The position numbers were made by a program, and so were the translations under genes. From a virus: DNA of 64,000 bases. Below, piece by piece: positions 1-64,000 of this stretch. Location of the stretch: positions 694 through 64,693 of the IMG/VR virus record IMGVR_UViG_2878893965_000005; one strand, written 5' to 3'. Every line of letters starts with the position of its first letter. Within the stretch, counting starts at the first letter, position 1. Under the pieces are notes generated by a model, which made no database searches, was not told the origin of the DNA, and was given only the letters and a program-made list of their open reading frames with translations.

Positions 1-336
1 CTGTTCTATCTTGATATCGTCAGCTTTCATCTTCCCAAATACCGCCAGTAACTTTTTCTGGTGTTGCCGGTAGTCATCCTGAGTCCTAATGGCCAGTTCG
101 GTGAATGTTGGGCTGTCCAGAAACTTCGACCATAATTTCGCAAACGTCATCACATCATGACGTTTTGCCTTTTCTTCTTCATAGCGTTGCCAGATTTTAG
201 ACATGGTGGTATCACTAATTTTTCCCAATGTTATGCTGAGTTTAGTTCCCTTCGGTTTCCAGACGTAACTGTACTTATTTCTGGTAACACGTGGGGGCAG
301 TTGGTTATCTTTCGGATTCTTACGTGGTCTTCCCAT
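1..336 (-). CDS. int: Tyrosine integrase, N-terminal part (runs off the window)
   Basis: My translation: MGRPRKNPKDNQLPPRV...TQDDYRQHQKKLLAVFGKMKADDIKIEQ, typical phage integrase N-terminus; overlaps the xis 3' end. Confidence 0.85.
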   Translation of the reverse strand, partial: MGRPRKNPKDNQLPPRVTRNKYSYVWKPKGTKLSITLGKISDTTMSKIWQRYEEEKAKRHDVMTFAKLWSKFLDSPTFTELAIRTQDDYRQHQKKLLAVFGKMKADDIKIEQ

Positions 337-553
337 AAATGGCGTCGAAGTTGGGTTCAGTTTCAACATACTCGTCAACCTTTGGTAATTCAGTCGTGTT
401 TGGTGTCAGGTGTTTGCGTAAAACAATCGGTCTGTTTTTCCCATCTGTAGTAAATGGGATTCCGTGACATCGCAGTTGTCGCTGCTGGTGGGTGTAACGC
501 TGATAGCCAGTAATTTCTGCTATTTCCAAAGGTGACAATGTGAATTTATACAT
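320..553 (-). CDS. Excisionase-like protein (DUF4224-like)
   Basis: 77 aa, LSPLEIAEITGY...Q...L..HGIPF..DG..RPIV pattern; directly upstream of int. Confidence 0.7.
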   Translation of the reverse strand: MYKFTLSPLEIAEITGYQRYTHQQRQLRCHGIPFTTDGKNRPIVLRKHLTPNTTELPKVDEYVETEPNFDAIYGKTT

Positions 554-633
554 TGGTCATGTCTCCTTACTGCATGACCGCCGTCAACTATACTGTGTGA
601 CGAGCGATCGGGGTTGATTACTAATAATCAGGT

Positions 634-1050
634 TCAAAAATCAAAGGTTTGCTGCCCGCCACCTTTCAGTATTTCTATGCTTCTGGTATAGCTGTTAGCG
701 AACCCAGCCCAATGTGCGGCGCGAATAATCGCAGCCTGCTCTTTGGTAAGACACGGTTGCGGTAGTGCAGAATGCTTCCTGTGTTCTGCAACGCGTATGT
801 GTTCACCTGCTTTGTGCAGCTTCTGACACAGCGGACAAAGGTCGCGTGTATCCATCATCCGGATCTTTCCATCGAAAAATATGTTGCCATGCCATGTAGC
901 GCAGCTCCGGCATACTGGTGCGTCGCAGGTGAACATGCCACGACATTTTGTCATGAGCCCGTGTTTGTCCTCATCGGCATCCCAGCCGATGATCCCGTCA
1001 CAAAGCAGGGTGGCCGGGGCGCCGCAGAACATACAGACAGGCTTCTTCAT
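634..1050 (-). CDS. Cys-rich hypothetical protein (probable Zn binding)
   Basis: Several CxxC motifs; ATGA overlap with the methyltransferase stop supports the 1050 start. Confidence 0.65.
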   Translation of the reverse strand: MKKPVCMFCGAPATLLCDGIIGWDADEDKHGLMTKCRGMFTCDAPVCRSCATWHGNIFFDGKIRMMDTRDLCPLCQKLHKAGEHIRVAEHRKHSALPQPCLTKEQAAIIRAAHWAGFANSYTRSIEILKGGGQQTFDF

Positions 1051-3140
1051 GCTGCAATTACCTCCCCGTTGACGCACAATTCCGGCAGATTCGCACGCAC
1101 CAGCGCCTCAGCAAACTGTGGTGGCACGGCATTACCACAGCGCGCTACTTGCTTGTCCTTCGCATATTTCACACCACGAAAATCATGCTCAATGATGTAC
1201 CAGTCCGGAAATCCCTGTGCGCGGTAGAGTTCGCGCGGTTGCAGCATCCGCATTCCGATATCTACGATGCGGTAAACCACGCCGCTGACAGTGACCAGAC
1301 CAGTGCAGTCTTCTCCGCAATATTTCCGCAGGAACGACAGTACCTGTTGTGCGCGTTCTTCGTCGTACTCATCGACAGCAAGGCTGGTCTCGATATTACC
1401 TACATGCAGGCCTCCTGCTGTGACCGTCGGCATCGGCTCGTCAGTACGCTGCCCATCCCGGCAGGTGCCGCGCAATTTGACCAGGTGGGATGCGACTACA
1501 GCATGATGGTTTCCCGTTGTGACGGTGTGAGCAGGTGAATCAGCAGCGCCGCCAGCATGTCCTGTGTTATTGACCATAAGGTGCGCGGATACAACAGCGT
1601 GATGATCGACCGTTGTTATTGAGTGCGTTGGATCATCCAGTCCCACGCCCGGCCCCGTATAATTCCCTCCGTAATGTTTCGCCAGGAATGCGCTGGTGAT
1701 AGCAAACTTACCGCCGCCAGCAGTGACCGTGCCCAGCGGTTTTCCGAGCTGGAGTACGCGAGGCTGTTGGCCGGGACGTTCTCCATAGCCCATCTGAATA
1801 AGCGTGGCGGTCGTTAACTGGCTTTTCCCGCCACCGCCAGCGGTGACAGTGGCGCCCGGTTCGTCTGCCCGATGACCGATACTGGCCCCGAACTGGCGGG
1901 TAATGACCGGGGCGACCAGGCAGGCACGGGACTGCTTCAGAATGGTATGTGCGGGTTTATCCAGCGGTCTCGGTTTTGCCTGGTACTCGCTGCCACCATT
2001 ACCAGCCAGAAAAGGTGTTAATGCGGCCTCAACAATACCCAGTGCATGACCGTTTCCACCCGGTCGCGTCGATGTGCCTGCGGTGATGGTGGGCGCGGGG
2101 TCTGTGACATTTTGCCCCGTAGCGCCGGTACGGAATTTTGTAAGATGAGGGACTGCCACGGCATAACCGTGTTTTTTTGTGATTGTCTGTAGCGGTTCCT
2201 GTAAACCCTGACCGCGAAAACAGTCGTATTCACTCTTGCTGCTGGTGTGATTGCATTTCACAATGAATGGCACGATATACGGCTGTTCACTGTCGATGAC
2301 AAATCGCTGGATACCCCGCGCTATACGCCTGAGCGTATTTTCAGCCAGCGGCTTTTTGCGCCCGAAAATTGACGGTGCCGGAATTGACCAGTCAATGCAT
2401 TCTGCCGCCGTTCTCCAGGGCTTCAGGCGACCCGATTTCACCGCTTCTGATTTCGGATCGCCGTGGGTTGGTTCCGGCCATACAACCGGCTGACCGTCGC
2501 AACGCGCCACCATGAAGAACCGCTTACGGATGGTCGGCGCGCCATAATCACAGGCGCGTAATTCCCGGTATTCAACGGTATACCCCAGACCGTTGACCAG
2601 TCGCTTTGCCTGATCACTGTGAATATCGATTTCCAGAAACTCACAGCATTCCGCCAGCGCAGGATGATCCACCGGAATGCCAGTAGTTAACATGCCGATA
2701 AACGCCTCAAAAGTTTCTCCGGTACGCTCAGGATCAGGACGCATTTCCCCGGCAAGCAGTGGCCCCCACGTTCTGAACTCGCCCACGTTTTCCAGCATCA
2801 TTACCCGTGGCTTTACTTCCAGCCCCCAGCGAAGCTCGATCCATGCCAGTCCGCGAATTGATTTCTCAACAGGTTTTGCACCCTTCGCTTTGGAAAAATG
2901 GCGACAATCAGGAGAGAGCCACACCAACGCGACGGGACGGCCAGCGGTCACTATTTTGGGTTTAACGGTAAAAACCGACTCACAATAATGTAGCGTGTCG
3001 GGGTGATTAGTTGTATGCATTGCAATAGCATTCGGGTCGTGGTTGATGGCAATATCAACGCTGCGACCGATCGCCATTTCTATTCCGGTACTGGCGCCAC
3101 CACCACCAGCAAAATTATCCACAATGATTTCGTTATTCAC
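1047..3140 (-). CDS. C5 DNA cytosine methyltransferase with long repeated variable region
   Basis: Motif I FAGGGG, catalytic SPDC, ENV, R.R.F, C-terminal QGFP and GNAVPP motifs. Confidence 0.9.
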   Translation of the reverse strand: MNNEIIVDNFAGGGGASTGIEMAIGRSVDIAINHDPNAIAMHTTNHPDTLHYCESVFTVKPKIVTAGRPVALVWLSPDCRHFSKAKGAKPVEKSIRGLAWIELRWGLEVKPRVMMLENVGEFRTWGPLLAGEMRPDPERTGETFEAFIGMLTTGIPVDHPALAECCEFLEIDIHSDQAKRLVNGLGYTVEYRELRACDYGAPTIRKRFFMVARCDGQPVVWPEPTHGDPKSEAVKSGRLKPWRTAAECIDWSIPAPSIFGRKKPLAENTLRRIARGIQRFVIDSEQPYIVPFIVKCNHTSSKSEYDCFRGQGLQEPLQTITKKHGYAVAVPHLTKFRTGATGQNVTDPAPTITAGTSTRPGGNGHALGIVEAALTPFLAGNGGSEYQAKPRPLDKPAHTILKQSRACLVAPVITRQFGASIGHRADEPGATVTAGGGGKSQLTTATLIQMGYGERPGQQPRVLQLGKPLGTVTAGGGKFAITSAFLAKHYGGNYTGPGVGLDDPTHSITTVDHHAVVSAHLMVNNTGHAGGAADSPAHTVTTGNHHAVVASHLVKLRGTCRDGQRTDEPMPTVTAGGLHVGNIETSLAVDEYDEERAQQVLSFLRKYCGEDCTGLVTVSGVVYRIVDIGMRMLQPRELYRAQGFPDWYIIEHDFRGVKYAKDKQVARCGNAVPPQFAEALVRANLPELCVNGEVIAA

Positions 3141-3394
3141 GCGTATTTCTCCATTTCCTTACACAACACCTCAGCGGCGGTAACAATTGACGGGACAGGC
3201 AGGTGTTCCAGCCACATACGGTTAATGTGGTGCTTCAGTCTGTGCTGGTGATGTACTGGCAAATCTCCGGCCCCTTCAGTACGGGAAAAAATAAGCTCCA
3301 CCTCAGCAGGCCAGATGGTTTCCGGAATTGCCGGCAGCAGCATATTTTCCAGTTCGACGATGCGGTTTAAGGCGTAACACAATATTTTTTCCAC
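3137..3394 (-). CDS. Conserved phage hypothetical protein
   Basis: 85-aa ORF translationally coupled to the methyltransferase. Confidence 0.65.
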   Translation of the reverse strand: MEKILCYALNRIVELENMLLPAIPETIWPAEVELIFSRTEGAGDLPVHHQHRLKHHINRMWLEHLPVPSIVTAAEVLCKEMEKYA

Positions 3395-3540
3395 GCTGTT
3401 TTCCTGTTTTCAGGCTGCACGAATCCCGCCGCGTGAGCGGTGTTTAAAAGCGTTTTTACCGTTAATTAATTATTCAGATGCGCGTTATTGCATATGCAAA
3501 TGCCCACGCTATCCGACATATAAAAATGAGTCAGGCCAGT

Positions 3541-3948
3541 TCATCTGTTATTTCCCTCCGGTTTTGGTGCAACATCCACCATCGCGCAATATATTTCCCG
3601 ATACTGAACACAGAATGCGGTTGGATCTTTACTGTCGAAAACCACATCATCACATTCCATCGCCGCCGCTATCATTTCGTCAGTTGGTTCGATGGGCACC
3701 ATAACCCAACCAGCCTGAAGCATGATTTGCTCATATTCGGAAATCTGCGGATCTACTGGTTGTGACAGATCGGGGTAAGTGCGTATCAATCCGCTATCTC
3801 GCAATGCTCTGATTACCGACTGAACAACACGCACACCGTTATCACCTGTTGTGTCCTCAACCAGTTCACGTAGAGCGTTATCAACGTAAGAATCATCGGA
3901 TAACTTTTCGCATGTCTGCCAATCATCCGGAATGCTCACTATGGTCAT
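3541..3948 (-). CDS. Eaa-like phage protein
   Basis: GWVMVPIEPTDEMIAAA...Y.AM...AP motif typical of lambdoid Ea/Eaa accessory proteins. Confidence 0.6.
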   Translation of the reverse strand: MTIVSIPDDWQTCEKLSDDSYVDNALRELVEDTTGDNGVRVVQSVIRALRDSGLIRTYPDLSQPVDPQISEYEQIMLQAGWVMVPIEPTDEMIAAAMECDDVVFDSKDPTAFCVQYREIYCAMVDVAPKPEGNNR

Positions 3949-4148
3949 GCTGCACCGCCTTCAATTGGTTTAATGCTTTCCAGCTTCAGTCGGCGCTTTG
4001 TGAGCGGTGCGCCTACACGACACCCGGTAAATTTGTCGTATGTCTCGCGGGGTCCGACACACCAGGTTGTTGCTGTCTCACGTATTTTTACTGTTTTTTC
4101 ACCGTCTTTGGTGACGATGACGCCAGTATGAGTTTTAGGCTTGCTCAT
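3945..4148 (-). CDS. Hypothetical phage protein
   Basis: 67 aa, coupled overlaps on both sides. Confidence 0.6.
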   Translation of the reverse strand: MSKPKTHTGVIVTKDGEKTVKIRETATTWCVGPRETYDKFTGCRVGAPLTKRRLKLESIKPIEGGAA

Positions 4149-4453
4149 TAGCCAACCCTCCTGTCGAAATAGACATACTGGTTAACCATGCCGAGTGGCA
4201 TTCCCAGCATTTCGGCAATATCCCGGCGACGGGCACCTTTGTTATGCAGTTCCCGCGCCATCTCGACATTGCAACCTGGATATTTAACTGACTGGTGATA
4301 GTCCCCTCGCAGGCGCAAACTGATATGTAACTCCCGTGCTTTTGCACGTACAGCGCCGTCTGTTCTGCCAATCAGTCGGCCAATATCTGCTACCCGTATT
4401 GTTCCGGCACACTGGCGAACAATCAGTATTTCGGCTCGCTTCCATTTATTCAT
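4148..4453 (-). CDS. HTH-containing hypothetical protein
   Basis: Two HTH-like segments (IGRLIGRTDGAVR, IAEMLGMPLGMV). Confidence 0.6.
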   Translation of the reverse strand: MNKWKRAEILIVRQCAGTIRVADIGRLIGRTDGAVRAKARELHISLRLRGDYHQSVKYPGCNVEMARELHNKGARRRDIAEMLGMPLGMVNQYVYFDRRVG

Positions 4454-4488
4454 CGTTATTTCAGGCGGCCAGTGACCGCCAGTCTCCG

Positions 4489-5586
4489 TTATGCAGTGAT
4501 GTATTCTGGTTTCATATCGTTGAGATTGATGCGGTACTTATCGTAGAGTTTGTCGCCTAAATGACGCTTTGCCATTGTGAGAGCCTTTTCAACTGCTTTG
4601 AAACATGCAGTTGCTTCTGGTGCATCTGGTTGCGGAAGAGAATTAATAGCTGTCTCAACCAGATCACGATGCTTAACCATGTGATAGCGGCGGGTGGCCT
4701 TATTTTTTAGTTCGGTATGGAGGGCCGTACCAAGAAGAGGCTTAGCCTCGTTTATGCTGTTGCCGACGGCGGTTGCCGATTCCAGTGTATTTGCTGAATC
4801 AATGCGATTACGTAACTCATCAGCCATGGCTTCAACTTTGGTAGCCGCTTCCTGTGTGCTAGCTGTAGTTGATACACTCTCAGAATTAATGTCCTGCATG
4901 GTGATGTTTTGAGTACCCTGGTCGGGATTGATAATCTTTTCTTGTCGCTCTTCAAGTTCATCTGGTGTGTAAACGCCAAGAATAACGTCAGGGCAGTACA
5001 GGCGAGCCCAGCGCTTCACTGCAAGGTAGGCCAGTTGCTGACGGGGATCTGATGCCCATAGTGTTGAATTTCGTACCTGAGCCTGAGAGAGCATCAGAAT
5101 AAGTTCTCGTGGCTCACTCTCACCCTTCAGCGTGGCATAAGCGCGTACGCCAACTCCTTTTTCATCGTTCAGACTCCAGCCCGGAGCAATATATTTATTT
5201 CCTTTGGAGCTGGTTTTCTCCACGAAACGCCCTACGATATTTTCCCAGGCACCAAACCATTCAAAATGAATGCGATCTTTAGTAGGGGCCATGCTGTTAA
5301 CAACAGCGTTAACCAGTTGAGCCTCATAACCCAGGACGCCGGAGTCTCCCACGATAAAAGTTTTCTGTGCGACAGCGAACGGGTCCATGCCCCAGCGTGC
5401 AGCCTGCATCACGACCGCCATGCAGGAGTCTGGTTTACCGCGAAAGTGAGCAGGGACAAAATTACCGCTGTTAGCCATGACCTCTGAAAGCGTACGCAGG
5501 CGGTTAAACAGTTCGCCATTTGTCAGGATAGAAACATTGTCTATTTTCTGTGTCTGATTATCAGTTGTAGCTATTGAAGTGGACAT
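4489..5586 (-). CDS. recT: RecT-family single-strand annealing protein
   Basis: Downstream of RecE; WGMDPF.VAQKT, W..DP.QQL.Y.A.K.WAR motifs. Confidence 0.85.
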   Translation of the reverse strand: MSTSIATTDNQTQKIDNVSILTNGELFNRLRTLSEVMANSGNFVPAHFRGKPDSCMAVVMQAARWGMDPFAVAQKTFIVGDSGVLGYEAQLVNAVVNSMAPTKDRIHFEWFGAWENIVGRFVEKTSSKGNKYIAPGWSLNDEKGVGVRAYATLKGESEPRELILMLSQAQVRNSTLWASDPRQQLAYLAVKRWARLYCPDVILGVYTPDELEERQEKIINPDQGTQNITMQDINSESVSTTASTQEAATKVEAMADELRNRIDSANTLESATAVGNSINEAKPLLGTALHTELKNKATRRYHMVKHRDLVETAINSLPQPDAPEATACFKAVEKALTMAKRHLGDKLYDKYRINLNDMKPEYITA

Positions 5587-5598
5587 TTTTGTTTCCCC

Positions 5599-8500
5599 TT
5601 ATGCCATTTCACGCAGCGCATCGAGGCGGCGCAGGTCGTAATCGTTCAGCTCGTCGGTGTAGTCAGCGGTGACTGGCGCAGGCCATTCGTCTGTATCCAT
5701 AGCGTTGGCGATAGCGCGAATGGTCCGGTGATACTCAAGTTTTCCGAGTTCCAGTAGTGATTCAGAAGCCCATACCACGGCTACCCAGTGATAGCCCTCG
5801 TCTTTGTTCACGAAGATCCACGCGAATTTGTCCAGGTCGGCAACGTTGCAGTACATACCGGCGCTGAGGTGGTAATCTCGCATCGTTATTTCACGGTGAA
5901 GCCGTGATTTCAGGGCATCTTCCTTTACATCCCACATGCTGATTGTTTTCAGGTCGAAGCCGATGCGCAGCCCTTCATACTCGAGTTCAACGTCCGGGCG
6001 AACACGGATTTCCAGCCCTGTGTCGTCATCGATGCCGAAGTAGCTGACTTCGACGGCACGTGTGGGGTTCTGTAGTAATTTTCCAGCCTCCGGATGAGCG
6101 TAGAGAGCCGACTGGATAGCCAGCGCGGTTGCATATTGCTGGCGGGTAACCAGGATTTTGTCTCCGGGGTTTTCGCGCCATGCCTCAAGCAGCTCGTCGA
6201 CGAAGACCGTTTCAGGGCTGACTGATTTCACTGCCTGAATCAAATCTGCTTTGGCGCCGGATACTTTCAGCGGCTGGGGCTTCTGTGCTTCCTGCGCAAC
6301 GAGATCAGGATTGATGATTGCCAGTTGTTCAAGAAGCGTGTCGCGGCTGCCGCTGGTTTTCATCTGCGGCGGCAGGGTGGCGTTATACTCTTTGATACAG
6401 GCCTTCATTTTAGCTGCCGTGACTTTTTGTCCTTCTTCCACGCGCTGGAATTCAGGAGGTAGCGACATGTAGCTTTCACCCGTCTGAGCAACGTCATCGC
6501 CTAATGGAACAGGCTGTGGTAGGGTGGCGTTATATTCATCAAGGTATCTTTTGATATCGTCCGCGCTGAGAATCACCGGCAGACCGTTATTGTAATCATC
6601 AATAACAGCGCGGATAGTCGCTGTCGTCGTGAGCGCACCTTCCGGGATTTCAGGCTCAATACTGAACTCTTCATCCAGAATTTCAGGCTGTAAGGCCAGT
6701 GCATGCACCAGATTCCCCATATCCAGTACTTTTGAACGTTCTTTTTTGATGGTTTTAGATACGTGGCGACCTTCGTAATACATCAGGCTTACCCGTGCAT
6801 CTTTTACCATTGTTGAACTGATACCGTTGGCCGCATGATAAATATCGTTCGGAACGCCTTCATAACGGCCCGGCTCGAAGTATTCCGGCCAGATGTATTG
6901 CTGTACTGGCTCTGTTTCCGGCATTTCTGGTTCGCTGACGGCGGTTTCCACTACCCGTTTTTCGCCATGAATTGATGAATCTTGCAGCAGTGCAGTAACG
7001 TCGAAAATACCATCCGCCACTTTCGTTACCATTTCCGGTTTATTGGTCCGCGGGCTTGTCTCTGTCTTCACCCACTTCGGATCGTTCGGGTCGCTGATGC
7101 CTTCGACATATTCACCGCGCGCGGCTGCAAGTTGTTTACCAACATCAACCGGGTTTTTGGGTGGAATGTTTTTACGTGCTTCGTGCAGTTCTGCCCGTAT
7201 TTTCTGGTAGCCTGCTTCTGTCTGGCTTACAGGTGGCTCATTCTCCAGCGGCAGCGGGTCCGGATGATGTTCAGTTGTGTCCTGTTCCACTGCTTCAGGC
7301 GTTGCTGGTTCATCTGCCAGTTCGCCTGCCGGTTGCGGTTTTTCTTCATCACACTGAAATCTCCCTGCCTCAATATCCCGCAGACATTTGCCCGCCTGAC
7401 GAAGCCTTGCTGCATTTTCTTCATGGGTTGTTGGTGCTTCGTCTGGTACATATTCGTACCAGTCCGGATCGCGAACACCATGAACCGCAAGAAAACTTTC
7501 ACACCAGGCGCGGCGCAGCTCCGGACTGCCGCTATGAACGGCAGCGGGGGCTTTGCGTACCAGGTCAATAATGGTCTGACGGTCAAATTCTTTGATATCG
7601 GGAATAATGTCCACTGTAGCCGACATGCGTTTCCAGTCTTCACGGTCTTCGGCAATAATACGTTTTGCAAAATCCATTGCAGGCCGCAGGCTATTCAGAT
7701 CCAAATCTTCATAGAAACCACAGGCGAGTTCATAGTTAATCGTCCTGAATGTTGGTTTTTCGCTACGGCACGGACGGGCAGACTCGATCGCCTCAACGAC
7801 TTTGGTTTTCTGTGGTTCTGGAGCGTCGTTAGCTGTCGGTTTGATGATGCACGATACGCGATTGCCGTTTTGCCACTCTTTGACCAGCAGGCCGCGGTCG
7901 ATGTAATCAGTATCAAGCCAGGCTTTGGTGAACTCCCTGACGTGCTGAATACCAGGGCGTTTATTTTCAGGAAATACCTTTTCGATATCGCGGGCGTAAC
8001 AATGAACATCCCGCATTTCAAGCTTATCCAGCCTTGAGGCAATCTCTTTGTCTGATAATGCCAGCTCGATATCGGCCATATAGCCGGCAGGGTCCATTAA
8101 TTCGGCATTGATCTCCTGGAGTCGCCAGATTGCCACATCAGTCACACACTGTGGCTGCTTCCAGTTCGCCCTGAAGCGCACCGCAAAACTTTTCCCTGAG
8201 ACAGATTGCGTCATATCTTTCTCAACTTCTGACATCAGTTCGCCGTTGACGTTATAAGCGTAAGCGGGGAGGGGAACAGTATCGCCAGTAACATTATCGC
8301 CAGCTTCAGTGTCTGTATTGTCGGCGGTGCTGGTATAGGGCGTTTCCACTGGTTTTTCGTGGAACTGGTCGGCAGGAACTGCGCCGGGGATCTGCATCAT
8401 AGTAATTCCGTCGTCACCGCCTTTTTCGTAACGGTTGCAGAATTCAGTATCAAATACGCCTTCAGGGGGCAGATCGTTAACGACGGGGAAATTGACACGA

Positions 8501-8685
8501 ACGGGTTTTTTAAAGTCGTCCTCGTCATAACCCTTATCGTCCATTGCTGCGATACAACGGGAAACAGCTACTGACAGTTTTTTTACTGTAACCCAGAAGA
8601 AGCCCGCTTTTATTCCAAGTCTTTTTCTGGCTTCTTCATTTTTAACAGGGCAGTACAGTGCAAAATCTTCTTTTTTGTCACTCAT
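5599..8685 (-). CDS. recE: RecE / exonuclease VIII
   Basis: 1028 aa; C-terminal nuclease region (YHA.NGISS, RPD, DLKT, Y..SA..Y). Confidence 0.9.
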   Translation of the reverse strand: MSDKKEDFALYCPVKNEEARKRLGIKAGFFWVTVKKLSVAVSRCIAAMDDKGYDEDDFKKPVRVNFPVVNDLPPEGVFDTEFCNRYEKGGDDGITMMQIPGAVPADQFHEKPVETPYTSTADNTDTEAGDNVTGDTVPLPAYAYNVNGELMSEVEKDMTQSVSGKSFAVRFRANWKQPQCVTDVAIWRLQEINAELMDPAGYMADIELALSDKEIASRLDKLEMRDVHCYARDIEKVFPENKRPGIQHVREFTKAWLDTDYIDRGLLVKEWQNGNRVSCIIKPTANDAPEPQKTKVVEAIESARPCRSEKPTFRTINYELACGFYEDLDLNSLRPAMDFAKRIIAEDREDWKRMSATVDIIPDIKEFDRQTIIDLVRKAPAAVHSGSPELRRAWCESFLAVHGVRDPDWYEYVPDEAPTTHEENAARLRQAGKCLRDIEAGRFQCDEEKPQPAGELADEPATPEAVEQDTTEHHPDPLPLENEPPVSQTEAGYQKIRAELHEARKNIPPKNPVDVGKQLAAARGEYVEGISDPNDPKWVKTETSPRTNKPEMVTKVADGIFDVTALLQDSSIHGEKRVVETAVSEPEMPETEPVQQYIWPEYFEPGRYEGVPNDIYHAANGISSTMVKDARVSLMYYEGRHVSKTIKKERSKVLDMGNLVHALALQPEILDEEFSIEPEIPEGALTTTATIRAVIDDYNNGLPVILSADDIKRYLDEYNATLPQPVPLGDDVAQTGESYMSLPPEFQRVEEGQKVTAAKMKACIKEYNATLPPQMKTSGSRDTLLEQLAIINPDLVAQEAQKPQPLKVSGAKADLIQAVKSVSPETVFVDELLEAWRENPGDKILVTRQQYATALAIQSALYAHPEAGKLLQNPTRAVEVSYFGIDDDTGLEIRVRPDVELEYEGLRIGFDLKTISMWDVKEDALKSRLHREITMRDYHLSAGMYCNVADLDKFAWIFVNKDEGYHWVAVVWASESLLELGKLEYHRTIRAIANAMDTDEWPAPVTADYTDELNDYDLRRLDALREMA

Positions 8686-8827
8686 TGTTTTTTAACCCCA
8701 ATTAAGATTAAAATTATTGAAGACAGTGAACGTCCCTCTACGAATGCTCACTGGGTATATCTCTGTTGGTAAGGCTGGCCGCCTGCCTCAGCATCGCCGG
8801 GATGTAAAACCGGGGAATTGCCTGCAT

Positions 8828-9169
8828 TTAATGCAGGCTTTTTTCCTCTGAATCTGAATCCTCAGACATTGCCCGAACTAATTCACAGGCGGCGGCCATT
8901 TCTGCCATCGCGTGGATAGCTTTTTTAGGGACCTCCTTCATTCTGAGCATCATGACTGCGGCTGCTATCGTGGAGTTCCATGCTCCTTTTTTTTCATCTG
9001 CATATGCTGTTATGGATTTGTTTGTTGAATAGCCATCTTCGTTTCTGCTTAACTCGTATGAGTAACCAATAACAACTGGCATATTATTTTCAACACATAT
9101 CTGAAATATACGGGTAGTGAGCTTTTTGAGTTCCTGTAATACAGATTCTTCAGGTATTTTATTTTTCAT
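8828..9169 (-). CDS. Hypothetical protein, paralog of 15972-16310
   Basis: Shared ..C.VEN..P.VI motif; RBS present. Confidence 0.65.
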   Translation of the reverse strand: MKNKIPEESVLQELKKLTTRIFQICVENNMPVVIGYSYELSRNEDGYSTNKSITAYADEKKGAWNSTIAAAVMMLRMKEVPKKAIHAMAEMAAACELVRAMSEDSDSEEKSLH

Positions 9170-9247
9170 TTCCGTTTCCTTTTTCAGGTTGAGTGAAGCC
9201 CTGCCATTGCTGGCATGTTTTCATGGTTTAAATATATTGGTCAGTAA

Positions 9248-9412
9248 TTAAAGTTCATGTGCCATCTGGTCATGCTCGGCGCATTGTTCACTACAATATT
9301 TTCTGTTTTCGGTTGTATAGATAACACCCCGCATAAACGTAAGTGGCTTGTTTATACCTTCTTTTTCTTCGAACTCTTTATTACAAAGATGATAGGCGCA
9401 TTTGATTTTCAT
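9248..9412 (-). CDS. ydaE: YdaE-family small Zn-finger protein (54 aa, below ORF-track cutoff)
   Basis: MKIKCAYHLCNKEFEE...RKYCSEQCAEHDQMAHEL; same position as Rac ydaE, coupled to kil. Confidence 0.8.
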   Translation of the reverse strand: MKIKCAYHLCNKEFEEKEGINKPLTFMRGVIYTTENRKYCSEQCAEHDQMAHEL

Positions 9413-9633
9413 ATGTCACCATTACGCATGAGTGGTTTACCATACTGATTGAGATAAACCTCAATTTCATCGCTTCTAATCAGGGTCTTCTCGTAAACAT
9501 TATTAATGTACAATCCCTTAGTGACATTTGCTGACGCGAGATAAGTACGGTCTTTATATTTTACAAATGCGCCTGGTTTAACATCCTTGCGGGGAATATT
9601 ATCGGTTCCATAGTGATGGGTAATCATAATCAA
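9409..9633 (-). CDS. kilR: KilR-family FtsZ / cell-division inhibitor
   Basis: MITHHYGTDNIPR..V.PG..V....RTY.ASAN resembles Rac KilR. Confidence 0.75.
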   Translation of the reverse strand: MIMITHHYGTDNIPRKDVKPGAFVKYKDRTYLASANVTKGLYINNVYEKTLIRSDEIEVYLNQYGKPLMRNGDI

Positions 9634-9651
9634 CCCTCCTGACGTTCTGCA

Positions 9652-10194
9652 TTATTTCAACGAAACTAATTGCTCAACGGTCATCTTCCGTATATCGTCG
9701 CGATGAATAACCAGCCAGCCGTTTTTCTCCATCCAGAATTTAAACTGACTGATAGTTGTCACCACTGCATCATCTGATACTCGTTCGGTAGATGTAACAT
9801 TTCCGGCTTCATCAAAGTGGACAACAACAGTGCGGGAGTCCCCCTTGATTAAGCGGCCTGACGAAAGGCGCAGTTCGTTTTCCATCCGGTCGAACTCGGC
9901 AATGTAAGCCTCTTTGAACGCGGCGGCTCTTTTGCCTGTGAAGCCCATCACCAGAAAAACGAAGCCGTTTTTGGTGATCTGGTACATCGGGAGCTTGCGT
10001 CCGGTTGAGTCTGTGTATTCACTGGGCTTAAAATTAAGCTCAGTGAATTGAGAGGAACATTCCAGCATTTCGATTTTTTGAATGACGTTTTTGTGCAGCT
10101 TGCCGAAAAATTCAGCAACCGCAACAGACGTAGTGACGGCGCGACCATTTTCAACGGTCACTTGAGGGTGAGAAAGGGCAGGGATAGTAGCCAT
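9652..10194 (-). CDS. Rha-family regulator (antirepressor-like) 1; in-frame Ash-type leader extends to 10497
   Basis: TTS..VAE.FGK.H..V...I and Y..TK.GF..LVMGFTG.KA..FKE.YI..F..ME motifs; RBS GAGGA before ATG 10194. Confidence 0.85.
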   Translation of the reverse strand: MATIPALSHPQVTVENGRAVTTSVAVAEFFGKLHKNVIQKIEMLECSSQFTELNFKPSEYTDSTGRKLPMYQITKNGFVFLVMGFTGKRAAAFKEAYIAEFDRMENELRLSSGRLIKGDSRTVVVHFDEAGNVTSTERVSDDAVVTTISQFKFWMEKNGWLVIHRDDIRKMTVEQLVSLK

Positions 10195-10251
10195 GATGGC
10201 ATCCTCTATGGTCAGTTTTATAAACTCACCACGTGAGGTTCCAAACTCATA

Positions 10252-10331
10252 GGTGGTGAGACGTACAGGGTTGGAACTACCGGCGACCATAGGAACCGGC
10301 CAGCCTTGCGGCTGCCCTGCACGCCCCACCA
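10252..10331 (-). ncRNA. C4/CI-type antisense RNA (Ash-associated) 1
   Basis: Closing stem, GCAA-tetraloop hairpin and second hairpin; its CUAUGGUC and GUUCCAA segments complement sites both upstream (10389-10412) and downstream (10206-10244). Confidence 0.7.
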
Positions 10332-10522
10332 TAATGCGAATGTGGCCGTGCTTAACGCATAAAAAAACCGCAAAGGCGCGGTTATGCGCTATGGTCGTCA
10401 ACGGGGTTCCAATCCCGGCACCCGTTTTATGAGGTGCCTGGGAACTATAACGCCACCCATTTTCTTTCGCAAGCATTGCATCCATCATCTTTCTCACCTT
10501 CGTTAAACCGTCAACGAACTTT

Positions 10523-10653
10523 GTGGTGCGGTGCCTGGTGCCTCCAGGTGACGTTAACCAGTTAACAGTTAGCGCCGACTACAAAACACCCACAACCAAC
10601 ACGAGGTTCTTCTTAACTGAGTCGCGTGCGCATAGCCGCATTCACCGCACTAC
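10523..10653 (-). ncRNA. Multi-stem RNA scaffold, early-operon copy (dicF-dicB intergenic type)
   Basis: GUAGUGCGGUG..CACCGCACCAC closing stem, AAU-GCG/CGC hairpin, CCUGG-AGGCA-CCAGG hairpin; same fold as the four copies at 24.8-26.5 kb. Confidence 0.65.
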
Positions 10654-10665
10654 AAAATTCGTTTT

Positions 10666-10730
10666 AAAAAGGACGGTATCAGCAAGGGAAATGCTGATAC
10701 CGCCAACACAACACACAGCAATGTCACGGT
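10666..10730 (-). ncRNA. DicF-like sRNA ending in an intrinsic terminator
   Basis: UUGGCGGUAUCAG start of hairpin as in DicF (from memory), 13-bp stem plus U5; preceded by a long RNase III-like stem (about 10740-10830). Confidence 0.5.
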
Positions 10731-10954
10731 CCTGGTCGCAACCGGAAGCGCACTATCGCATTGGATTTAACGACAAACCTTATGAGGTTAGAGGTTGTGC
10801 GTAATGCGCTTTCGCGTTGTGTTCCCGGTTGCTTCCGGGGCTGATTGTCCCAACTCTTCTAACCATTGGTTGCAAGAGCAGCAGCTTCTTACATTTACGG
10901 AGTTCTGTTGCTACTTATTTGCTGCATATGCCAGCATTTTTATGCTGGCGCTAG

Positions 10955-11143
10955 CTAAGAAAGTTGGTGTTCGGTAGAGATACCTGACCCTCTTGCAAAA
11001 CCGCTTAACTCTCTGAATGAATTAAGTGTTTTATTAGCCAACCATATGCGGGCCTCAGTGCCTGCATTTAGTTCTACCTGTTGCAGGCGTTTTGCATCCT
11101 CCAGAAGCATGGCTATAACGTGTTTCAGTTCTGTCTCGTTCAT
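10955..11143 (-). CDS. First gene of the pL operon, conserved hypothetical
   Basis: 62 aa, RBS GAGGG, directly downstream of OL. Confidence 0.65.
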   Translation of the reverse strand: MNETELKHVIAMLLEDAKRLQQVELNAGTEARIWLANKTLNSFRELSGFARGSGISTEHQLS

Positions 11144-11246
11144 TGAGTGGCCCTCTTCATCCGTTTTACGCCCGTCGGCGGAACATTTACCTGTCGCGCC
11201 AGTTTTGCTGACTGTCCCATCCGTTAGGGTGGGTTGCTAAGTTAAA

Positions 11247-11285
11247 AATAACATCGCTATTTTTATTGTCAATATCAATGTTATT
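11247..11285. promoter_or_regulatory. Left operators (2 sites) overlapping pL
   Basis: AATAAC-atc-GCTATT (11247-61) and AATATC-aat-GTTATT (11271-85); TTGACA on minus strand at 11272-11267. Confidence 0.7.
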
Positions 11286-11418
11286 TTTATTTTGTGTGGG
11301 CAACAGAAAGAGAGGGGGGATACATTGTGAGAGGCATGGTGGCAAGTAGCAGGTAGGGTATAAGTGTGATTGAGGTCGTTTTTGAGAAAAAATATAGGGT
11401 GAGAATAATAACCATTAT

Positions 11419-11433
11419 TGATAATTATTCTCA
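11419..11433. promoter_or_regulatory. Fur-box-like 7-1-7 site
   Basis: TGATAAT-T-ATTCTCA, one mismatch to TGATAATnATTATCA. Confidence 0.4.
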
Positions 11434-11476
11434 CCTCTGCTAGAGATCAAATGGGGCATTTGTCGTTGTGTCGTTG

Positions 11477-12229
11477 TTAAGACTGATTATTTTTCTGAGC
11501 CTTGATCCAGCGAGCAACGAGTGCTTCCATTGTTTCTTTTTTCTCAGTTATTTCGTTTAGAATTTTTTCCTGCTCTTCTTTAGGAAAAGCGTTGAATACT
11601 CTTAATAGCGCTCTTTGAGTAGGGCCAATCCTCATTGCATCAGGTGTAGAAATCTGATCTGTTTCTTCTGGGGGCAACATAAACCAGTAGGATGGATACC
11701 CTGTAATTTCAGTCAGCTTGTCAAGGTTTACAGGATTGGGGGCTGCTTTTCCGATGAGCCATTGTTGAACCACGTGCGAATTAATACCCATGCGTTGGGC
11801 CAGCTCGAACTGGCTCCAGCCAGTTTGTTCCAGCAGCTTTTTCATTCTGTACACTGACGTAGCCATTGCCCTGCTTTGTATATCAGTTTCAGGCTGACCA
11901 GCATCCTCTTCACTTGAGGTTTCGGGAGTATATTTGCGTGCGACATTAATCAGACCTGTCATATCAGGTCTGATATCTTCAGGGGAAACCCTCAGCAAGG
12001 CTGAAAACTTCAGGACTGTCTCAAGGTTTAGCGGTGTCTGGGCATTCAGGTAGTGGCTGACCGCCCCCTGAGTTGTAAAACCCATCATTTCAGCAGCTCG
12101 CTCCTGAGTAAGTCCTAACGAATCCTTACGAGAGTTCCAGATTTCTTTTAGCCTGCGTGCAGCTTCAATGTCTTGTTCAGATAAGTTTTTTCTCTTCATA
12201 TCCAACATTCTAATAGTATTGCTAATCAT
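11477..12229 (-). CDS. Prophage repressor with two HTH domains and no S24 autocleavage domain (start may be 12199)
   Basis: N-terminal CI-like HTH plus a second Gifsy/DicA-like HTH and helical tail; divergent from cro. Confidence 0.85.
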   Translation of the reverse strand: MISNTIRMLDMKRKNLSEQDIEAARRLKEIWNSRKDSLGLTQERAAEMMGFTTQGAVSHYLNAQTPLNLETVLKFSALLRVSPEDIRPDMTGLINVARKYTPETSSEEDAGQPETDIQSRAMATSVYRMKKLLEQTGWSQFELAQRMGINSHVVQQWLIGKAAPNPVNLDKLTEITGYPSYWFMLPPEETDQISTPDAMRIGPTQRALLRVFNAFPKEEQEKILNEITEKKETMEALVARWIKAQKNNQS

Positions 12230-12274
12230 TTTGAAATAGCTTCGTTATTTACATATAAAAATAACTATGTTATT
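12212..12274. promoter_or_regulatory. Right operators (3 sites)
   Basis: AATAGT-att-GCTAAT (12212), AATAGC-ttc-GTTATT (12235), AATAAC-tat-GTTATT (12260); same consensus as OL. Confidence 0.75.
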
Positions 12275-12306
12275 GATTGTGTCTCAGAACAACGAGGAAC
12301 ACTTTA

Positions 12307-12570
12307 ATGAAGCTTGGTGAATATTTGAGGAATTCTGGCTTAAGTCAGCGAGATTTCGGCAATAAAGTTGGTGCCAGCCAGGGGATGGTAAGCCACGTAT
12401 TGAATGGCAGGGCCAGACTAACTGGCAGAAACACGCTTTTATGGAGCAAGAGTACCGGCTGGCGAGTTACGCCACATGAAATTGATAGCTCCACTTACCC
12501 CAACCCTACTGACGGGCTTCCTCCTGAAATACAGGCTACCGTAAATCGGCGCCGGGAGGTTGATTTATGA
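12307..12570 (+). CDS. Cro-like (YdaS-family) regulator
   Basis: HTH, TPHE...YPNPTDGLP motif; position after OR. Confidence 0.8.
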   Translation: MKLGEYLRNSGLSQRDFGNKVGASQGMVSHVLNGRARLTGRNTLLWSKSTGWRVTPHEIDSSTYPNPTDGLPPEIQATVNRRREVDL

Positions 12571-13013
12571 TAATCAGGCACGAAAACATCCGGTGTGCGC
12601 TGCTCGCATGGGCGGCTGAATCCAGCCAGGAGGATGTCGCCAGCACGATCGCAGCGACATACATTCGACAGGGCGGGAAAGAGCTGCCCCTCACACTTAT
12701 TACCGATCCGGTTGAGCAGCGTCATGAAAGCTGGCGTAACCAGCAAAATATATTTCATCGCTGGCTGTCCGGCGAAACACCGGAGCAGCGCCGCAAAATT
12801 CAGCTTTTGCTTCCCGCCATATCTGAAGAGATCCCCCCACTTCTGCGCCTGAGAATGGAGTTTGCAGATTCCATTGAATACCGGGCTGTCATTCGCGCCC
12901 GGGAAGAACTGAACCGTGCATTTGACGATTTGTTGCGTGCCGTTCTGTCCGGGACCGGAGGCAGACAGGCAGATCGCGCTCGCGATGGCCCTGCTACGTT
13001 ACGGCAGGGGTAA
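12567..13013 (+). CDS. YdaT-family CII-like regulator
   Basis: I.HE.IR.AL..WA...., N.Q.IF.RW, LLPAI...P motifs; follows cro. Confidence 0.75.
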   Translation: MIIRHENIRCALLAWAAESSQEDVASTIAATYIRQGGKELPLTLITDPVEQRHESWRNQQNIFHRWLSGETPEQRRKIQLLLPAISEEIPPLLRLRMEFADSIEYRAVIRAREELNRAFDDLLRAVLSGTGGRQADRARDGPATLRQG

Positions 13014-13128
13014 TCCGTAGGAGAAAAAGGCCGCGAACAGGGCGGCCTGGAACTCTTTTTCAGAGGAGAAGAAGAATGATCGATGTTTCAAACGGTAGGA
13101 AAAGCCAATGTCCGCAGAACTGATGATG

Positions 13129-13398
13129 TCAAGAATCGAAACCTGCCTTATACACTGCATAGCTTCTTCTGGCGCTACCGTCGGGTGCGATATTTCTTTC
13201 ACGGCAGAAGGCGAGAAAGTCATCAATATCGGCCTTTACTTTAACGACGGTAAACCCTTGCATTTTAGCTTGTCGTACCTGGGAGTCGAAGGAAGCCAGC
13301 CATCTTTCATATGAGGGAGTTGGTGTGGCGTTGGGGGTTACTTGCCAGAACGAAATGAACTCCTCTTCGCTCGCGAAATAGATTACACAAAAATTCAC
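13129..13398 (-). CDS. Hypothetical moron protein, antisense within early operon
   Basis: AGGAGG RBS 7 nt before GTG; 89 aa. Confidence 0.6.
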   Translation of the reverse strand: MNFCVIYFASEEEFISFWQVTPNATPTPSYERWLASFDSQVRQAKMQGFTVVKVKADIDDFLAFCRERNIAPDGSARRSYAVYKAGFDS

Positions 13399-13538
13399 TG
13401 TCGAACCTCCTTTGGTTCTGTTGGTTGGGAGATCAGCAGGCTAGCACCAGCAGGAGGTTCGGCACCAAAAGGAGAGGTGTGACAGTGGGTATTTATTCAT
13501 GGTTTCAAACCGCCCGGAAAAGAGCGTAACGAGGCGTT

Positions 13539-14459
13539 ATGGCGGCACTTCCATACATGCAGCTTTATATCGCTGATTATCTTGCAGACACGATGCATCT
13601 GTCTACCGAAGAACATGGGGCTTATTTGCTGCTGATGTTCAATTACTGGCAGACCGGAAGAGCTATACCGAAAAACAGGCTGGCGAAAATTGCACGGGTC
13701 AGCAACGAGCGCTGGGGAGCCGTAGAAGAGTCGTTGAGAGAGTTTTTCATTGATAACGGCACGGAATGGGTTCACAAGCGCATAGAAGATGATCTTGCTT
13801 CGGTCAGGGAAACCTTAGCGAAAAGGTCAGCGGCAGGAAAAGCATCTGTTCATTCCAGAAGGAACAGGAAGGAAACACAATCTGCCAGCGAAAGTAACAC
13901 ATGTTCAACAGGTGTTGGTTCTGTGTTTGAACAGGACGCCAACAAACAGGGAACTAATAAAGATACAGATCCAGATAAAGAAACAGATCTAAAAGATCAA
14001 AACCTCTTGCGCGGTGCTGAAAAAATCAGCCCCCCGCCGTCGGAAGAAAATCTGGAGTCATGCGGTTTGAATTTGCACGACGGCACCAGACCAGCCCATG
14101 CCGGACCTGAGCGTCGGCCTCTGAGCGCTGGTGTGCCTGAAATGCCCCGTCCCGATGACCCTGAGTTTATCCGGCTGCCGCTGAACGACGGTTCTGAGTT
14201 CGCCGTGACCGAATCACTGGTTTCCGAGTTTGAGGCGCTGTATCCGGCGGTTGACGTCCGGCAGGTGCTGCGTAACCAGCGGGGATGGCTACTGAGCGAC
14301 CAGCGACGGCGGAAAACCGCACGTGGCATCAAAAAATTTATCACCGGCTGGCTGGCGAAAGACCAGGACCGGGGAGGCAACCGTGGCCGCGACAGTCCGG
14401 CACGAATTCAGGACATACCGCCGCCGGACAGCGAAATTCCACCAGGTTTCAGGGGATGA
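13539..14459 (+). CDS. YdaU/DUF1376-family replication initiator
   Basis: ALPYMQLYIADYLADTMHLS.EEHGAYLLL motif. Confidence 0.85.
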   Translation: MAALPYMQLYIADYLADTMHLSTEEHGAYLLLMFNYWQTGRAIPKNRLAKIARVSNERWGAVEESLREFFIDNGTEWVHKRIEDDLASVRETLAKRSAAGKASVHSRRNRKETQSASESNTCSTGVGSVFEQDANKQGTNKDTDPDKETDLKDQNLLRGAEKISPPPSEENLESCGLNLHDGTRPAHAGPERRPLSAGVPEMPRPDDPEFIRLPLNDGSEFAVTESLVSEFEALYPAVDVRQVLRNQRGWLLSDQRRRKTARGIKKFITGWLAKDQDRGGNRGRDSPARIQDIPPPDSEIPPGFRG

Positions 14460-14465
14460 CAGGCC

Positions 14466-15212
14466 ATGAAAAACATCGCAGATACCGGGATTCTGGCCCG
14501 TATCAGGAATCTTGCTCCAAAGTCCGCTGCTGCTTCCGCGCCGTACCGGACACCGGAGGAGTGGCGCAGATGGCAGCTTGCCGAAGGCCGGAAACGCTGC
14601 GAGGAAATCGAGCGCCAGAACCGCCAGTCGAGAGCGGAGAAAATTTTCGGTCGTTCGGGGATTCGGGACCTGTACCGCAGGTGTTCGTTCGCGAACTACC
14701 GGGTGGAGAACGACGGACAGCGCCACGCACTGAGCCAGGCAAAATCCATCGCGGAAAACCTGTGCGGTGATGATTTTACCAGTTTCGTGTTCAGCGGCTC
14801 GACGGGAACCGGGAAAAATCACCTGGCAGCGGCTATCGGAAATCGTCTGCTGGCCCGGGGAAAGACCGTGATGATTGTCACCCTGGCTGACGTGATGCTG
14901 GGCGTCAGGGCCTGTTACGACGCGGGAAAATCCGAGGAAACATTTCTGGCCGGGCTTTGCGATGTTGACCTGCTGGTGCTCGACGAAGTTGGTATGCAGC
15001 GTGATACGAAAAACGAGTTTGTCATCCTGAACCAGATTGTCGACAGGCGTACTGCGTCGATGAAGTCAGTAGGGATACTGACCAACATGAACTTTGACAG
15101 TCTTAAAAAACTGGCTGGCGAACGGGTGACTGACCGGCTACGGATGAACGGCGGTCGCTGGGTAATTTTTGGCTGGGAAAGCTGGCGGCAACACGTCAGG
15201 CAACACAAATAA
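14466..15212 (+). CDS. DnaC/IstB-like AAA+ helicase loader
   Basis: Walker A GSTGTGKNHL, Walker B LLVLDEVG. Confidence 0.9.
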   Translation: MKNIADTGILARIRNLAPKSAAASAPYRTPEEWRRWQLAEGRKRCEEIERQNRQSRAEKIFGRSGIRDLYRRCSFANYRVENDGQRHALSQAKSIAENLCGDDFTSFVFSGSTGTGKNHLAAAIGNRLLARGKTVMIVTLADVMLGVRACYDAGKSEETFLAGLCDVDLLVLDEVGMQRDTKNEFVILNQIVDRRTASMKSVGILTNMNFDSLKKLAGERVTDRLRMNGGRWVIFGWESWRQHVRQHK

Positions 15213-15231
15213 TTTTTCAGGAGAAAATTCT

Positions 15232-15975
15232 ATGGAAACTGTACTCGATGTACTGAAAGCGATGGAAAAAGCCAGCGCACGAGAAATTGCCGCAAGGATG
15301 AAGATCGAACCCCGCGACGCGCTTGAAATGCTGAACGAACAGCAGGAAATCGGTACGGTGACATTTCTGAACGGTTACTGGTTGCTGTCCGGTATTGCAC
15401 CAGCCCGGACGACAACGGTTAAGTGCAGAACGCTGAAGCCGGAAGCATCGAAGGAGATGACTGTTAAAATCGGTGAACAGCAACTGACTGACGCTATCCG
15501 TGAAAATGGCCCGCTTACTGCGGAAGACCTTGCGACGATGTTTGATGTCACCTCCCGCAAGGTTGTCGCTACACTGGCAAACGCGACCGGAAAAGGCCGC
15601 CTGAGCCGTGTTAAACGGGATGGTAAATTCAGGTACTGCATACCTGAAACGACCTCAGCACCTGAAGCCGTTCCGGAGCGTGAATACGTGCCGAAAGAAT
15701 CTGAATCAGCAATCACGCCGTATGTAACGAGTGCTATCGACGCCAGTACTGAAAGTGATACGGTGCAGGTCGATGATAAAGCCCCCCTGGTACTCACTGA
15801 GAGCCATCCGGGATGTACCAGGCTTCCCACGCCGAAGGAGGTCTCCCGCGTTATCCGTAAACTCAGGAGTGCGTTACACCAGGCGGAACTGGTTCGGAAA
15901 AGTGTCATTGCTGCGAAAAAGCATGAAAAAACACTGAACCGAATGACCCGATTACTACAGGAGTTGCAGCAATGA
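15232..15975 (+). CDS. Winged-HTH phage protein (YdaW-like)
   Basis: METVLDVLKAMEKAS.REIAAR start with RBS; follows DnaC-like gene. Confidence 0.65.
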   Translation: METVLDVLKAMEKASAREIAARMKIEPRDALEMLNEQQEIGTVTFLNGYWLLSGIAPARTTTVKCRTLKPEASKEMTVKIGEQQLTDAIRENGPLTAEDLATMFDVTSRKVVATLANATGKGRLSRVKRDGKFRYCIPETTSAPEAVPEREYVPKESESAITPYVTSAIDASTESDTVQVDDKAPLVLTESHPGCTRLPTPKEVSRVIRKLRSALHQAELVRKSVIAAKKHEKTLNRMTRLLQELQQ

Positions 15976-16310
15976 TAGATATCAACACCCCTCCAGAAGT
16001 TGTCGAAAAAATCCAGGAGATAATCAAGGAGCTTCACGACGTTTGTGTTGAAAACGGAGTGCCGCTGGTCATTGCTGCTCTAGTGAGCCGGACATCAACG
16101 ACAGGAGGTGATGGAATCAGCAGGCTGCTTTCGTTTTATCTGGATGGTCCGGCAGGGATAACGGACTCATCCATGCTTGCCGCCAGCGATATTTTACGAA
16201 TGCCATATGTTCCTGATTCGTTTGTTGCCGGACTGGAGATGCTCAGGGAGGAGATGAATAAACCGTGTGACTGCCCTGAGTGTCGGTCGGAGCACGGCAT
16301 AATACACTGA
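15972..16310 (+). CDS. Hypothetical protein, paralog of 8828-9169
   Basis: Coupled ATGA overlap; C-terminal CDCPEC. Confidence 0.65.
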   Translation: MIDINTPPEVVEKIQEIIKELHDVCVENGVPLVIAALVSRTSTTGGDGISRLLSFYLDGPAGITDSSMLAASDILRMPYVPDSFVAGLEMLREEMNKPCDCPECRSEHGIIH

Positions 16311-16323
16311 CTACGGAGGTCAT

Positions 16324-16560
16324 ATGAAAATTGAATATCAGGATGCTGGCATGGAAGCCAGGCTGATTATTACCGGCACCATTTTTAGCGTACGAAAACA
16401 CAATAATCTGGTGGACAGGATGTTGATGCGAATTCCTCAGTTGCGGGAAGAAAGTGAAGGTTTTTTTATACAGACCACCTGTATATACGGATGTGTCGCT
16501 GATGTGCTACTGGCAGAAGAAATAGCCAAAGAACACGGGTATGTGGTTAAAACAGGATAG
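16324..16560 (+). CDS. Conserved phage hypothetical protein
   Basis: GGAGG RBS; 78 aa. Confidence 0.65.
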   Translation: MKIEYQDAGMEARLIITGTIFSVRKHNNLVDRMLMRIPQLREESEGFFIQTTCIYGCVADVLLAEEIAKEHGYVVKTG

Positions 16561-16742
16561 TATCACAGACCGACAAATCCAGGATAAATCATGCAATACA
16601 TGAAGATTGTCACTTTTATTGTGCCTGGTTAAGTATTCAAGGTTTTAGGGTAAAGGCTGTCAGGACGGACAGGTAGACTTAACAGGCAGTATATATTATA
16701 AATTTATTATCAATTTTCTCTCATAAAGAAAGGGTCTATCCC

Positions 16743-17255
16743 ATGTCTTTAATCATACGACAAGCAACATTAGCCGATTCAGGATTACTAAATGAGCTTG
16801 GCTACCGCATCTATCCTGCGTACTTTAAGCATATGTGGAAGTCAGAATCAGAACTTGATAATTATTTGGAGGGTGAATATTCACTATCTGTTATTGAGCG
16901 GAATATTAATGACGAAAACATTAGCTGGTATATAGCTGAAATCGATCAGCCTATTGGTTTTGCCAAGCTGACCTGGCAAGCAACTATCCCGAATACAGAC
17001 ATCAGCGGTGTTTTACTTGACAAACTCTACCTTGCCCCAACCAAAACGAATCAACATTATGGTCAACTAATGTTCAGTAAAGTCATAGATCTTGCCCGAA
17101 GTAATGGGAAAAAATTCTTATGGCTGGAGGTTCTTGAGCAAAATGAACGTGCTCAAGGATTCTATAAAAAACAGGGAATGAAATACATCAGCGACATCGT
17201 TTTCGAAACAAATTCACAGAGGAGCATACTCAAGTTAATGGGGATGTGTATATAA
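16743..17255 (+). CDS. GNAT N-acetyltransferase (PaiA/SSAT-like) moron
   Basis: L.KLYL......YG..M, LWLEV...N..A..FY.K.G motifs; AT-rich own promoter region. Confidence 0.8.
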   Translation: MSLIIRQATLADSGLLNELGYRIYPAYFKHMWKSESELDNYLEGEYSLSVIERNINDENISWYIAEIDQPIGFAKLTWQATIPNTDISGVLLDKLYLAPTKTNQHYGQLMFSKVIDLARSNGKKFLWLEVLEQNERAQGFYKKQGMKYISDIVFETNSQRSILKLMGMCI

Positions 17256-17256
17256 G

Positions 17257-17339
17257 ATCCGCTCCTCGTTCAAAGTGGACTGTCAGATTAGGTTTGGCCC
17301 TATGTCGCAAGAGCGCTAACCCGGGGCTGGGCTAATATA
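17257..17339 (+). repeat. Moron-border element copy A (~85 bp)
   Basis: TCCGCT..CAAAG..GACTGTCAGATTAG...CTGGGCTAATATA; related to 22146-22236 and 23467-23550. Confidence 0.55.
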
Positions 17340-17341
17340 GC

Positions 17342-17659
17342 TTACATAATGGCCTGTATTCCATTCTTCTCAACGACAGTTAACAAACGCAGGGCCGGAC
17401 CTCCCGGTTTTTTTACTCCACGCTCCCATGAAGATACCAGGTTTTTGCTGACATTGAGATAACGGGCAAAAACAGGTTGTGACAGATGCTCGCGCTCACG
17501 CAATGCCCTGATTTTTTCCGGCGTCATGGGAATGATGGGGGACAGGCATGATTCATCAAACTGGCGCATGGTTTGCTTGTCCACTGCACCAATTTCATGT
17601 AGAGCCTCCATCGTTTCATGAATGGCTGCATATGCTTCGTTGCGGTATTTTTTACTCAT
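17342..17659 (-). CDS. XRE/HigA-type antitoxin or regulator (orphan)
   Basis: IRALRERE.LSQ.VFA.YLNVS..LVS.WERG.KKP.GPALRLL. Confidence 0.8.
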   Translation of the reverse strand: MSKKYRNEAYAAIHETMEALHEIGAVDKQTMRQFDESCLSPIIPMTPEKIRALREREHLSQPVFARYLNVSKNLVSSWERGVKKPGGPALRLLTVVEKNGIQAIM

Positions 17660-17743
17660 CCGCAGTTTTGTACTGAACAATGGTTCTGTACCCACCAGAT
17701 TTCCCTGCCCCTGACGGGCTACATGTCGTTTTATAGTAAACAT
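17660..17743 (-). pseudogene. Remnant of the cognate RelE/HigB-type toxin
   Basis: IKRHVARQGQG resembles the IK.R.AR.GQGKSGG core of this toxin family; the rest is missing. Confidence 0.5.
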
Positions 17744-17752
17744 TCAACGTCT

Positions 17753-18034
17753 CTACCTTTCGTCTGCTAACTCATAGACTTCGTTACCCGCTCTTTTTCC
17801 AATAACGATAACCAGTAACACCAGCTTGTCGTCTATAACGTCATAGACCAGTCTGTAGCCAGATGAACGGAGTTTTATTTTGTAGCGATTAGGACGTCCA
17901 TGAAGCCTCGCTGAAGGGATATGTGGGTTTTCGAGACGTTCAGCCAGCTTCTTTTTAAACTGCTCACGAACCGGATGACCTAATTTATCCCATTCTTTTT
18001 TAGCACGGCGCTCAAATTTGAGTTCATAGGTCAT
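17753..18034 (-). CDS. RelE/StbE-family toxin
   Basis: A.KEW.KL...VREQFKKKL.ERL.NP..PS..L.G....YKIKLRSSGYRLVY. Confidence 0.9.
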   Translation of the reverse strand: MTYELKFERRAKKEWDKLGHPVREQFKKKLAERLENPHIPSARLHGRPNRYKIKLRSSGYRLVYDVIDDKLVLLVIVIGKRAGNEVYELADER

Positions 18035-18275
18035 CGAGATTAACGCTCACAATGTCCGGATCTTTCATGCGTTCATCAGCAATAGCATTAAGCTCAGCAT
18101 CTTCAGCAAGCTCAATATAGTAGGCGTAAAGTTCAGGGGGTACACAGTAAAATGCGGGTTCGTTGCGGTTCAGAATTGCCACGGCGTTTCCTTCCCCGTC
18201 AGCTACGGTTCCCATAGGGTTACGCTTCAGGTCGGTTATGCTGGCTGCGATAGTGGTCAGTATCTGATAGGTCAT
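18024..18275 (-). CDS. StbD/Phd-YefM-family antitoxin
   Basis: ASITDLKRNPM....G.G..VAILNRNEPAFYCVP; overlaps the toxin. Confidence 0.9.
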   Translation of the reverse strand: MTYQILTTIAASITDLKRNPMGTVADGEGNAVAILNRNEPAFYCVPPELYAYYIELAEDAELNAIADERMKDPDIVSVNLDDL

Positions 18276-18423
18276 GATTACCTCCTTTCTTTCAAGGTAT
18301 ACAGTATAGTCTTATCATAGGTGCTTTTAAAAGTCTTTTATTAGTGTCTTTTATGTGTGACTTGACACTTACGAGATGCGGGTGGTTTTCTGAAACAGAT
18401 ATTATTAATTAAGGAAGAAAATC

Positions 18424-19224
18424 ATGAGAATAATATTGATTCCTTTGTTTCTGACCCTGACAGGGTGTGCTCAAAAAGTTTGGTATAATCCAGAAAAATC
18501 AACTCAGCAATTTTATGCTGATAATGCAAACTGTACCGCTATGTCTCAAGGAGTGTCTTCAAATCAAATTCAACCATCATATGGTTATAATTCAGCCTTT
18601 GGTTCTGGTTTTGTTCAGGGATTTAATACAACCAATGCTATTATGGCTGAAAATACAAAGAATCAAATTTATTCTGATTGTATGATGGGGAATGGATGGA
18701 CATTAGTTGATAAAAAAAGAGTAAATAGCCCGGCTTCTGAATATCAGGATAATCATGCATCTGAAATTAATTATACTCCTGAACCTAATAATAAAAAGGA
18801 GGATGAAAAGGAAACCTTAGCTAAAGCATTTAATTCAGTGCCTGAATTGTCATCCTGGCAGGAATCTTATCCTCAAAAATTTGAAACGGCAATAATCATG
18901 GACGATATCTTAAGGGATAACCCTTTTTGGGAGTATTCTCCATTATCTGAGCGTTTTCATACCGCCAAGTTGATGACAGATGCAATCTATGGTGATGCCG
19001 CTAAGTTCAAAGAAATGTGCCTTATGGATAACGCGTTGAAAGGAACAAAAATAGAATATAAATATATTCTTGCGTCTATCAGGTCGTTTCATGACGATGT
19101 TCTGGGAAAGTATAATCAGATGTGTTTGGATGGTCATGATTCAGGTGGATCAAAGAGAGTGTATGAACAGATATATGCAGAGGCTAAGTTAATAAGTCAA
19201 GAGTTGAAAAACAAGCGCCATTAA
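18424..19224 (+). CDS. Lipoprotein of unknown function (moron)
   Basis: Signal peptide with lipobox LTGC; low GC. Confidence 0.75.
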   Translation: MRIILIPLFLTLTGCAQKVWYNPEKSTQQFYADNANCTAMSQGVSSNQIQPSYGYNSAFGSGFVQGFNTTNAIMAENTKNQIYSDCMMGNGWTLVDKKRVNSPASEYQDNHASEINYTPEPNNKKEDEKETLAKAFNSVPELSSWQESYPQKFETAIIMDDILRDNPFWEYSPLSERFHTAKLMTDAIYGDAAKFKEMCLMDNALKGTKIEYKYILASIRSFHDDVLGKYNQMCLDGHDSGGSKRVYEQIYAEAKLISQELKNKRH

Positions 19225-19550
19225 TGGCGCTTGTTGCTTTTTAGAATGGGTTCCATGTCATATACTTTATTATCAATTATAGTTTTGATGGAATACCCTT
19301 TGCCCATATCTTTACTAAGAACTACTACCATAGGATAGTAAGCATATCCAAAATCAAGTGAACTACATCTTAGTACCATGTCATTTTCCAGTACTATAGG
19401 TTTTCTGTAGTCGCAACCATCGAAGTTACCGTCAATTTTGCTAACAGCAATTACTGTGTAACCGATTAAATTTTTGTAATCGTAAATATTTTCACCCATT
19501 GCGAAGGTATGAAATGATGCTAATAACAAAAGATATATTATTTTTTTCAC
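19221..19550 (-). CDS. Secreted hypothetical protein (moron)
   Basis: Sec-type signal peptide; two Cys; low GC. Confidence 0.7.
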   Translation of the reverse strand: MKKIIYLLLLASFHTFAMGENIYDYKNLIGYTVIAVSKIDGNFDGCDYRKPIVLENDMVLRCSSLDFGYAYYPMVVVLSKDMGKGYSIKTIIDNKVYDMEPILKSNKRH

Positions 19551-19954
19551 AATAAAATTCCTTTAAGCAGGCCATTAAAATGGCCTGAGTTAAATCTAAT
19601 AACAAGTTCCACCCTTATGATGTGAACCTGTACCGCCATGTGGGTGCGTACCTTTAGGGCAAGCAATTGCATTCACTGACATTGCCCCAAATGCCAGAAT
19701 CAGGATCATCGCTGCGATTTTTTTCATCAACATTCACCTTAGATTATTGCGGTAAAATTGCCGCAAAAATAGCCTATAGCCTTCAGCTCGACTTTTTCAA
19801 TAGCAAGTTACTTTACAATACCAATGAAGCATGTATTATTCCCAGACGAGGCGTCGAAACCTCTTCTCAACGCGGCCAAAACCAACCCCGATAGTGTTGG
19901 ATTTTTTATGCCTGTCATTCTGTGGGCGCATTACGCGAACACACCCCGATTAAT

Positions 19955-20034
19955 GTCGGGAGGGCGACGAATACAACACCCGAAAGGGAAATAAGTCCGC
20001 GGTCTCGTTGAGCCGTTTCGAACCTCCCGGCACC
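19955..20034 (+). ncRNA. IsrK/C4-like antisense RNA 2
   Basis: GUCGGGAGG/CCUCCCGGC closing stem, CCC-GAAA-GGG arm, second arm; complements sites at 19854-19872 and 20051-20068; promoter TTTACA-16-TATTAT at 19812-19839. Confidence 0.7.
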
Positions 20035-20074
20035 ACTCCGATAGTGGTACTTCGAAAAAATCAACGAGGTCATC

Positions 20075-20653
20075 ATGACTAGCCCTATCTCTACAGTTAT
20101 CCCTGAGATAACCATTCACGACAACCGTCCTGTAACCACTTCAGTTTCAGTCGCAAATTTCTTTGGTAAACAGCATAAACACGTTCTGGAGAAAATTCGG
20201 AGCCTTGATTGTTCTCCTGCGTTTACGACGGCCAACTTTTCGACCGTCGCAATAACCACTCAAGCTGGCTTTGACGAACGCGAAACAGAAGCCTACGAAA
20301 TGACCAAAGACGGCTTTGTCTTTCTGGTGATGGGCTTTACGGGAAAAAAAGCGGCTGCGTTTAAGGAAGCCTACATTGCGGAGTTTAACCGCATGGAGGA
20401 AGAGATCCGCCAGCAGAAAAATGACATGATTTTCGGTGACTCCCGCACGCTGGTTATCCACTTGGACGAGCACGGCAATATAAAATCCACGGAAAAGGTT
20501 CCGGATGACTCCGTGGTGTGTACCTTCCAGAGTTTCAAATTCTGGGTTGAACGTAACGGCTGGCTGGTGATCCGCCGTGATGACCTGACGGAGTTATTTA
20601 ACGAAACTCTCAGGAAAATCGGGCTTCCGGCAACACTGACAAATCCGCAGTAG
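20075..20653 (+). CDS. Rha-family regulator (antirepressor-like) 2
   Basis: Same Rha motifs as 9652-10194 and the same C-terminal domain (GDSRT.V.H.DE.GN...WLVI.RDD). Confidence 0.85.
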   Translation: MTSPISTVIPEITIHDNRPVTTSVSVANFFGKQHKHVLEKIRSLDCSPAFTTANFSTVAITTQAGFDERETEAYEMTKDGFVFLVMGFTGKKAAAFKEAYIAEFNRMEEEIRQQKNDMIFGDSRTLVIHLDEHGNIKSTEKVPDDSVVCTFQSFKFWVERNGWLVIRRDDLTELFNETLRKIGLPATLTNPQ

Positions 20654-20716
20654 TTAGCTTATAATCCCTGTGCCAGCCTGAACAACTGGCAACCTGTCGC
20701 GCCACCGGAGAACCCG

Positions 20717-21319
20717 ATGGCGCAATTACAACTGGTCAAGCACACCTCATCCGGGGTACTGCTCCCGGCTACGCCGGAGAGTGGCGAATTTCTGCATTCC
20801 GTGAAAATTGGCGAGTGGATACACGCTGATTTTAAACGTGTACGCAATTACGCCTTCCACAAACGTTTTTTCAAACTGCTACAGCTTGGCTTCGACTGCT
20901 GGACACCTGCTGGTGGCTCATTATCACCGGATGAACTTCAACTGGTAAATCGCTTCGTCGGGTATCTCGTTGAGATGTCCGGTCAACGTTATGGCGAAGT
21001 ATTATCCGCTGCTGCTGATGAGTTTCTGCTGATGGAAGGGCAGTTACGTACAAGGGACGTTGCATTGCTCAAGTCATTTGAACCTTATCGCGCCTGGGTG
21101 ACTGTCCAGGCTGGTTACTATGATGAGGTTATCCTTCCTGATAATACCCGCCGCAGAACTCCAAAATCTATTGCATTCGCCAGGATGGATAAAGATACGT
21201 TCCGGCAGTTGTATAAGGACGTCTTCAACGTCTTATGGAATTTCATTCTGCGCCACAAATTCAGATCACAGCAGGAAGCAGAAAACGTGGCGATGCAGCT
21301 TCTGGAGTTTGCGGGATGA
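20717..21319 (+). CDS. DUF1367-family (NinB-like) protein
   Basis: RNY.FH.RFF.LL..GF and PKSI.FA.MD...F..LY motifs. Confidence 0.75.
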   Translation: MAQLQLVKHTSSGVLLPATPESGEFLHSVKIGEWIHADFKRVRNYAFHKRFFKLLQLGFDCWTPAGGSLSPDELQLVNRFVGYLVEMSGQRYGEVLSAAADEFLLMEGQLRTRDVALLKSFEPYRAWVTVQAGYYDEVILPDNTRRRTPKSIAFARMDKDTFRQLYKDVFNVLWNFILRHKFRSQQEAENVAMQLLEFAG

Positions 21320-21612
21320 AGACGATTTATCGCAGCAAAAATTGGTTGGACGCAGTGGGACAGATAGAACAATACGTCTTGTGTGGCAGGTGGGGGACGC
21401 AGGTCGCCCATCGCAATGAATTAAAGGGCATGGGACTGAAAACCGATGATTGCGCCACCGCTGCGCTTTGCCCGGAATGTCATTACGAAATTGACAACGG
21501 CTGCCACCTGGAAAAAGAAGAACGCAGGCGGCTAATGAATAAAGCGATAGTGCTTACAGTGATTGAGCTTGCCCGCCGTGGGCTGATAATTCCGGCGGTG
21601 ATTAAGGGGTGA
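21316..21612 (+). CDS. DUF968/YbcO-like small Zn-binding protein
   Basis: YRS..WL.AV, AH, A.LC.ECH..ID.G; coupled to neighbours. Confidence 0.65.
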
Positions 21613-22004
21613 TAATGCGCGATATTCAGGAGGTTCTGGAACGATGGGGCGCATGGGCCGCCAATAACCGTGAGGATGTTGTATGGTCATCAATTGCCGC
21701 TGGCTTTAAGGGGCTGATACCAAACAAAGTAAAATCCCGTCCACAATGCAGCGATGATGACGCGATGGTGATTAGCGGATGTATGGCGCGGCTGAAAAAA
21801 AACAGTGAAGACCAGCATGACTTACTGGTTGATTACTACGTATTGGGAAAGACGTTCATAGCACTGGCCAGACAACATTCATGCTCGGATGGCACTATAG
21901 GTAAGCGATTACAGGGGGCCGAGGGTGTTGTCGAGGGTATGTTGATGGCACTGGACGTTAAGCTGGAAATGGACAGGTATGTACAAAGGGAGAACAGTTT
22001 ATGA
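21609..22004 (+). CDS. Q: Late antiterminator Q
   Basis: [14 protein letters not shown]...[17 protein letters not shown]. Confidence 0.85.
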
Positions 22005-22145
22005 AGGTTTTTACGACATTGCTCACGGGCCTTTCGTGGCCTCTTTTGCGTTGATGGTTATTCACATATTGAACTGGATTCGGGATGCAAAAAACTGCAT
22101 TCGGAAACGCTCATCAGGTGGAAGATCATTTAGCTATTTTCGAAT

Positions 22146-22236
22146 TGTATTAGTGTGATTACCAAGGGATACTGACGGTTTTCACTGGCAGCACTCAATC
22201 AAATCTGACAGTCGGCTTTGAGCGAGAAACGGAAGT
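22146..22236 (-). repeat. Moron-border element copy B
   Basis: Minus strand CTTCCGTTTCTCGCTCAAAGCCGACTGTCAGATT...CTAATACA. Confidence 0.55.
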
Positions 22237-22266
22237 TGGCTACCGAGAATTTGGTGATTCAGATCG

Positions 22267-23304
22267 TCATCGAACATTCTGTGATATCGCCGTCTTTAGA
22301 TCACTAGTAAGCATCTCTGCCTGTTTTTCCAAAGCTTCTAACATAAAATCTTTTTTATCTTGTACAGTAACTAGTAAATAGAATGGTTCACTATTTGTAC
22401 AGGTCAAGCGTGATATTCTAAAGTCATCACGGTGAGGTATTAATGCACGATAATTTCCTTCAGCGATAAACATAAAGCGAGCTTTAGAATTTTCGCTGAG
22501 CCACATATACTTATTATTGCAAAAGAAAGTATCGCGCGTGTCATACTCCATGGCAAATCCGAATCCGAATTTAATGATGGAAAACGTCTGTATACTAAAT
22601 GCAATATATGAAATATAACCAATAAAAAATAATGGAGCGAAAACTGACATTGAATAGCTAATGTCATCAGATGGTGTTGCTTTTACTTTTTTTATTTTTG
22701 GGGCTATGAATATTAAATAAGCAATGCAAATAAAGTAAATGGTATAATAGAATATAAAAATAAAAAGCAATGCTGAGACTGCCGTCATGAGTTTATTGAT
22801 TGTGGTATCAAAAGGAATATCAAATATATTGGAGATTAGCGAGCGTGCAAGATAATATGAAATTAATGATACGATTAGCCATGAGTATTTAATTCCTATC
22901 TTTACTTTAGTGGCTATGTTTTTTTCTTTGTTATCGAACGATTGTATGTGAGATGATATAGTGTATATCATACACAATGCCGTCATAAAAACTAATGCAC
23001 TTGGAATGATGGTGTCGATATAATTAATGACTTTAAAGGAAATACATGTTAATAAGAATAGCAATGCCGACAATAATGCCGCATCTTGCGTTTTTTTATA
23101 ATTCTTTCGTAGGCGAACGGCCAGTTGATTGGATGACTTTTTATTCCAATAATTGTGTACAATTAGCCCACTGAGAATAATCATACCCAACCAAATAACA
23201 ATGGGATATAGAGGCGCTCTCTGAGGCATGATGACGAGCACTGCCATATAGAACAATAGAGAATGAGTGATGCCAAGGTTTAATGAAGAGCGTGTTTTTT
23301 TCAT
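22267..23304 (-). CDS. Multi-pass membrane protein with C-terminal soluble domain (moron)
   Basis: About 6-7 hydrophobic helices, very low GC, between Q and pR'. Confidence 0.8.
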   Translation of the reverse strand: MKKTRSSLNLGITHSLLFYMAVLVIMPQRAPLYPIVIWLGMIILSGLIVHNYWNKKSSNQLAVRLRKNYKKTQDAALLSALLFLLTCISFKVINYIDTIIPSALVFMTALCMIYTISSHIQSFDNKEKNIATKVKIGIKYSWLIVSLISYYLARSLISNIFDIPFDTTINKLMTAVSALLFIFIFYYTIYFICIAYLIFIAPKIKKVKATPSDDISYSMSVFAPLFFIGYISYIAFSIQTFSIIKFGFGFAMEYDTRDTFFCNNKYMWLSENSKARFMFIAEGNYRALIPHRDDFRISRLTCTNSEPFYLLVTVQDKKDFMLEALEKQAEMLTSDLKTAISQNVR

Positions 23305-23466
23305 CGATGACCTTTTTAATAATTCGTTATTCTATTAGATGTTAAGTTTTTTATAACAGAAGCTAACGACATTAGGAAGGTGAGTTTATGATTGAAGAAA
23401 AATTATCCACCTGTTTGAAATCTGTTGTGATTCACAGAATTTGGCCATTTGAAAGTACGATTGAAA

Positions 23467-23550
23467 CTTCCGCTTTTGGCACAGACCTGCCTGTCAGATT
23501 AGATTTAGGTTTGTACCATAGCTGTGTCAGGTCAAGTCTGAGCTAATACA
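23467..23550 (+). repeat. Moron-border element copy C
   Basis: CTTCCGCTTTTGGCACAGACCTGCCTGTCAGATTAG...CTGAGCTAATACA. Confidence 0.55.
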
Positions 23551-23821
23551 TTTGAATTAATGCCTTTCGGCAATCAGCGCATAGCCCTTCACCACATACA
23601 CCCGTCGGCACATAAAACAGATCTATTCTCATCGAAGTAAACAAACTGTAAACATACGGAGTCAGACGACTCATACTCATCACCTCCCAGCCGTCGCTGA
23701 TATCGTTATACTCACGCTCACTTAGCCCCAGAGCCATAGCCAGCTTTGTTTTTTTGATACCCAGAAGCCGGGCCTCGCGCTCAAGTCGGGTTATTGCTGG
23801 CAGGTGATAATCATCTTGCAT
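23543..23821 (-). CDS. XRE-like HTH protein 2
   Basis: RL..E..LLGI....LA.ALG...DLFYVPTG; paralog of the upstream gene. Confidence 0.7.
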   Translation of the reverse strand: MQDDYHLPAITRLEREARLLGIKKTKLAMALGLSEREYNDISDGWEVMSMSRLTPYVYSLFTSMRIDLFYVPTGVCGEGLCADCRKALIQMY

Positions 23822-23834
23822 GCGATTTCCTTTA

Positions 23835-24233
23835 TCAGTGATGAGTTGAATGCTTCCCACCATTTGTAGCTTTCATCAGTTTTTCATATACAGGCTCCAT
23901 CAGTTCGCGCATTTCCATCTGCTCATCAATGGGTAAATCAGCAATGGCATAACTAAAGGCACTCAACATTATTTCATAGTTTTCGCCATTGTTTTCACCT
24001 GTCAGTACGTAAAAGAGATCAAAGCCTGCGTTATCGAGAGCTGCCTGCACCTCACCAGACATTTCGTAAACTTTAAAGTCCGGCTTTTCATCAGCAACGA
24101 CATAGTAAAAATATGAGTCCAGTCCTAGTATCTTCGCCATTTCGTCATCGCTGATACCCAGACGTTTCTTCTCCTTGAGGAGACGTTCTGTTGCGGTTAA
24201 ATCCCAGTCACTCTTTGGTGTTTTTGCTGACAT
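23835..24233 (-). CDS. XRE-like HTH protein 1
   Basis: ERL..EKKRLGIS..EMAK.LG...GFDLFYVLTG; GGAGG RBS. Confidence 0.75.
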   Translation of the reverse strand: MSAKTPKSDWDLTATERLLKEKKRLGISDDEMAKILGLDSYFYYVVADEKPDFKVYEMSGEVQAALDNAGFDLFYVLTGENNGENYEIMLSAFSYAIADLPIDEQMEMRELMEPVYEKLMKATNGGKHSTHH

Positions 24234-24341
24234 GGAGGTTCCTTGTTTGGTTTTGGTGGGTATACGTAAGGAACCTACGATCTGTAGGTGGCATTTTTCA
24301 ACTGAAGATTACCTGAGGGGTGAATCTGGCTACAAAAAAAG

Positions 24342-24433
24342 TTTACGTACGTAAAATTATACGTATTCTGTTAAAAGTGGTCAGTTTGACACAACTCCAT
24401 CATCAAAGCCTCGCCGTAACAGGTGGGGTTTTG
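24342..24433 (+). promoter_or_regulatory. Probable pR' late promoter and tR' hairpin
   Basis: TTTACG-16-TATTCT followed by a GC hairpin with U-tract at about 24406-24433. Confidence 0.45.
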
Positions 24434-24548
24434 TCGTTTCAGAGGGCCACAAAATCAAAGTGGGTCACTAAACGATGTTTTTGTTTTGCTTTTAATCTTC
24501 TGCCTGTTGTAAAACAAAAATATTTATAACCATACAAAGGGTGATGCC

Positions 24549-24743
24549 TTGAGAGTAGAACAAAACCACTTCATGGCCGAAGAAATTGGCGATACGGTTA
24601 TCCAGTTACTTGAGAATGGCAAAAGGGTTACGACAGGCAATATCGTTGATTTGCTTGAGCGGAAACGTCATGCGTTGCATGGTAATAAAGCAGATCAGAT
24701 TAGAGAAATTTTGATATTTATCAGAAAAAAATCAGTTATGTGA
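24549..24743 (+). CDS. Small protein resembling AriR/YmgB
   Basis: IGDTVIQLLENGKRVTTGNIVDLL...KADQIREIL aligns by eye with AriR [24 protein letters not shown]...KADVIRKTL. Confidence 0.45.
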   Translation: MRVEQNHFMAEEIGDTVIQLLENGKRVTTGNIVDLLERKRHALHGNKADQIREILIFIRKKSVM

Positions 24744-24781
24744 ACTTGCCATAAATAACCTGGTGATTGTAGGGTTTTGTT

Positions 24782-24879
24782 GTTGCGGTGAATCCCACTA
24801 GGCGTAGGGGTGTAGTTAGGTTTAGCTTCCACTACTGGCTATGCGGAGAAATCCACCGGGAGGCACCCGGCACCGCAAC
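24782..24879 (+). ncRNA. RNA scaffold copy 1
   Basis: GUUGCGGUG/CACCGCAAC stem, CCC/GGG hairpin, CCGGG-AGGCA-CCCGG hairpin; promoter TTGCCA-18-TAGGGT at 24746-24775. Confidence 0.7.
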
Positions 24880-24933
24880 TTTACAATCCAGTCAATCTTG
24901 AAATGTTTGTTTCGACGTCAGTACAGGAAGGCG

Positions 24934-25059
24934 ATGATGTTGAAAAAATGGTGTGTCAGGCTGCTTCTGCTCTCCAGTTTTTTTTGTGGTGTAGTCATAT
25001 ACTGCGTTGTTATCGAGCGTATAGAGCATGAGCTGATTTTTCTGGGGATAGATGATTAA
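24934..25059 (+). CDS. 41-aa single-TM peptide
   Basis: AGGAAGG RBS; MMLKKWCVRLLLLSSFFCGVVIYCVVIERIEHELIFLGIDD. Confidence 0.5.
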   Translation: MMLKKWCVRLLLLSSFFCGVVIYCVVIERIEHELIFLGIDD

Positions 25060-25104
25060 AAAATTTATTGCCAGACTTAATCTGCAAACAGTAGCTTTTC
25101 CGGT

Positions 25105-25223
25105 GTTGTGGTGAATCCAGCTATGCGCATGGGCGTACAGTCAAATTTCTCTGATGAGAAACGTAAACGAGACCGCGGACTTTGTGACTGGTAAGTCCAC
25201 CGGGAGGCACCCGGCACCGCAAC
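25105..25223 (+). ncRNA. RNA scaffold copy 2 (carries anti-IsrK 17-mer)
   Basis: Same stems; promoter TTGCCA-18-TAGCTT at 25068-25097; 25166-25182 is the reverse complement of 19993-20009. Confidence 0.75.
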
Positions 25224-25229
25224 GCTAAT

Positions 25230-25305
25230 CCGCCACTAGCTCAGCAGGATAGAGCAGCAGCCTTCTAAGCTGTTGGTGCGGGTTCGATTCCCGCTGACCG
25301 CTCCA
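25230..25305 (+). pseudogene. Chimeric tRNA-Arg(UCU)/Gly with unpaired acceptor stem
   Basis: D and anticodon arms with UCU are intact; 5' CCGCCAC cannot pair with 3' UGACCGC, which matches the tRNA-Gly 5' end at 25971. Confidence 0.7.
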
Positions 25306-25331
25306 GAACCAGAAATACGGGAATTAAGTAC

Positions 25332-25433
25332 TCAGAAAATAAACAGCCCGTTTATAGCCAGCATCCAGGCGAACCATATACCTCCCAAAACAATAGCCAC
25401 TAACCAGTAGAGTGCTTGTGCCAGTGCGTTCAT
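25332..25433 (-). CDS. 33-aa hydrophobic peptide
   Basis: AGGAGGT RBS; MNALAQALYWLVAIVLGGIWFAWMLAINGLFIF. Confidence 0.6.
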   Translation of the reverse strand: MNALAQALYWLVAIVLGGIWFAWMLAINGLFIF

Positions 25434-25660
25434 CCGGGGACCTCCTGACTGTAAAAAAGTCCCCGGCACCGGGCAGGTGACGGGGAAATGTATTGGAAGC
25501 AACGTTTTGAGTTATGACCCTCACAAGCAATCGCAACTTATGAAGATGTGAAAACGATAATCATTTGCATTAATGAGTGTCAACGGACTAAGAGTAGGGA
25601 TAATTCCACCCTTGCCGGGAGAGGTTGCAAAATACCACCAGCAAACAGTAGTTTTCAGGC

Positions 25661-25783
25661 GTTGCGGTGAATCCAGCTATGCGCATGGGCGGAAGTGGTT
25701 TCAGGATAGTTAATTATCAAGGTAGCGCGAGTCACGGTCGGCAGCCAGCCAACGACTCACCGGGAGGCACCCGGCACCGTAAC
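25661..25783 (+). ncRNA. RNA scaffold copy 3
   Basis: Same stems; promoter TTGCAA-18-TAGTTT at 25625-25654. Confidence 0.7.
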
Positions 25784-25789
25784 ACTATC

Positions 25790-25865
25790 GGCCCTTTAGC
25801 TCAGTGGTCAGAGCAGGCGGCTCATAACCGCTTTGTCGCTGGTTCAAACCCAGCAAGGGCCACCA
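25790..25865 (+). tRNA. tRNA-Ile2/Met (CAU), ileZ-like
   Basis: Complete 76-nt cloverleaf with CCA; resembles Stx-phage ileZ. Confidence 0.85.
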
Positions 25866-25970
25866 GGCAAGTGTAGACTACTGAATAAGTAGCCTACCGA
25901 CGCAATAGTCTTTCCACGCATGACTATAAATATCGTCGCGGTGACGGCAGGGAAAGACCTGCGTTCATAA

Positions 25971-26032
<62 letters not shown>

Positions 26033-26038
26033 AGACAT

Positions 26039-26114
26039 GCTGGTTTAGCTCCAACGGTAGAGCAGTCGCCTTGTAAGCGAATGGGTAGCGGTTCAGATCC
26101 GTTAACCAGCACCA
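26039..26114 (+). tRNA. tRNA-Thr(UGU)
   Basis: 76-nt cloverleaf with CCA; T loop UUCAGAU is non-canonical at position 58. Confidence 0.75.
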
Positions 26115-26372
26115 TATCCCCCTGTGTAGCTCCGCTGGTCACGCGGCGGCGGCCCATCGTTAAAGGGCAAATTTCAGGCAGAAAAAAACCGCCACAGGGA
26201 TGGCGGGCAGTAAATACTGAACTTGAAAAACAAGGGATACGTCAACACTTGGAGGTCTACACACTCAGCAGAACTGTGTAGCCATCAACACCTTGCCTGA
26301 TTTCTGTGTTTAAGTTAAACAGATAAATCCTAAACTAGTAAACCATGTAAATTATAATGTTATTGTAATGAT

Positions 26373-26501
26373 GTTGCGGTGAATCCCGTTAGCGCGGGGC
26401 AAACTGATCATCTGTGTGTATTGACAATAGTTGCAGCAGACATGAACACGGGTCATGGCAGATCAACCAAAGGCTCACCGGGTAGCGACCGGCACCGCGA
26501 C
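26373..26501 (+). ncRNA. RNA scaffold copy 4
   Basis: Same stems with variant CCGG-GUAGCGA-CCGG; extended -10 TGt-TATTGT at 26358-26366; terminator 20 nt downstream. Confidence 0.7.
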
Positions 26502-26521
26502 ACTACAATACCAGGGAAAAC

Positions 26522-26548
26522 AAAGGCTACTTCGGTAGCCTTTTTCTT
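26522..26548 (+). terminator. Intrinsic terminator
   Basis: AAAGGCTAC-TTCG-GTAGCCTTT plus U-tract. Confidence 0.8.
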
Positions 26549-26645
26549 TGGGCAAAAAAATACCCGGTCAGAGAACCGGGCTGGAATGACGAAATAGCGT
26601 CTAAATGAGTATTTACGAGTTTTGCCTCATAGGGTTAAGGCACGT

Positions 26646-27011
26646 AAACGGTAAGCATTTCAGTTTGTGCGGGTCAACAGGGCTGCGCTAATGCGTGATT
26701 TAATTATATGTAATGGACTTGGGTACATCCTCGGCTATGTGCGCGGATGCGATTAACGCCGACCCGCATCAAGGGTTATGCAGTCTGTAGAAAATCAACG
26801 CTGCAGCGATAGCCATAAAACAGATAAATATTGCGAGTTTTTCGAAGGTGCTCATTCTGGCTTCTCCCGAAAAAAAAGCCCGGAATAACAGGCCGGGCGA
26901 ATCACACAATGTTTAACATCAAATTGGAGGTTGCTCACTCTTCAGGATATGCGCAACGAAGAAACGATAAGCATTTCAGTTTGTACGGGTCAACAGGGCT
27001 GCGCTAATGCG
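26646..27011 (+). repeat. 50-bp direct repeat pair (26646-26695 and 26962-27011)
   Basis: 48/50 identical; the second copy ends in a terminator hairpin plus U-tract. Confidence 0.85.
26769..26855 (-). CDS. 28-aa hydrophobic peptide
   Basis: GGAGA RBS; MSTFEKLAIFICFMAIAAALIFYRLHNP. Confidence 0.55.
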   Translation of the reverse strand: MSTFEKLAIFICFMAIAAALIFYRLHNP

Positions 27012-27055
27012 CGGCTTTTTTATTAACTAAAATCGCCGGACAGGCGGGAGAAATT

Positions 27056-27298
27056 ATGTACAAAGTCAAAGTCAGCTACATCTTGCCGGAAGGTGAGCAG
27101 GTTCGTGTTGCTGTATGCGCAGTGAAAGAGGACGGCACTCAGATTTTCCAGATGGAGATCCAGTCACCGAACGAAAAGGGCAAATCACTCGATGCCTACG
27201 AGCAGGCCGCGATAGAGCAGTACACCGCGATTGTCAGTGATATTGCCGCCTCGGTACAACCGGCACCGGACGCCACCGAAGCCAGCGCCAAAAAGTAA
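27056..27298 (+). CDS. Conserved pre-lysis hypothetical protein (DUF826-like position)
   Basis: 80 aa, RBS, directly before the holin. Confidence 0.65.
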   Translation: MYKVKVSYILPEGEQVRVAVCAVKEDGTQIFQMEIQSPNEKGKSLDAYEQAAIEQYTAIVSDIAASVQPAPDATEASAKK

Positions 27299-27382
27299 CG
27301 TTTCCACAACAGCATAAACGGGTCGCCAGGTGCGGCCTTTTCTTTTATCTACCCTCCGCAGAAAGGCGAGCAGGGAGGCTCT

Positions 27383-27721
27383 ATGAATAACGACCCACAT
27401 AGCTGGACGGACTGGTGGGTGATGGTGAAAAGCTGGATTAATGGCGACATTCCCCTGGACAGCCTTTTAATGACGGCGGTTATTGCAACACTGCGTGTTC
27501 TGTATACGGGAAGAAGCTGGCGACGTCTGTTGCTTGAAGTGCCACTGTGCTGTCTGCTGGCCGTTGCCGCGTTCTCCATGATTAAACCTATTCCCGTTTC
27601 CTGGTTATCTGAAGACTGGCGGGTAGGTATTGGCGCAGCCATAGGGCTTATCGGCGTTGAGCATATCCGGGCACTGGGTGTGTTTGTGACGAAGAAAATA
27701 GCAGGAAGGACAGGACAATGA
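27383..27721 (+). CDS. Holin (lambda-type, multi-TM)
   Basis: Hydrophobic helices, basic C-terminus, coupled to endolysin. Confidence 0.8.
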   Translation: MNNDPHSWTDWWVMVKSWINGDIPLDSLLMTAVIATLRVLYTGRSWRRLLLEVPLCCLLAVAAFSMIKPIPVSWLSEDWRVGIGAAIGLIGVEHIRALGVFVTKKIAGRTGQ

Positions 27722-28134
27722 CTAATTCACCTCGCGGCATTCGTAACAACAACCCCGGCAATATCCGCTGGGGCGACGACTGGAAAGGGCTGGTACCGAA
27801 AGAGCAGCGTACCGATAAAGCGTTTTGCCAGTTTGTAACACCGGAATACGGCATCAGGGCGATGATCGTTATTCTGCGCAACTACCAGCGTAAACACGGC
27901 CTGAACACCATCACCGGCATTATTAACCGCTGGGCACCCACAAACGAGAATAACACGCAGGCATATATTGACAGCGTAGCAAAAACGACTGGCACAGCCC
28001 CTGTTCAATTCGTCCACACCGACGACAGCCGTTTCATGATGAAACTGCTACAGGCCATCATCCGGCACGAGAACGGCGAGCAGCCCTACGGGTTTGATGT
28101 GTTCGTCAGAGCGCTGGATCTGGCTGGCGGCTGA
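27718..28134 (+). CDS. Endolysin (lysozyme-like, RGIRNNNPGNI family)
   Basis: RGIRNNNPGNIR, F...EYGIRA, I.RWAP..ENNT motifs; between holin and spanins. Confidence 0.75.
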   Translation: MTNSPRGIRNNNPGNIRWGDDWKGLVPKEQRTDKAFCQFVTPEYGIRAMIVILRNYQRKHGLNTITGIINRWAPTNENNTQAYIDSVAKTTGTAPVQFVHTDDSRFMMKLLQAIIRHENGEQPYGFDVFVRALDLAGG

Positions 28135-28224
28135 TTCACGAAGAATATAAAAGCGAAAACCCCGATTGCCGCAAACAGTCGGGGTTTTCTGTTTCTGCAC
28201 CTTGAATAAGGCAAGGGAGAACCT

Positions 28225-28362
28225 GTGATTGATATTAGCAAACTGATTAGGGAGTTGCGACTAATGATTGAGCAATTACCAAACTGGAAATTTATCCTGA
28301 TCTGGCTGGTACTGTTTGTCGCTGCTATTGGCTATCTGATTGGGCAAATCCGCTGGTGGTGA
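28225..28362 (+). CDS. 45-aa membrane peptide, putative type I toxin
   Basis: GGGAG RBS; one TM helix, WW C-terminus; preceded by a strong bidirectional hairpin at 28155-28189. Confidence 0.6.
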   Translation: MIDISKLIRELRLMIEQLPNWKFILIWLVLFVAAIGYLIGQIRWW

Positions 28363-28363
28363 C

Positions 28364-28852
28364 ATGAACCGCATAACTACTGGCGTAATAGCCTCGTTGC
28401 TGATAGTGGCCGCCGCGCTGGCCTGGACAACGGACCATTACCACAGTAACGCGGTACGATTCCGGCAGCAGCGGGACACCGTTACTCATAAGCTGGCGCT
28501 GGCGAACGCGACAATTATCGACATGACGAAGCGCCAGCGTGACGTTGCTGTCCTTGATGCAAAATACACACAGGAGTTAGCCGATGCGAAAGCTGAGAAT
28601 GATGCTTTGCGCGATGACGTTGCCGCTGGCCGCCGTCGCCTGTACGTCAACGCAACATGCCCCGCAGCCGTGCGTAAAGCCACCACCTCCCCCGGCGTGG
28701 ATAATGCTTCCACCGCCACCCTTACAGCGAATGCTGAGCGGGATTACTGGCGTCTCAGGGACGGAATAGCCACAGTGACAAAGCAGATCGAAGGGGCGCA
28801 GGACTATATCAGAACACAATGTGGTTATGTTTCTTCTGACGGGACGAGATGA
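28364..28852 (+). CDS. Rz: Rz-like i-spanin
   Basis: N-terminal TM, LD.KYT.ELADAK.EN..LR..VAAG.RRL.V.A.C. Confidence 0.85.
   Translation: MNRITTGVIASLLIVAAALAWTTDHYHSNAVRFRQQRDTVTHKLALANATIIDMTKRQRDVAVLDAKYTQELADAKAENDALRDDVAAGRRRLYVNATCPAAVRKATTSPGVDNASTATLTANAERDYWRLRDGIATVTKQIEGAQDYIRTQCGYVSSDGTR
28584..28769 (+). CDS. Rz1: Rz1-like o-spanin lipoprotein (embedded)
   Basis: Lipobox VVAC and Pro-rich body in an alternate frame of Rz. Confidence 0.8.
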   Translation: MRKLRMMLCAMTLPLAAVACTSTQHAPQPCVKPPPPPAWIMLPPPPLQRMLSGITGVSGTE

Positions 28853-29049
28853 ATAAGCAGCGGCCTGGTATCTGATGTTACTGAAACATACTCAGGCGTA
28901 TCCTTGCGGTCTGATAGTCTTTGGAAAAAATAACCAAGTCTGGAGCGTTGTAACGAACGGACTATGCGACGCGAGTGTTTTTTGTTTTTGGCAACCATCT
29001 AAATCTCCCCAATGACATAACGGATAACGTTAACTCACACTACAGTTGT

Positions 29050-29064
29050 TGAGAATTATTATCA
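29050..29064. promoter_or_regulatory. Fur-box-like 7-1-7 site
   Basis: TGAGAAT-T-ATTATCA, one mismatch to consensus. Confidence 0.4.
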
Positions 29065-29197
29065 ATAACGGGGTGGTGAAATATTTTTCCGATTGAATAA
29101 TGAACAAAAATGATGGCGTTACGTGAAATCTGAGATTTTGCGGGGGTTATTGTTCACCAGATTTTACGTATGGAGAGCGTGACAACAGGAAGATGTT

Positions 29198-30025
29198 ATG
29201 GCAAAGACCGACTGGAAAAAGCTGGAGCAAAAATTTCAGCGTGCTCATGCCAGAACAGGTATCAAGCTTCAGGACTGGTGTAAGCAGAATGGCATCAGCT
29301 ATGACACAGCCCGACGGTATATAAAACTGCGCAAAAATGAGCAGGAGTCTGCGCAGAAAAGTGCGCAAAAAAAGGAACAAAAAACTGCGCAAAATTATGA
29401 CGCATCTTCAGAAGAAAAAAACAGTGACGACGAGGATTGCGAAGAAGAAAATCTGGCAGACAGTGATGACGAAAATTGCGCAAATTCGGCAGAGACGAAA
29501 CGAAAAAAACGGGGTGGAAATCCTCATCCCGTTTGCCGGTTCGTCGAGCGTAACACTGCCGCAGTAAAACACCGTGGATACGCCAGGTATCTGGAAAAAG
29601 ACTACCTGTTTGATGATGCGGCAGAAATGGCACTCATTGATGAGCTGGTATTTACCCGTGCAAGGGCGCTTTCGGTAACAGCAACCCTGAAACGCATGTT
29701 TACCGAACTGGATAAAACGGAAGATATTCTGGCGCGCACAGCATTGTACGGAAAAATTTTGCAGGCTGAGACTGCCCTCGATCGCAATATTGCCCGTATT
29801 GAATCGATAGAGCGCACGCTGGGTACGCTGGACATTATCGCGGTCACACCTGCAAAAATTATTGCCGATACCGAGTACCGGGCAGCAGCCAGAGAAAAAG
29901 TTAAAGCTGAGACCGATATTCTCACCAGCCAGAAGCAGGGGGTAACAACCCCGATGACTGAAATAGTGTCAGAGCTTCATGGTATGAGCCATTCCGGGAG
30001 GTTAGATGACATCCCCGAAGAGTGA
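29198..30025 (+). CDS. Terminase small subunit
   Basis: N-terminal HTH (DW..L....WC...GISY.TA.RYI); overlaps terL. Confidence 0.8.
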   Translation: MAKTDWKKLEQKFQRAHARTGIKLQDWCKQNGISYDTARRYIKLRKNEQESAQKSAQKKEQKTAQNYDASSEEKNSDDEDCEEENLADSDDENCANSAETKRKKRGGNPHPVCRFVERNTAAVKHRGYARYLEKDYLFDDAAEMALIDELVFTRARALSVTATLKRMFTELDKTEDILARTALYGKILQAETALDRNIARIESIERTLGTLDIIAVTPAKIIADTEYRAAAREKVKAETDILTSQKQGVTTPMTEIVSELHGMSHSGRLDDIPEE

Positions 30026-31718
30026 GCCGCAATACTGTGAACCTGATTTATCCGGGATGAGTGAAGCAGAACAGCGCCTTTTTATTCTGACAAAACTGAG
30101 CAATCCCTGGTGGCGTCTTAATCATCTCTACAAAGTCCAGAATGAAAAAGGGGAACTGGTTACTTTCAGAATGCGTCCGGCTCAGCGCCAGCTTTTCCGG
30201 AGTATGCATAACAAAAATATCATTCTTAAAGCGCGACAACTGGGGTTCTCGACGGCAATTGATATCTATCTGCTGGACCAGGCGCTGTTCACGGCACACC
30301 TCAAGTGCGGGATTGTGGCACAGGATAAACAGGCAGCCAGTGAGATTTTTCGTACCAAAATTGCAGTGCCGTTTGACAATCTTCCCCCGTGGTTGCGGGC
30401 TTCATTCACTGTTGCGGAACGAAGAAGCGGTGCCAGCGGCGGTTATATCCTGTTTGGTCATGGCTCCAGTATTCAGGTGGCGACCTCGTTTCGTTCCGGT
30501 ACGGTTCAGCGTCTTCATATCTCCGAGCACGGCAAGATTTGTGCGAAATATCCGGCTAAGGCCAAAGAGCTGCGTACGGGGACGCTGAATGCTGTCGCGG
30601 ATGAATGCATTATTTTCGACGAGTCCACCGCAGAAGGCGTTGGCGGCGATTTCTACGACATGAGCAACCGGGCACAGGAGATAACGACTTCCGGTCTGGA
30701 TTTGTCACCACAGGATTATAAGTTCCACTTTTATGCGTGGTGGCAGGACCCCAAATACAGTGCGAAAGTGCCGGCCTCCGGTCTGAGACTGACGCGCGAA
30801 AAAGCGGAGTATTTTTCGGCTGTTGAAAAAGCCATGAATATCACGCTCACCGATGGACAGAAGCAATGGTATGTCAACAAGGAGACAGAACAGCGCGAGG
30901 AAATGAAGCAGGAGTTTCCTTCCACGCCGCAGGAAGCTTTCCTTACGTCAGGCCGGAGAGTGTTTAATGCCGAAAGTACATTGCAGGCCGAAGCCGGGTG
31001 TATTCCTCCACTGATTGTGTATGACATTGAGCCTGTAACGGGCACCAGAACAAAGGCACAGGCTTTACGTAGCGGTAAAAAGGATGAACTCAGTCGTACG
31101 CTGATGAATTATCTTCTGGTCTGGGAACTGCCCGATCCGGACGAGCAGTATGCCATCGGTGCTGACCCGGCTGAAGGGCTGGAGCACGGCGACCGCTCGT
31201 CACTGGATGTGGTCAAACAAAGTACCGGCGAACAGGTTGCGCACTGGTTCGGACATCTGGACGCTGAGTTATTTGCTCACCTGCTGGCGCATGTGGGGAA
31301 ACTGTATAACACCGCCTTTATCGGACCTGAGCGCAATAACCACGGCCATGCGGTCATTCTCAAACTGCGTGAGATTTATCCGCCCCGTTTTATCTACAAC
31401 GAGCAGCATATTGACCAGGACAACGACGATGATACGCCGCGTCTGGGCTGGTTAACCACGCGCCAGAGCAAGCCGATCCTGACTGAGGGAATGAAGACCC
31501 TGCTGAATAACGGGATTTCCGGTATCCGCTGGACAGGCACGCTGAGCGAGATGAACACCTACGTCTACAACGCGAAAGGTTCAATGAATGCACAGGAAGG
31601 CTGCTTCGATGACCAGGTGATGAGCTACTGCATCGCACAGGAAATGCGGGCGCGTATGCCTGTACGCATTAAGTCGCAACCAACTGAACGCACCAAAAAA
31701 CACTGGATGACTCACTGA
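30006..31718 (+). CDS. Terminase large subunit
   Basis: LKARQLGFST, ESTA.G, G.D.AEG, DD.V motifs. Confidence 0.9.
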   Translation: MTSPKSEPQYCEPDLSGMSEAEQRLFILTKLSNPWWRLNHLYKVQNEKGELVTFRMRPAQRQLFRSMHNKNIILKARQLGFSTAIDIYLLDQALFTAHLKCGIVAQDKQAASEIFRTKIAVPFDNLPPWLRASFTVAERRSGASGGYILFGHGSSIQVATSFRSGTVQRLHISEHGKICAKYPAKAKELRTGTLNAVADECIIFDESTAEGVGGDFYDMSNRAQEITTSGLDLSPQDYKFHFYAWWQDPKYSAKVPASGLRLTREKAEYFSAVEKAMNITLTDGQKQWYVNKETEQREEMKQEFPSTPQEAFLTSGRRVFNAESTLQAEAGCIPPLIVYDIEPVTGTRTKAQALRSGKKDELSRTLMNYLLVWELPDPDEQYAIGADPAEGLEHGDRSSLDVVKQSTGEQVAHWFGHLDAELFAHLLAHVGKLYNTAFIGPERNNHGHAVILKLREIYPPRFIYNEQHIDQDNDDDTPRLGWLTTRQSKPILTEGMKTLLNNGISGIRWTGTLSEMNTYVYNAKGSMNAQEGCFDDQVMSYCIAQEMRARMPVRIKSQPTERTKKHWMTH

Positions 31719-33865
31719 TGAACACAGAACAGATACAGACCAGCGCAGCGGGTTCACCAGGCGCAGAAGCCCCGCGTTTTTCACAGCAAAAATTACTGGC
31801 TGTCAGCTCCGATATTGATCACCAGCCAAAGTGGCGTGACGGTGCAAACAAGGCTTGCGCTTATTATGATGGTGATCAGCTCGATCCTGAAGTCATTACC
31901 GTACTGGAAGAACGAGGCCAGCCGAAGACCATTCATAATCTGATAGCACCAACGATTGATGGTGTGCTCGGTATGGAAGCCAAGACCCGCACTGATTTGA
32001 TGGTGGTGTCCGATGATCCGGATGAAGAAGCTGAAAAACTGGCTGATGCCATCAATGCGGAGTTTGCCGATGCGTGCCGCCTGAGTAACCTGAATAAAGC
32101 ACGTTCAGATGCTTACGCGGAACAAATTAAAGCCGGGCTGAGCTGGGTTGAAGTCCGTCGTAACAGCGATCCGTTTGGCCCGAAATTTAAAGTCTCAACG
32201 GTAAACCGGAATGAAGTGTACTGGGACTGGCTGAGTCGGGAAGCTGACCTGAGTGACTGCCGCTGGCTGATGCGCCGTCGCTGGATGGACACGGACGAGG
32301 CGAAAGTGTCGTTTCCGGGGATGTCGCAGATCATCGATTACGCTGTCCATGAATGGCGGGGATTTGTTGATACCACGCTGGCTGAAGGACAGGACAGCCA
32401 GTTAATGAGCGCATGGGAGGAATACCAGAGCTGGAGCCGTGAGCAAAGCGAATGGCTCCAGAGCGACCGCAGGCGTGTACTGCTTCAGGTGGTCTATTAC
32501 CGCGTTTACCAGCGGATGCCCGTTATTGAACTGAATAATGGTCGTGTCGTAGCCTTCGATAAAAATAACCTGATGCAGGCCGTGGCAGTAGCGACCGGAC
32601 GCGTTCAGGTCACCATCGGACGGGTAAGCCGTATCCGCGAGGCCTGGTTTGTCGGACCACACTTTATTACCGACAGACCGTGTACTGCACCGCAGGGGAT
32701 GTTTCCGCTGGTGCCGTTCTGGGGCTATCGCAAGGATAAAACGGGCGAACCTTACGGGCTGGTGTCACGCGCAATCCCCGCACAGGATGAAGTGAACTTC
32801 CGTCGTCTGAAACTGACCTGGCAGTTACAGGCCAAACGGGTTGTGATGGACAACGATGCCACCGATATGTCCAATTCTGAGGTAATGGAACAGGTCGAAC
32901 GTCCTGATGGCGTTATTCGCCTGAATGCGGACCGGAAAAACAAAACCTCCATAGCTGATGTTTTCAGCGTTCAACAGGACTCTCAGATTTCTAACCAGCA
33001 GTTTACGGTGATGCAGGAGTCGGAAAAACTCATCCAGGACACAATGGGTGTTTATGCGGCATTCCTGGGGCAGAACTCCAATGCATCATCAGGCGTTGCC
33101 ATCAGTAACCTGGTGGAGCAGGGCGGTACCACGCTGGCTGAAATTAACGACAACTACCAGTTCGCCTGCCAGCAGGTGGGACGGTTGTTGTTGAGTTATT
33201 TGCTGGAAGACCTGAAAAAACGCCGGAATTATGCGGTGGTCATTAACCGGAACGACAAGCGCAAACGTCAGACAGTGACGCTTAACGAAGACGGTGATGA
33301 TGGTGAGATGACCAACGATATTTCCCGCCTTAATACCTATATTGCCCTCGCGCCGGTACAGCAGACGCCCGCGTTTAAGGCGCAACTGGCACAGCGTATG
33401 TCTGAGGTTATCCAGGGCTTACCGCCGGAAGTACAGGCTGCGGTGCTTGATTTGTGGGTGAACCTCCTGGATGTACCGGACAAACAGGAGTTTGTTGAAC
33501 GTATACGTACCGCGCTGGGAACACCGAAATCACCGGATGAAATGACGCCGGAAGAGCAGCAGCAGGCACAACAGCAGCAGGAGATACAGCAGCAACAGAT
33601 GGAACTTCAGATGCGCGAAATGGCCGGGAAGGTGGCAAAACTGGAGGCGGATGCCGCAAAAGCACAGGCTGCCGCGCAGAAGGACGCCGCAGCCGCGCAG
33701 CTTGATACAGCGAAAGCGCAGGGACAACGTTATGTGGATGCACTGAACCAGGCGAATGCTGCCGATGTTCTCACAGGGATACAGAACTCGGAGCAGGAAT
33801 CAGCACTTTTGCAACAACAGATATTACAGACATTACAGCAGCGGATAGAAGCGATGCAGCTTTAA
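31718..33865 (+). CDS. Portal protein (P22/933W-like)
   Basis: 715 aa after terL; C-terminal Gln-rich coiled-coil barrel. Confidence 0.85.
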   Translation: MNTEQIQTSAAGSPGAEAPRFSQQKLLAVSSDIDHQPKWRDGANKACAYYDGDQLDPEVITVLEERGQPKTIHNLIAPTIDGVLGMEAKTRTDLMVVSDDPDEEAEKLADAINAEFADACRLSNLNKARSDAYAEQIKAGLSWVEVRRNSDPFGPKFKVSTVNRNEVYWDWLSREADLSDCRWLMRRRWMDTDEAKVSFPGMSQIIDYAVHEWRGFVDTTLAEGQDSQLMSAWEEYQSWSREQSEWLQSDRRRVLLQVVYYRVYQRMPVIELNNGRVVAFDKNNLMQAVAVATGRVQVTIGRVSRIREAWFVGPHFITDRPCTAPQGMFPLVPFWGYRKDKTGEPYGLVSRAIPAQDEVNFRRLKLTWQLQAKRVVMDNDATDMSNSEVMEQVERPDGVIRLNADRKNKTSIADVFSVQQDSQISNQQFTVMQESEKLIQDTMGVYAAFLGQNSNASSGVAISNLVEQGGTTLAEINDNYQFACQQVGRLLLSYLLEDLKKRRNYAVVINRNDKRKRQTVTLNEDGDDGEMTNDISRLNTYIALAPVQQTPAFKAQLAQRMSEVIQGLPPEVQAAVLDLWVNLLDVPDKQEFVERIRTALGTPKSPDEMTPEEQQQAQQQQEIQQQQMELQMREMAGKVAKLEADAAKAQAAAQKDAAAAQLDTAKAQGQRYVDALNQANAADVLTGIQNSEQESALLQQQILQTLQQRIEAMQL

Positions 33866-34018
33866 CCTCCAGTTCACCAGTACACAGCCAGCCTCGCGCT
33901 GGCTTTTTTGTTTCTGCTGCTAAGCCCGCTGGCAACAGTGTGCTTATTCGCAGGGGCAGCGATACGCCTTTTATTTATCAACATCGGATCTGTCCGACAA
34001 ACAGACATGCGGGGAATT

Positions 34019-35005
34019 ATGGACTTTGAAATTACAGGTGAAGAAACCCAGGAACAGCTCGAAGAACTCATGGCAAAAATGGGTGATATCGAGGTTGAGG
34101 GTGACATCGAGGAGCAGGAAGAGCGTGCGGAACATTCTGACAGCGAGACTTCTGAAACAGTACAAACTGACACGGGCGATAAAAAGGCACCGACGCCGGG
34201 GGCCGGTACTGATGAAGAGGGGCAACCGCAGGAGGATGTGAAGGGGATTCTCACCAGGGACGGGAAACATGTTATTCCTTATGACGTTCTTGAAGCCGAG
34301 CGTGCTGAAAAGCAACGTCTGACTCAGCGTTATGAGCAACAACTGGCTGAAGAGCAGCGCAAAATTGATTTGCTGACGTCACAAATCAAACAGGCTGGTA
34401 TGACGCCAGATCCTCTCCCGGAAGATGCGCGTATTTCTGACGAGCAGATAGCCAAAATCAGGGAGGATTACCCCGAAATGGCGGACGCGCTCACCCTGAT
34501 GGCCCGTAAATACGATTATTTACAGGCACAGATCCAGAAGGAACAACCGCAACGGCAGGTGGAAGAACAGGATAACTCCGCTGCCGTTGCTGCTTTGAAC
34601 GCCACGCCTGACCTGGCTGAATGGCAACGATCCGACCCTGACAAGTTTGCCATCGCAGTTCACCTTGATGAGAAGTTACAGAATGACCCCGCATGGAAAT
34701 ATAAACCGCTGACGGAACGCTTTGCCGAAGTGGCACGACGTACGCGAGCTGCTTACGGTGAAACGCCTTCCCATCCTGTCGTGGAGCAGGACAACCATGA
34801 GGTTCTTGCTGTTGCCGCAGAGAAAGTCGCTAAAGCCGATACTGCGGCAACGGTGCCTGATTCACCGTCAGATCTGGGGAACACGGCAGCAGTACCGCAG
34901 GATAAATTTGAGCAGTTACTTGGTGCTTCTTATGCAGATGCAGAGGCCGTAATGAGCGGCATGAGCGACGCGGATATCGACGCGATCCTTGAGAAGCTGG
35001 GGTAA
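34019..35005 (+). CDS. Scaffolding protein
   Basis: Acidic coiled-coil ORF between portal and capsid; start 34019 has an RBS. Confidence 0.7.
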   Translation: MDFEITGEETQEQLEELMAKMGDIEVEGDIEEQEERAEHSDSETSETVQTDTGDKKAPTPGAGTDEEGQPQEDVKGILTRDGKHVIPYDVLEAERAEKQRLTQRYEQQLAEEQRKIDLLTSQIKQAGMTPDPLPEDARISDEQIAKIREDYPEMADALTLMARKYDYLQAQIQKEQPQRQVEEQDNSAAVAALNATPDLAEWQRSDPDKFAIAVHLDEKLQNDPAWKYKPLTERFAEVARRTRAAYGETPSHPVVEQDNHEVLAVAAEKVAKADTAATVPDSPSDLGNTAAVPQDKFEQLLGASYADAEAVMSGMSDADIDAILEKLG

Positions 35006-35058
35006 CACACCGAATCCGACCCGCTGAAAGGCGGGTTTTTCTTTTAATGGAGTAAATT

Positions 35059-36273
35059 ATGTCAACAGTAACTACTGCCCAGGCGAATAAGCTGTACCAG
35101 GTGGCACTGTTCACCGCCGCTAACCGTAATCGTTCGATGGTGAATATCCTTACTGAACAACAGGAAGCCCCTAAAGCCGTTTCGCCGGACAAAAAAAGCA
35201 CAAAACAAACCAGCGCGGGTGCGCCGGTCGTTCGTATCACCGATTTGAAGAAAGAGCGTGGCGATGAGGTCAGTTTCAGCATTATGCACAAACTTTCCAA
35301 ACTGCCGACGATGGGGGACCAGCGCATTGAAGGACGCGGGGAAGATTTGAGCCGAGCAGACTTCTCTCTTCGTATCGATCAGGGGCGTCATCTGGTGGAT
35401 GCGGGTGGACGTATGTCACAGCAGCGTACCAAATTCAATCTTGCCAGTTCAGCCCGTACCCTTCTGGGAACCTACTTCAACGATTTGCAGGACCAGTGTG
35501 CTGTAGTTCATCTGGCGGGGGCTCGCGGTGATTTCATGGCTGACGATGTTATCGTACCGCTGGCTTCACATCGTGATTTTAAAGAGATCATGATTAATGA
35601 TGTCATGCCGCCAACCCATAACCGCCATTTCTTCGGTGGCGATGCCACCTCTCTTGAAGCGGTGGACTCTTCAGACGTGTTCACCCTCAGCCTGGTTGAC
35701 AATATGGCGCTGTTCATTGACGAAATGGCACATCCGTTACAGCCCGTTCGCCTGAAAGGCGATGAACTGTACGGTGAAGACCCTTACTACGTGCTGTACG
35801 TCACCCCCCGTCAGTGGAATGACTGGTACACCAGCACCTCCGGTAAGGACTGGAACCAGATGATGGTTCGTGCAGTCAACCGCTCCAAAGGATTCAACCA
35901 TCCATTGTTCAAAGGTGAATGTGCGATGTGGCGTAACATTCTGGTGCGGAAATATGCCGGAATGCCGATTCGCTTCTATACCGGCTCCCGTGTATGGATT
36001 TCGAATAATAACCTTGCCGCTACCACGCAACAAATTGAAGTGAAAACCAATATCGACCGCGCAATGTTGCTCGGCGCCCAGGCGCTGGCCAACGCTTACG
36101 GTCAGAAAGATGGTGGTCATTTCAATCTGATTCAGAAAAAAACGGATATGGATAACCGTACCGAGATCGCTATTAACTGGATCAACGGCCTGAAAAAAAT
36201 CCGTTTCGAGGATAAAACCGGACGGATGCAGGACCACGGCGTCATTGCCGTCGATACCGCAGTACGCATCTGA
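35059..36273 (+). CDS. Major capsid protein (N4-gp56/DUF4043-like)
   Basis: DL.K..GD.V.F, LF.GE...W.N.LV motifs; 404 aa. Confidence 0.85.
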   Translation: MSTVTTAQANKLYQVALFTAANRNRSMVNILTEQQEAPKAVSPDKKSTKQTSAGAPVVRITDLKKERGDEVSFSIMHKLSKLPTMGDQRIEGRGEDLSRADFSLRIDQGRHLVDAGGRMSQQRTKFNLASSARTLLGTYFNDLQDQCAVVHLAGARGDFMADDVIVPLASHRDFKEIMINDVMPPTHNRHFFGGDATSLEAVDSSDVFTLSLVDNMALFIDEMAHPLQPVRLKGDELYGEDPYYVLYVTPRQWNDWYTSTSGKDWNQMMVRAVNRSKGFNHPLFKGECAMWRNILVRKYAGMPIRFYTGSRVWISNNNLAATTQQIEVKTNIDRAMLLGAQALANAYGQKDGGHFNLIQKKTDMDNRTEIAINWINGLKKIRFEDKTGRMQDHGVIAVDTAVRI

Positions 36274-36337
36274 TTTTAATCTCACCTCTTATTCAGCCGG
36301 GTATTTAAACCCGGCATTTTTTTAAGGAGTAATCATT

Positions 36338-36751
36338 ATGGCCGGACCTGTGGCAGATAAACCAGAAGCGGGTGTGATTTACGCCCAGTCTTATAAGGAG
36401 AACGTTTATCAGGGGGCGCACGGTAACGAATCCGTTATTGAGGGTTTTATTGAACTCAACGGTGCGCCAACGGGTACGGAAGTACGCCTGTTGCGTCTTC
36501 CGATCGGGATGCGTATCAATTCAGTTCAGATCACGACTGACGGTATTGGCGCCGGGGCAACGGTCACCATTAAAAGTGGCGACCATGAACTGGTACATGC
36601 TGATGATGTTCACGCGAAAGTGACGCATCACTTTGTAGTTGAACCCTATTCCACGTTAACTGATGGAGAAGTGCTGACGGCAACGGTTGACTGCGTGTCT
36701 GCAACCGGAAAGCTGAACGTACTGGTTCGTTACTCCGTGGTTGGCTACTGA
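36338..36751 (+). CDS. Probable capsid decoration protein
   Basis: Beta-rich 137 aa directly after the capsid gene. Confidence 0.5.
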   Translation: MAGPVADKPEAGVIYAQSYKENVYQGAHGNESVIEGFIELNGAPTGTEVRLLRLPIGMRINSVQITTDGIGAGATVTIKSGDHELVHADDVHAKVTHHFVVEPYSTLTDGEVLTATVDCVSATGKLNVLVRYSVVGY

Positions 36752-36808
36752 TACTGACTGATAACCTGCCCGCCATTGCGCGGGCTTACTTTTTTCTGAG
36801 GAAGAGAA

Positions 36809-37261
36809 ATGAGCGAAAAAATTGCCATCGTTTATATCGGTGAAAAAAATGTGAAACGCGACACCATTACCGGAAGCCGCGCCGTGTTCCCGCGTCTTCA
36901 GCCCGTTCATGTGGACAATAAAGTGGCGCACCAGTTGCTGGAGTTCCCTGACGTCTGGGTTCGCCATGAGCAGATGGAGGCAATTCTTCAGCAGCAGGAA
37001 GAAGAAAAACGGCTTAAGGAAGAGGAGCTGGCGCGGCAGCTTGAGGAAGAAGCCCGTATAGCGGCGGAGAACAGCTTTGTCGTCAAAGTTCAGGGGGATG
37101 AACTGGATATCAGCAAATACACCCTGGCACAGCTTTTCACTCTTAACGAGTCAGAAGAACTTGGTCTGAAAAAAGATGCGAAGGAAAGTGCCGGTGATTT
37201 CCGTGTTCGTGTTCGTGACGCGCTGAAAGCAGGGAGCGTACAGGATGGTTTCGCCGAATGA
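36809..37261 (+). CDS. Virion morphogenesis hypothetical protein
   Basis: RBS, synteny. Confidence 0.65.
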   Translation: MSEKIAIVYIGEKNVKRDTITGSRAVFPRLQPVHVDNKVAHQLLEFPDVWVRHEQMEAILQQQEEEKRLKEEELARQLEEEARIAAENSFVVKVQGDELDISKYTLAQLFTLNESEELGLKKDAKESAGDFRVRVRDALKAGSVQDGFAE

Positions 37262-37808
37262 CTTTCTGCCATATGTGAGGCGGAATATCAGCGGGCCGCT
37301 GAATATTATGATGGCCGATGCAGTGTTGCAGGCGGCCATTACTTTCTGCCGTGAGTCGCTGTACTGCCGCCGTATCGTCACCCTGAATCCGGAGGCCGGG
37401 GTGATCTATCCACTGGTGAGTGACGATGCGCCGGTTTCCTGCACACGAATTATTCGCATTGCCACGCCGGAACGGGAGCTATTCGCGGACAGCGACGTTG
37501 ATATTTCCACGGATAAATCCCTGATGTTTACGGTCTCCTGTCATCTGGTTGGTGTGCTGTTTGCCGTGGCCCCCCGGGCAGACGCGAAGACCGTACCGGA
37601 TGAACTGATGGATTATCCGGAGGTGATTGCCGACGGGGCTGCTTCCCTTTTATTCATGCAGGCAGGTAAACCCTGGCAGGACCCGCAGCGGTCAGAGTAT
37701 TTTCGCGAGAAATTCACCGATGGTTATCGCCGGGCATATCGTGATGCACTGGATATCAGCCCGGTTTCTCCCTTCCGTAATCCGGTTCGCAGGCAAAGGT
37801 TCTTCTGA
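37245..37808 (+). CDS. Head-tail adaptor-like protein
   Basis: Synteny; I..GA...L..Q.GKPW motif. Confidence 0.55.
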   Translation: MVSPNDFLPYVRRNISGPLNIMMADAVLQAAITFCRESLYCRRIVTLNPEAGVIYPLVSDDAPVSCTRIIRIATPERELFADSDVDISTDKSLMFTVSCHLVGVLFAVAPRADAKTVPDELMDYPEVIADGAASLLFMQAGKPWQDPQRSEYFREKFTDGYRRAYRDALDISPVSPFRNPVRRQRFF

Positions 37809-38446
37809 TGACAACAGTTGCAGAAATTATCGGACGCGTGAATACGCAGCTCCTGGACACGCTTATGCTTCGCTGGCCGCTGGCGGAGTTGTGCGACTAC
37901 TACAATGACGCTGTTCGCGCCGTCATACTGGCCCGCCCTGATGCCGGGGCCTCGGTTGAGACGCTGAAATGTGTTCCCGGCTCGCGGCAGACGTTACCCG
38001 CCGGAGCACTGCGGCTCATTGATATTATCCGTTTGACGGACGGTAACGCGCTTTTACCCGTTCCGCGTGATGTTCTCGATCATGATTATCCGGACTGGCA
38101 TAGCCTGAGTGGTGTGCCTGAACGTTATGTGTACAGCGAAATGATTCCCCGTATTTTTTACCTTTTCCCGTCGCCGGATGAAAGCGTCAGCATCGATGCT
38201 GTTGTCTGCCGTATTCCTGATGCCATAACGATAACCAGTCTGGAGGACAAAACCGAAATACGAATAGAAGAAGTATATGTGAATCCGCTGGTTGACTGGA
38301 TACTGTTCCGGGCTTTCAGCAAGGATGCGGCCGGAGGTGCAAATTCCGGGCAGGCCATGCAGCATTATCAGGCGTTTGCTGATCAGATGGGGATTAAGCA
38401 GAACACAGACCGCTTTATGGCACAGATGAAGCAGGCTCAGTTTTAG
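37808..38446 (+). CDS. Tail/adaptor protein (DUF6682-like)
   Basis: W...EL.DY.NDA, P..Y.Y, .L.RAF.KD motifs. Confidence 0.6.
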   Translation: MTTVAEIIGRVNTQLLDTLMLRWPLAELCDYYNDAVRAVILARPDAGASVETLKCVPGSRQTLPAGALRLIDIIRLTDGNALLPVPRDVLDHDYPDWHSLSGVPERYVYSEMIPRIFYLFPSPDESVSIDAVVCRIPDAITITSLEDKTEIRIEEVYVNPLVDWILFRAFSKDAAGGANSGQAMQHYQAFADQMGIKQNTDRFMAQMKQAQF

Positions 38447-38457
38447 GGAGGTACAGC

Positions 38458-41079
38458 GTGAGTATTCTGGTTGCAGGTATTCTCAAATCACCCACAGGAC
38501 AGGTCATTGCCGGGGCGCAAATTATGCTGACCGCACTGAGCACCTCACCTGATTTACTGGCGGGCGTCAGCGCTTCGGCGGTCACCAGCGATACCGGGTA
38601 TTACGGCATGAATGTTTTACCTGGTGTCTATTCACTGACCGTTGCCGTGAACGGGAAAAGTCAGGTCTATGGCAGCTTTCGTCTTGATGGCACCGAAACC
38701 ACTGTGACGCTCAATATGGTACTGCGCCGTAACCTGGTCGAAGTCAGTATTCCTGATGAACTTCTGGTGGATTTCCGGCAGATACAGAACAACGTTGCTG
38801 ATGACCTTGAAACCATGCGGCAGCTTGAACTCAGTGCATCGGGCCGCGCGGATAATGCAGCCAGAACAGCCGCAGATGCAAAAGCCAGTGCTGAAGCGGC
38901 GGCGCGTTCTGAGGCTAATGCGGCAGGCAGTGAGAAGAAGGCGGAACAGTTTGCGCAGGAACTACAGATCGCAACCACATCGGCAGCAAGGGACGCGGCA
39001 ACGGCAGCAGGTGCGGCATTATCTGCGTCAGGGGACGCGCTAAAGGCGGGGCAGCAGGCTGCGGCAGCGACAGAATCAGCCAGAAAAGCCTCAGAAGCGG
39101 CGCTCATGGCGAAGACATCAAAAGATGCGGCGTTATTATCTGAGCAGGCTACCAAAGGTTCAGAAGTGATGGCGACAGATGCTGCGCTCAGTGCCGGTAA
39201 CAGCGCCAGAATTGCCACGAAAGCAGCAGGTGTACTGGCAGTCTCCGCGAGAACAGCCGATGAATCAGCAAAGGCAGCAGCAGAAAGCGCGAATACTGCC
39301 GCTTTAAACGCAAAACTGATAGCTGATAATGCAGCGACGTCTACACAAATAAAAAAGGACGTCATTTTTGCCAGGGACGAAGTGGTTGGGCGGCTGGACG
39401 GTTTTGACATACATGTTTGCCAGGCCAGCAGGGAAATAACGGAGACAGCGCAGAAAGCTGCATTTCAGGCAAAGACAGAGGTTAACGCAACAGGGGAAGA
39501 AGTTAAGCAGTCTGTCAGGCTTCTGGGCCAGGAGTATACTGATTCCGCACATAATGAAGCGGTAAGTGCGGGAGTGTCAGCGGACAGCGCTCAGGCTGCC
39601 AGTCAGCAGGCCGCACAGGACCGGACTAATGCCAAAGCTTCAGCAGATTGTGCGAAACAGGAAGCCGCAGGCGCCGCTGCAAGTAAGCAGAGTGCCGCCA
39701 TGTCCGCAATGGCGGCGAGTATATCTGCTACCGCCGCACAAACAGCAGCCAGTGCCGGTAAGTCCTCAGAAACAGCAGCAAAGGTCAGTGAGAACAGGGC
39801 GGTACTGGCGGAAACTCGGGCGGGTACGTCCGCGGATTCAGCATCAGAAGCATCAAAAGCGGCAGGGGTATCGGCAGGAATGGCGAACACGAGTCAGATC
39901 CTGGCAAAATCATCTGAAATGAACGCCGTTGTCAGTGCTTCGGAGTCGCTGGTCAGTAAGGATGCGGCAAAGTCATCGGAAGCAAACGCCTTGGCAAGCG
40001 CGAATGCTGCAAAAGCGTCTGAAACAAACGCTGCCGCCAGTGAATTAAACGCCAGAAAATTAGCGGAAACAGCAACAGGTGCAGCCACAACTGCGACTAC
40101 CTCCGCCACACAGGCGCAGGGCAGTGTAGTTTCAGCATCCGGCAGTGCGACATCTGCACGGAATAATGCAACGAAAGCCGCGCAGGCAGCGACAGAAGCC
40201 ATAGCGGCAAAAGATGTGGTGGTCGTTCAGGTAACAGGCTTTGATGAACATGTAAACCGACAGGTAACGGCTATAACCGCCGCCACCGAAAAATCGAATA
40301 CGGATATTGCGGTGGCGGCGGATATCAACCGCAATAACGCAATACTGGCGATTAACCAGAAGCAGACAGAAGCGACCAGTGCCATTCAGGTGAATGTGGA
40401 TGTGTCAGCATCAAATGCGCAAACAGCGGTATCAAAGGCAATGGAGGCCGCTAACAGTGCGGATAATTCGAAAGCCGACAGTCTGTCTTCCGGTGCTTCT
40501 GCGTCCAGTGCGCGTACTTCAGCACTGAACGCGGCCGCGTCCGCAACGGCAGCGCTGGCATCACAGCTCGCGGCGAAATTATCAGAATCAAGTGCTGGTA
40601 CATCCGCAGCCTCAGCGCAGGAGGCGTTACGTGCCGCCGAACTGATAGCCAAAACGCCAGGCCAATCAGCTTACGATATATGGAAGTTACACCAACCTGT
40701 GGACGCTGACACTTCAGTTGCCGCGTACCTTGCTTTCCAGGAAGGTATTACAGCGGTAAAAACAGACGGTTCGTCCATTGTGGGTGATGGCGTCACCATA
40801 CCGCTTTCTACTGGACCTGCACCACAGTTTAATGAACCTAATAGTTATGTGCTGGGGCGGGTACTGACGCAGTATTTAGTACCGAATAGATTCCCCAATG
40901 TATATGACATGTCGAATGCGCTTATTCCAGGTCAGTATATCCATGCTGCTTATCTTAACTTTCACAGCGGTGCGACAGTAATTACGCGCGATAGTGGTTT
41001 AACCGGAACCTGGCGAGTGATGAGTGCCCTGGGATTTTATCAGGACACCCCCCTGACTTTACTTCGCCGCGAAAGATAA
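38458..41079 (+). CDS. Tail fibre with Stf-like N-terminus and long Ala/Ser-rich shaft
   Basis: I.G.LK.P.G....G.Y..V..G.YS N-terminal domain; about 600 aa Ala-rich heptads. Confidence 0.85.
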   Translation: MSILVAGILKSPTGQVIAGAQIMLTALSTSPDLLAGVSASAVTSDTGYYGMNVLPGVYSLTVAVNGKSQVYGSFRLDGTETTVTLNMVLRRNLVEVSIPDELLVDFRQIQNNVADDLETMRQLELSASGRADNAARTAADAKASAEAAARSEANAAGSEKKAEQFAQELQIATTSAARDAATAAGAALSASGDALKAGQQAAAATESARKASEAALMAKTSKDAALLSEQATKGSEVMATDAALSAGNSARIATKAAGVLAVSARTADESAKAAAESANTAALNAKLIADNAATSTQIKKDVIFARDEVVGRLDGFDIHVCQASREITETAQKAAFQAKTEVNATGEEVKQSVRLLGQEYTDSAHNEAVSAGVSADSAQAASQQAAQDRTNAKASADCAKQEAAGAAASKQSAAMSAMAASISATAAQTAASAGKSSETAAKVSENRAVLAETRAGTSADSASEASKAAGVSAGMANTSQILAKSSEMNAVVSASESLVSKDAAKSSEANALASANAAKASETNAAASELNARKLAETATGAATTATTSATQAQGSVVSASGSATSARNNATKAAQAATEAIAAKDVVVVQVTGFDEHVNRQVTAITAATEKSNTDIAVAADINRNNAILAINQKQTEATSAIQVNVDVSASNAQTAVSKAMEAANSADNSKADSLSSGASASSARTSALNAAASATAALASQLAAKLSESSAGTSAASAQEALRAAELIAKTPGQSAYDIWKLHQPVDADTSVAAYLAFQEGITAVKTDGSSIVGDGVTIPLSTGPAPQFNEPNSYVLGRVLTQYLVPNRFPNVYDMSNALIPGQYIHAAYLNFHSGATVITRDSGLTGTWRVMSALGFYQDTPLTLLRRER

Positions 41080-41090
41080 GGAGAAACTGA

Positions 41091-41690
41091 GTGACAATAC
41101 AGACGGTAATTACTGATGTACGTAACGGGAAATATAGTGAAGATGGTTCCGTTACGGCAGAAGTCAGATTTGATAACGAAACCGCTTCTGACGGGACGCC
41201 TTTATATCTGCCTTATACTGCCGCAGCGCATGACCCGGCCCCCTATGGACGTCAGCTCTACGCTGACCTGAAAGCCGGTAAATACGGCCCCGTTACTCCA
41301 TTTACCGTGACACCAGAAATGGTCACCGCCGCAAAAGCGGCAAAACGCGCCGAAATCAATCATTGGCGCGATGAGCAGGAGAACGGCAGCTACCTGTTCG
41401 AATACGACGGTCATAAATGGGATTACGGCAAGTCCACGCAGGACAGAATGAGTATCTCACTGGCGATGGCAAAACGTGGTGCTCTACCGGCTGGTTTTGC
41501 CTGGACAGACGGCGAAAATAACATCGTTCCGATGGATAACGCCGGACTGATAGCGCTGGCCGCCGCGATTGAGCAGGCGATGTTCGAAAAGGGAGTGCAG
41601 ATAAACCAGCGTCAGTTACAGATGAAAGCGGAAATGGAAGCCTTAACAACGCTGGTTGATATCCGCAACTACCGTGTGGGCTGGTTGTAA
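41091..41690 (+). CDS. Tail fibre assembly / DUF4376-like protein 1
   Basis: K..EI..WRD.QE...F...G..WD, WT...N..VP motifs. Confidence 0.75.
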   Translation: MTIQTVITDVRNGKYSEDGSVTAEVRFDNETASDGTPLYLPYTAAAHDPAPYGRQLYADLKAGKYGPVTPFTVTPEMVTAAKAAKRAEINHWRDEQENGSYLFEYDGHKWDYGKSTQDRMSISLAMAKRGALPAGFAWTDGENNIVPMDNAGLIALAAAIEQAMFEKGVQINQRQLQMKAEMEALTTLVDIRNYRVGWL

Positions 41691-41795
41691 CCGGGGCAAA
41701 AAAACGGGCCTTTTTACAGGCCCCAACACCAAAAGATAATGGAACTCATTTCTATGAATCCCTTTCTTTATTCCACACTCAGTGGATAAAAAACC

Positions 41796-42149
41796 ATGAG
41801 CAGATTCACAACTCCGGCAATTCTCGAAATGCTGGGTCATTATTTATGGCGCGTACACGAGCCGTTCGCGTTTTACCTCAGTGACGATAACAGCGATGTG
41901 ATCGAAGTACCCGCAGGATTTGTCACTGACCTTGCGACCGTTCCGCGTATTTTCTGGATGTTGCTACCGCCAGACGGCAAATACGCCAAAGCCGCCATCA
42001 TTCACGATTACCTGTACGACAACGCGCTGCGTACGAAGAAAGAAGCTGACCTGATATTCCTGGACGGAATGACGGTGCTGGGCGTGCCGAAGTGGAAAAG
42101 GACGGTGATGTATTGGGCGGTGCGTCTGTTTGGCAGGGGGAGCTACTGA
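41796..42149 (+). CDS. DUF1353-family protein
   Basis: VPAGF.TDLA.VPR..W...PP.G.Y..AA..HD.LY. Confidence 0.8.
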   Translation: MSRFTTPAILEMLGHYLWRVHEPFAFYLSDDNSDVIEVPAGFVTDLATVPRIFWMLLPPDGKYAKAAIIHDYLYDNALRTKKEADLIFLDGMTVLGVPKWKRTVMYWAVRLFGRGSY

Positions 42150-42157
42150 GTGTAATG

Positions 42158-42271
42158 TTATTTATTCTTACTTATCTTTTGAATCAATGCAGGAATAATG
42201 TCAAAGCAAATGAAAAGGATGACGAAGACCAGAAAGAACGCCTCAATTGTTGCGAACATGGTATGTGACAT
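42158..42271 (-). CDS. 37-aa membrane peptide
   Basis: GGAGG RBS; MSHTMFATIEAFFLVFVILFICFDIIPALIQKISKNK. Confidence 0.6.
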   Translation of the reverse strand: MSHTMFATIEAFFLVFVILFICFDIIPALIQKISKNK

Positions 42272-42313
42272 AAATCCTCCTGCGTGACTTGCGGCCCTTT
42301 AGTAAAGGGAATA

Positions 42314-42421
42314 CTAACGGCTTCTGTTTTTGCGGAAAAAATCATCAGCGAAAGCCGCAACAACGATGACCAGTGAATAGATAACAATAAACCCGAACAG
42401 TACCATTGCAATTGAACCCAT
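42314..42421 (-). CDS. 35-aa membrane peptide
   Basis: MGSIAMVLFGFIVIYSLVIVVAAFADDFFRKNRSR. Confidence 0.5.
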   Translation of the reverse strand: MGSIAMVLFGFIVIYSLVIVVAAFADDFFRKNRSR

Positions 42422-42925
42422 AATTTCACCGCCAAAAAAAAGGGGTGTCGGATAACAACCCCGAATAATAAAGACCAATAGAACGAAACCATACACGTTT
42501 TTTATTTCACATGCAGTTACTACAAATCAAGCGGGAAAATATGCGGGTATTATGGGGAGGGTGTGACGCCCGACAACGTGAAGAATTACCTGGAACACGT
42601 TGCGTCGTGTATTCGGGCGTCACTACTCACTTATGACAGAATCAGTGGCGAACCGCAAATAAAGACGTCGATTTTCGATTGTACATCAAAAATAACGATC
42701 TATCAGTATAACAATCACGGCAAAAAACAGCAGAAGGGTGATACAACACAATCCGTATGAAGAAATCACGTAGTCAGTTCCATTCAAAAAACAAAAAAAA
42801 AAGGGGCTCGCGTTCAAACCCCCCTGAATTTGCTGGTAATAGTTAACAACACGGCGCCTTATGGTGCTCTGTAGTAGGTAAACAAAGTGCTTCGGGTATT
42901 TTTTCGCGTATGCAGTTAGTGGATG

Positions 42926-43132
42926 TCAATAAGAACATTCATTTCTAATGATCGTGTCGAAAGGGCCTTCTCCCGGTTCTCCGATATTATTGAGCACAAC
43001 TTCAAATGTGCCAACCAGAAACACCACAATACAGACAGCCTGCATAGTAAGCATTAGCCATCTGAATATCCGGAGCGGCAGAATTTCAGCCTGGTATCCC
43101 GACTTTTTAAAAAACTGAGTCTTCTTCAACAT
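42926..43132 (-). CDS. Small membrane protein (start uncertain)
   Basis: One TM helix; followed by hairpin plus long U-tract at about 42787-42830. Confidence 0.45.
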   Translation of the reverse strand: MLKKTQFFKKSGYQAEILPLRIFRWLMLTMQAVCIVVFLVGTFEVVLNNIGEPGEGPFDTIIRNECSY

Positions 43133-43220
43133 AATCAGGTCTGCTGGCAACATCTGCACGTTGAAAAACGAACATCATCAGGGCCGGGATGAGAGTAAGC
43201 ATGAGTATGACAGTCTTCAT
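43107..43220 (-). CDS. 37-aa signal/TM peptide
   Basis: GAGGAG RBS; MKTVILMLTLIPALMMFVFQRADVASRPDYVEEDSVF. Confidence 0.55.
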   Translation of the reverse strand: MKTVILMLTLIPALMMFVFQRADVASRPDYVEEDSVF

Positions 43221-43395
43221 AAACGACACTCCTCAATATGCCCATTTTCGCTGAAAAAAACAGGGGCGGTTCTCAACGCCCCCACAAATATGGCTGCGTC
43301 GTCAGGCATCTCCTGATGCTCTTTTTTTGTGTCGGACTTAACATTTTTTCCACATGCAGCTATCAAAAATCAACCTGTAATTCGGAGTTTTCGAC

Positions 43396-45027
43396 ATGCC
43401 TGCTATTGATATTGTTTCCATGCACGGTGAAATGCCGCGCGTGCTTCCCCATATGTTGCCGGATGGCTATTCCGTACTGGCGAAAAACTGCCATTTCCGG
43501 TTTGGCGTGATTACGCCAGTCAGTGACGATGGTAAAAACGAAGTCACATTTGGCATAAAGCCAGAAACGCTTTTCCTGTACCGACAGAATAAGTGGTTCA
43601 CCTGGAGTGGAATTGTCGATGCTGTACGCAGCCCTGTAGCGCAGGACCCTTACGGACGAGTGTATTATACCGACGGGCAGTACCCAAAAGTGACCAGTGC
43701 GCAGATTGCGACATCGGGTAGCGGGCAGTATCCGGCCAACAGCTACCGGCTTGGCGTACCAGCTCCGGAAAGTGCTGTTACATGTAGTGTATTAAATCCT
43801 CCTCCGGTTGAGGGTACTGAAGAAGACGATGCTAAGGATGATGAAACCCGTTTTTATACTCAGACCTTTGTCACCGCTTATGGCGAAGAGGGACCGCCCG
43901 GACCGCCATCAATGGAAGCGACAGTTAAAAAAGGCGGCTCCGTTGATTTAACCATGCAGCCTCCGCCGCTACAGAATTCGAATATTACCCGGCAGCGTAT
44001 CTATCGTTCTGCTTCTGGTGGCGGTAATGCAGATTTCCTGCTGGTGACCGAGCTGGATGCCGGAGTGCTGTCATTTCACGATGATTTACAGACTGAACAG
44101 CTTGGACCTGTACTTGAGACAGAACATTACGTTATGCCGCCGGACAACATGACTGGCCTTTGCATGATGGCAAACGGTATTGCTGCCGGATTTGCCGGAA
44201 ACGAAGTGATGTTTTCTGAGGCTTTTTTGCCGTATGCCTGGCCTGATTCGTACAGACAGACCACGGCGGAAGATATTGTCGCCATAGCCTCAATCGGAAC
44301 GGCGCTGGTTGTTGCAACTAAGGGCGAGCCTTATTTATTCAGCGGTGTTTCACCGTCAAATATTTCAGGGGCAAAGCTGCCGTTAACGCAGGCGTGTGTC
44401 AGCAGACAAAGCATGGTTGTGATGGATGGTTTTGTACTCTATGCGGGAACAAACGGGCTTGTTTCGGTGAGTGGTGATGGTAACGCGCTTATTGCCACAG
44501 AAAAAATTATCTCGCCGGAACAGTGGCGCGAAATGTTTAACCCGTCATCCATCAAAGCATATCAGTATCGCGGCGAATATGTGGCCCGTTATACGAAAAC
44601 TGATGGCAGTCAGGCAGTCTTTATCTTCAGCCCGCAGGATATGGATATCCGGCATATGAGCACGACGTTCGATACGGCGTATAACGATACAGCAACCGAT
44701 ACATTGTACCTGGTAAAAGGGCTTGAGTTATCTGTATCACAGGGCGCTAACACGCCATTACCGCTGGTCTGGCGCTCAAAAACTTTTATTGCGCAGGAAA
44801 ATACCAGTTTTTCATGCCTTCGAATCAAAGCGCCTTATCCTGAACGAGTCGGGATTTCTGTATTTGCGGACGGACAGCCGGTGATCCAGTTACCCCCTGG
44901 TTCCCTCCGTAATTCCGTGCTGAAACTGCCGCCAGTAACAGGGCGTGAATGGTATCTCGAAGTGTCAGGTTTTGGGCAGATTGAGCGAATTACCCTCAGT
45001 ACATCGATGGCGGAGATGCCAGCATGA
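43396..45027 (+). CDS. Tail nozzle / stabilisation protein
   Basis: 543 aa beta-propeller-like; 933W-like synteny. Confidence 0.65.
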   Translation: MPAIDIVSMHGEMPRVLPHMLPDGYSVLAKNCHFRFGVITPVSDDGKNEVTFGIKPETLFLYRQNKWFTWSGIVDAVRSPVAQDPYGRVYYTDGQYPKVTSAQIATSGSGQYPANSYRLGVPAPESAVTCSVLNPPPVEGTEEDDAKDDETRFYTQTFVTAYGEEGPPGPPSMEATVKKGGSVDLTMQPPPLQNSNITRQRIYRSASGGGNADFLLVTELDAGVLSFHDDLQTEQLGPVLETEHYVMPPDNMTGLCMMANGIAAGFAGNEVMFSEAFLPYAWPDSYRQTTAEDIVAIASIGTALVVATKGEPYLFSGVSPSNISGAKLPLTQACVSRQSMVVMDGFVLYAGTNGLVSVSGDGNALIATEKIISPEQWREMFNPSSIKAYQYRGEYVARYTKTDGSQAVFIFSPQDMDIRHMSTTFDTAYNDTATDTLYLVKGLELSVSQGANTPLPLVWRSKTFIAQENTSFSCLRIKAPYPERVGISVFADGQPVIQLPPGSLRNSVLKLPPVTGREWYLEVSGFGQIERITLSTSMAEMPA

Positions 45028-46511
45028 GTAAAAAACCGTGGCGTGCAGGAAAGGATCTGGCTGCTGTTGTCGAAAATATGGAGATTGGGACCGGCCAGCG
45101 CGGTGACGGGAAAGATGCGTTTGTCACGCAACGCCAGCTTGCAGAACTGAAACTGGCGAAAATGAGCGGAGGCAATGGAGGTATCAGGCTTGCTCCTGGT
45201 CTGGGGCAGGGGATTTTCCCGGATATACCGCCGCCTGAACGTCCCACAAAGCCGGAAGGTTTACAGGTTACGGGTGGTTTTGGCTACGTGCTGCTTGAGT
45301 GGGTTATGCCGAAATATAACGGGCATTCCCTCGCTGAAATCTGGCGGGGTACGGAGGATAACCTTTCTGATGCTGTTCTCGTTGGTACAACACCGGGGCA
45401 GGTTTACAGCGATTCGGTTGATCCGGGCTGGAAAGGATTTTACTGGATACGGTTTGTTAACTCAGCAGGCGTGTCTGGTCCGTATAATTCACCTGATGGA
45501 ACTCCGGCAGAAACGCAGATGGATGTGCAGGCCGTGATTGACCAGATACACGATGAAGCGGCTAAATCCCCGATTGTTGAGGAACTGAAAAAGGAAATTA
45601 GTGATTCAGCAAAAGCCACGAATGAACATATAGAGAAAATCAGTGAAGATGGTGGCAAAGCGTTTCAGGCGATGTGGGCGCAGAAAGCCAGTGCTGACGG
45701 AATAACAGCAGGTATTGGTATCGTTGCCGGGAAAGACGCGGCAGGTAATCCGATTAGCCAGGTGGCGATAGCGGCATCGCAGTTGTTTATTTTCGACCCG
45801 AATAACCCCGGCAATACGGCGTATCCGTTTGCGGTGTCAGGCGGTAAGGTCGTGATCCAGAAAGCGGTGATTTATGACGCGGTGGTTGAAACGCTGTCGG
45901 CGCAATATATCGTGGCTGATGATGTGAAAATTGGCGCAACGCTGACTGCTCCCTATATCAGAAGCGCCACTATCAGTAACGGTAATTTTACGGTTGACTC
46001 AAACGGCAACGTGAATGCCGTGAATGCGAACCTGAACAATGTTACTTCACGTGGGGGGGCTTTTTACGATCTGTATGCGGTCGGCGGCACGATGGGCAAT
46101 GTTCATATTCTGGAGAACTGTCAGATAGACGGTCGCCTGAGTGCTGCTCAGATTGACGGGGATATTGCGAAAACATATGCGCTTAATAGAGGCAGTGTTT
46201 ATATTCCGGCACAGGTAGTGGCAATGAATCTTGTTGTGCTCGCTGCTGAAGTGCAGTCGCACGGCAGACACGGCACAATCAACTGGAATAATGCGGATTT
46301 TTATTTCAATGGAGAATTTCAAGGCCCGGGAACATCGGTCACCATGAGCAACTTTATAGCAGGAAAGTATACTGTTCATGGTGGCGGTGGTTCTTCCTAT
46401 TCCGAAAATCTGGATGGACGACTGATGGTTAAAGTGTACTTTCTGCCAGCAGGCGTACCTATAACAATAAGTTGTAGCAGATTCGCCGTTGTCTGGATGT
46501 CGAAGGCTTGA
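45024..46511 (+). CDS. Tail tip / host-specificity protein (FN3 plus DUF1983-like)
   Basis: P..P.GL.V.GG..L.W, EIW, YYW.R.VN..G..GP; AGIG....A..F....P...PF.V.GG.V.I. Confidence 0.7.
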   Translation: MSKKPWRAGKDLAAVVENMEIGTGQRGDGKDAFVTQRQLAELKLAKMSGGNGGIRLAPGLGQGIFPDIPPPERPTKPEGLQVTGGFGYVLLEWVMPKYNGHSLAEIWRGTEDNLSDAVLVGTTPGQVYSDSVDPGWKGFYWIRFVNSAGVSGPYNSPDGTPAETQMDVQAVIDQIHDEAAKSPIVEELKKEISDSAKATNEHIEKISEDGGKAFQAMWAQKASADGITAGIGIVAGKDAAGNPISQVAIAASQLFIFDPNNPGNTAYPFAVSGGKVVIQKAVIYDAVVETLSAQYIVADDVKIGATLTAPYIRSATISNGNFTVDSNGNVNAVNANLNNVTSRGGAFYDLYAVGGTMGNVHILENCQIDGRLSAAQIDGDIAKTYALNRGSVYIPAQVVAMNLVVLAAEVQSHGRHGTINWNNADFYFNGEFQGPGTSVTMSNFIAGKYTVHGGGGSSYSENLDGRLMVKVYFLPAGVPITISCSRFAVVWMSKA

Positions 46512-46590
46512 TTACCCACATCTGAATCAGTAACACTGGCTGCGGGTGCTTTGGGCTGTCTGCCTGAAGCATTAGTGAATGGCAGGCAAG

Positions 46591-46650
46591 AAAAAGCCCC
46601 GAAGGTAATTAATGTTTATTAACCACCTACGAGGCCTATCCTATGCTTGA
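46591..46650 (-). ncRNA. sok: Sok-like antisense RNA
   Basis: Hairpin ending GGGGCUUUUU antisense to the mok/hok leader. Confidence 0.65.
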
Positions 46651-46701
46651 CAACATGAAGATAGCCTCTTACAGGCCGAAAGGTCAAGGAGAAACGAGGC
46701 T

Positions 46702-46854
46702 ATGAAGCCACAAAAACTGGCGCTGATAGCGCTAATCGTTGTCAGTATCACGCTTCTCGGAGTGTTGTTACTGAATAACAAAACCCTCTGCGACGTTAGC
46801 TTCCGAAGCGGCGGAACGGAGGTTGTGGCTCATATGGCTTACGAATCCAGGTAA
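46702..46854 (+). CDS. hok: Hok/Gef type I toxin (50 aa)
   Basis: MKPQKLALIALIVVSITLLGVLLLNNKTLCDVSFRSGGTEVVAHMAYESR; 5' GGGUGCUUUG pairs with 3' CAAAGCACCC. Confidence 0.9.
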   Translation: MKPQKLALIALIVVSITLLGVLLLNNKTLCDVSFRSGGTEVVAHMAYESR

Positions 46855-46971
46855 GAGCTATGGCGGGGGAGCAATCCTCCGCCACTCTTTATAGTGTTGA
46901 GAATAGCCTCAAAGCACCCTTTTAACCCCGTTGCAGATTTCTGTAGCGGGGTTTTTTATGGGAGAAGATAA

Positions 46972-47619
46972 ATGACTTTTATTACCGATGCAAAAAATGC
47001 CCGGTACGGGGATGACGGTATTATCATGGCGGATGTTCGCTTTGATGATTTAACCTCGCCGGACGGTACACCGCTTTATCTGCCTTATATTGCGACAGCG
47101 TATGATTCAGCGGATTTCGGTCCACAACTTTATTCCGATTTGAAATCGGGAAAATACGGAGAGGTTGAGCCGTTTATTGTTACTTCTGAAATGCTCACAG
47201 TAGCCAGGCTGGAAAAACACGATGAAATAAATGTCTGGCGCAATCAACAGGAGCACGGCAGTATCACTTTCAGTCTCAATGGTCACCGTTGGGACTGTGA
47301 TAAAGCTTCGCAGGACCGTCTTAGCGCATCCCTGGAGGCTGACCGGTTGAATATACTGCCCGCTGATTTTTTCTGGACGGATGCTGACAATATTGATGTT
47401 CCCGTTAAGTCCACAGACCTTGAAGCCATGAGTACAGCAATGAGCACAACGATGTTTTTACAGGGCTTCAGAATCCACGAACGTCAGCGCCAGATGAAAG
47501 AGGACGTTGATGCGCTGAGCGATTATCAGGCAATTAAGGACTATGTAGTGGGCTGGCCGGAGGAAGGACAAGCAGACAATGACAAAACTCGAACGATACA
47601 TGCAGCGGGTGATGGCTGA
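46972..47619 (+). CDS. Tail fibre assembly / DUF4376-like protein 2
   Basis: Paralog of 41091-41690 (DGTPLYLPY...LY.DLK.GKYG). Confidence 0.75.
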   Translation: MTFITDAKNARYGDDGIIMADVRFDDLTSPDGTPLYLPYIATAYDSADFGPQLYSDLKSGKYGEVEPFIVTSEMLTVARLEKHDEINVWRNQQEHGSITFSLNGHRWDCDKASQDRLSASLEADRLNILPADFFWTDADNIDVPVKSTDLEAMSTAMSTTMFLQGFRIHERQRQMKEDVDALSDYQAIKDYVVGWPEEGQADNDKTRTIHAAGDG

Positions 47620-47950
47620 TACCTGCAACCCGAATTTGCTGAATGAAATACAGGACGCCTGCCGTAAAAAGCAGGCGTTTTGCTTTGGTGCGCCGGATGG
47701 TCAACTGGTCCTGAAACCGATGGTGAAAGACGGCGTTCCGTATGTGCTGGTCTGGCTGGGAATTTGCGAGGGTTATGACAGCGTGTCGCGGTATCTGCCG
47801 GAGGTAAAGAAATTAACCCGCATGTCCGGTGGTCGTTGGGCGGAGTTTCATACAACGCGTAAAGGGTTTATCCGTCTGTCCGGACGGTTTGGATTTGAAC
47901 GGATGCCGGATGATGAGGACGGGTTCATGGTATTTCGCATTCAGGTGTAA
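47579..47950 (+). CDS. Conserved phage hypothetical protein
   Basis: 123 aa preceding the ejection genes. Confidence 0.6.
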   Translation: MTKLERYMQRVMADTCNPNLLNEIQDACRKKQAFCFGAPDGQLVLKPMVKDGVPYVLVWLGICEGYDSVSRYLPEVKKLTRMSGGRWAEFHTTRKGFIRLSGRFGFERMPDDEDGFMVFRIQV

Positions 47951-48010
47951 AAGTACGACATCACTGATAACCCTGCTCCGGCAGGGTTTTTTCATATAAG
48001 GAGCCAGAAA

Positions 48011-48661
48011 ATGGGTAAGGGTGGCGGAGGCAGTAACGAAATCAAAGAAACATCGCAGCAGAAGGCGCAGGCGGAAATAGCCATGAAGCAATGGCGTCTT
48101 TATAGCGACAAACTGAAGCCAATGGAAAATATCTTCATGGCGGACGTGGACAAGCTGAACAACAAGGAGAAATACCAGAATCTGGCCGGGGTGACGAATC
48201 TTGGCTACCAGAAACAGTTCGGAGAGGTCAGACACCAGGCCGCTAACCAGCTTGCAGCCGCCGGTGTTGATCCGTCCAGCGGCAAATACCAGGAAGCGAT
48301 GAACGATATTGCTGGGGAACAGGCTATCGGACAGATTGACGCAACCAACCGCGTACAGTCTTCTCAGGCTGATAAGTACATTGCCGGGTTGCAGGATGTG
48401 GTCGCTCTCGGGGCGGGGCAGAAAGCCGATGCGTTGCAGGGTTACAACAGCCTAGCGGAAAACAGTCTGCGTAAAGCGGGCATGGATGCTCAGGCGGCGT
48501 ATATGCGGCGTCAGGGGAATGCTTCGCTGGTAGGTGCTGGTATGGGGGCGCTTGCTGGTTATGCTTCTAATAAATTTGGCGGTAACAGCAGTCCTGTGCC
48601 GAAAACGGCGGGAATTGGCGCTAATGGTCTTCAGAATTTCGCCAGCGGGTTTAATTTTTAA
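48011..48661 (+). CDS. Internal virion / ejection protein
   Basis: MGKGGGGS start, Gln/Ala-rich, Gly-rich hydrophobic tail. Confidence 0.65.
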   Translation: MGKGGGGSNEIKETSQQKAQAEIAMKQWRLYSDKLKPMENIFMADVDKLNNKEKYQNLAGVTNLGYQKQFGEVRHQAANQLAAAGVDPSSGKYQEAMNDIAGEQAIGQIDATNRVQSSQADKYIAGLQDVVALGAGQKADALQGYNSLAENSLRKAGMDAQAAYMRRQGNASLVGAGMGALAGYASNKFGGNSSPVPKTAGIGANGLQNFASGFNF

Positions 48662-48673
48662 CGGAGGCTGATT

Positions 48674-49261
48674 ATGGGATTCGGAAAGGTATTTAAAAAG
48701 GTAGTTCACGTCTCAAACCCATTCAGCAAGGACAATCTCAGAAGTGCCGCTCTTGGCCTTCCTCCTGGTGTCGATCCGCGTGATAAGAAAAGTTTCCTTA
48801 TGCCGTATCACAAGGAAGATCCGCTGGGCGTCTATGGGGCAAATGGCGGAGGAACTGGCGATAAACACTACGCTTCTGATACTTATGCTCAGCTCATTCG
48901 AGAGCAGTATAACGACTGGCTGACTCGATACTTCCCGAAGCAGGAACGGCTCATGGAACTTGGCACCAATAATGAGTTGATGAATGAGCAGCTTGGCAGA
49001 ACTGACGGGATAGCGACACAAAGTCTGCGGTCTGCTCAACAGGGACTGAATAACCAGATGGCACGTTACGGGACTATCAGGCCGCAGAATCCGCAGGATA
49101 ACACCCTGGGGTTACGCTCGGCGCTGGCAATAGCCGGTGCGAAGAACGGGATTCGCGAGGCGCAACAGGACCGCCAGATGAACATTCTGACTGGCGGGGC
49201 AGCACCTGTACGCCAGCAGCTTAATATCGGCGGCGGCAGTAACAATAACGCGGGAACATAA
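48674..49261 (+). CDS. Internal virion protein
   Basis: Synteny and composition. Confidence 0.6.
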   Translation: MGFGKVFKKVVHVSNPFSKDNLRSAALGLPPGVDPRDKKSFLMPYHKEDPLGVYGANGGGTGDKHYASDTYAQLIREQYNDWLTRYFPKQERLMELGTNNELMNEQLGRTDGIATQSLRSAQQGLNNQMARYGTIRPQNPQDNTLGLRSALAIAGAKNGIREAQQDRQMNILTGGAAPVRQQLNIGGGSNNNAGT

Positions 49262-49262
49262 G

Positions 49263-49535
49263 ATGGGATACGGATTACTTGACGCGGCAAATCAGACGCG
49301 CAAAGAGGCAATGCAGGGGCTGGGTGAGGCTGACCAGTTGAATGAACAGCGCGAAATGATGAACAAGCAGATGAAAGAACAGGCCAAAATGCAGCATAAG
49401 CAGAATATTGGTACTGGACTGGCGACTGGTGCGACCACAGGAGCGATGATTGGTTCTGTTGTGCCTGGTATTGGAACAGCAATAGGTGCCGGGATAGGTG
49501 CTGTCGCAGGCGGTCTTTTCGGCTCACTATTCTGA
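49263..49535 (+). CDS. Small glycine-zipper ejection protein
   Basis: GATTGAMIGS..PGIGTAIGAGIG.VAGGL. Confidence 0.7.
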   Translation: MGYGLLDAANQTRKEAMQGLGEADQLNEQREMMNKQMKEQAKMQHKQNIGTGLATGATTGAMIGSVVPGIGTAIGAGIGAVAGGLFGSLF

Positions 49536-49545
49536 GAGGTGATAT

Positions 49546-50865
49546 ATGGACGGATTTGCTGAGGGTTTACTGGCGGGGTTCAGTACCGTTGATAATGCGA
49601 TGCAGCAGCGTAAGGCGCTGGGGCTGCGTGAGGCTGCACTGGCTCAGGAACAGAAGAACGCCGATCGTAACTATCAGATGGCGCAGGACAGATTTAGCTA
49701 CGAAAAAGAGACAGGCGATCGTGATTATCAGCACACGCTGAGCAGGGAAAAAGTGGGTGATGAGCACTGGGGAAAGGAGTTTGGCTTAAAACAGTCTGAG
49801 TCAGGTGCCCGTATAGGAATGGAGCGGCAGCGTCTGGGGATGCAAAAGGAGGAATATGATTTCAGGATGAACAATGCGAAGTATCAGCAGATGATGCAGC
49901 AGAATGAACCTATAACGAGAGGGATAACGAATGCTATTCAGGCGGGAGATTGGAGTGCAGCACAAGACATGGCTGCTGATGCTGATGATCGCATTCCGAT
50001 TGTTCGCATACTGAAAGATCCAAAGTACGCACAGTCAACGGTGTCAGCCGGGCAAAAACTCTACAGCATCATGTCGTCGCCGGAAGCGCATAAAGACCCG
50101 ATGGCAACCCTGCACAGCATTAACGAAAACATGGGTGATATTGCACCTCTTTTCCAGACAGAAGCCAATCGTTCCGTTGGTCAGGTTGATCCGAAAACCG
50201 GGCAAAAAATAGTATCTGCACAGGTACACCATATTGCCCCTGTACCGGATAAGAGTGACCATAACCATCATTCCGCTGATGATGTCGCCGTCTTTGTCAA
50301 AGTGAAATATGCAGATGGAAAGGAGGCGATTAAACCCATTACGGAGAACCGGAGTTCTGATTTACGGGATAATGTGAAACGCGTCAGTATTCACGGATTA
50401 CTGGATACAGCATCATCGCGTGTCGAAGCCAGCCACAATTACCTTCAGTATTTGCAGCAACCGCAGGGACTTTCAAAGGCTGATATCCAGAAAGAAGAGG
50501 CTAAGATTTATGCGAGCGCGGCAAGAGGTGGAACAGATGGACAGGTAGCGGTCGACCAGTTCGAGGCGAGGCTTGGGCTTCCTGGCGCGAAGGCGAGGGT
50601 TCAGCAGTCGCAGATAGATGGTGCGTCAAAAAAATTACTGGAAGATCCCGAAATTGCAGGTAATTCCGATGCGGTTGATGCGGTCAATTATTATGTGCAG
50701 ACGGGAAATCTGGGCATGCTGAAAAAGGATGAGGTTTTAAAAGCCGCAAGCAAAGCTGAGGATGAAAGAAAAAAAGCGAAAAAGGCCATGGAGAAAGCCA
50801 GTAACGACGAAACACACAGGTTGATAAAAGAGAATTACGGTAAACAACGTCTGCCCCCTGTTTAG
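49546..50865 (+). CDS. Internal virion / DNA transfer protein
   Basis: MDGFAEGLLAGF start and coiled-coil. Confidence 0.65.
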   Translation: MDGFAEGLLAGFSTVDNAMQQRKALGLREAALAQEQKNADRNYQMAQDRFSYEKETGDRDYQHTLSREKVGDEHWGKEFGLKQSESGARIGMERQRLGMQKEEYDFRMNNAKYQQMMQQNEPITRGITNAIQAGDWSAAQDMAADADDRIPIVRILKDPKYAQSTVSAGQKLYSIMSSPEAHKDPMATLHSINENMGDIAPLFQTEANRSVGQVDPKTGQKIVSAQVHHIAPVPDKSDHNHHSADDVAVFVKVKYADGKEAIKPITENRSSDLRDNVKRVSIHGLLDTASSRVEASHNYLQYLQQPQGLSKADIQKEEAKIYASAARGGTDGQVAVDQFEARLGLPGAKARVQQSQIDGASKKLLEDPEIAGNSDAVDAVNYYVQTGNLGMLKKDEVLKAASKAEDERKKAKKAMEKASNDETHRLIKENYGKQRLPPV

Positions 50866-50940
50866 TCCTGATACACATGTTTTATTGATAATTCCTGAGC
50901 CTGCTTATGCAGGCTTTTCTGTTTTTAAGGAGCATAAATA

Positions 50941-53900
50941 ATGCCTTTAATTCCTGATGTACGTCCCGAAGCGCAAAAAATAAACCCTAACCGTACCGAT
51001 CTGAATATCGAGCAACCTGACGAGCAGCCTTTTGACTATCATGCTTACCTTGACACCCTGACTCCCGGAAACGTCAAGGATTACCGTACCGGCGCGAATA
51101 TGAAGGATTATGGTATTGCGGTCACATCTGGTGCTGCTAATTTGCCTGAAGGTGTGGGTGCGCTGGCGAATTTTGGCGGTCAATGGCTGGAGAAAAAAGC
51201 GGGTGAATTATCGCCCGACCATTTTGTGGCAAAGTCTGCTTTGTCTGATATTGGCGGATTTCTTCATAAAGGCGGACAGGCTCTCCAGGAGGGGGTAAGC
51301 GACTGGAAACAGGATCTGGAGTCCGGTTATTCCGAACAGGCGAAAAATGCCCTTGAGCAGGGAGCTACAGGTAGCATAGCCGGACTGACGCTGAATCTGG
51401 CTAATGTGTTTGGTGATTTAGGCTCAATGGCGCTAACCGGGGGACTGGAAGGCATTGCGGCAAAAGGGGTTACATCAGCATTACTGAGGCGGGAAGCCGT
51501 ATCCGGGCTTGTCAGAAAGGGATTGACTAAAGAAGCCGCAGAAAAGGTTGCTGATGATGCGATGGAAATCGCAGCCAGAAAGACGGCAGCAACACAGGCA
51601 GGCAAAACCGCCAGCAAATATGGCTTTATCGCGAGTGGTACGGCTGATGCTCAGGGTAATACCGCAGCGTCAGCAGCGCAGGGGGTGCTGAATGCCTCGC
51701 CGCAGGAACTGGCTTCTTCCCCGACCTTTGTGAATCTGTATCAGTCAGTTCAGAGTGACCCACAATACGCCCATCTCAGCGACGCTGATAGGGTTCAGGT
51801 GGCGAAAGAACAACTGGCGAACAGGGTTGGTATGTCTGTCGCAACCGACCCTAAACTTCTCGCCGTCAATATCGGCAGTACCATGATGGGCGATAAGGCC
51901 GTGGCGGATATGGTACTGAACGGCGTATCAAAAAGCATTGTTGGGGGATTTACCAAAGGTGCATTAAGGGAAGGTACGCTGAACGGTCTCCAGTCCGGCT
52001 ACTCACAGTATGCGCAGAATGTGGCGCGTGATGAAGATGCGGGTATTGCTACCGATCACATGCAGGGTGTGGCACATGCAACAGGAGAAGGTACGCTGCT
52101 GGGCGGTATTCTCGGCGGTGGTGCCGGTATTGTTTCTGGTGTTCGCGGTCGTAACAGTAAGCCTGATATGCAACGAACCGATGCCGCGCGTGAGGCATTT
52201 GATGCTAAAGCGCAACGCGCCCGCGAAATGGCGCAGGATTCCCCGCATACGAAACCCGCCGACCCCGTTGAAAGTTACCGCCAGCAGTTTTCCGGTCTGA
52301 GTCGCGACGAACTGTTACAGCATTATACTGATGCCGACCTTGCGCCCGAAAATGATGTTGATGCGGTATATCGTAAACATGCGTCTAATAGTCTTCTCAA
52401 AGAGATGGAGCGTACTGACCAGTTGAAGGGTATCGTTGGTGAGATGCAGGGTAAGCCGCGTAATGAGGTACTGGCGGAATATCGTGACCTCAACGAGAAA
52501 GAGAAGCGCAATGAGACTGAACAAATACGCTGGGAAGCCGCACGTCAGGTACTGAAACCGCAGCCGAAAGCGACTGAACAACCACAACAGGCAGAAGCGC
52601 CACAGAAGCAGAGTATTTCTGTACCTACAGTACGTTTCGGTGATGACATACCTCATATCGAGATCACACAGGGGTCTCCGCGCCCACCTGAGCGTATTGA
52701 GAAGGTTCGTTCCGATAACAATTATTTTTCCGACGCACGCAGCGCAAAAAACAGTGATGTTTTCCGTAACGCTGAGCAGACCGGGTTAAAGCCGGAAATC
52801 GTTAAAAAAGGTGATCGTCAGTATGCGGTTGAAATGGATAACCCGCAGGTATCCGAAGACCGCGCAAGGGGAGTGATTAACACCCTGGCGATGGGTGAGC
52901 GCATACCGGATAAGCCAAAAACCACTGATCCGATGGAAATTCCCGCCTTTATGCGTGATCCGCGCTTCCGCGATTTTACTGACGAGCCGACGGAAGTTCA
53001 GCAGCACCTGACCCGTCGTAATGCGCCGACACCAGAAGAACTGGTGCATGAGCAGATGGCTAAAGGGGACTCAGGACCTACTGATAATGAACTGGCTGAG
53101 CGTCCGCGTCTGCCTTCACCTGGTGATATCCATCCGGGTCAGGGTTATCCGATGCCGGGAGACGTGCGCCATATGCCTGACGAACCTCCCGCTGGTCGTG
53201 GCGGACGTTACACCACGACTGGTGAGGTACAGGGGCAAAGCTACGAGAAAGGCCGTCAGTCCGTCTCACCTGAAGGTGTACCTCGCCAGGGTGAAACATT
53301 CCGGGGTGAACAGTCTTATCGTGAGTTGCCCGCGCCGGAAGGTCGGGAGGGTGGTAAAACTGAACATGAGCAGGAGATGGAAGACCGTCGCGCCCGCCTG
53401 GAAGAGGCTGACCGGATGGTGCAGGCGCAGCAGAAGCATGAAAAGGCTGCAGCAGAACGCGAGAAGAAGCACGATGAAGCGCTGGCGTCATTTCTGGCAA
53501 CCAAAGACGGGGAAATGCACCGTAAACGCGCACGTAATTACCTGACCAGCAGCATAAAAAGCGATGGCAAAATTACGTCAGTACGTGAACTGGTGGAAAA
53601 TCGTGTGGCGGATGGCTGGCGCATAAGAGAGAAAGACGGTACGCGCCGACTGGAACATCCTGATGGTCGTTTCCTGTTTGAGAAGGATATCGGCAAAACG
53701 GCGATGGACTATGCTGATCATCTTATCGAAAAGCACGAAATGGCGGCAAAGGCTGGTGAGGGTGAAAATAATCCATCGCAACCCGAAGTTCAGGAGCCGG
53801 AAAAGACAGAATCCCCTCGAGCTGCGGCCGAAAAATCCGGCGAAAAAATTGATGATTTCGGTGAGGTGATCCACGGCGCAGCCAAACATCGCCGCGCGGT

Positions 53901-56900
53901 ACTGGCTGATGATCTGAATACGGATAAAACGGCAGAAGACTACAGAACTCAGCCGTTCAGCAAACTGTTTCCGAAGCCGGACTATGAAAAAATGGCTGCG
54001 GAAGGAACGGATAATAAAACACTGGCAATGCTGGCGCTGTTACGCAACATGATACCCGCGAAGCCCCGTGCATCCCATCGCCTGAATCGCTGGGCAAAAC
54101 AGGTTGAGGAAGTCCGTGATACCGCCGGACAGTTGCTGGATGGCAGTCTGCCCGCCGATAAATTCATTGACCGTATCAGCCAGGAAAAAGGTTCGCATTA
54201 TCGCGAGATAGTGAACACCTGGGAGATGTTACATCGACTGTCACCTGCACAGATTGAGCAGGCGTCAGGCTACCGCGTCAAAACCCACGCCTACAGCATG
54301 TTCGGGGGTAAGGAGTACAGCCCGCCGAAGGTGATCCACTCCCTGGAAAACGATAAAGGCCGTAGTGTTCTGGACTCGGAAGACCTGAATGACCTGCATA
54401 AAAAAGCGAAGGCGTATTTTGACCAGCAGTCCGGCTCCCCGAAGTCTGCTGATGATAAAACGAAACTGGATATCTACCAGCATAAGCGCTCGGGGGAAGT
54501 GTTCATTGCATACGGTAAAAATAAAACCGTGCTTCAGCGTGGTTTTAAAACGCCAGCCGAAGCCCGCGAATACACGAAAACTCACCGCGCCGGGTTGCTG
54601 GAAAAACTGAATGCGCTGCGTGAACAGTCCCGCGAGGAACAGCGTAATGCTTCCAACCGTGACCGCTCAGGTCCCGATCGTCGTGAAGGTGACGTTACGC
54701 CGGAGAAGTTCAGTGATGCGTTTGGTTTCCGTGGCGTGCAGTTCGGTAACTACGTGGAGGGACCGCGTCGTCAGTCTGACCTCAACCGGGCATATGATTC
54801 GCTGATGGATATGTCGGACGTGCTGAAAGTTCCGGCTAAGGCACTTTCCCTGAATGGTCGTCTTGGCCTGGCATTTGGTGCGCGGGGTAAGGGTGGCAAA
54901 AATGCCGCCGCTGCCCACTATGAACCAGGGCAGGTGGCGATTAACCTCACCAAAGGTAACGGGGCCGGTTCTCTTGCGCATGAGTGGTTCCACGCGCTGG
55001 ACAACTACTTCGGGCAGCATGACGTCGCCAGGGATAGTGATGTTGCTTCCGGCGACAGGTTCATGACCGCACGTGATACCCGGGGGAGTCTGTATCAGCC
55101 TGAAGCATACCCTGTGCGGGAGGAGGTGTATGACGCATTTATGGGCGTCGTGAAGGCTGTTAACAATAGCGGTATGCGTCGTCGTAGTCTCCTCCTCGAT
55201 GATGTTCGCAGCAAACCGTACTGGTCTACCTATGTTGAAATGTCTGCGCGTGCCTTTGAGCGTTACGTACAGGATAAGGCCAAAGCCGCTGGCGTTGAGA
55301 ACGATTATCTGGTGAATATCCGTAAGGCTGATGACCACGGCTCACCGGATACTTACGCCTACCCGACGAACGAAGAGCTGGACGGCGGTATCCGCCAGGC
55401 ATTCGATAAACTTTTCAGCACCCTGAAAACCCGCGAGACTGACAAAGGCGTGGCGTTTTATTCCCGTGACGGACTGGAGCGTACGCCGGAAGGCAATGTG
55501 ATTTCACAGACCGGACACAGCGCTGATACTCAGACTCAGGGCAGCAGCGTACGCAAAGTGAAAACCGTGGCCCGTACCGTGATGGACCGCATTAAGGATA
55601 ACGACCTGAATGTTCGCGTGGTGAAATCGCAGGCAGAAGCGGCAGAACTGGCCGGAGAATCGCTGGATAATCACGGTAAAGTTCACGCCTTCTATCGCCC
55701 TGACGAGCATGAAATCGTTCTGGTGGCTGACAACCTGCCTGATGGTCGTACGGTACGTGAAAAATTACGTCACGAAATCATTCACCATGCGATGGAAAAC
55801 GTTGTCACGCCTGCCGAGTACAAAACCATCATTGATAATGTGCTGAAAACCCGCGACAGCAATAACGCCACGATTAAGGATATCTGGCGCAAGGTTGACG
55901 CCTCGTACGCTGATGAATCGCCACAGGTGCAGGCGGGTGAGTTTCTGGCGCATATGGCGGAGAAGCACACGCCGGGTAAGCTGGGGGCAGCATGGAACCG
56001 TATTGTCTCGCTGGTGAAGGCTGTCCTGCGCCGTACCGGACTGCTTCAGCCGTCAGACCTCAACGATATCGGCTATATTCGTGACACCATCAGAACGTTA
56101 GGCCAGCGTGTACGTGAAGGATACGTACCGCGTGATGGTGGCGAGGTATCTTACTCGCGTACGGGCAAACCTGATCCGTTCAAAGTGCCGGAAGGTGAGG
56201 GTGAGCGCTATCGCCGTGATTTAGCGAAAGCTGTAAAGTCTCACCGCTCCTCCGATATCAGCATTACGATAGGCCGCACCCCTCCGGTACTTCGTCATAT
56301 TGGGGCGCCTGATTTACCGCTGGTGATCTCCCGCGATACCGTGCGTAAGGCTACAAATGGTGTTAAACACGACGTACCGATGGAAGTGATAGAGCAGCTT
56401 CCCGAACTGATGCATGATCCAGAGGCTGTTTATCAGTCCGCCACTGAAAAAAATGCGGTCGTGATGCTGTTTGATGCCGTTGATAAAAATGGCGATCCGG
56501 TGATTGGTGCAGTGCATCTGAAAGCAGATAAAAAAGGACTTGAAATAAATAAGATTGCGTCTGTTTACGGGGCTTTCCCCAGCAAGCTTAGCAAAATGGA
56601 CAGAGAAGGGTTGGCGTTGTACAAAAAACAAAACCCTGATAATCAATCTGCCGGGGTGCTCCAATTGCACGGGGACAGCGATCATCAGGGTTCAGGTAGA
56701 AATATACTCTCTCCTGACGACATACGCAAGGGTCCGTATTACTCCCGTTCCAGAAGCGCACTTTCGCCGGAAGAAACGCTGGCAGCCCGCTTTGTACGTC
56801 GCGTGCAGGATAAATTCCAGGTGCTGAAAGCGGTTCAGGACAATATACGCAATTCCGGCGGTAAGCTGGATGACAGCAACAACGCGTATCTGGCGGAAGA

Positions 56901-59475
56901 ACTGTTCCACGGTAAGGCCGAGAATGACCTGAACGTGATGAAAGAGCGCTATGTTAAACCGCTGGCGAAGCTGCTCGCTGACTATGACATTCCGCAGTCT
57001 GCCCTTGATGAATATCTGTATGCCCGCCACGCGTCTGAGCGTAACCTGCATATCGCGAAAATTAACCCGAAAATGCCGGACGGTGGTTCGGGTATGACTA
57101 ACGCGGAAGCGGCAGGGATTATGGATAAGATACGCCGCAGCGGTAAGCAGGCACAGTATGACCGTCTGGCGGGTATTGTTGATGACATGCTGGCGCGTCG
57201 TCGTGAGCTGATTAAGACTGCCGGACTGGAAAAAGAAGGTGTTGTCGATGCCTGGCAGAATGCTTATAAGCACTATGTACCGCTCAAGGGGCAGGATGCA
57301 GACGGTGCATTACCGCGTACCGGAAGGGGCTATGTGGTCAGCGGCAAGGAAAGCAAGATGGCAATGGGTCGTAACTCTAAGGCTCAGTCACCCTCGACGC
57401 AGGCTATTCAGGACTTAACCGAATCCCTTATCCGCAACCGTAAAAATGAGGTGGGTAACGCCTTTCTGAAACTGGTGCAGGATAATCCGGATAAGGACTA
57501 CTGGCAGGTATTCACTGATGATAAACCGGATACCACGCGCCGGATTGTGGAAAAAAACGACCCGGAAACGGGTGAGACAATCCGCCAGGTTGAGGAAATG
57601 CCAGTCCCGATGGCGATGATGTCAGACAGATATTTCCCCACCAAAAAAGACGGCAAAACGTACTACATCAAACTCCATGATGAACGTCTGGCGAAGGCAA
57701 TGAAGAACATGGGGCCGGAAGTTACGGGAGCAACGCTGCGGGCATTTGGCAGTATCAACCGTTTCCTTTCATCTGTTAATACCATGTACAACCCTTCATT
57801 CCTCGTCACTAACTTTGGGCGTGACCTCCAGACGGCGGTAATGAGCATTTACGGTGAGCAGGGGCGGTCTGACGGCCTGCTGGTGGGTAAAAAAATGTCT
57901 GCACTGAGCGTGGTTCGCGACAGCGGTATCGCCATGAAAGCGGTGTATGACAGTCTGCGGGGTAATCAGCGCAACGGTAAGACAGGTGAATGGCAGAAAC
58001 TATGGAAGGAGTTTGTTGAAGACGGTGCCAAAACAGGCTGGTTCCGGATTAACGACCTCGAAGGCCGGATGAAGGAGATGGACAGGCTTGTGGCACAGGC
58101 TAAGGGAGGCTGGCAGGGGCAAAGTATTCAGTCCTGGCACGCTTTCTTTAAACTGGTGGAGGACGGTAACAATGCGGTGGAAAACGCGCTGCGCCTTTCA
58201 GCCTACAAGCATGGACGTGACGCGGGCATGAGCAGACAACAGGCCGCCTCCCTTGCCAAAAATCTGACGGTGAACTTCAACCGTCGCGGTGAGCTGGGTA
58301 CGGTGCTGAACTCTCTGTATATGTTCGCCAATGCCAGCGTTCAGGGTACTGCCAATATGATCCGTGCGCTGGGGCGTCTGGAGGGTAGCGGTCCACTGTT
58401 GCAGCGTCTGCGCTGGAGCAATCTCAACCGGACGCAGAAACTGTCGCTGGCGGCGATGGGGGCCGGATATCTGCTGGGTTCGCTGAACCGTGCAGGCGCG
58501 GGCCAGGACGAAGACGGCGTGAACTGGTATGACAAAGTACCGGATTACGTGAAGGAACATAACCTGGTCATCATGAAGTCGCTGTTTGGCGGCAGGCAGG
58601 GCGAATACTGGACGTTCCCGTTACCTTACGGCTACAACATGTTCTACCTGCTGGGCGGTACGATAGAAGGCGTGGGCAGCGGCGGCATTAAGCCAGTGAA
58701 AGCGGCAGGGAATATCATCGGCGGTGCGCTGGGCGCGTTTAACCCACTCGGCAGCGAAGACTCCGAAACGCTTAGCGGTACGTTGCTGAAAAATCTGTCA
58801 CCCACGCTTCCACGGCCTTTCATTGACTATGTGATGAACGAGAACTTCATGGGTACGCAAATCCGTCGTCAGAATGCGCCGTGGGGTACGCCAAAGCCTG
58901 ACAGTACGCTGGGCCGACGTTCAACGCCGGAAGTCTATAAGTCTTTCGCGAACTGGCTCAATACAGCGACAGGCGGCAGCCAGTACCGTTCCGGTGCGGT
59001 TGATATCAACCCTGACAGCATGAAGTACTGGATTGATTATATTTCTGGTGGTACAGGGCGCTTTATTGGTCAGACGGTCGACGCCGCCGCCAAAACGTAC
59101 AACGGTATTGGTATTCCGGCTCAACAGGTCCCGTTCCTGGGTAAACTGTCAGGCCAGGTTATGCCGTACGCTGACCAGCAGAAGATGTACGACCATATTG
59201 ATGAACTGAGTCAGTACAATGCTGAACTGAAATCGTTAAGCGGCGCTGACCGTGCGGCATTCAGGAATAAATACAACGGACAACTCTCGATGAACGGCAT
59301 CACTCATCAGTCGCAACTCCAGCTTAAAAATCTGCGCAAGCAACGGGACGAGGTTTACTCCGATCCAACGCTGACCGCCAGACAACAGGCCGACAGGGTG
59401 CTGATGATTGAGCAGAACATGAAGAAGGTCGTGGACAGGTTCAATCGGGAGTACAGGGAGAAGGTGGGAAACTGA
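50941..59475 (+). CDS. Giant ejected polyvalent protein (LPD1/LPD5-like, zincin HExxH, MuF-C-like, LPD38-like regions)
   Basis: 2844 aa; FGFRGVQFGN...AHEWFHALD, RHEIIH.., TPPVL..IG.P.LP....IASVYG, LP.PYG.N motifs recognised by eye. Confidence 0.8.
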   Translation: MPLIPDVRPEAQKINPNRTDLNIEQPDEQPFDYHAYLDTLTPGNVKDYRTGANMKDYGIAVTSGAANLPEGVGALANFGGQWLEKKAGELSPDHFVAKSALSDIGGFLHKGGQALQEGVSDWKQDLESGYSEQAKNALEQGATGSIAGLTLNLANVFGDLGSMALTGGLEGIAAKGVTSALLRREAVSGLVRKGLTKEAAEKVADDAMEIAARKTAATQAGKTASKYGFIASGTADAQGNTAASAAQGVLNASPQELASSPTFVNLYQSVQSDPQYAHLSDADRVQVAKEQLANRVGMSVATDPKLLAVNIGSTMMGDKAVADMVLNGVSKSIVGGFTKGALREGTLNGLQSGYSQYAQNVARDEDAGIATDHMQGVAHATGEGTLLGGILGGGAGIVSGVRGRNSKPDMQRTDAAREAFDAKAQRAREMAQDSPHTKPADPVESYRQQFSGLSRDELLQHYTDADLAPENDVDAVYRKHASNSLLKEMERTDQLKGIVGEMQGKPRNEVLAEYRDLNEKEKRNETEQIRWEAARQVLKPQPKATEQPQQAEAPQKQSISVPTVRFGDDIPHIEITQGSPRPPERIEKVRSDNNYFSDARSAKNSDVFRNAEQTGLKPEIVKKGDRQYAVEMDNPQVSEDRARGVINTLAMGERIPDKPKTTDPMEIPAFMRDPRFRDFTDEPTEVQQHLTRRNAPTPEELVHEQMAKGDSGPTDNELAERPRLPSPGDIHPGQGYPMPGDVRHMPDEPPAGRGGRYTTTGEVQGQSYEKGRQSVSPEGVPRQGETFRGEQSYRELPAPEGREGGKTEHEQEMEDRRARLEEADRMVQAQQKHEKAAAEREKKHDEALASFLATKDGEMHRKRARNYLTSSIKSDGKITSVRELVENRVADGWRIREKDGTRRLEHPDGRFLFEKDIGKTAMDYADHLIEKHEMAAKAGEGENNPSQPEVQEPEKTESPRAAAEKSGEKIDDFGEVIHGAAKHRRAVLADDLNTDKTAEDYRTQPFSKLFPKPDYEKMAAEGTDNKTLAMLALLRNMIPAKPRASHRLNRWAKQVEEVRDTAGQLLDGSLPADKFIDRISQEKGSHYREIVNTWEMLHRLSPAQIEQASGYRVKTHAYSMFGGKEYSPPKVIHSLENDKGRSVLDSEDLNDLHKKAKAYFDQQSGSPKSADDKTKLDIYQHKRSGEVFIAYGKNKTVLQRGFKTPAEAREYTKTHRAGLLEKLNALREQSREEQRNASNRDRSGPDRREGDVTPEKFSDAFGFRGVQFGNYVEGPRRQSDLNRAYDSLMDMSDVLKVPAKALSLNGRLGLAFGARGKGGKNAAAAHYEPGQVAINLTKGNGAGSLAHEWFHALDNYFGQHDVARDSDVASGDRFMTARDTRGSLYQPEAYPVREEVYDAFMGVVKAVNNSGMRRRSLLLDDVRSKPYWSTYVEMSARAFERYVQDKAKAAGVENDYLVNIRKADDHGSPDTYAYPTNEELDGGIRQAFDKLFSTLKTRETDKGVAFYSRDGLERTPEGNVISQTGHSADTQTQGSSVRKVKTVARTVMDRIKDNDLNVRVVKSQAEAAELAGESLDNHGKVHAFYRPDEHEIVLVADNLPDGRTVREKLRHEIIHHAMENVVTPAEYKTIIDNVLKTRDSNNATIKDIWRKVDASYADESPQVQAGEFLAHMAEKHTPGKLGAAWNRIVSLVKAVLRRTGLLQPSDLNDIGYIRDTIRTLGQRVREGYVPRDGGEVSYSRTGKPDPFKVPEGEGERYRRDLAKAVKSHRSSDISITIGRTPPVLRHIGAPDLPLVISRDTVRKATNGVKHDVPMEVIEQLPELMHDPEAVYQSATEKNAVVMLFDAVDKNGDPVIGAVHLKADKKGLEINKIASVYGAFPSKLSKMDREGLALYKKQNPDNQSAGVLQLHGDSDHQGSGRNILSPDDIRKGPYYSRSRSALSPEETLAARFVRRVQDKFQVLKAVQDNIRNSGGKLDDSNNAYLAEELFHGKAENDLNVMKERYVKPLAKLLADYDIPQSALDEYLYARHASERNLHIAKINPKMPDGGSGMTNAEAAGIMDKIRRSGKQAQYDRLAGIVDDMLARRRELIKTAGLEKEGVVDAWQNAYKHYVPLKGQDADGALPRTGRGYVVSGKESKMAMGRNSKAQSPSTQAIQDLTESLIRNRKNEVGNAFLKLVQDNPDKDYWQVFTDDKPDTTRRIVEKNDPETGETIRQVEEMPVPMAMMSDRYFPTKKDGKTYYIKLHDERLAKAMKNMGPEVTGATLRAFGSINRFLSSVNTMYNPSFLVTNFGRDLQTAVMSIYGEQGRSDGLLVGKKMSALSVVRDSGIAMKAVYDSLRGNQRNGKTGEWQKLWKEFVEDGAKTGWFRINDLEGRMKEMDRLVAQAKGGWQGQSIQSWHAFFKLVEDGNNAVENALRLSAYKHGRDAGMSRQQAASLAKNLTVNFNRRGELGTVLNSLYMFANASVQGTANMIRALGRLEGSGPLLQRLRWSNLNRTQKLSLAAMGAGYLLGSLNRAGAGQDEDGVNWYDKVPDYVKEHNLVIMKSLFGGRQGEYWTFPLPYGYNMFYLLGGTIEGVGSGGIKPVKAAGNIIGGALGAFNPLGSEDSETLSGTLLKNLSPTLPRPFIDYVMNENFMGTQIRRQNAPWGTPKPDSTLGRRSTPEVYKSFANWLNTATGGSQYRSGAVDINPDSMKYWIDYISGGTGRFIGQTVDAAAKTYNGIGIPAQQVPFLGKLSGQVMPYADQQKMYDHIDELSQYNAELKSLSGADRAAFRNKYNGQLSMNGITHQSQLQLKNLRKQRDEVYSDPTLTARQQADRVLMIEQNMKKVVDRFNREYREKVGN

Positions 59476-59664
59476 CAAGATAGTGAAGGCACTGACCGGG
59501 GGTCAAGCCTCCGGTCACGTGTATCAGAAAGCTGAAGGAATCACAAAAAATTGTTGGTATATTAGCTTTCGATAAGTATTTAAGATATTGATTTTAAAAA
59601 AGTTGGAATGTTGCTGATATACCAAGAATTAATATTAACTCTTTGATATTATTTATATTGTAAT

Positions 59665-59724
59665 CGGTCTTGAAAACCGGCGACCCGAAAGGGTTCTAGA
59701 GTTCGAATCTCTACGCTTCCGCCA
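59665..59724 (+). other. serT: attR: duplicated 3' part of tRNA-Ser(UGA) from the anticodon arm to CCA
   Basis: CGGTCTTGAAAACCGGCGACCCGAAAGGGTTCTAGAGTTCGAATCTCTACGCTTCCGCCA lacking the 5' acceptor and D arm. Confidence 0.9.
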
Positions 59725-59730
59725 AATACG

Positions 59731-59765
59731 AAACCCAAGTCGTTATGCGACTTGGGTTTTTTCTT
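59731..59765 (+). terminator. Intrinsic terminator after attR
   Basis: AAACCCAAGTCG-TTATG-CGACTTGGGTTT plus U-tract. Confidence 0.8.
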
Positions 59766-59845
59766 TTCTGCCAGTATCCAGTATGCCATTACCGTCTGGC
59801 TTGCGCTGGCTCAGTTGAGCAGGCATCGGACAGGTCACACCCCTT

Positions 59846-60305
59846 TCATCTTGCCGCCAGAGCTCCCGGATAGTGCCGGGCGATAATGTCGTTCAGCTTA
59901 TCAACCAGTTCTGCTCGTCTGAACGTAATATGAGCCGTCCCCTTCTGAAAGTATTTGATTGAAAACATCTCGTCTTCGTAACGGTTGCTGTGCCGGTTTT
60001 CATGGATATGGTCGCTCAGCCGACGGGTAACGTCAGCGCGATTGTCGGGGACAGGCTGACCATCCATAAGCATCAGCATCCGCTCAAGATCAGCTAACCG
60101 AGCGCACTGCCGGCCCCAGTTAAGCCCAAATCCTCACCGGTCAAATTTGACCAGCCCCGTCACGATGATCTTCTTCCCAAATTTACATGGGCTATTGGTC
60201 TTAAAATCCCACGATAAGCCTTTGAACACATTTATCACACCGCGCTCAAACACCTCGCCTTTATTCAGATGTAGTTGCTCAAACGTGCTCAGGATATTCT
60301 CAGCG
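59846..60305 (-). pseudogene. 3' fragment of a DUF4942-type methyltransferase gene, frameshifted
   Basis: NILSTFEQL..KGEVFERGVINVFKGLSWD.KTN and YFQKG..HITF.R..LV.K.NDI.A.HYPG in different frames. Confidence 0.7.
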
Positions 60306-60430
60306 CTATCACCGATGAGCGACTGGTCCTTATCCATCAGGAAAATCAGGGGTTGTATGCCGCGCGTAACGCCGCACTGGCGATTCACAGTGGCGAATGG
60401 GTGGTGTTCCTGGATGCCGATGATCGGATA
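60305..60430 (+). pseudogene. GT2 glycosyltransferase fragment
   Basis: IHQENQGLYAARNAAL...SGEWVVFLDADD signature. Confidence 0.6.
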
Positions 60431-60497
60431 GCCGAAACAGGCCGCGTCGGACCTGGCCCAGAAAGAGAAAGCCTTTGACGAAACCGTCAGTACTGAA

Positions 60498-61442
60498 GTG
60501 GCTCGCGGCCTGTATCAGGAAAAGAAACAGCTTTCCGGTCAGTGGGATGACTTTCACAATGCCAGAAATAAAGCCTCCCGGGCACTGCAGCGTATTGTGG
60601 ACTCCGCGTATAAATTCAAAGTCAAAACACTGCTTTCCGGCACTACGGTGAATAACTGGCAAAGCAAGTACGACCAGCTCAGAAAAGAGAGAGACGCTTA
60701 TGCTGCTATAAGCGAGAAAATCACCTTTCTGGAACTTGAAGATAATGCCGACTGGGAAAGCGTAAAACAGCAGTTTCTGGATAAGGTGGCCCTGCTGGAA
60801 AAAGCGCAGGAAGAAAAAGAATATCAGGCAGATCTCAAGCGTCAGATGCGGGAAGAAAAACAGCGTCAGGACGAACTGGAGAAGCAGCAGCGCGAAGCGG
60901 AAGAGGAGGAGCAACGCCTTGCTGAGCAGCAGCGCTTACTGGGGGAGGCTCTGCTCGCTGCTGAAGGTGCTCACCGGGAAGAGCTGGAACGACAGCGTCT
61001 GGAGCTGGAGCAAAAAATCCAGGACGTGCATCAGCAGTATGAGCGCGCCAAATCCATGGCCCAGCTCACGAAGCAGGGCCATGTGTATGTGATTTCTAAT
61101 ATCGGCTCCTTCGGTGAAAACGTTTTTAAAATTGGTATGACCCGACGGCTGGAGCCTATGGAGCGCGTGAAAGAGTTAAGTGGCGCAGCCGTGCCGTTTG
61201 ATTTTGACGTCCACGCCATGATTTCCTGCGATGACGCTCCTACGCTTGAAAAGACACTGCATGACCATCTGGAAAGCTACCGGATTAACCGCATCAACCT
61301 GCGTAAGGAGTTCTTCCGGGTCGAGCTCAGCAGAATTATCGATGAGGTGGAGCGTCACCACGGGCTGGTTGAATATATTGCTGACCCTGTGGCGCTACAG
61401 TATCTGCAGAGTCTCGAATATGCAGAAAGCGAAGCCGCATAA
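60498..61442 (+). CDS. DUF4041 / T5orf172-domain protein, probably 5'-truncated
   Basis: G.VYVISNIGSFGE.V.KIGMTRRLEP..RV.EL..A.VPF.FDVHA; frame continues upstream into the junction. Confidence 0.75.
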   Translation: MARGLYQEKKQLSGQWDDFHNARNKASRALQRIVDSAYKFKVKTLLSGTTVNNWQSKYDQLRKERDAYAAISEKITFLELEDNADWESVKQQFLDKVALLEKAQEEKEYQADLKRQMREEKQRQDELEKQQREAEEEEQRLAEQQRLLGEALLAAEGAHREELERQRLELEQKIQDVHQQYERAKSMAQLTKQGHVYVISNIGSFGENVFKIGMTRRLEPMERVKELSGAAVPFDFDVHAMISCDDAPTLEKTLHDHLESYRINRINLRKEFFRVELSRIIDEVERHHGLVEYIADPVALQYLQSLEYAESEAA

Positions 61443-61486
61443 ACAATGACTTTCAATAGCTCCTTATACGTCAAATGGACAACGGG

Positions 61487-61947
61487 TCATGAATGACATC
61501 TCCCCACGGTAAAATAAAAAACGGTATCCGTGCTCACTGCACCAATCACGAAAACTCGAACAAATCCATGTGCTGTTGCAACCCGGCCAGGAACATCGCT
61601 TTTAGCTTTGACTCTGCGAAGAAAAGCTGTCAGTACCATATCTGATAAAACGATCTGTTTACGTGGAGAAGGGAAAACGAGCTCTTTATGCAGGCCCCAC
61701 ATATTTTCAATTATCGCCATTGCCTGTTTTGACAGTGGTACACGGTGCATCTGACTGGCTTTCATTTTTTCTGCAGAATAGTCCAGACAGCATTTTTAAA
61801 GTTAACTTCAGACCATTTCATGGCTAGAGCTTCCCCTGAACGACAAGCCGTGAGTATGACAATACTCAGCAACGCTTTGCTGACATTGTAAGGTTCACCA
61901 TGCTGGATGTGGGTTGCCAGAAAAAGAGGGTTACTCTTCCATGGCAT
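61487..61947 (-). pseudogene. Frameshifted P4-like tyrosine integrase remnant
   Basis: LTACRSGE...KWSE, MK....HRVPL, VFPS, T.HGF in split frames. Confidence 0.75.
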
Positions 61948-62179
61948 AGCTGGCTGATGGACCCATTTTTGCTTATAAGGAAAATTTGAAACCTGTTGCT
62001 GTGAGAGTTAGTGCTGTTACGTTGCCTGAAATTGGCAAAGGAATGGAATTACCGGGCAACTATCAGACTCACCACTTCAGCCCTGGCGAGCTCTGGGTAA
62101 CTTCTTTTTCGCTGGATATGATTGGTGCTGACTCTTCGAAAATAAAGCCCTCAGCATTAAGTGCGAGGGCTGGAAATAA

Positions 62180-63622
62180 TTAATTGCTATATTTCCCTAA
62201 AAACACGATGGCGTTATTGTCCGAAATGAATAATGTATAATATTCATTTGACGAGACCGGTTTAATACCTTTTTTTATGATATCAGATAGTTTGTTTTTA
62301 TTTTCTTGCTCATCCCCATAACCATGAAGGGTTTGCGTGAACCCTTTGTTGACCAATTGATATGACGCTAAAAACTCAGTAGCTGGAAAAACGAAATGGC
62401 CTATAAGTGGTTTGTTATCTATTAATAACCTTGCTCTTTCATTTTTATTCAATTGGCCTACAGTACCAATGGATACGATGTCTTTATGAGTGGCAATGTC
62501 TTGCGCAATCATGCTAAAAACAAAATCTTCATATTCTTGTTGTGACTTCATAGCGTTGCTTAGTTGAGCACTAAAAGCAAGCGAAGCAATGACTGGGATC
62601 AGTGCAGCGTATTTAAAACGAGGAGCGAAACGCATAATCGGGATAGCAATTATAACCAATATAACTGAAAATGAGACTAAAGTACGGGGAAGTACTGGTG
62701 CGTCCTGAAGTAATAATGTTGGCCCCATAAGTGAAATAATGAATATTAAAAAGGATACAGCTCCGTACAAAATAAATGATGCTATTTGCTTTATATTATT
62801 ACGGTAAGCAATGAGCATAAACACGCAACTTATAAGTATTGGGATTGCGAAGTAAATGTAAACCGGGTGATATAGATAAGAAAGAACCATTTCTTTTAAG
62901 GCAATTAATGTTTTGGCCAGATGCTCTAATCCCTCTTGGTCTAGATGTATTAATTCTGCTCGAGAGTTATTTTTAGGCGAGAAGAAAAGCATATAGATAA
63001 GAAAAAATGATACGAATAAAATTGTTTTTTTGAATAAGAAAATTATTGATTCCTTGACCTTTACATCTTTTTTTGTTGCGATGATGATTACATCAATTGC
63101 AAGCAAACCAATAAAAATATTGGCACATGGTTGATATAAAGTTAAAGATAATACGCCAGCGATTAATTTTGTCGCAACCTCTATCGTCAGATTTTTATTT
63201 TTATAAGTATATGCAACCACCGTAAGGAAAAAGGCAATCGACATTCCGAGACTATCATATCTGTACGCAATATTTTGCAAAATGAATGGGTTGAATATTA
63301 AAAGTGCGGCAACCATGTTTGCGTTCGGAATATCTGATTTAATCAGGTGTTTACTGAGCGCAAGCGCAGATGCGCCTAAGAAAATACATGATGCGAGCAT
63401 GGTATAAGGAAATAGGTCCAGGTTATAGTGCCCACTGGCAGAAAAAAATCTGGTTAAAATATCTGCAAAAGGTCGACCTAAACCACGCCAGCCGTAATAT
63501 CCAGTTATAGACCTGTCTAAATCATCTCTGTAATATATGCCTGCCTGGATTAACGGGTAAATAAACAACAGGGCTAATCCTGAGTAAATAAACAATGCTT
63601 TTTTATCGTATCTGGAGAACAT
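62180..63622 (-). CDS. gtrC: GtrC-type O-antigen glucosyltransferase
   Basis: YRDDL.RS..G..GW...GRP, NPF.LQN.AYRYDS motifs; multi-TM; after gtrB. Confidence 0.8.
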   Translation of the reverse strand: MFSRYDKKALFIYSGLALLFIYPLIQAGIYYRDDLDRSITGYYGWRGLGRPFADILTRFFSASGHYNLDLFPYTMLASCIFLGASALALSKHLIKSDIPNANMVAALLIFNPFILQNIAYRYDSLGMSIAFFLTVVAYTYKNKNLTIEVATKLIAGVLSLTLYQPCANIFIGLLAIDVIIIATKKDVKVKESIIFLFKKTILFVSFFLIYMLFFSPKNNSRAELIHLDQEGLEHLAKTLIALKEMVLSYLYHPVYIYFAIPILISCVFMLIAYRNNIKQIASFILYGAVSFLIFIISLMGPTLLLQDAPVLPRTLVSFSVILVIIAIPIMRFAPRFKYAALIPVIASLAFSAQLSNAMKSQQEYEDFVFSMIAQDIATHKDIVSIGTVGQLNKNERARLLIDNKPLIGHFVFPATEFLASYQLVNKGFTQTLHGYGDEQENKNKLSDIIKKGIKPVSSNEYYTLFISDNNAIVFLGKYSN

Positions 63623-63623
63623 T

Positions 63624-64000
63624 TTAAATCCCGTCTTGTTTTTTAACTATATAACGTGGCCGTTGTTTGGTTTCGATGTAGATTCTACCTATGTACTCAC
63701 CAAGCACACCGATACCAATTAACTGAATCCCACCAAGGAAAAGGATTGAAACAATAATAGATGGATATCCCGCGACCGGATTTCCCCAAAAAATCTTGTC
63801 TATAATCATCCATGCACCGAACAAAAAGGATACAGCGGCTACAAAAAAACCAATGTAGGTCCATATTCGCAATGGGAACGTTGAAAAACTGGTAATACCC
63901 TCCAGAGCAAGATTCCACAATTTCCAGCCATTAAATTTTGATTTACCAGCAATGCGTCCTGCGCGTGTGTACTCAACAACATCAGTATTGCCACCTACCC
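63624..64000 (-). CDS. gtrB: GtrB bactoprenol glucosyltransferase, 3' part
   Basis: [37 protein letters not shown]. Confidence 0.9.

Follow-up and report, generated by a model that had tools for sequence, protein, structure and literature searches.

Prophage STnc100/PasD small RNA genes with predicted promoters of their own, including a candidate RNase P-released copy joined to a tRNA

STnc100 and PasD1/PasD2 are Hfq-associated sRNAs of lambdoid prophages in Salmonella, EHEC and EPEC (Pearl Mizrahi 2021, PMC8550237; Zhu, Shabalina and Storz 2026, bioRxiv 10.64898/2026.05.13.724894). For PasD in EPEC, both Hfq binding and base-pairing with targets have been shown by RIL-seq. Of the prophage sRNAs in pathogenic E. 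coli and Salmonella, these belong to the most abundant, and the formation of their ends is not analysed in the literature. The tRNAs located near Pas genes are taken there as integration sites and not as parts of the same transcript, and the promoters are not analysed; the literature consulted yielded no paper on the promoter geometry or on a tRNA junction. The family and its expression in lysogens are already known, and the fusion to a tRNA described below is a new, unreported arrangement.

Other small RNAs are connected with tRNAs in different ways. The 3′ external spacer of E. coli glyW-cysT-leuZ is reportedly an sRNA cut from a tRNA precursor. This RNA, a short sponge, is located on the 3′ side of the tRNA and released by RNase E. 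The C4 RNA of phages P1 and P7 and the CI RNA of P4 are said to be matured by RNase P. In these cases it is the regulatory RNA that imitates a tRNA acceptor stem, and the end produced by RNase P is the 5′ one. Among the tRNA-linked small RNAs of murine gammaherpesvirus 68 and in synthetic polycistronic tRNA-guide RNA arrays, the small RNA follows the tRNA on its 3′ side and is released by RNase Z.

The window, which is the whole 64-kb stretch of viral DNA analysed here, includes a lambdoid prophage in which four STnc100-family RNA genes form a string, interspersed with phage tRNA genes and flanked by the Q antiterminator gene on one side and the lysis genes on the other (Table 1). The first-pass annotation described these four elements as “scaffolds,” and all of its coordinates hold when the sequence is read again. 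They belong to an established prophage sRNA family, STnc100/PasD (Rfam RF02076). Copy 4, which matches the full model, is a canonical full-length STnc100. Copies 1 and 3 score above the gathering score of 47 bits, the cut-off of the covariance model, and copy 2 (46.7 bits) lies 0.3 bits under it. Homologues of C4 and IsrK are present in the same prophage. The small ORFs and the neighboring minus-strand genes gave no match in Pfam.

Table 1. Positions of the features discussed, numbered from the first letter of the window.
Feature	Position	Strand	Details
Q antiterminator gene	21609-22004		
Promoter, copy 1 (predicted)	24746..24775	+	-35 TTGCCA 24746-24751, 18-nt spacer, -10 TAGGGT 24770-24775, 6-nt gap, P1 from 24782
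Scaffold copy 1	24782..24879	+	98 nt; RF02076 50.7 bits
42-codon hydrophobic ORF	24903..25031	+	downstream of copy 1; ribosome-binding site GGAAGG
Promoter, copy 2 (predicted)	25068..25097	+	-35 TTGCCA 25068-25073, 18-nt spacer, -10 TAGCTT 25092-25097, 7-nt gap, P1 from 25105
Scaffold copy 2	25105..25223	+	119 nt, no terminator; P1 3′ strand ends at 25223; P1, P2 and P3 in the alignment
Linker, copy 2	25224..25229	+	GCTAAT, 6 nt
Chimeric pseudo-tRNA	25230..25305	+	tRNA position 1 is 25230
Promoter, copy 3 (predicted)	25625..25654	+	-35 TTGCAA 25625-25630, 18-nt spacer, -10 TAGTTT 25649-25654, 6-nt gap, P1 from 25661
Scaffold copy 3	25661..25783	+	123 nt, no terminator; P1 3′ strand ends at 25783; RF02076 48.4 bits
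Linker, copy 3	25784..25789	+	ACTATC, 6 nt, single-stranded in the fold
tRNA-Ile2 (ileX/ileY-like, anticodon CAU)	25790..25865	+	ARAGORN; Rfam tRNA 70.4 bits; encoded CCA
tRNA-Gly(UCC) 5′ fragment	25972..26032	+	broken in the T arm, 6 nt before tRNA-Thr
tRNA-Thr(UGU)	26039..26114	+	ARAGORN, Rfam
Promoter, copy 4 (predicted)	26358..26366	+	extended -10 (TG, one base, TATTGT), 6-nt gap, P1 from 26373
Scaffold copy 4	26373..26553	+	P1 to P1 26373-26501, 3′ tail, intrinsic terminator; RF02076 89.6 bits
Terminator, copy 4	26522-26543	+	hairpin plus U run
Holin, endolysin, spanin	27383-28852		

The STnc100 fold of the four copies consists of a closing helix (P1), a 5′ hairpin (P2) that follows GAAU, and a 3′ hairpin (P3) adjoining the 3′ strand of P1. 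In one alignment of 40 diverse copies, the four described here and 36 relatives, P1, P2 and P3 are common to all, and 11 of the 18 consensus pairs show compensatory changes. P1 is a helix of 9 bp: across 131 copies, pairs 1-9 are formed in 85-100%, and the proportion from pair 10 on is 24-39%, close to the 38% or so expected of random bases. The Rfam model adds an outer helix, in which an upstream ATTGTA can pair with a downstream TACAAT in copies 1 and 4. It was rejected as an RNA structure: it is absent in Fels-1 and in three further loci (L125, L096 and L002), and pairing beyond the ninth pair of P1 is at chance level.

The arrangement that probably underlies the locus is one of four sRNA genes, each with a promoter of its own and with differing 3′ ends, in which copy 3 is released by RNase P. 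Each gene would be transcribed from its own sigma-70 promoter, starting on the first G of the 9-bp P1, and the 5′ end would therefore be buried in a helix. The 3′ end of copy 4 would come from its own intrinsic terminator, as in canonical STnc100 and PasD. Copy 3 would form the 5′ leader, without a terminator, of a transcript that contains tRNA-Ile2 and then tRNA-Thr. Cleavage by RNase P at tRNA position +1 would free it with a 6-nt 3′ tail, which exonucleases could trim back to P1. Copy 2 would descend from the same kind of unit, but with tRNA-Arg; the original 3′ half of this tRNA is gone, so that RNase P has probably ceased to cut after copy 2 and the transcript runs on. The transcript of copy 1 would continue into the 42-codon ORF.

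The 3′ tail and Rho-independent terminator, which constitute the usual Hfq-binding module, are present in copy 4 only, and this terminator is the single one called on the + strand between 24746 and 26560. Copy 1 is followed by neither a terminator nor a tRNA and reads on into the short ORF, which is kept after the homologues of copy 1 in L132 and L103; this scaffold would be the 5′ leader of the ORF. Between scaffold and tRNA, copies 2 and 3 leave no room for a promoter and carry no terminator. It had been proposed that these two copies end 6 nt before tRNA position 1 and that RNase P could set their 3′ ends. Both linkers are in place, and for copy 3 the proposal stands. The homologues of its tRNA-Ile2 are annotated as tRNA-Ile in E. 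coli, and the predicted fold of the unit combines a closed 9-bp P1, a free linker and a cloverleaf, in which scaffold and tRNA fold independently. With an intact tRNA called by ARAGORN, a single-stranded leader of 6 nt and CCA, the unit fits the features of an RNase P substrate, and from this model it can soundly be inferred that RNase P would cleave between 25789 and 25790. The RNA so released would presumably be stable and functional. Downstream, an intact tRNA-Gly occupies the place of the Gly fragment in L085.

At copy 2 the tRNA is not intact, and RNase P cleavage is doubtful. The element after the linker starts as the 5′ part of tRNA-Arg(UCU), with its D and anticodon arms, and switches within the T arm to a tRNA-Gly 3′ end. 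Its acceptor stem cannot form, as the 5′ strand CCGCCAC makes only two of seven pairs with the tRNA-Gly 3′ strand. ARAGORN calls no tRNA after copy 2, the Rfam tRNA model covers positions 8-63 only, and the fold of the unit includes no cloverleaf; the first three bases of the linker could lengthen P1. In the relatives L132, L142 and L085, an intact tRNA-Arg is found at the same position.

The scaffolds before tRNAs might alternatively be cis-acting leaders of phage tRNA operons, which stabilize the precursor or tune its processing and are not free sRNAs. This explanation is unlikely, yet it accounts for several features: scaffolds occupy the leader position of tRNA transcripts, as in L066; they are without terminator and 3′ tail, the parts in which PasD holds its seed and Hfq-binding module; and other members lie in the 5′ leaders of ORFs, namely copy 1 and a further, minus-strand copy (10525-10651). 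However, the variable middle differs among copies joined to the same tRNA, which would be needless in a purely structural leader, and the cargo of copy 2 contains 17 nt that are perfectly antisense to another of the prophage's RNAs. In addition, the relatives that bear terminators are proven trans-acting, Hfq-associated sRNAs.

The junction of scaffold, linker and tRNA recurs in about 25 viral contigs: the tRNA is tRNA-Ile2 in nine, and in 16 it is tRNA-Arg or an Arg-like element. The same junction is present in the Salmonella phage Fels-1, with the scaffold at about 12857-12962 of NC_010391, the linker at 12963-12968 and the Arg/Gly chimera from 12969 on. Its linkers measure 5-7 nt (mode 6) and comprise at least 13 different sequences, and either tRNA is found joined to various cargos and promoters. 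In L066 the elements are packed as scaffold-6 nt-Ile2-2 nt-Arg-1 nt-Gly. This architecture supports the earlier suggestion that the tRNAs borrow the scaffold promoter, with which they would be co-transcribed. Because the Arg/Gly chimera is common in relatives, Fels-1 included, many of the junctions cannot be RNase P sites. Some Arg-like elements have lost the D and anticodon arms, and those Arg-like pseudo-tRNAs in which acceptor stem and T arm survive are very similar to each other. The conservation of linker length may come partly from shared descent. When the scaffold-tRNA-Ile2 junction was used as query, none of the complete E. coli genomes covered it, and among phage records Stx phages matched in the tRNA part only; a degenerate junction pattern run against genome contigs gave only chance matches in unrelated phyla.

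Such a distribution could also be a side effect of recombination within a moron hot spot, in which copies 1-3 would be decaying remnants without terminators and the 6-nt spacing would go back to one ancestral junction. The many broken tRNAs (the Arg/Gly chimera, the cut Gly, the Arg-like elements without D and anticodon arms), the visible shuffling of promoters, scaffolds and tRNAs, and the Rfam scores of copies 1-3, which stand at the threshold, agree with this view. Nevertheless, P1, P2 and P3 are intact with compensatory changes, the exact promoter geometry is kept even after swaps, and the linker is free to vary in sequence but fixed at 5-7 nt in length with two different tRNAs, whereas the tRNA-tRNA spacers of the same operon measure 1-2 nt only. 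This explanation is improbable, even more so than a purely cis-acting role.

The annotation had placed TTGCMA-18-TAGNNT before copies 1-3 and an extended -10 before copy 4, each 6-7 nt from P1, which is confirmed at the coordinates of Table 1. In the 64-kb window, TTGCMA-N18-TAGNNT occurs three times, always at copies 1-3, against 0.37 occurrences expected, and none of 100 shuffles reaches three. Taken alone this count is weak, because the motif was derived from the very sites that it finds, and copies 2 and 3 have paralogous upstream regions. The independent test of the promoters lies in the upstream contexts of the whole family and not in the motif count. It comprises 69 independent upstream clusters from viral contigs, the loci being chosen by a 3′ motif and not by upstream sequence. 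TAnnnT is located exactly 6 nt before P1 in 23 of the 69 clusters (control offsets: mean 1.45, maximum 4). These 23 contain 15 different hexamers, with an extended -10 TG in nine and TTG at 18 nt in eight, and P1 opens with G in 21 of them. Where a hexamer lies 5-8 nt from P1 (30 clusters), TTG at an 18-nt spacer is found in 12, and at other spacings in three at most. The two promoter designs of the family, TTG with an 18-nt spacer or an extended -10, are those of the window.

The geometry is kept in individual relatives as well. That of copy 1 recurs in an independent prophage of the same genome (L002), and in the L085 orthologue of copy 3 the geometry is unchanged although the promoter differs (TTGAAT-18-TAGTAT-6). 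Fels-1 and L125 retain the extended -10 of copy 4, unlike the perfect TATAAT at 26353-26358, which was considered as the promoter of this copy and is less likely, being kept in neither. At copies 1-3 the -35 agrees with the sigma-70 consensus at four to five of six positions and the -10 at three of six (T1, A2 and T6 only). A consensus promoter scan called none of the four sites, as the -10 hexamers match only three of six positions. About half of the upstream contexts in the family have no -10 at the expected place, and some copies follow long hairpins or terminators.

The published starts of PasD2 (NC_011601 741157) and PasD1 (1060260) coincide with the G that opens P1, although these 5′ ends could also be processed, since the starts were estimated from RNA-seq coverage. 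A point against the explanation is that the Rfam seed begins about 25-30 nt upstream of P1, so that the -10 would fall inside the RNA; this suggests that the 5′ end of the Rfam STnc100 model takes in about 25-30 nt of promoter DNA. The family-wide positions of -10 and -35, together with the PasD1 and PasD2 ends on the first base of P1, bear out the earlier claim of separate promoters, and at the level of sequence it is well supported that each of the four copies has its own predicted promoter with +1 at the scaffold 5′ end. The further claim, that expression in the lysogen is independent of Q, draws its support by analogy from the abundance of PasD and the EHEC STnc100 copies without induction and from the RpoD ChIP-exo signal at the STnc100 promoters of LT2; by this analogy, the promoters may be active in the uninduced lysogen. 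A late promoter and its terminator were looked for after Q and not located. It is very improbable that the upstream motifs are no promoters and that the region appears only in the Q-dependent late transcript, with scaffold ends made by processing. For this view, the region lies in the path of late transcription, the hexamers are weak, no terminators separate the units, and P1-type arrays place a long hairpin before the scaffold, which leaves a promoter no room. Against it, the -10 elements of the family peak at a single exact offset, combined with either a -35 at 18 nt or an extended -10; PasD is abundant without induction and has its 5′ ends at P1; and the STnc100 genes of LT2 are reported to bind sigma-70.

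If RNase P does release the tRNA-fused copies, the family gains a route to a 3′ end that is independent of a terminator. The RNAs so produced would be without the usual Hfq-binding tail and may act through other partners. There would also be a reason beyond codon usage for lambdoid phages to retain both tRNAs and their broken forms in the interval from Q to the lysis genes, and the reading of these tRNAs as integration scars would be corrected. A wider generalization is possible but doubtful: temperate phages of enterobacteria may carry “tRNA-punctuated” sRNA arrays, in which terminator-less STnc100-type scaffolds, set flush with their promoters, hold swappable antisense cargo, directed for example against C4/IsrK-type immunity RNAs of the same or rival phages. 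Release by RNase P would then take place at tRNAs or at pseudo-tRNAs consisting only of acceptor stem, T arm and CCA, and the tRNA cluster would be kept partly as a set of processing signals and not for decoding.

The four copies share with STnc100 and PasD the same fold (P1, P2 with a bulged A, and the P3 hairpin) and the same place between Q and the lysis genes, as well as a promoter of their own, here predicted, with the 5′ end on the first base of P1; copy 4 is also full-length with a terminator. By contrast, copies 1-3 do not have the 3′ tail and terminator, which hold the PasD seed and the usual Hfq-binding module, and copies 2 and 3 are joined to a tRNA, or to what is left of one, through a 6-nt linker. 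The spacer RNA of glyW-cysT-leuZ is likewise a regulatory RNA in the primary transcript of a tRNA, freed by tRNA-processing nucleases as predicted here, but the RNA of the present locus, a 5′ leader with a large closed fold, would owe its release to RNase P. C4 and CI are, like the predicted copy 3 product, phage regulatory RNAs with an end made by RNase P; here, however, RNase P would act on a true tRNA located downstream, and its cleavage would give the 3′ end of the sRNA. With the gammaherpesvirus 68 RNAs and the guide arrays, the predicted common aspect is the use of a tRNA as a built-in processing handle for a neighboring small RNA, although these systems are eukaryotic or engineered and have no sequence relation to the phage units. 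In the dmt-ban region of phage P1 (L127), the scaffold fold seen here is interspersed with tRNAs and tRNA-like pieces on a single strand, but the scaffold comes right after a long hairpin, the tip of which resembles a T arm, and lacks its own promoter.

Between the Q antiterminator gene and the lysis genes of a lambdoid prophage, one RNA fold is present in four same-strand copies interspersed with tRNA genes (24746-26553). The fold is that of STnc100 (Rfam RF02076), and other prophages of this genome hold two further copies of the scaffold. STnc100, PasD1 and PasD2 are Hfq-associated sRNAs encoded by lambdoid prophages; uninduced EPEC contains them in abundance, and uninduced EHEC expresses them. 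The scaffold is thus no novelty in itself; family, location and lysogen expression are already known. A fifth copy in the window, on the minus strand, is located immediately upstream of the isrK and C4 RNA genes. It directly follows a terminator-like hairpin; its P1 is extended to about 12-15 bp, the usual promoter position holds no promoter, and a ribosome-binding site and an ORF come next.

Features of the window, with Rfam scores where available (RF02076 gathering score, 47)
Feature	Position	Strand	Rfam match
isrK and C4 RNA genes	10249-10437		
Fifth scaffold copy	~10525-10651	-	
Second C4-like RNA	19955-20039		sRNA-Xcc1
Antisense site	19993-20009		
Q antiterminator gene	21609-22004		
Copy 1 (P1 5' start)	24782	+	RF02076, 50.7 bits
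Copy 2 (P1 5' start)	25105	+	RF02076, 46.7 bits
Copy 2 cargo segment	25166-25182	+	
Element after copy 2	25230-25305		
Hydrophobic ORF	25332-25433	-	
Copy 3 (P1 5' start)	25661	+	RF02076, 48.4 bits
tRNA-Gly 5' fragment	25972-26032		
Copy 4 (P1 5' start)	26373	+	RF02076, 89.6 bits, entire model covered
Holin, endolysin, spanin genes	27383-28852		
sok antitoxin RNA	46544-46704	+	sok, 91.3 bits, full length

Relatives were gathered from viral contigs via a 20-nt motif of the 3' hairpin, a selection that leaves the sample blind to upstream and downstream context. Forty diverse copies align in their two end regions and vary in the middle part (the cargo); their consensus consists of a helix that closes the fold (P1), a 5' hairpin with a bulged base (P2) and a 3' hairpin (P3), with compensatory changes in 11 of 18 pairs. 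In a set of 131 distinct copies, pairs 1-9 of P1 are formed in 85-100%, whereas pairs 10-14 drop to 24-39%, close to the roughly 38% of random bases; P1 is therefore 9 bp long, and its first base opens the conserved structure. The RF02076 5' border lies about 25-30 nt upstream of P1 and of the published PasD 5' ends, and a short outer helix is drawn there. This helix is rejected as RNA structure: its pairing is present in copies 1 and 4 and absent from other members. Compared at 24758-24781 and 26343-26372, the Rfam model appears to take in the promoter -10 region.

The first-pass annotation, whose coordinates for promoters, scaffolds, linkers and tRNA starts are all correct, assigned each scaffold its own promoter, with transcription expected to start at the scaffold 5' end. 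TTGCMA-N18-TAGNNT occurs three times in the 64 kb, only ahead of copies 1-3. Since this motif was derived from the three sites themselves, the real test is comparative: with P1 set to 9 bp, the 45 nt ahead of every copy were grouped into 69 clusters and the position of TAnnnT was scored. In 23 of the 69 clusters the gap between hexamer and P1 is exactly 6 nt (control offsets: mean 1.45, maximum 4), and where it is 5-8 nt (30 clusters), TTG is found at an 18-nt spacer in 12 and at any other spacing in at most three. These 23 clusters contain 15 different hexamers, and the first P1 base is G in 21; TTG at 18 nt is present in eight and an extended -10 TG in nine, mostly without a -35. A -35 with an 18-nt spacer and an extended -10 are the two classical sigma-70 designs, and both are recognizable in the window, the former ahead of copies 1-3 and the latter ahead of copy 4. 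The copy 4 extended -10 is conserved in Fels-1 and in a viral contig (L125), neither of which keeps the perfect TATAAT eight bases upstream of it. The copy 3 orthologue of another contig (L085) combines an identical scaffold with a different promoter of the same geometry (-35, 18-nt spacer, -10, 6-nt gap). The family-wide -10 peak, together with TTG at 18 nt or an extended -10, supports a promoter per scaffold, and the four promoters, predicted from sequence, are quite probable. About half of the family contexts lack a -10 at the expected place, so own promoters are the main solution and not the sole one; some copies come after a long hairpin (phage P1), while others are preceded by a terminator and form the leader of an ORF. 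Three viral contigs (L101, L075, L119) carry at least three tandem scaffolds of about 100-115 nt, separated by 30-40 nt spacers that each contain an extended -10-like element.

The estimated starts of PasD2 (NC_011601, 741157) and PasD1 (1060260) were taken from read coverage, a method not specific for primary ends (Pearl Mizrahi et al., Table S6, PMC8550237). In the genome sequence both coincide with the first base of P1, a G, located 5-7 nt past an A-rich -10 and downstream of a TTGACT -35. They agree with the predicted +1 at P1, matching the proposed start, and conflict with the Rfam 5' border. For LT2, sigma-70 has been reported to bind at the STnc100 genes, on the basis of ChIP-exo.

Neither copy 2 nor copy 3 has a terminator; a single one, that of copy 4, is called on the + strand of 24746-26560. 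Viral contigs were scanned for a tRNA 5' end beginning 4-10 nt after the 3' strand of P1; it belongs to tRNA-Ile2 in nine contigs and to tRNA-Arg in 16. Linkers, measured from the 9-bp P1, are 5-7 nt long (mode 6) and come in at least 13 sequences. Either tRNA is combined with different cargos and promoters, and a single scaffold type precedes tRNA-Arg in certain phages and tRNA-Ile2 in another; the junction is also present in Fels-1 (S. Typhimurium LT2). One viral locus (L066, 9040-9445) shows the order promoter, scaffold, 6 nt, tRNA-Ile2, 2 nt, tRNA-Arg, 1 nt, tRNA-Gly. This packing leaves no space for a separate tRNA promoter, and tRNA-tRNA spacers can evidently be far shorter than the scaffold-tRNA linker. 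The cargo of its scaffold is similar to that of copy 2.

Copy 3 and its tRNA are predicted to fold into a closed scaffold and a normal cloverleaf with encoded CCA, the six bases between them staying free. RNase P is known to cut every precursor tRNA at position +1, so that, if scaffold 3 and the tRNA are co-transcribed, the cut would fall at 25789/25790. A leader of about six free bases beside a stable helix would suit the contact that the RNase P protein is known to make with the leader, and cleavage after copy 3 is a probable prediction. The proposal that RNase P makes the scaffold 3' ends is therefore retained for copy 3, given its intact cloverleaf, free linker and CCA, but not for copy 2, which has no working tRNA downstream. 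The element after copy 2 forms two of seven acceptor pairs, no cloverleaf in the fold and no ARAGORN call; it joins the 5' strand, D arm and UCU anticodon arm of the phage tRNA-Arg to the 3' end of tRNA-Gly from the T arm on. An intact tRNA-Arg follows a similar scaffold in three contigs (L132, L142, L085), indicating that the junction is ancestral and the damage secondary. The same chimera is present in Fels-1 (L129, 820-890) and several viral contigs, and is thus old and widespread, not a recent accident.

Other relatives contain Arg-like elements that lack the D and anticodon arms and retain acceptor stem, T arm and CCA, as would be expected of a pure processing signal; these elements are nearly identical to one another and give no handle on selection. 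That phage tRNAs are maintained for processing, as was also suggested, is conceivable but rather doubtful. A tRNA-Gly 5' fragment, cut in the T arm, lies 6 nt before tRNA-Thr. In the stretch that separates the copy 2 unit from the copy 3 promoter, a 33-codon hydrophobic ORF with a strong GGAGG site, a terminator-like hairpin immediately upstream and no Pfam match may encode a small membrane peptide or toxin. Elsewhere in the window, the sok RNA implies a hok/sok-type module.

In the proposed mechanism, four sigma-70 promoters would be active in the lysogen, each transcript opening with the P1 5' strand. Copy 4 would end at its own terminator and copy 3 would be released by RNase P from a transcript with tRNA-Ile2 and tRNA-Thr; copy 2 would formerly have been released likewise and is now probably read through, and copy 1 would run into a 42-codon ORF. 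Lytic growth would additionally bring transcription of the entire stretch from the late promoter. Taken as a whole, with its promoters, 3' ends and lysogen plus late transcription, this mechanism is reasonably likely.

Within the copy 2 cargo, 17 nt are the exact reverse complement of a site in the prophage's second C4-like RNA; for the other scaffold copies, no match in the window exceeds 11 nt. Neither the fixed promoter-to-P1 geometry nor terminator-less, tRNA-joined copies were found described in the literature consulted, and a 2026 survey of Pas sRNAs (bioRxiv 10.64898/2026.05.13.724894) does not analyse promoters and interprets neighbouring tRNAs as integration sites. A comparable arrangement is seen in phage P1 (MH422554, 1300-2630), where at least three scaffold-like units between dmt and an SPFH-protein gene alternate with tRNA-Asn, tRNA-Thr and long hairpins. 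The tips of these hairpins resemble a T arm with CCA, and one 11-bp stem ends flush with the start of a scaffold P1.

Follow-up and report, generated by a model that had tools for sequence, protein, structure and literature searches.

The window analysed here is a 64,000-nucleotide stretch of viral DNA, and all coordinates refer to it. An array of four tandem structured RNAs, interleaved with tRNA genes, occupies positions 24758–26553, between the gene of the late antiterminator Q (21609–22004, + strand; Pfam PF06530, E 1e-52) and the holin gene (27383–27721). The four RNAs, referred to as scaffolds 1 to 4, have common conserved ends and differing centres. The cut-off of 47 bits for the Rfam family STnc100 (RF02076) was exceeded by scaffold 1 (24782–24879, +; 50.7 bits), scaffold 3 (25661–25783, +; 48.4 bits), which lies 6 nt before tRNA-Met, and scaffold 4 (26373–26501, +; 89.6 bits), the sole copy with the family terminator (26522–26543). 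Scaffold 2 (25105–25223, +) reached 46.7 bits (E 2.8e-9) over model positions 31–147 only; it belongs, or nearly belongs, to the STnc100/PasD type.

Scaffold 2 is composed of the helices P1 and P2, a variable arm, and the helices P3 and P4. All four helices were backed by compensatory changes when 30 diverse scaffolds, scaffold 2 among them, were analysed with RNAalifold. Double changes were found in 10 of 25 pairs, with 8–12 compensatory sequences for each of three P3 pairs and 5–11 for the outer P1 pairs. The same analysis closed the variable arm by a short helix formed between GCG after P2 and the CGC of the conserved RCGCGG motif.

No promoter-like site before the scaffolds passed the criteria of the scan, and the stretch from scaffold 2 to the tRNA-like gene, 6 nt further on, contained no terminator-like site, the one of scaffold 4 being the only terminator in the array. 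The tRNA-like gene right after scaffold 2 (25237–25294, +) carries an Arg UCU anticodon arm and matches Rfam model positions 8–63 only. It was not called by ARAGORN, its acceptor strands are unpaired, and it looks broken. As scaffold 2 has no terminator with U-tail of its own, the module through which the family binds Hfq, and is followed by a tRNA-like gene in this state, the formation of its 3' end is uncertain. Four sequencing runs labelled as RNA contained the locus; since their contigs are genome-like, with lengths of 17–114 kb, these runs are uninformative on transcription.

The second RNA of interest, the C4-type antisense RNA 2 (19955–20039, +), is present in the window as allele a. 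It matched the Rfam family sRNA-Xcc1 (RF02221) over the full length with 72.3 bits against a cut-off of 53, and did not score as a member of the C4 family (RF01695). Its architecture is C4-like: an outer stem encloses two inner hairpins and is followed by an ACCAC tail. Two recognition elements, the loop b' (CUCGUUGAG, 20004–20012, +) and the single-stranded element a' (GUUUCGAA, 20015–20022, +), each have complementary sites at two places, one upstream of the C4-like RNA and one over the ribosome binding site (RBS) of rha2. The upstream operator copy a1/b1 (19854–19872, +) reads TCGAAAC ... CTCAACG. The natural operator a2/b2 over the rha2 Shine-Dalgarno region (20051–20069, +) reads TTCGAAA ... 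TCAACGAGG, so that the word AACGAG occurs again within TCAACGAGG at 20061–20069, shortly before the ATG at 20075. A promoter-like site (19812–19839, +; TTTACA, 16 nt, TATTAT; 10/12 matches) precedes the unit and has been conserved alongside each of the four alleles of the C4-like RNA described below.

The gene rha2 (20075–20653, +), which encodes a Rha-domain regulatory protein (Pfam PF09669, Phage_pRha, E 4e-27), starts 36 nt downstream of the C4-like RNA; behind it come DUF1367, a small ORF and Q, all in the same orientation. The first-pass annotation had called the antisense RNA IsrK/C4-like. Only the second part of this name applies: the RNA is C4-like, of the sRNA-Xcc1 family, and the true IsrK and C4 pair of the window occupies a separate locus on the minus strand (10249–10437, with IsrK at 10361–10437). 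The branch of that annotation in which the RNA acts as an activator of the IsrK type is not applicable to an operator that overlaps the RBS. As this operator covers the RBS and co-varies with the loop, C4-type repression is to be expected, and the arrangement argues for repression of rha2 by masking of its RBS.

Complementarity between scaffold 2 and the C4-like RNA

The word AACGAGACCGCGGACTT at 25166–25182 (+) in scaffold 2, hereafter the guide, is the exact reverse complement of AAGTCCGCGGTCTCGTT at 19993–20009 (+) in the C4-like RNA, in agreement with the initial observation. Even at a tolerance of two mismatches, the window contained no match other than the 17-mer and its reverse complement, and the pair represents the only two copies across the 5.58-Mb genome. 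No match to AACGAGACCGCGGACTT was obtained in 100 shuffles. The contiguous duplex does not extend beyond 17 nt on either side. According to the Rfam alignment, the target consists of the 3' side of hairpin 1 (19993–19998), the 5' strand of hairpin 2 (19999–20003) and the first six bases of the loop (20004–20009, CUCGUUGA). It had been described as spanning the arm junction and the recognition loop, and the alignment bears this out.

The chance figure of about 0.003 that accompanied the first description is arithmetically correct (350 × 128,000 / 4^17). Nine of the 17 guide bases, however, are set by the conserved helices of scaffold 2 itself: CGC is the 3' half of the helix closing the variable arm, and GGACUU is the 5' arm of P3. 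For this reason the proper test was confined to the remaining eight bases, AACGAGAC, which precede CGC and GGACUU in the guide, are free of scaffold constraint and match the specificity (allele-defining) loop of the C4-like RNA. At the register fixed by the constrained part, a match of AACGAGAC was obtained in 3 of 200,000 composition-preserving shuffles of the arm (~1.5e-5). In the predicted fold of scaffold 2, the guide sits in a partly single-stranded part and its free bases are unpaired. The 3' arm of P3 (AAGUCC, 25193–25198, +) shares its sequence with bases 1–6 of the target, which would make the C4-like RNA its competitor for GGACUU.

A second antisense word, GAAACG (25158–25163, +), is located two bases upstream of the guide, with part of it in a small hairpin formed by the variable arm. 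Its complement CGUUUC (20014–20019) belongs to the second recognition element a' of the C4-like RNA. Scaffold 2 reads GAAACG-UA-AACGAGACCGCGGACUU, and the reverse complement of the C4-like RNA reads GAAACG-GCUC-AACGAGACCGCGGACUU. The order of the words in scaffold 2 (GAAACG, UA, AACGAG) is that of the operator, and 11 further bases run into the stems of the C4-like RNA. It had been claimed that the guide imitates AACGAG, the natural target word at the rha2 RBS; this was confirmed and extended to both operator words in order. Because GAAACG also fits the other recognition element of the RNA, scaffold 2 is, judged by its sequence, a copy of the bipartite operator with both words in the correct order. 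The match between scaffold 2 and the C4-like RNA is far from chance.

Pairing energies were calculated by cofolding as the net gain after unfolding of both partners, in a crude model that was applied to the natural operators as well. For scaffold 2 and allele a of the C4-like RNA the net gain was -7.7 kcal/mol, compared with -0.1 ± 0.4 kcal/mol (best -3.2) for 200 shuffled arms and 0.0 kcal/mol for scaffolds 1, 3 and 4. The two natural operator regions gave -1.7 and -2.4 kcal/mol. In this model, the mimic in scaffold 2 is expected to prevail over the natural operator sites on thermodynamic grounds. The predicted pairing was graded by allele, with -7.7 kcal/mol for allele a, -3.1 for allele b and -0.8 for allele c.

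Searches for a wider rule were also performed. The comparison of 76 unique scaffolds with 21 unique C4-like RNAs (1,596 pairs) revealed no other match above 10 nt. The longest complementary runs equalled those of same-sense and reversed controls (maxima of 10 and 9 nt), with the exception of scaffold 2 (17, 14 and 11 nt). The broader view of the array, as a guide panel directed at C4/IsrK-like RNAs, was not supported by these comparisons, and the rule that each scaffold is directed against some RNA of this class was rejected. Within the window, no specific complement to either C4-type RNA was found in scaffolds 1, 3 and 4 or in an early copy at 10500–10680. Scaffold centres compared with ~7 Mb of sequence (the own genome and the loci) gave only unmasked scaffold copies and chance-level 13–18-mers.

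A scan of 596 Gb of genomes for the 17-mer returned 78 matches, with roughly 70 expected by chance. The C4-like RNA was present in only three of them (Brenneria, Pectobacterium and Entomohabitans), and the guide in none. A flank-anchored pattern for scaffold-2 copies with an altered guide yielded three identical viral contigs only, and nothing in metagenomes. No match to scaffold 2 was found in complete genomes of E. coli, and a search of a phage collection returned only the tRNAs and a relative of scaffold 4 in Fels-1.

Alleles of the C4-like RNA and distribution of scaffold 2

Related loci were collected from IMG/VR, from Logan assemblies via the identical Q protein, and from NCBI assemblies via the adjacent 132-aa protein. 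Among about 20 related prophage loci, the C4-like RNA occurred in four alleles (a–d) with near-identical flanks. The loop and the b2 site read CUCGUUGAG and TCAACGAGG in allele a, CUCACUGAG and TCAGTGAGG in allele b, AUCUUUUGG and CCGAAAGAGG in allele c, and CUGUUUGG and CCAAACGAGG in allele d. Loop b', b1 and b2 change together in each of the four alleles. Additionally, a1, a' and a2 are altered in allele d, and two sequencing runs (X1 and X3) carry the allele-c changes at the loop, b1 and b2. This triple covariation is the pattern of the P1/P7 immI (c4-ant) system.

The guide of scaffold 2 was letter-for-letter identical in every copy found. It accompanies allele a in four loci (the window, L241, L243 and L255), where the complement comprises all 17 nt. 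Allele b is the partner in three loci (L228, L229 with L098, and L252), with 14 nt of the complement remaining, and allele c in five loci (L230, L242, L251, L253 and L257) and in runs X1 and X3, with 11 nt remaining. Two loci (L258 and L260) contain scaffold 2 with neither an Xcc1-type RNA nor rha2, and there is no complement. The scaffold-2 unit of 344 bp is absent from the allele-d phages L244, L245 and L254 and from the allele-c phage L259; where it is absent, scaffold 1 and the tRNA-like gene are joined directly. Ten viral contigs, and the genomes of three species from other genera, carried allele a but no guide.

The matched pair of guide and allele a is present in at least two prophage configurations, one with a 345-aa moron (the window and L255) and one without (L241 and L243). 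The scaffold arrays of the relatives are 99.4–99.8% identical over 630 nt, which points to a young scaffold-2 cassette. The allele changes of the C4-like RNA look like imported patches. Guide–target covariation in relatives, on which the first-pass annotation had staked its proposal in advance, was not found: the guide is invariant and mostly occurs with non-cognate alleles or with no such RNA. Because the match does not follow the target changes in relatives, a dedicated partnership between scaffold 2 and the C4-like RNA is unproven. Judged from the collected loci, mismatched combinations of guide and allele are viable and common, which does not make the matched pair inert.

Candidate function of scaffold 2

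The interpretation of scaffold 2 as a sponge, as originally proposed, holds in part. It retains the non-chance match, the operator mimicry, the relationship to a base-pairing family and the predicted out-competing of the natural sites, and it has lost the guide–target covariation. Our preferred reading, to which we give a probability of about 0.4, is that scaffold 2 is an operator-mimic decoy specific for allele a and carried as a cassette. Scaffold 2 may thus act as a decoy for the phage's own C4-type RNA. With both RNAs present, the loop CUCGUU would nucleate on the free AACGAG of scaffold 2, and the duplex would spread to 17 bp at the expense of hairpin 2 in the C4-like RNA and of the P3 arm in the scaffold. 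Titration or destruction of the C4-like RNA would release translation of rha2, probably with read-through to DUF1367 and Q. As the array is placed between Q and the lysis genes, we propose that a late, Q-dependent burst of scaffold 2 would provide positive feedback and commit the phage to lysis.

The decoy would be specific for allele a, and the 344-bp cassette would travel whatever the resident allele. Because it travels in this way, the decoy is best regarded as a putative accessory to the switch. In other hosts, its action could extend to a phage with allele a that is co-resident or incoming. We are more doubtful about a version in which scaffold 2 serves as an anti-immunity decoy that removes the allele-a RNA, locking rha2 and Q in cis in a Q-driven manner and acting across phages, and in which the loop alleles would in part have arisen through escape from decoys of this kind.

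The main rival to the decoy is a functionless fossil: the arm of scaffold 2 acquired an inverted piece of the C4-like RNA, or an old operator, by an event at the DNA level and has no present role, and the complement would have lasted only owing to the young age of the cassette. The reverse complement of the C4-like sequence (GAAACG-GCTC-AACGAGACCGCGGACTT) and scaffold 2 (GAAACG-TA-AACGAGACCGCGGACTT) do have the look of an original and its slightly decayed inverted copy. Furthermore, the invariance of the guide bears no selection signal at the array identity given above, the cassette is gained or lost as a 344-bp unit and sits with any allele or none, and variable arms of STnc100/PasD-type scaffolds are swapped wholesale. 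The retained parts, however, are exactly the two allele-defining words, in pairing-competent order and strand, at an accessible position and within an RNA of a base-pairing type. Neither a capture mechanism nor an intermediate was seen, and in the collections the 17-mer occurred only in these two contexts. We consider a fossil rather unlikely.

It is improbable, in our estimate, that scaffold 2 is a working sRNA for other host or phage mRNAs and binds the C4-like RNA only incidentally in the allele-a minority. A complement of 17 and 6 nt in operator-like arrangement to one RNA far exceeds the needs of a seed, and the genome contains no other site of at least 17 nt; on the other hand, relatives of the PasD and STnc100 type make contact with numerous mRNAs, both core and accessory (PMC8550237), phages that carry a non-cognate allele or lack the C4-like RNA have retained the guide, and the family-conserved RCGCGG motif makes up part of the word. 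The direction of control could also be reversed, with the C4-like RNA using the scaffold-2 word as a third operator over processing, stability or read-through of the scaffold, tRNA and late transcript. The regulator is not identifiable from sequence alone, and C4-type RNAs bind more than one site (a1/b1 and a2/b2). Nevertheless, this reversal is very improbable, given that only the two cis operators, and not the scaffold-2 site, co-vary with the loop and that no coding gene with an RBS to mask lies directly downstream on the + strand. Least credible of all is pure coincidence, aided by the palindromic CCGCGG core and the common AAGUCC word. It could draw on CGCGG being a family-conserved scaffold motif, on CCGCGG being its own reverse complement, on GGACUU being fixed by pairing to AAGUCC, which is present in both RNAs, and on the recurrence of 17-mers in huge searches, as in the scan of 596 Gb. 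Against it, the eight free bases still match at the fixed register, a further 6-mer lies two bases away, and the 1,596 pairs contained nothing else above 10 nt, with controls at a maximum of 10 and 9 nt. A chance origin was rejected after constrained bases had been split from free ones and all-against-all controls had been included.

If true, the decoy would represent the first case of a sponge directed against the immunity RNA of a phage, adding a third RNA layer to the lysis–lysogeny switch, and would provide the first phage-internal function for the STnc100/PasD family. It would also suggest a way for co-resident prophages to interfere with each other. Whatever the outcome, the clean natural series of four alleles with triple covariation documents the C4 mechanism in lambdoid Rha/Q modules, and three target alleles (a, b and c) against one guide are available as natural material.

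Comparison with known systems

Antirepressor control in P1-like and many lambdoid prophages owes its specificity to C4-type antisense RNAs; we know of no c4 decoy from elsewhere. RNAs of the STnc100/PasD family rank with the most abundant sRNAs of prophages in enteric bacteria. To our knowledge, no function has been established for this family.

A tRNA precursor as the source of a sponge has a precedent in 3'ETS-leuZ, which, in the work of Lalaouna et al. 2015, is said to be a tRNA-precursor-derived sponge of RyhB and RybB. The likeness lies in a sponge freed from a tRNA precursor: scaffolds 2 and 3 both stop 6 nt short of tRNA position 1, and their 3' ends could therefore be generated by RNase P. 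In contrast, 3'ETS-leuZ is a 3' spacer of a host tRNA operon, whereas the scaffold would be a structured 5' leader with putative processing, and scaffold 2 is followed by a tRNA that looks defective.

STnc100 and PasD form one prophage sRNA family with differing seeds and target sets, located beside Q and lysis genes (10.64898/2026.05.13.724894). PasD1 and PasD2 are abundant and Hfq-dependent and contact many RNAs (PMC8550237), PasD2 is the top CsrA-associated partner (10.64898/2026.08.12.744399), and STnc100 is expressed in STEC (PMC12370729). Scaffold 2 resembles STnc100 (RF02076) and PasD1/PasD2 in its fold, its conserved ends, its variable centre and its location between Q and lysis genes. 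The described members, however, have their own terminator and are Hfq-dependent, whereas scaffold 2 is without a terminator and abuts a tRNA-like gene. Furthermore, a phage antisense RNA has not been reported as the target of any described member, and this prophage differs in having four tandem copies together with tRNAs.

IsrK of Gifsy-1 activates translation (Hershko-Shalev et al. 2016, reviewed in PMC12197685). It is similar in being a prophage sRNA beside a Rha-type gene that feeds into an antiterminator. The target in the present case differs as a separate RNA of C4 architecture, with an operator over the RBS and repression expected.

AgvB and AsxR are prophage-encoded anti-sRNAs of E. 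coli O157 from the late region, directed against GcvB and FnrS, respectively (Tree et al. 2014, reviewed in PMC12197685). As proposed for scaffold 2, an sRNA from a lambdoid prophage neutralises another sRNA, either by mimicry of an mRNA target (AgvB) or by pairing into a structure (AsxR). The targets of AgvB and AsxR are core sRNAs of the host, whereas the putative target of scaffold 2 is the C4-type immunity RNA of the phage itself. Scaffold 2 is also of another type (STnc100/PasD), and its pairing is predicted. A decoy for the phage's own immunity RNA is not described in PMC12197685 or in 10.64898/2026.05.13.724894, and no c4 decoy is described in the former review.

The c4/icd-ant (immI) system of P1 and P7 shares with the C4-like RNA a structured RNA of ~80 nt with two recognition elements and with sites both upstream and over the RBS of an antirepressor-type gene. 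In both cases alleles differing in the loop define specificity, and four such alleles are found in the prophages studied here. The RNA of these prophages differs in scoring as sRNA-Xcc1 (RF02221) and not as C4 (RF01695), and in preceding a Rha-domain gene and then Q. Overall, the closest mechanism to that considered for scaffold 2 is the one of AgvB and AsxR, and the closest target system is c4-ant of P1 and P7.

Sequence elements shared by the scaffold family

In the STnc100-type scaffolds, prophage sRNAs of the STnc100/PasD type of which four stand in tandem between Q and the lysis genes of the window, an RCGCGG motif is conserved directly 5' of helix P3, as seen in an alignment of 30 scaffolds (alignment A3). 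The CGC of this motif is predicted to pair with a GCG located 3' of P2 and thereby to close the variable arm (25132-25134 with 25175-25177 in scaffold 2), and six double changes were found at one pair of this arm-closing helix in the same alignment. Scaffolds 1 to 3 share the 9-mer CCCGGCACC (e.g., 25209-25217), which is replaced by CCGGCACC in scaffold 4. This 9-mer recurs unchanged at the 3' end of the C4-like RNA (20028-20036), the sRNA-Xcc1-type antisense RNA upstream of rha2. Its complement, GGUGCCGGG, lies in the first hairpins of IsrK (10361-10437, minus strand); for scaffold 4 this complementarity comprises 8 nt. P4 of scaffolds 1 to 3 also contains CCGGGAGG, which complements the 3' strand of the outer stem in the C4-like RNA.

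A fifth scaffold-like RNA is located in the early region (10500-10680, minus strand). Its P4 shows compensatory changes (CCUGG/CCAGG) and its start reads GGUGAAUG. No complement to the adjacent C4 or IsrK RNAs was found in this RNA.

Variable and conserved neighbors of the array

Scaffold 2 is polymorphic, as a 344-bp unit (24880-25223) is either present or absent among the related prophage loci (compared with L244:7700-8000, L254, and L259). In loci without the unit, scaffold 1 abuts the tRNA-like gene that is found 3' of scaffold 2 in the window. Gain or loss of the 344 bp is consistent with recombination between adjacent scaffolds through their identical P4/P1 ends. The tRNA-like gene itself (25237-25294) has an Arg UCU anticodon arm and was matched by Rfam at model positions 8-63 only; ARAGORN made no call for it, and its 5' and 3' acceptor strands are non-complementary. 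All relatives carry this gene in the same broken form.

Between scaffolds 2 and 3, a hydrophobic ORF of 33 codons with a GGAGG ribosome site lies on the opposite strand (25332-25433, minus), and a similar start region occurs between the tRNA-Met and tRNA-Thr genes (25960-25979). Both may encode small membrane peptides. Relatives differ in the cargo that they carry between Q and the array (22267-23304, minus strand; L251:7422-8999; L241): the window and L255 carry a 345-aa protein without a Pfam match, L251, L253, L256, and L257 carry a 525-aa HEPN_LA2681 protein, and the slot is empty in other relatives. Elsewhere in the window, a full-length match to the sok antitoxin RNA (46544-46704, 91 bits) indicates a putative hok/sok-type module.

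The C4-like RNA, rha2 and Q unit and its alleles

The C4-like RNA, rha2, DUF1367, a 98-aa ORF, and Q are arranged head to tail (19812-22004). A single promoter-like site precedes this unit and no terminator-like site was found before 22023, so the antisense RNA may gate Q in addition to rha2.

Four sequencing runs that include the locus (X1-X4) are recorded as RNA-Seq. These runs behave like genomic DNA, because their contigs extend over 17-114 kb across the prophage (compared with window 19500-27000). Their source strain carries allele c of the C4-like switch and, at 22225-23463, an insert unlike that of the window.

Across four natural alleles of the switch (allele a, window 19854-20069; b, L228:9738-10016; c, L230:9738-10016; d, L244:4192-4470), the loop b' of the RNA co-varies with site b1 upstream and site b2 at the RBS. 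In allele d, the second recognition element a' and the operator parts a1 and a2 are altered as well. The allele backgrounds are ~89% identical overall, with alleles a to c near-identical. This allelic series resembles diversification of the heteroimmunity type within a lambdoid Rha/Q module.
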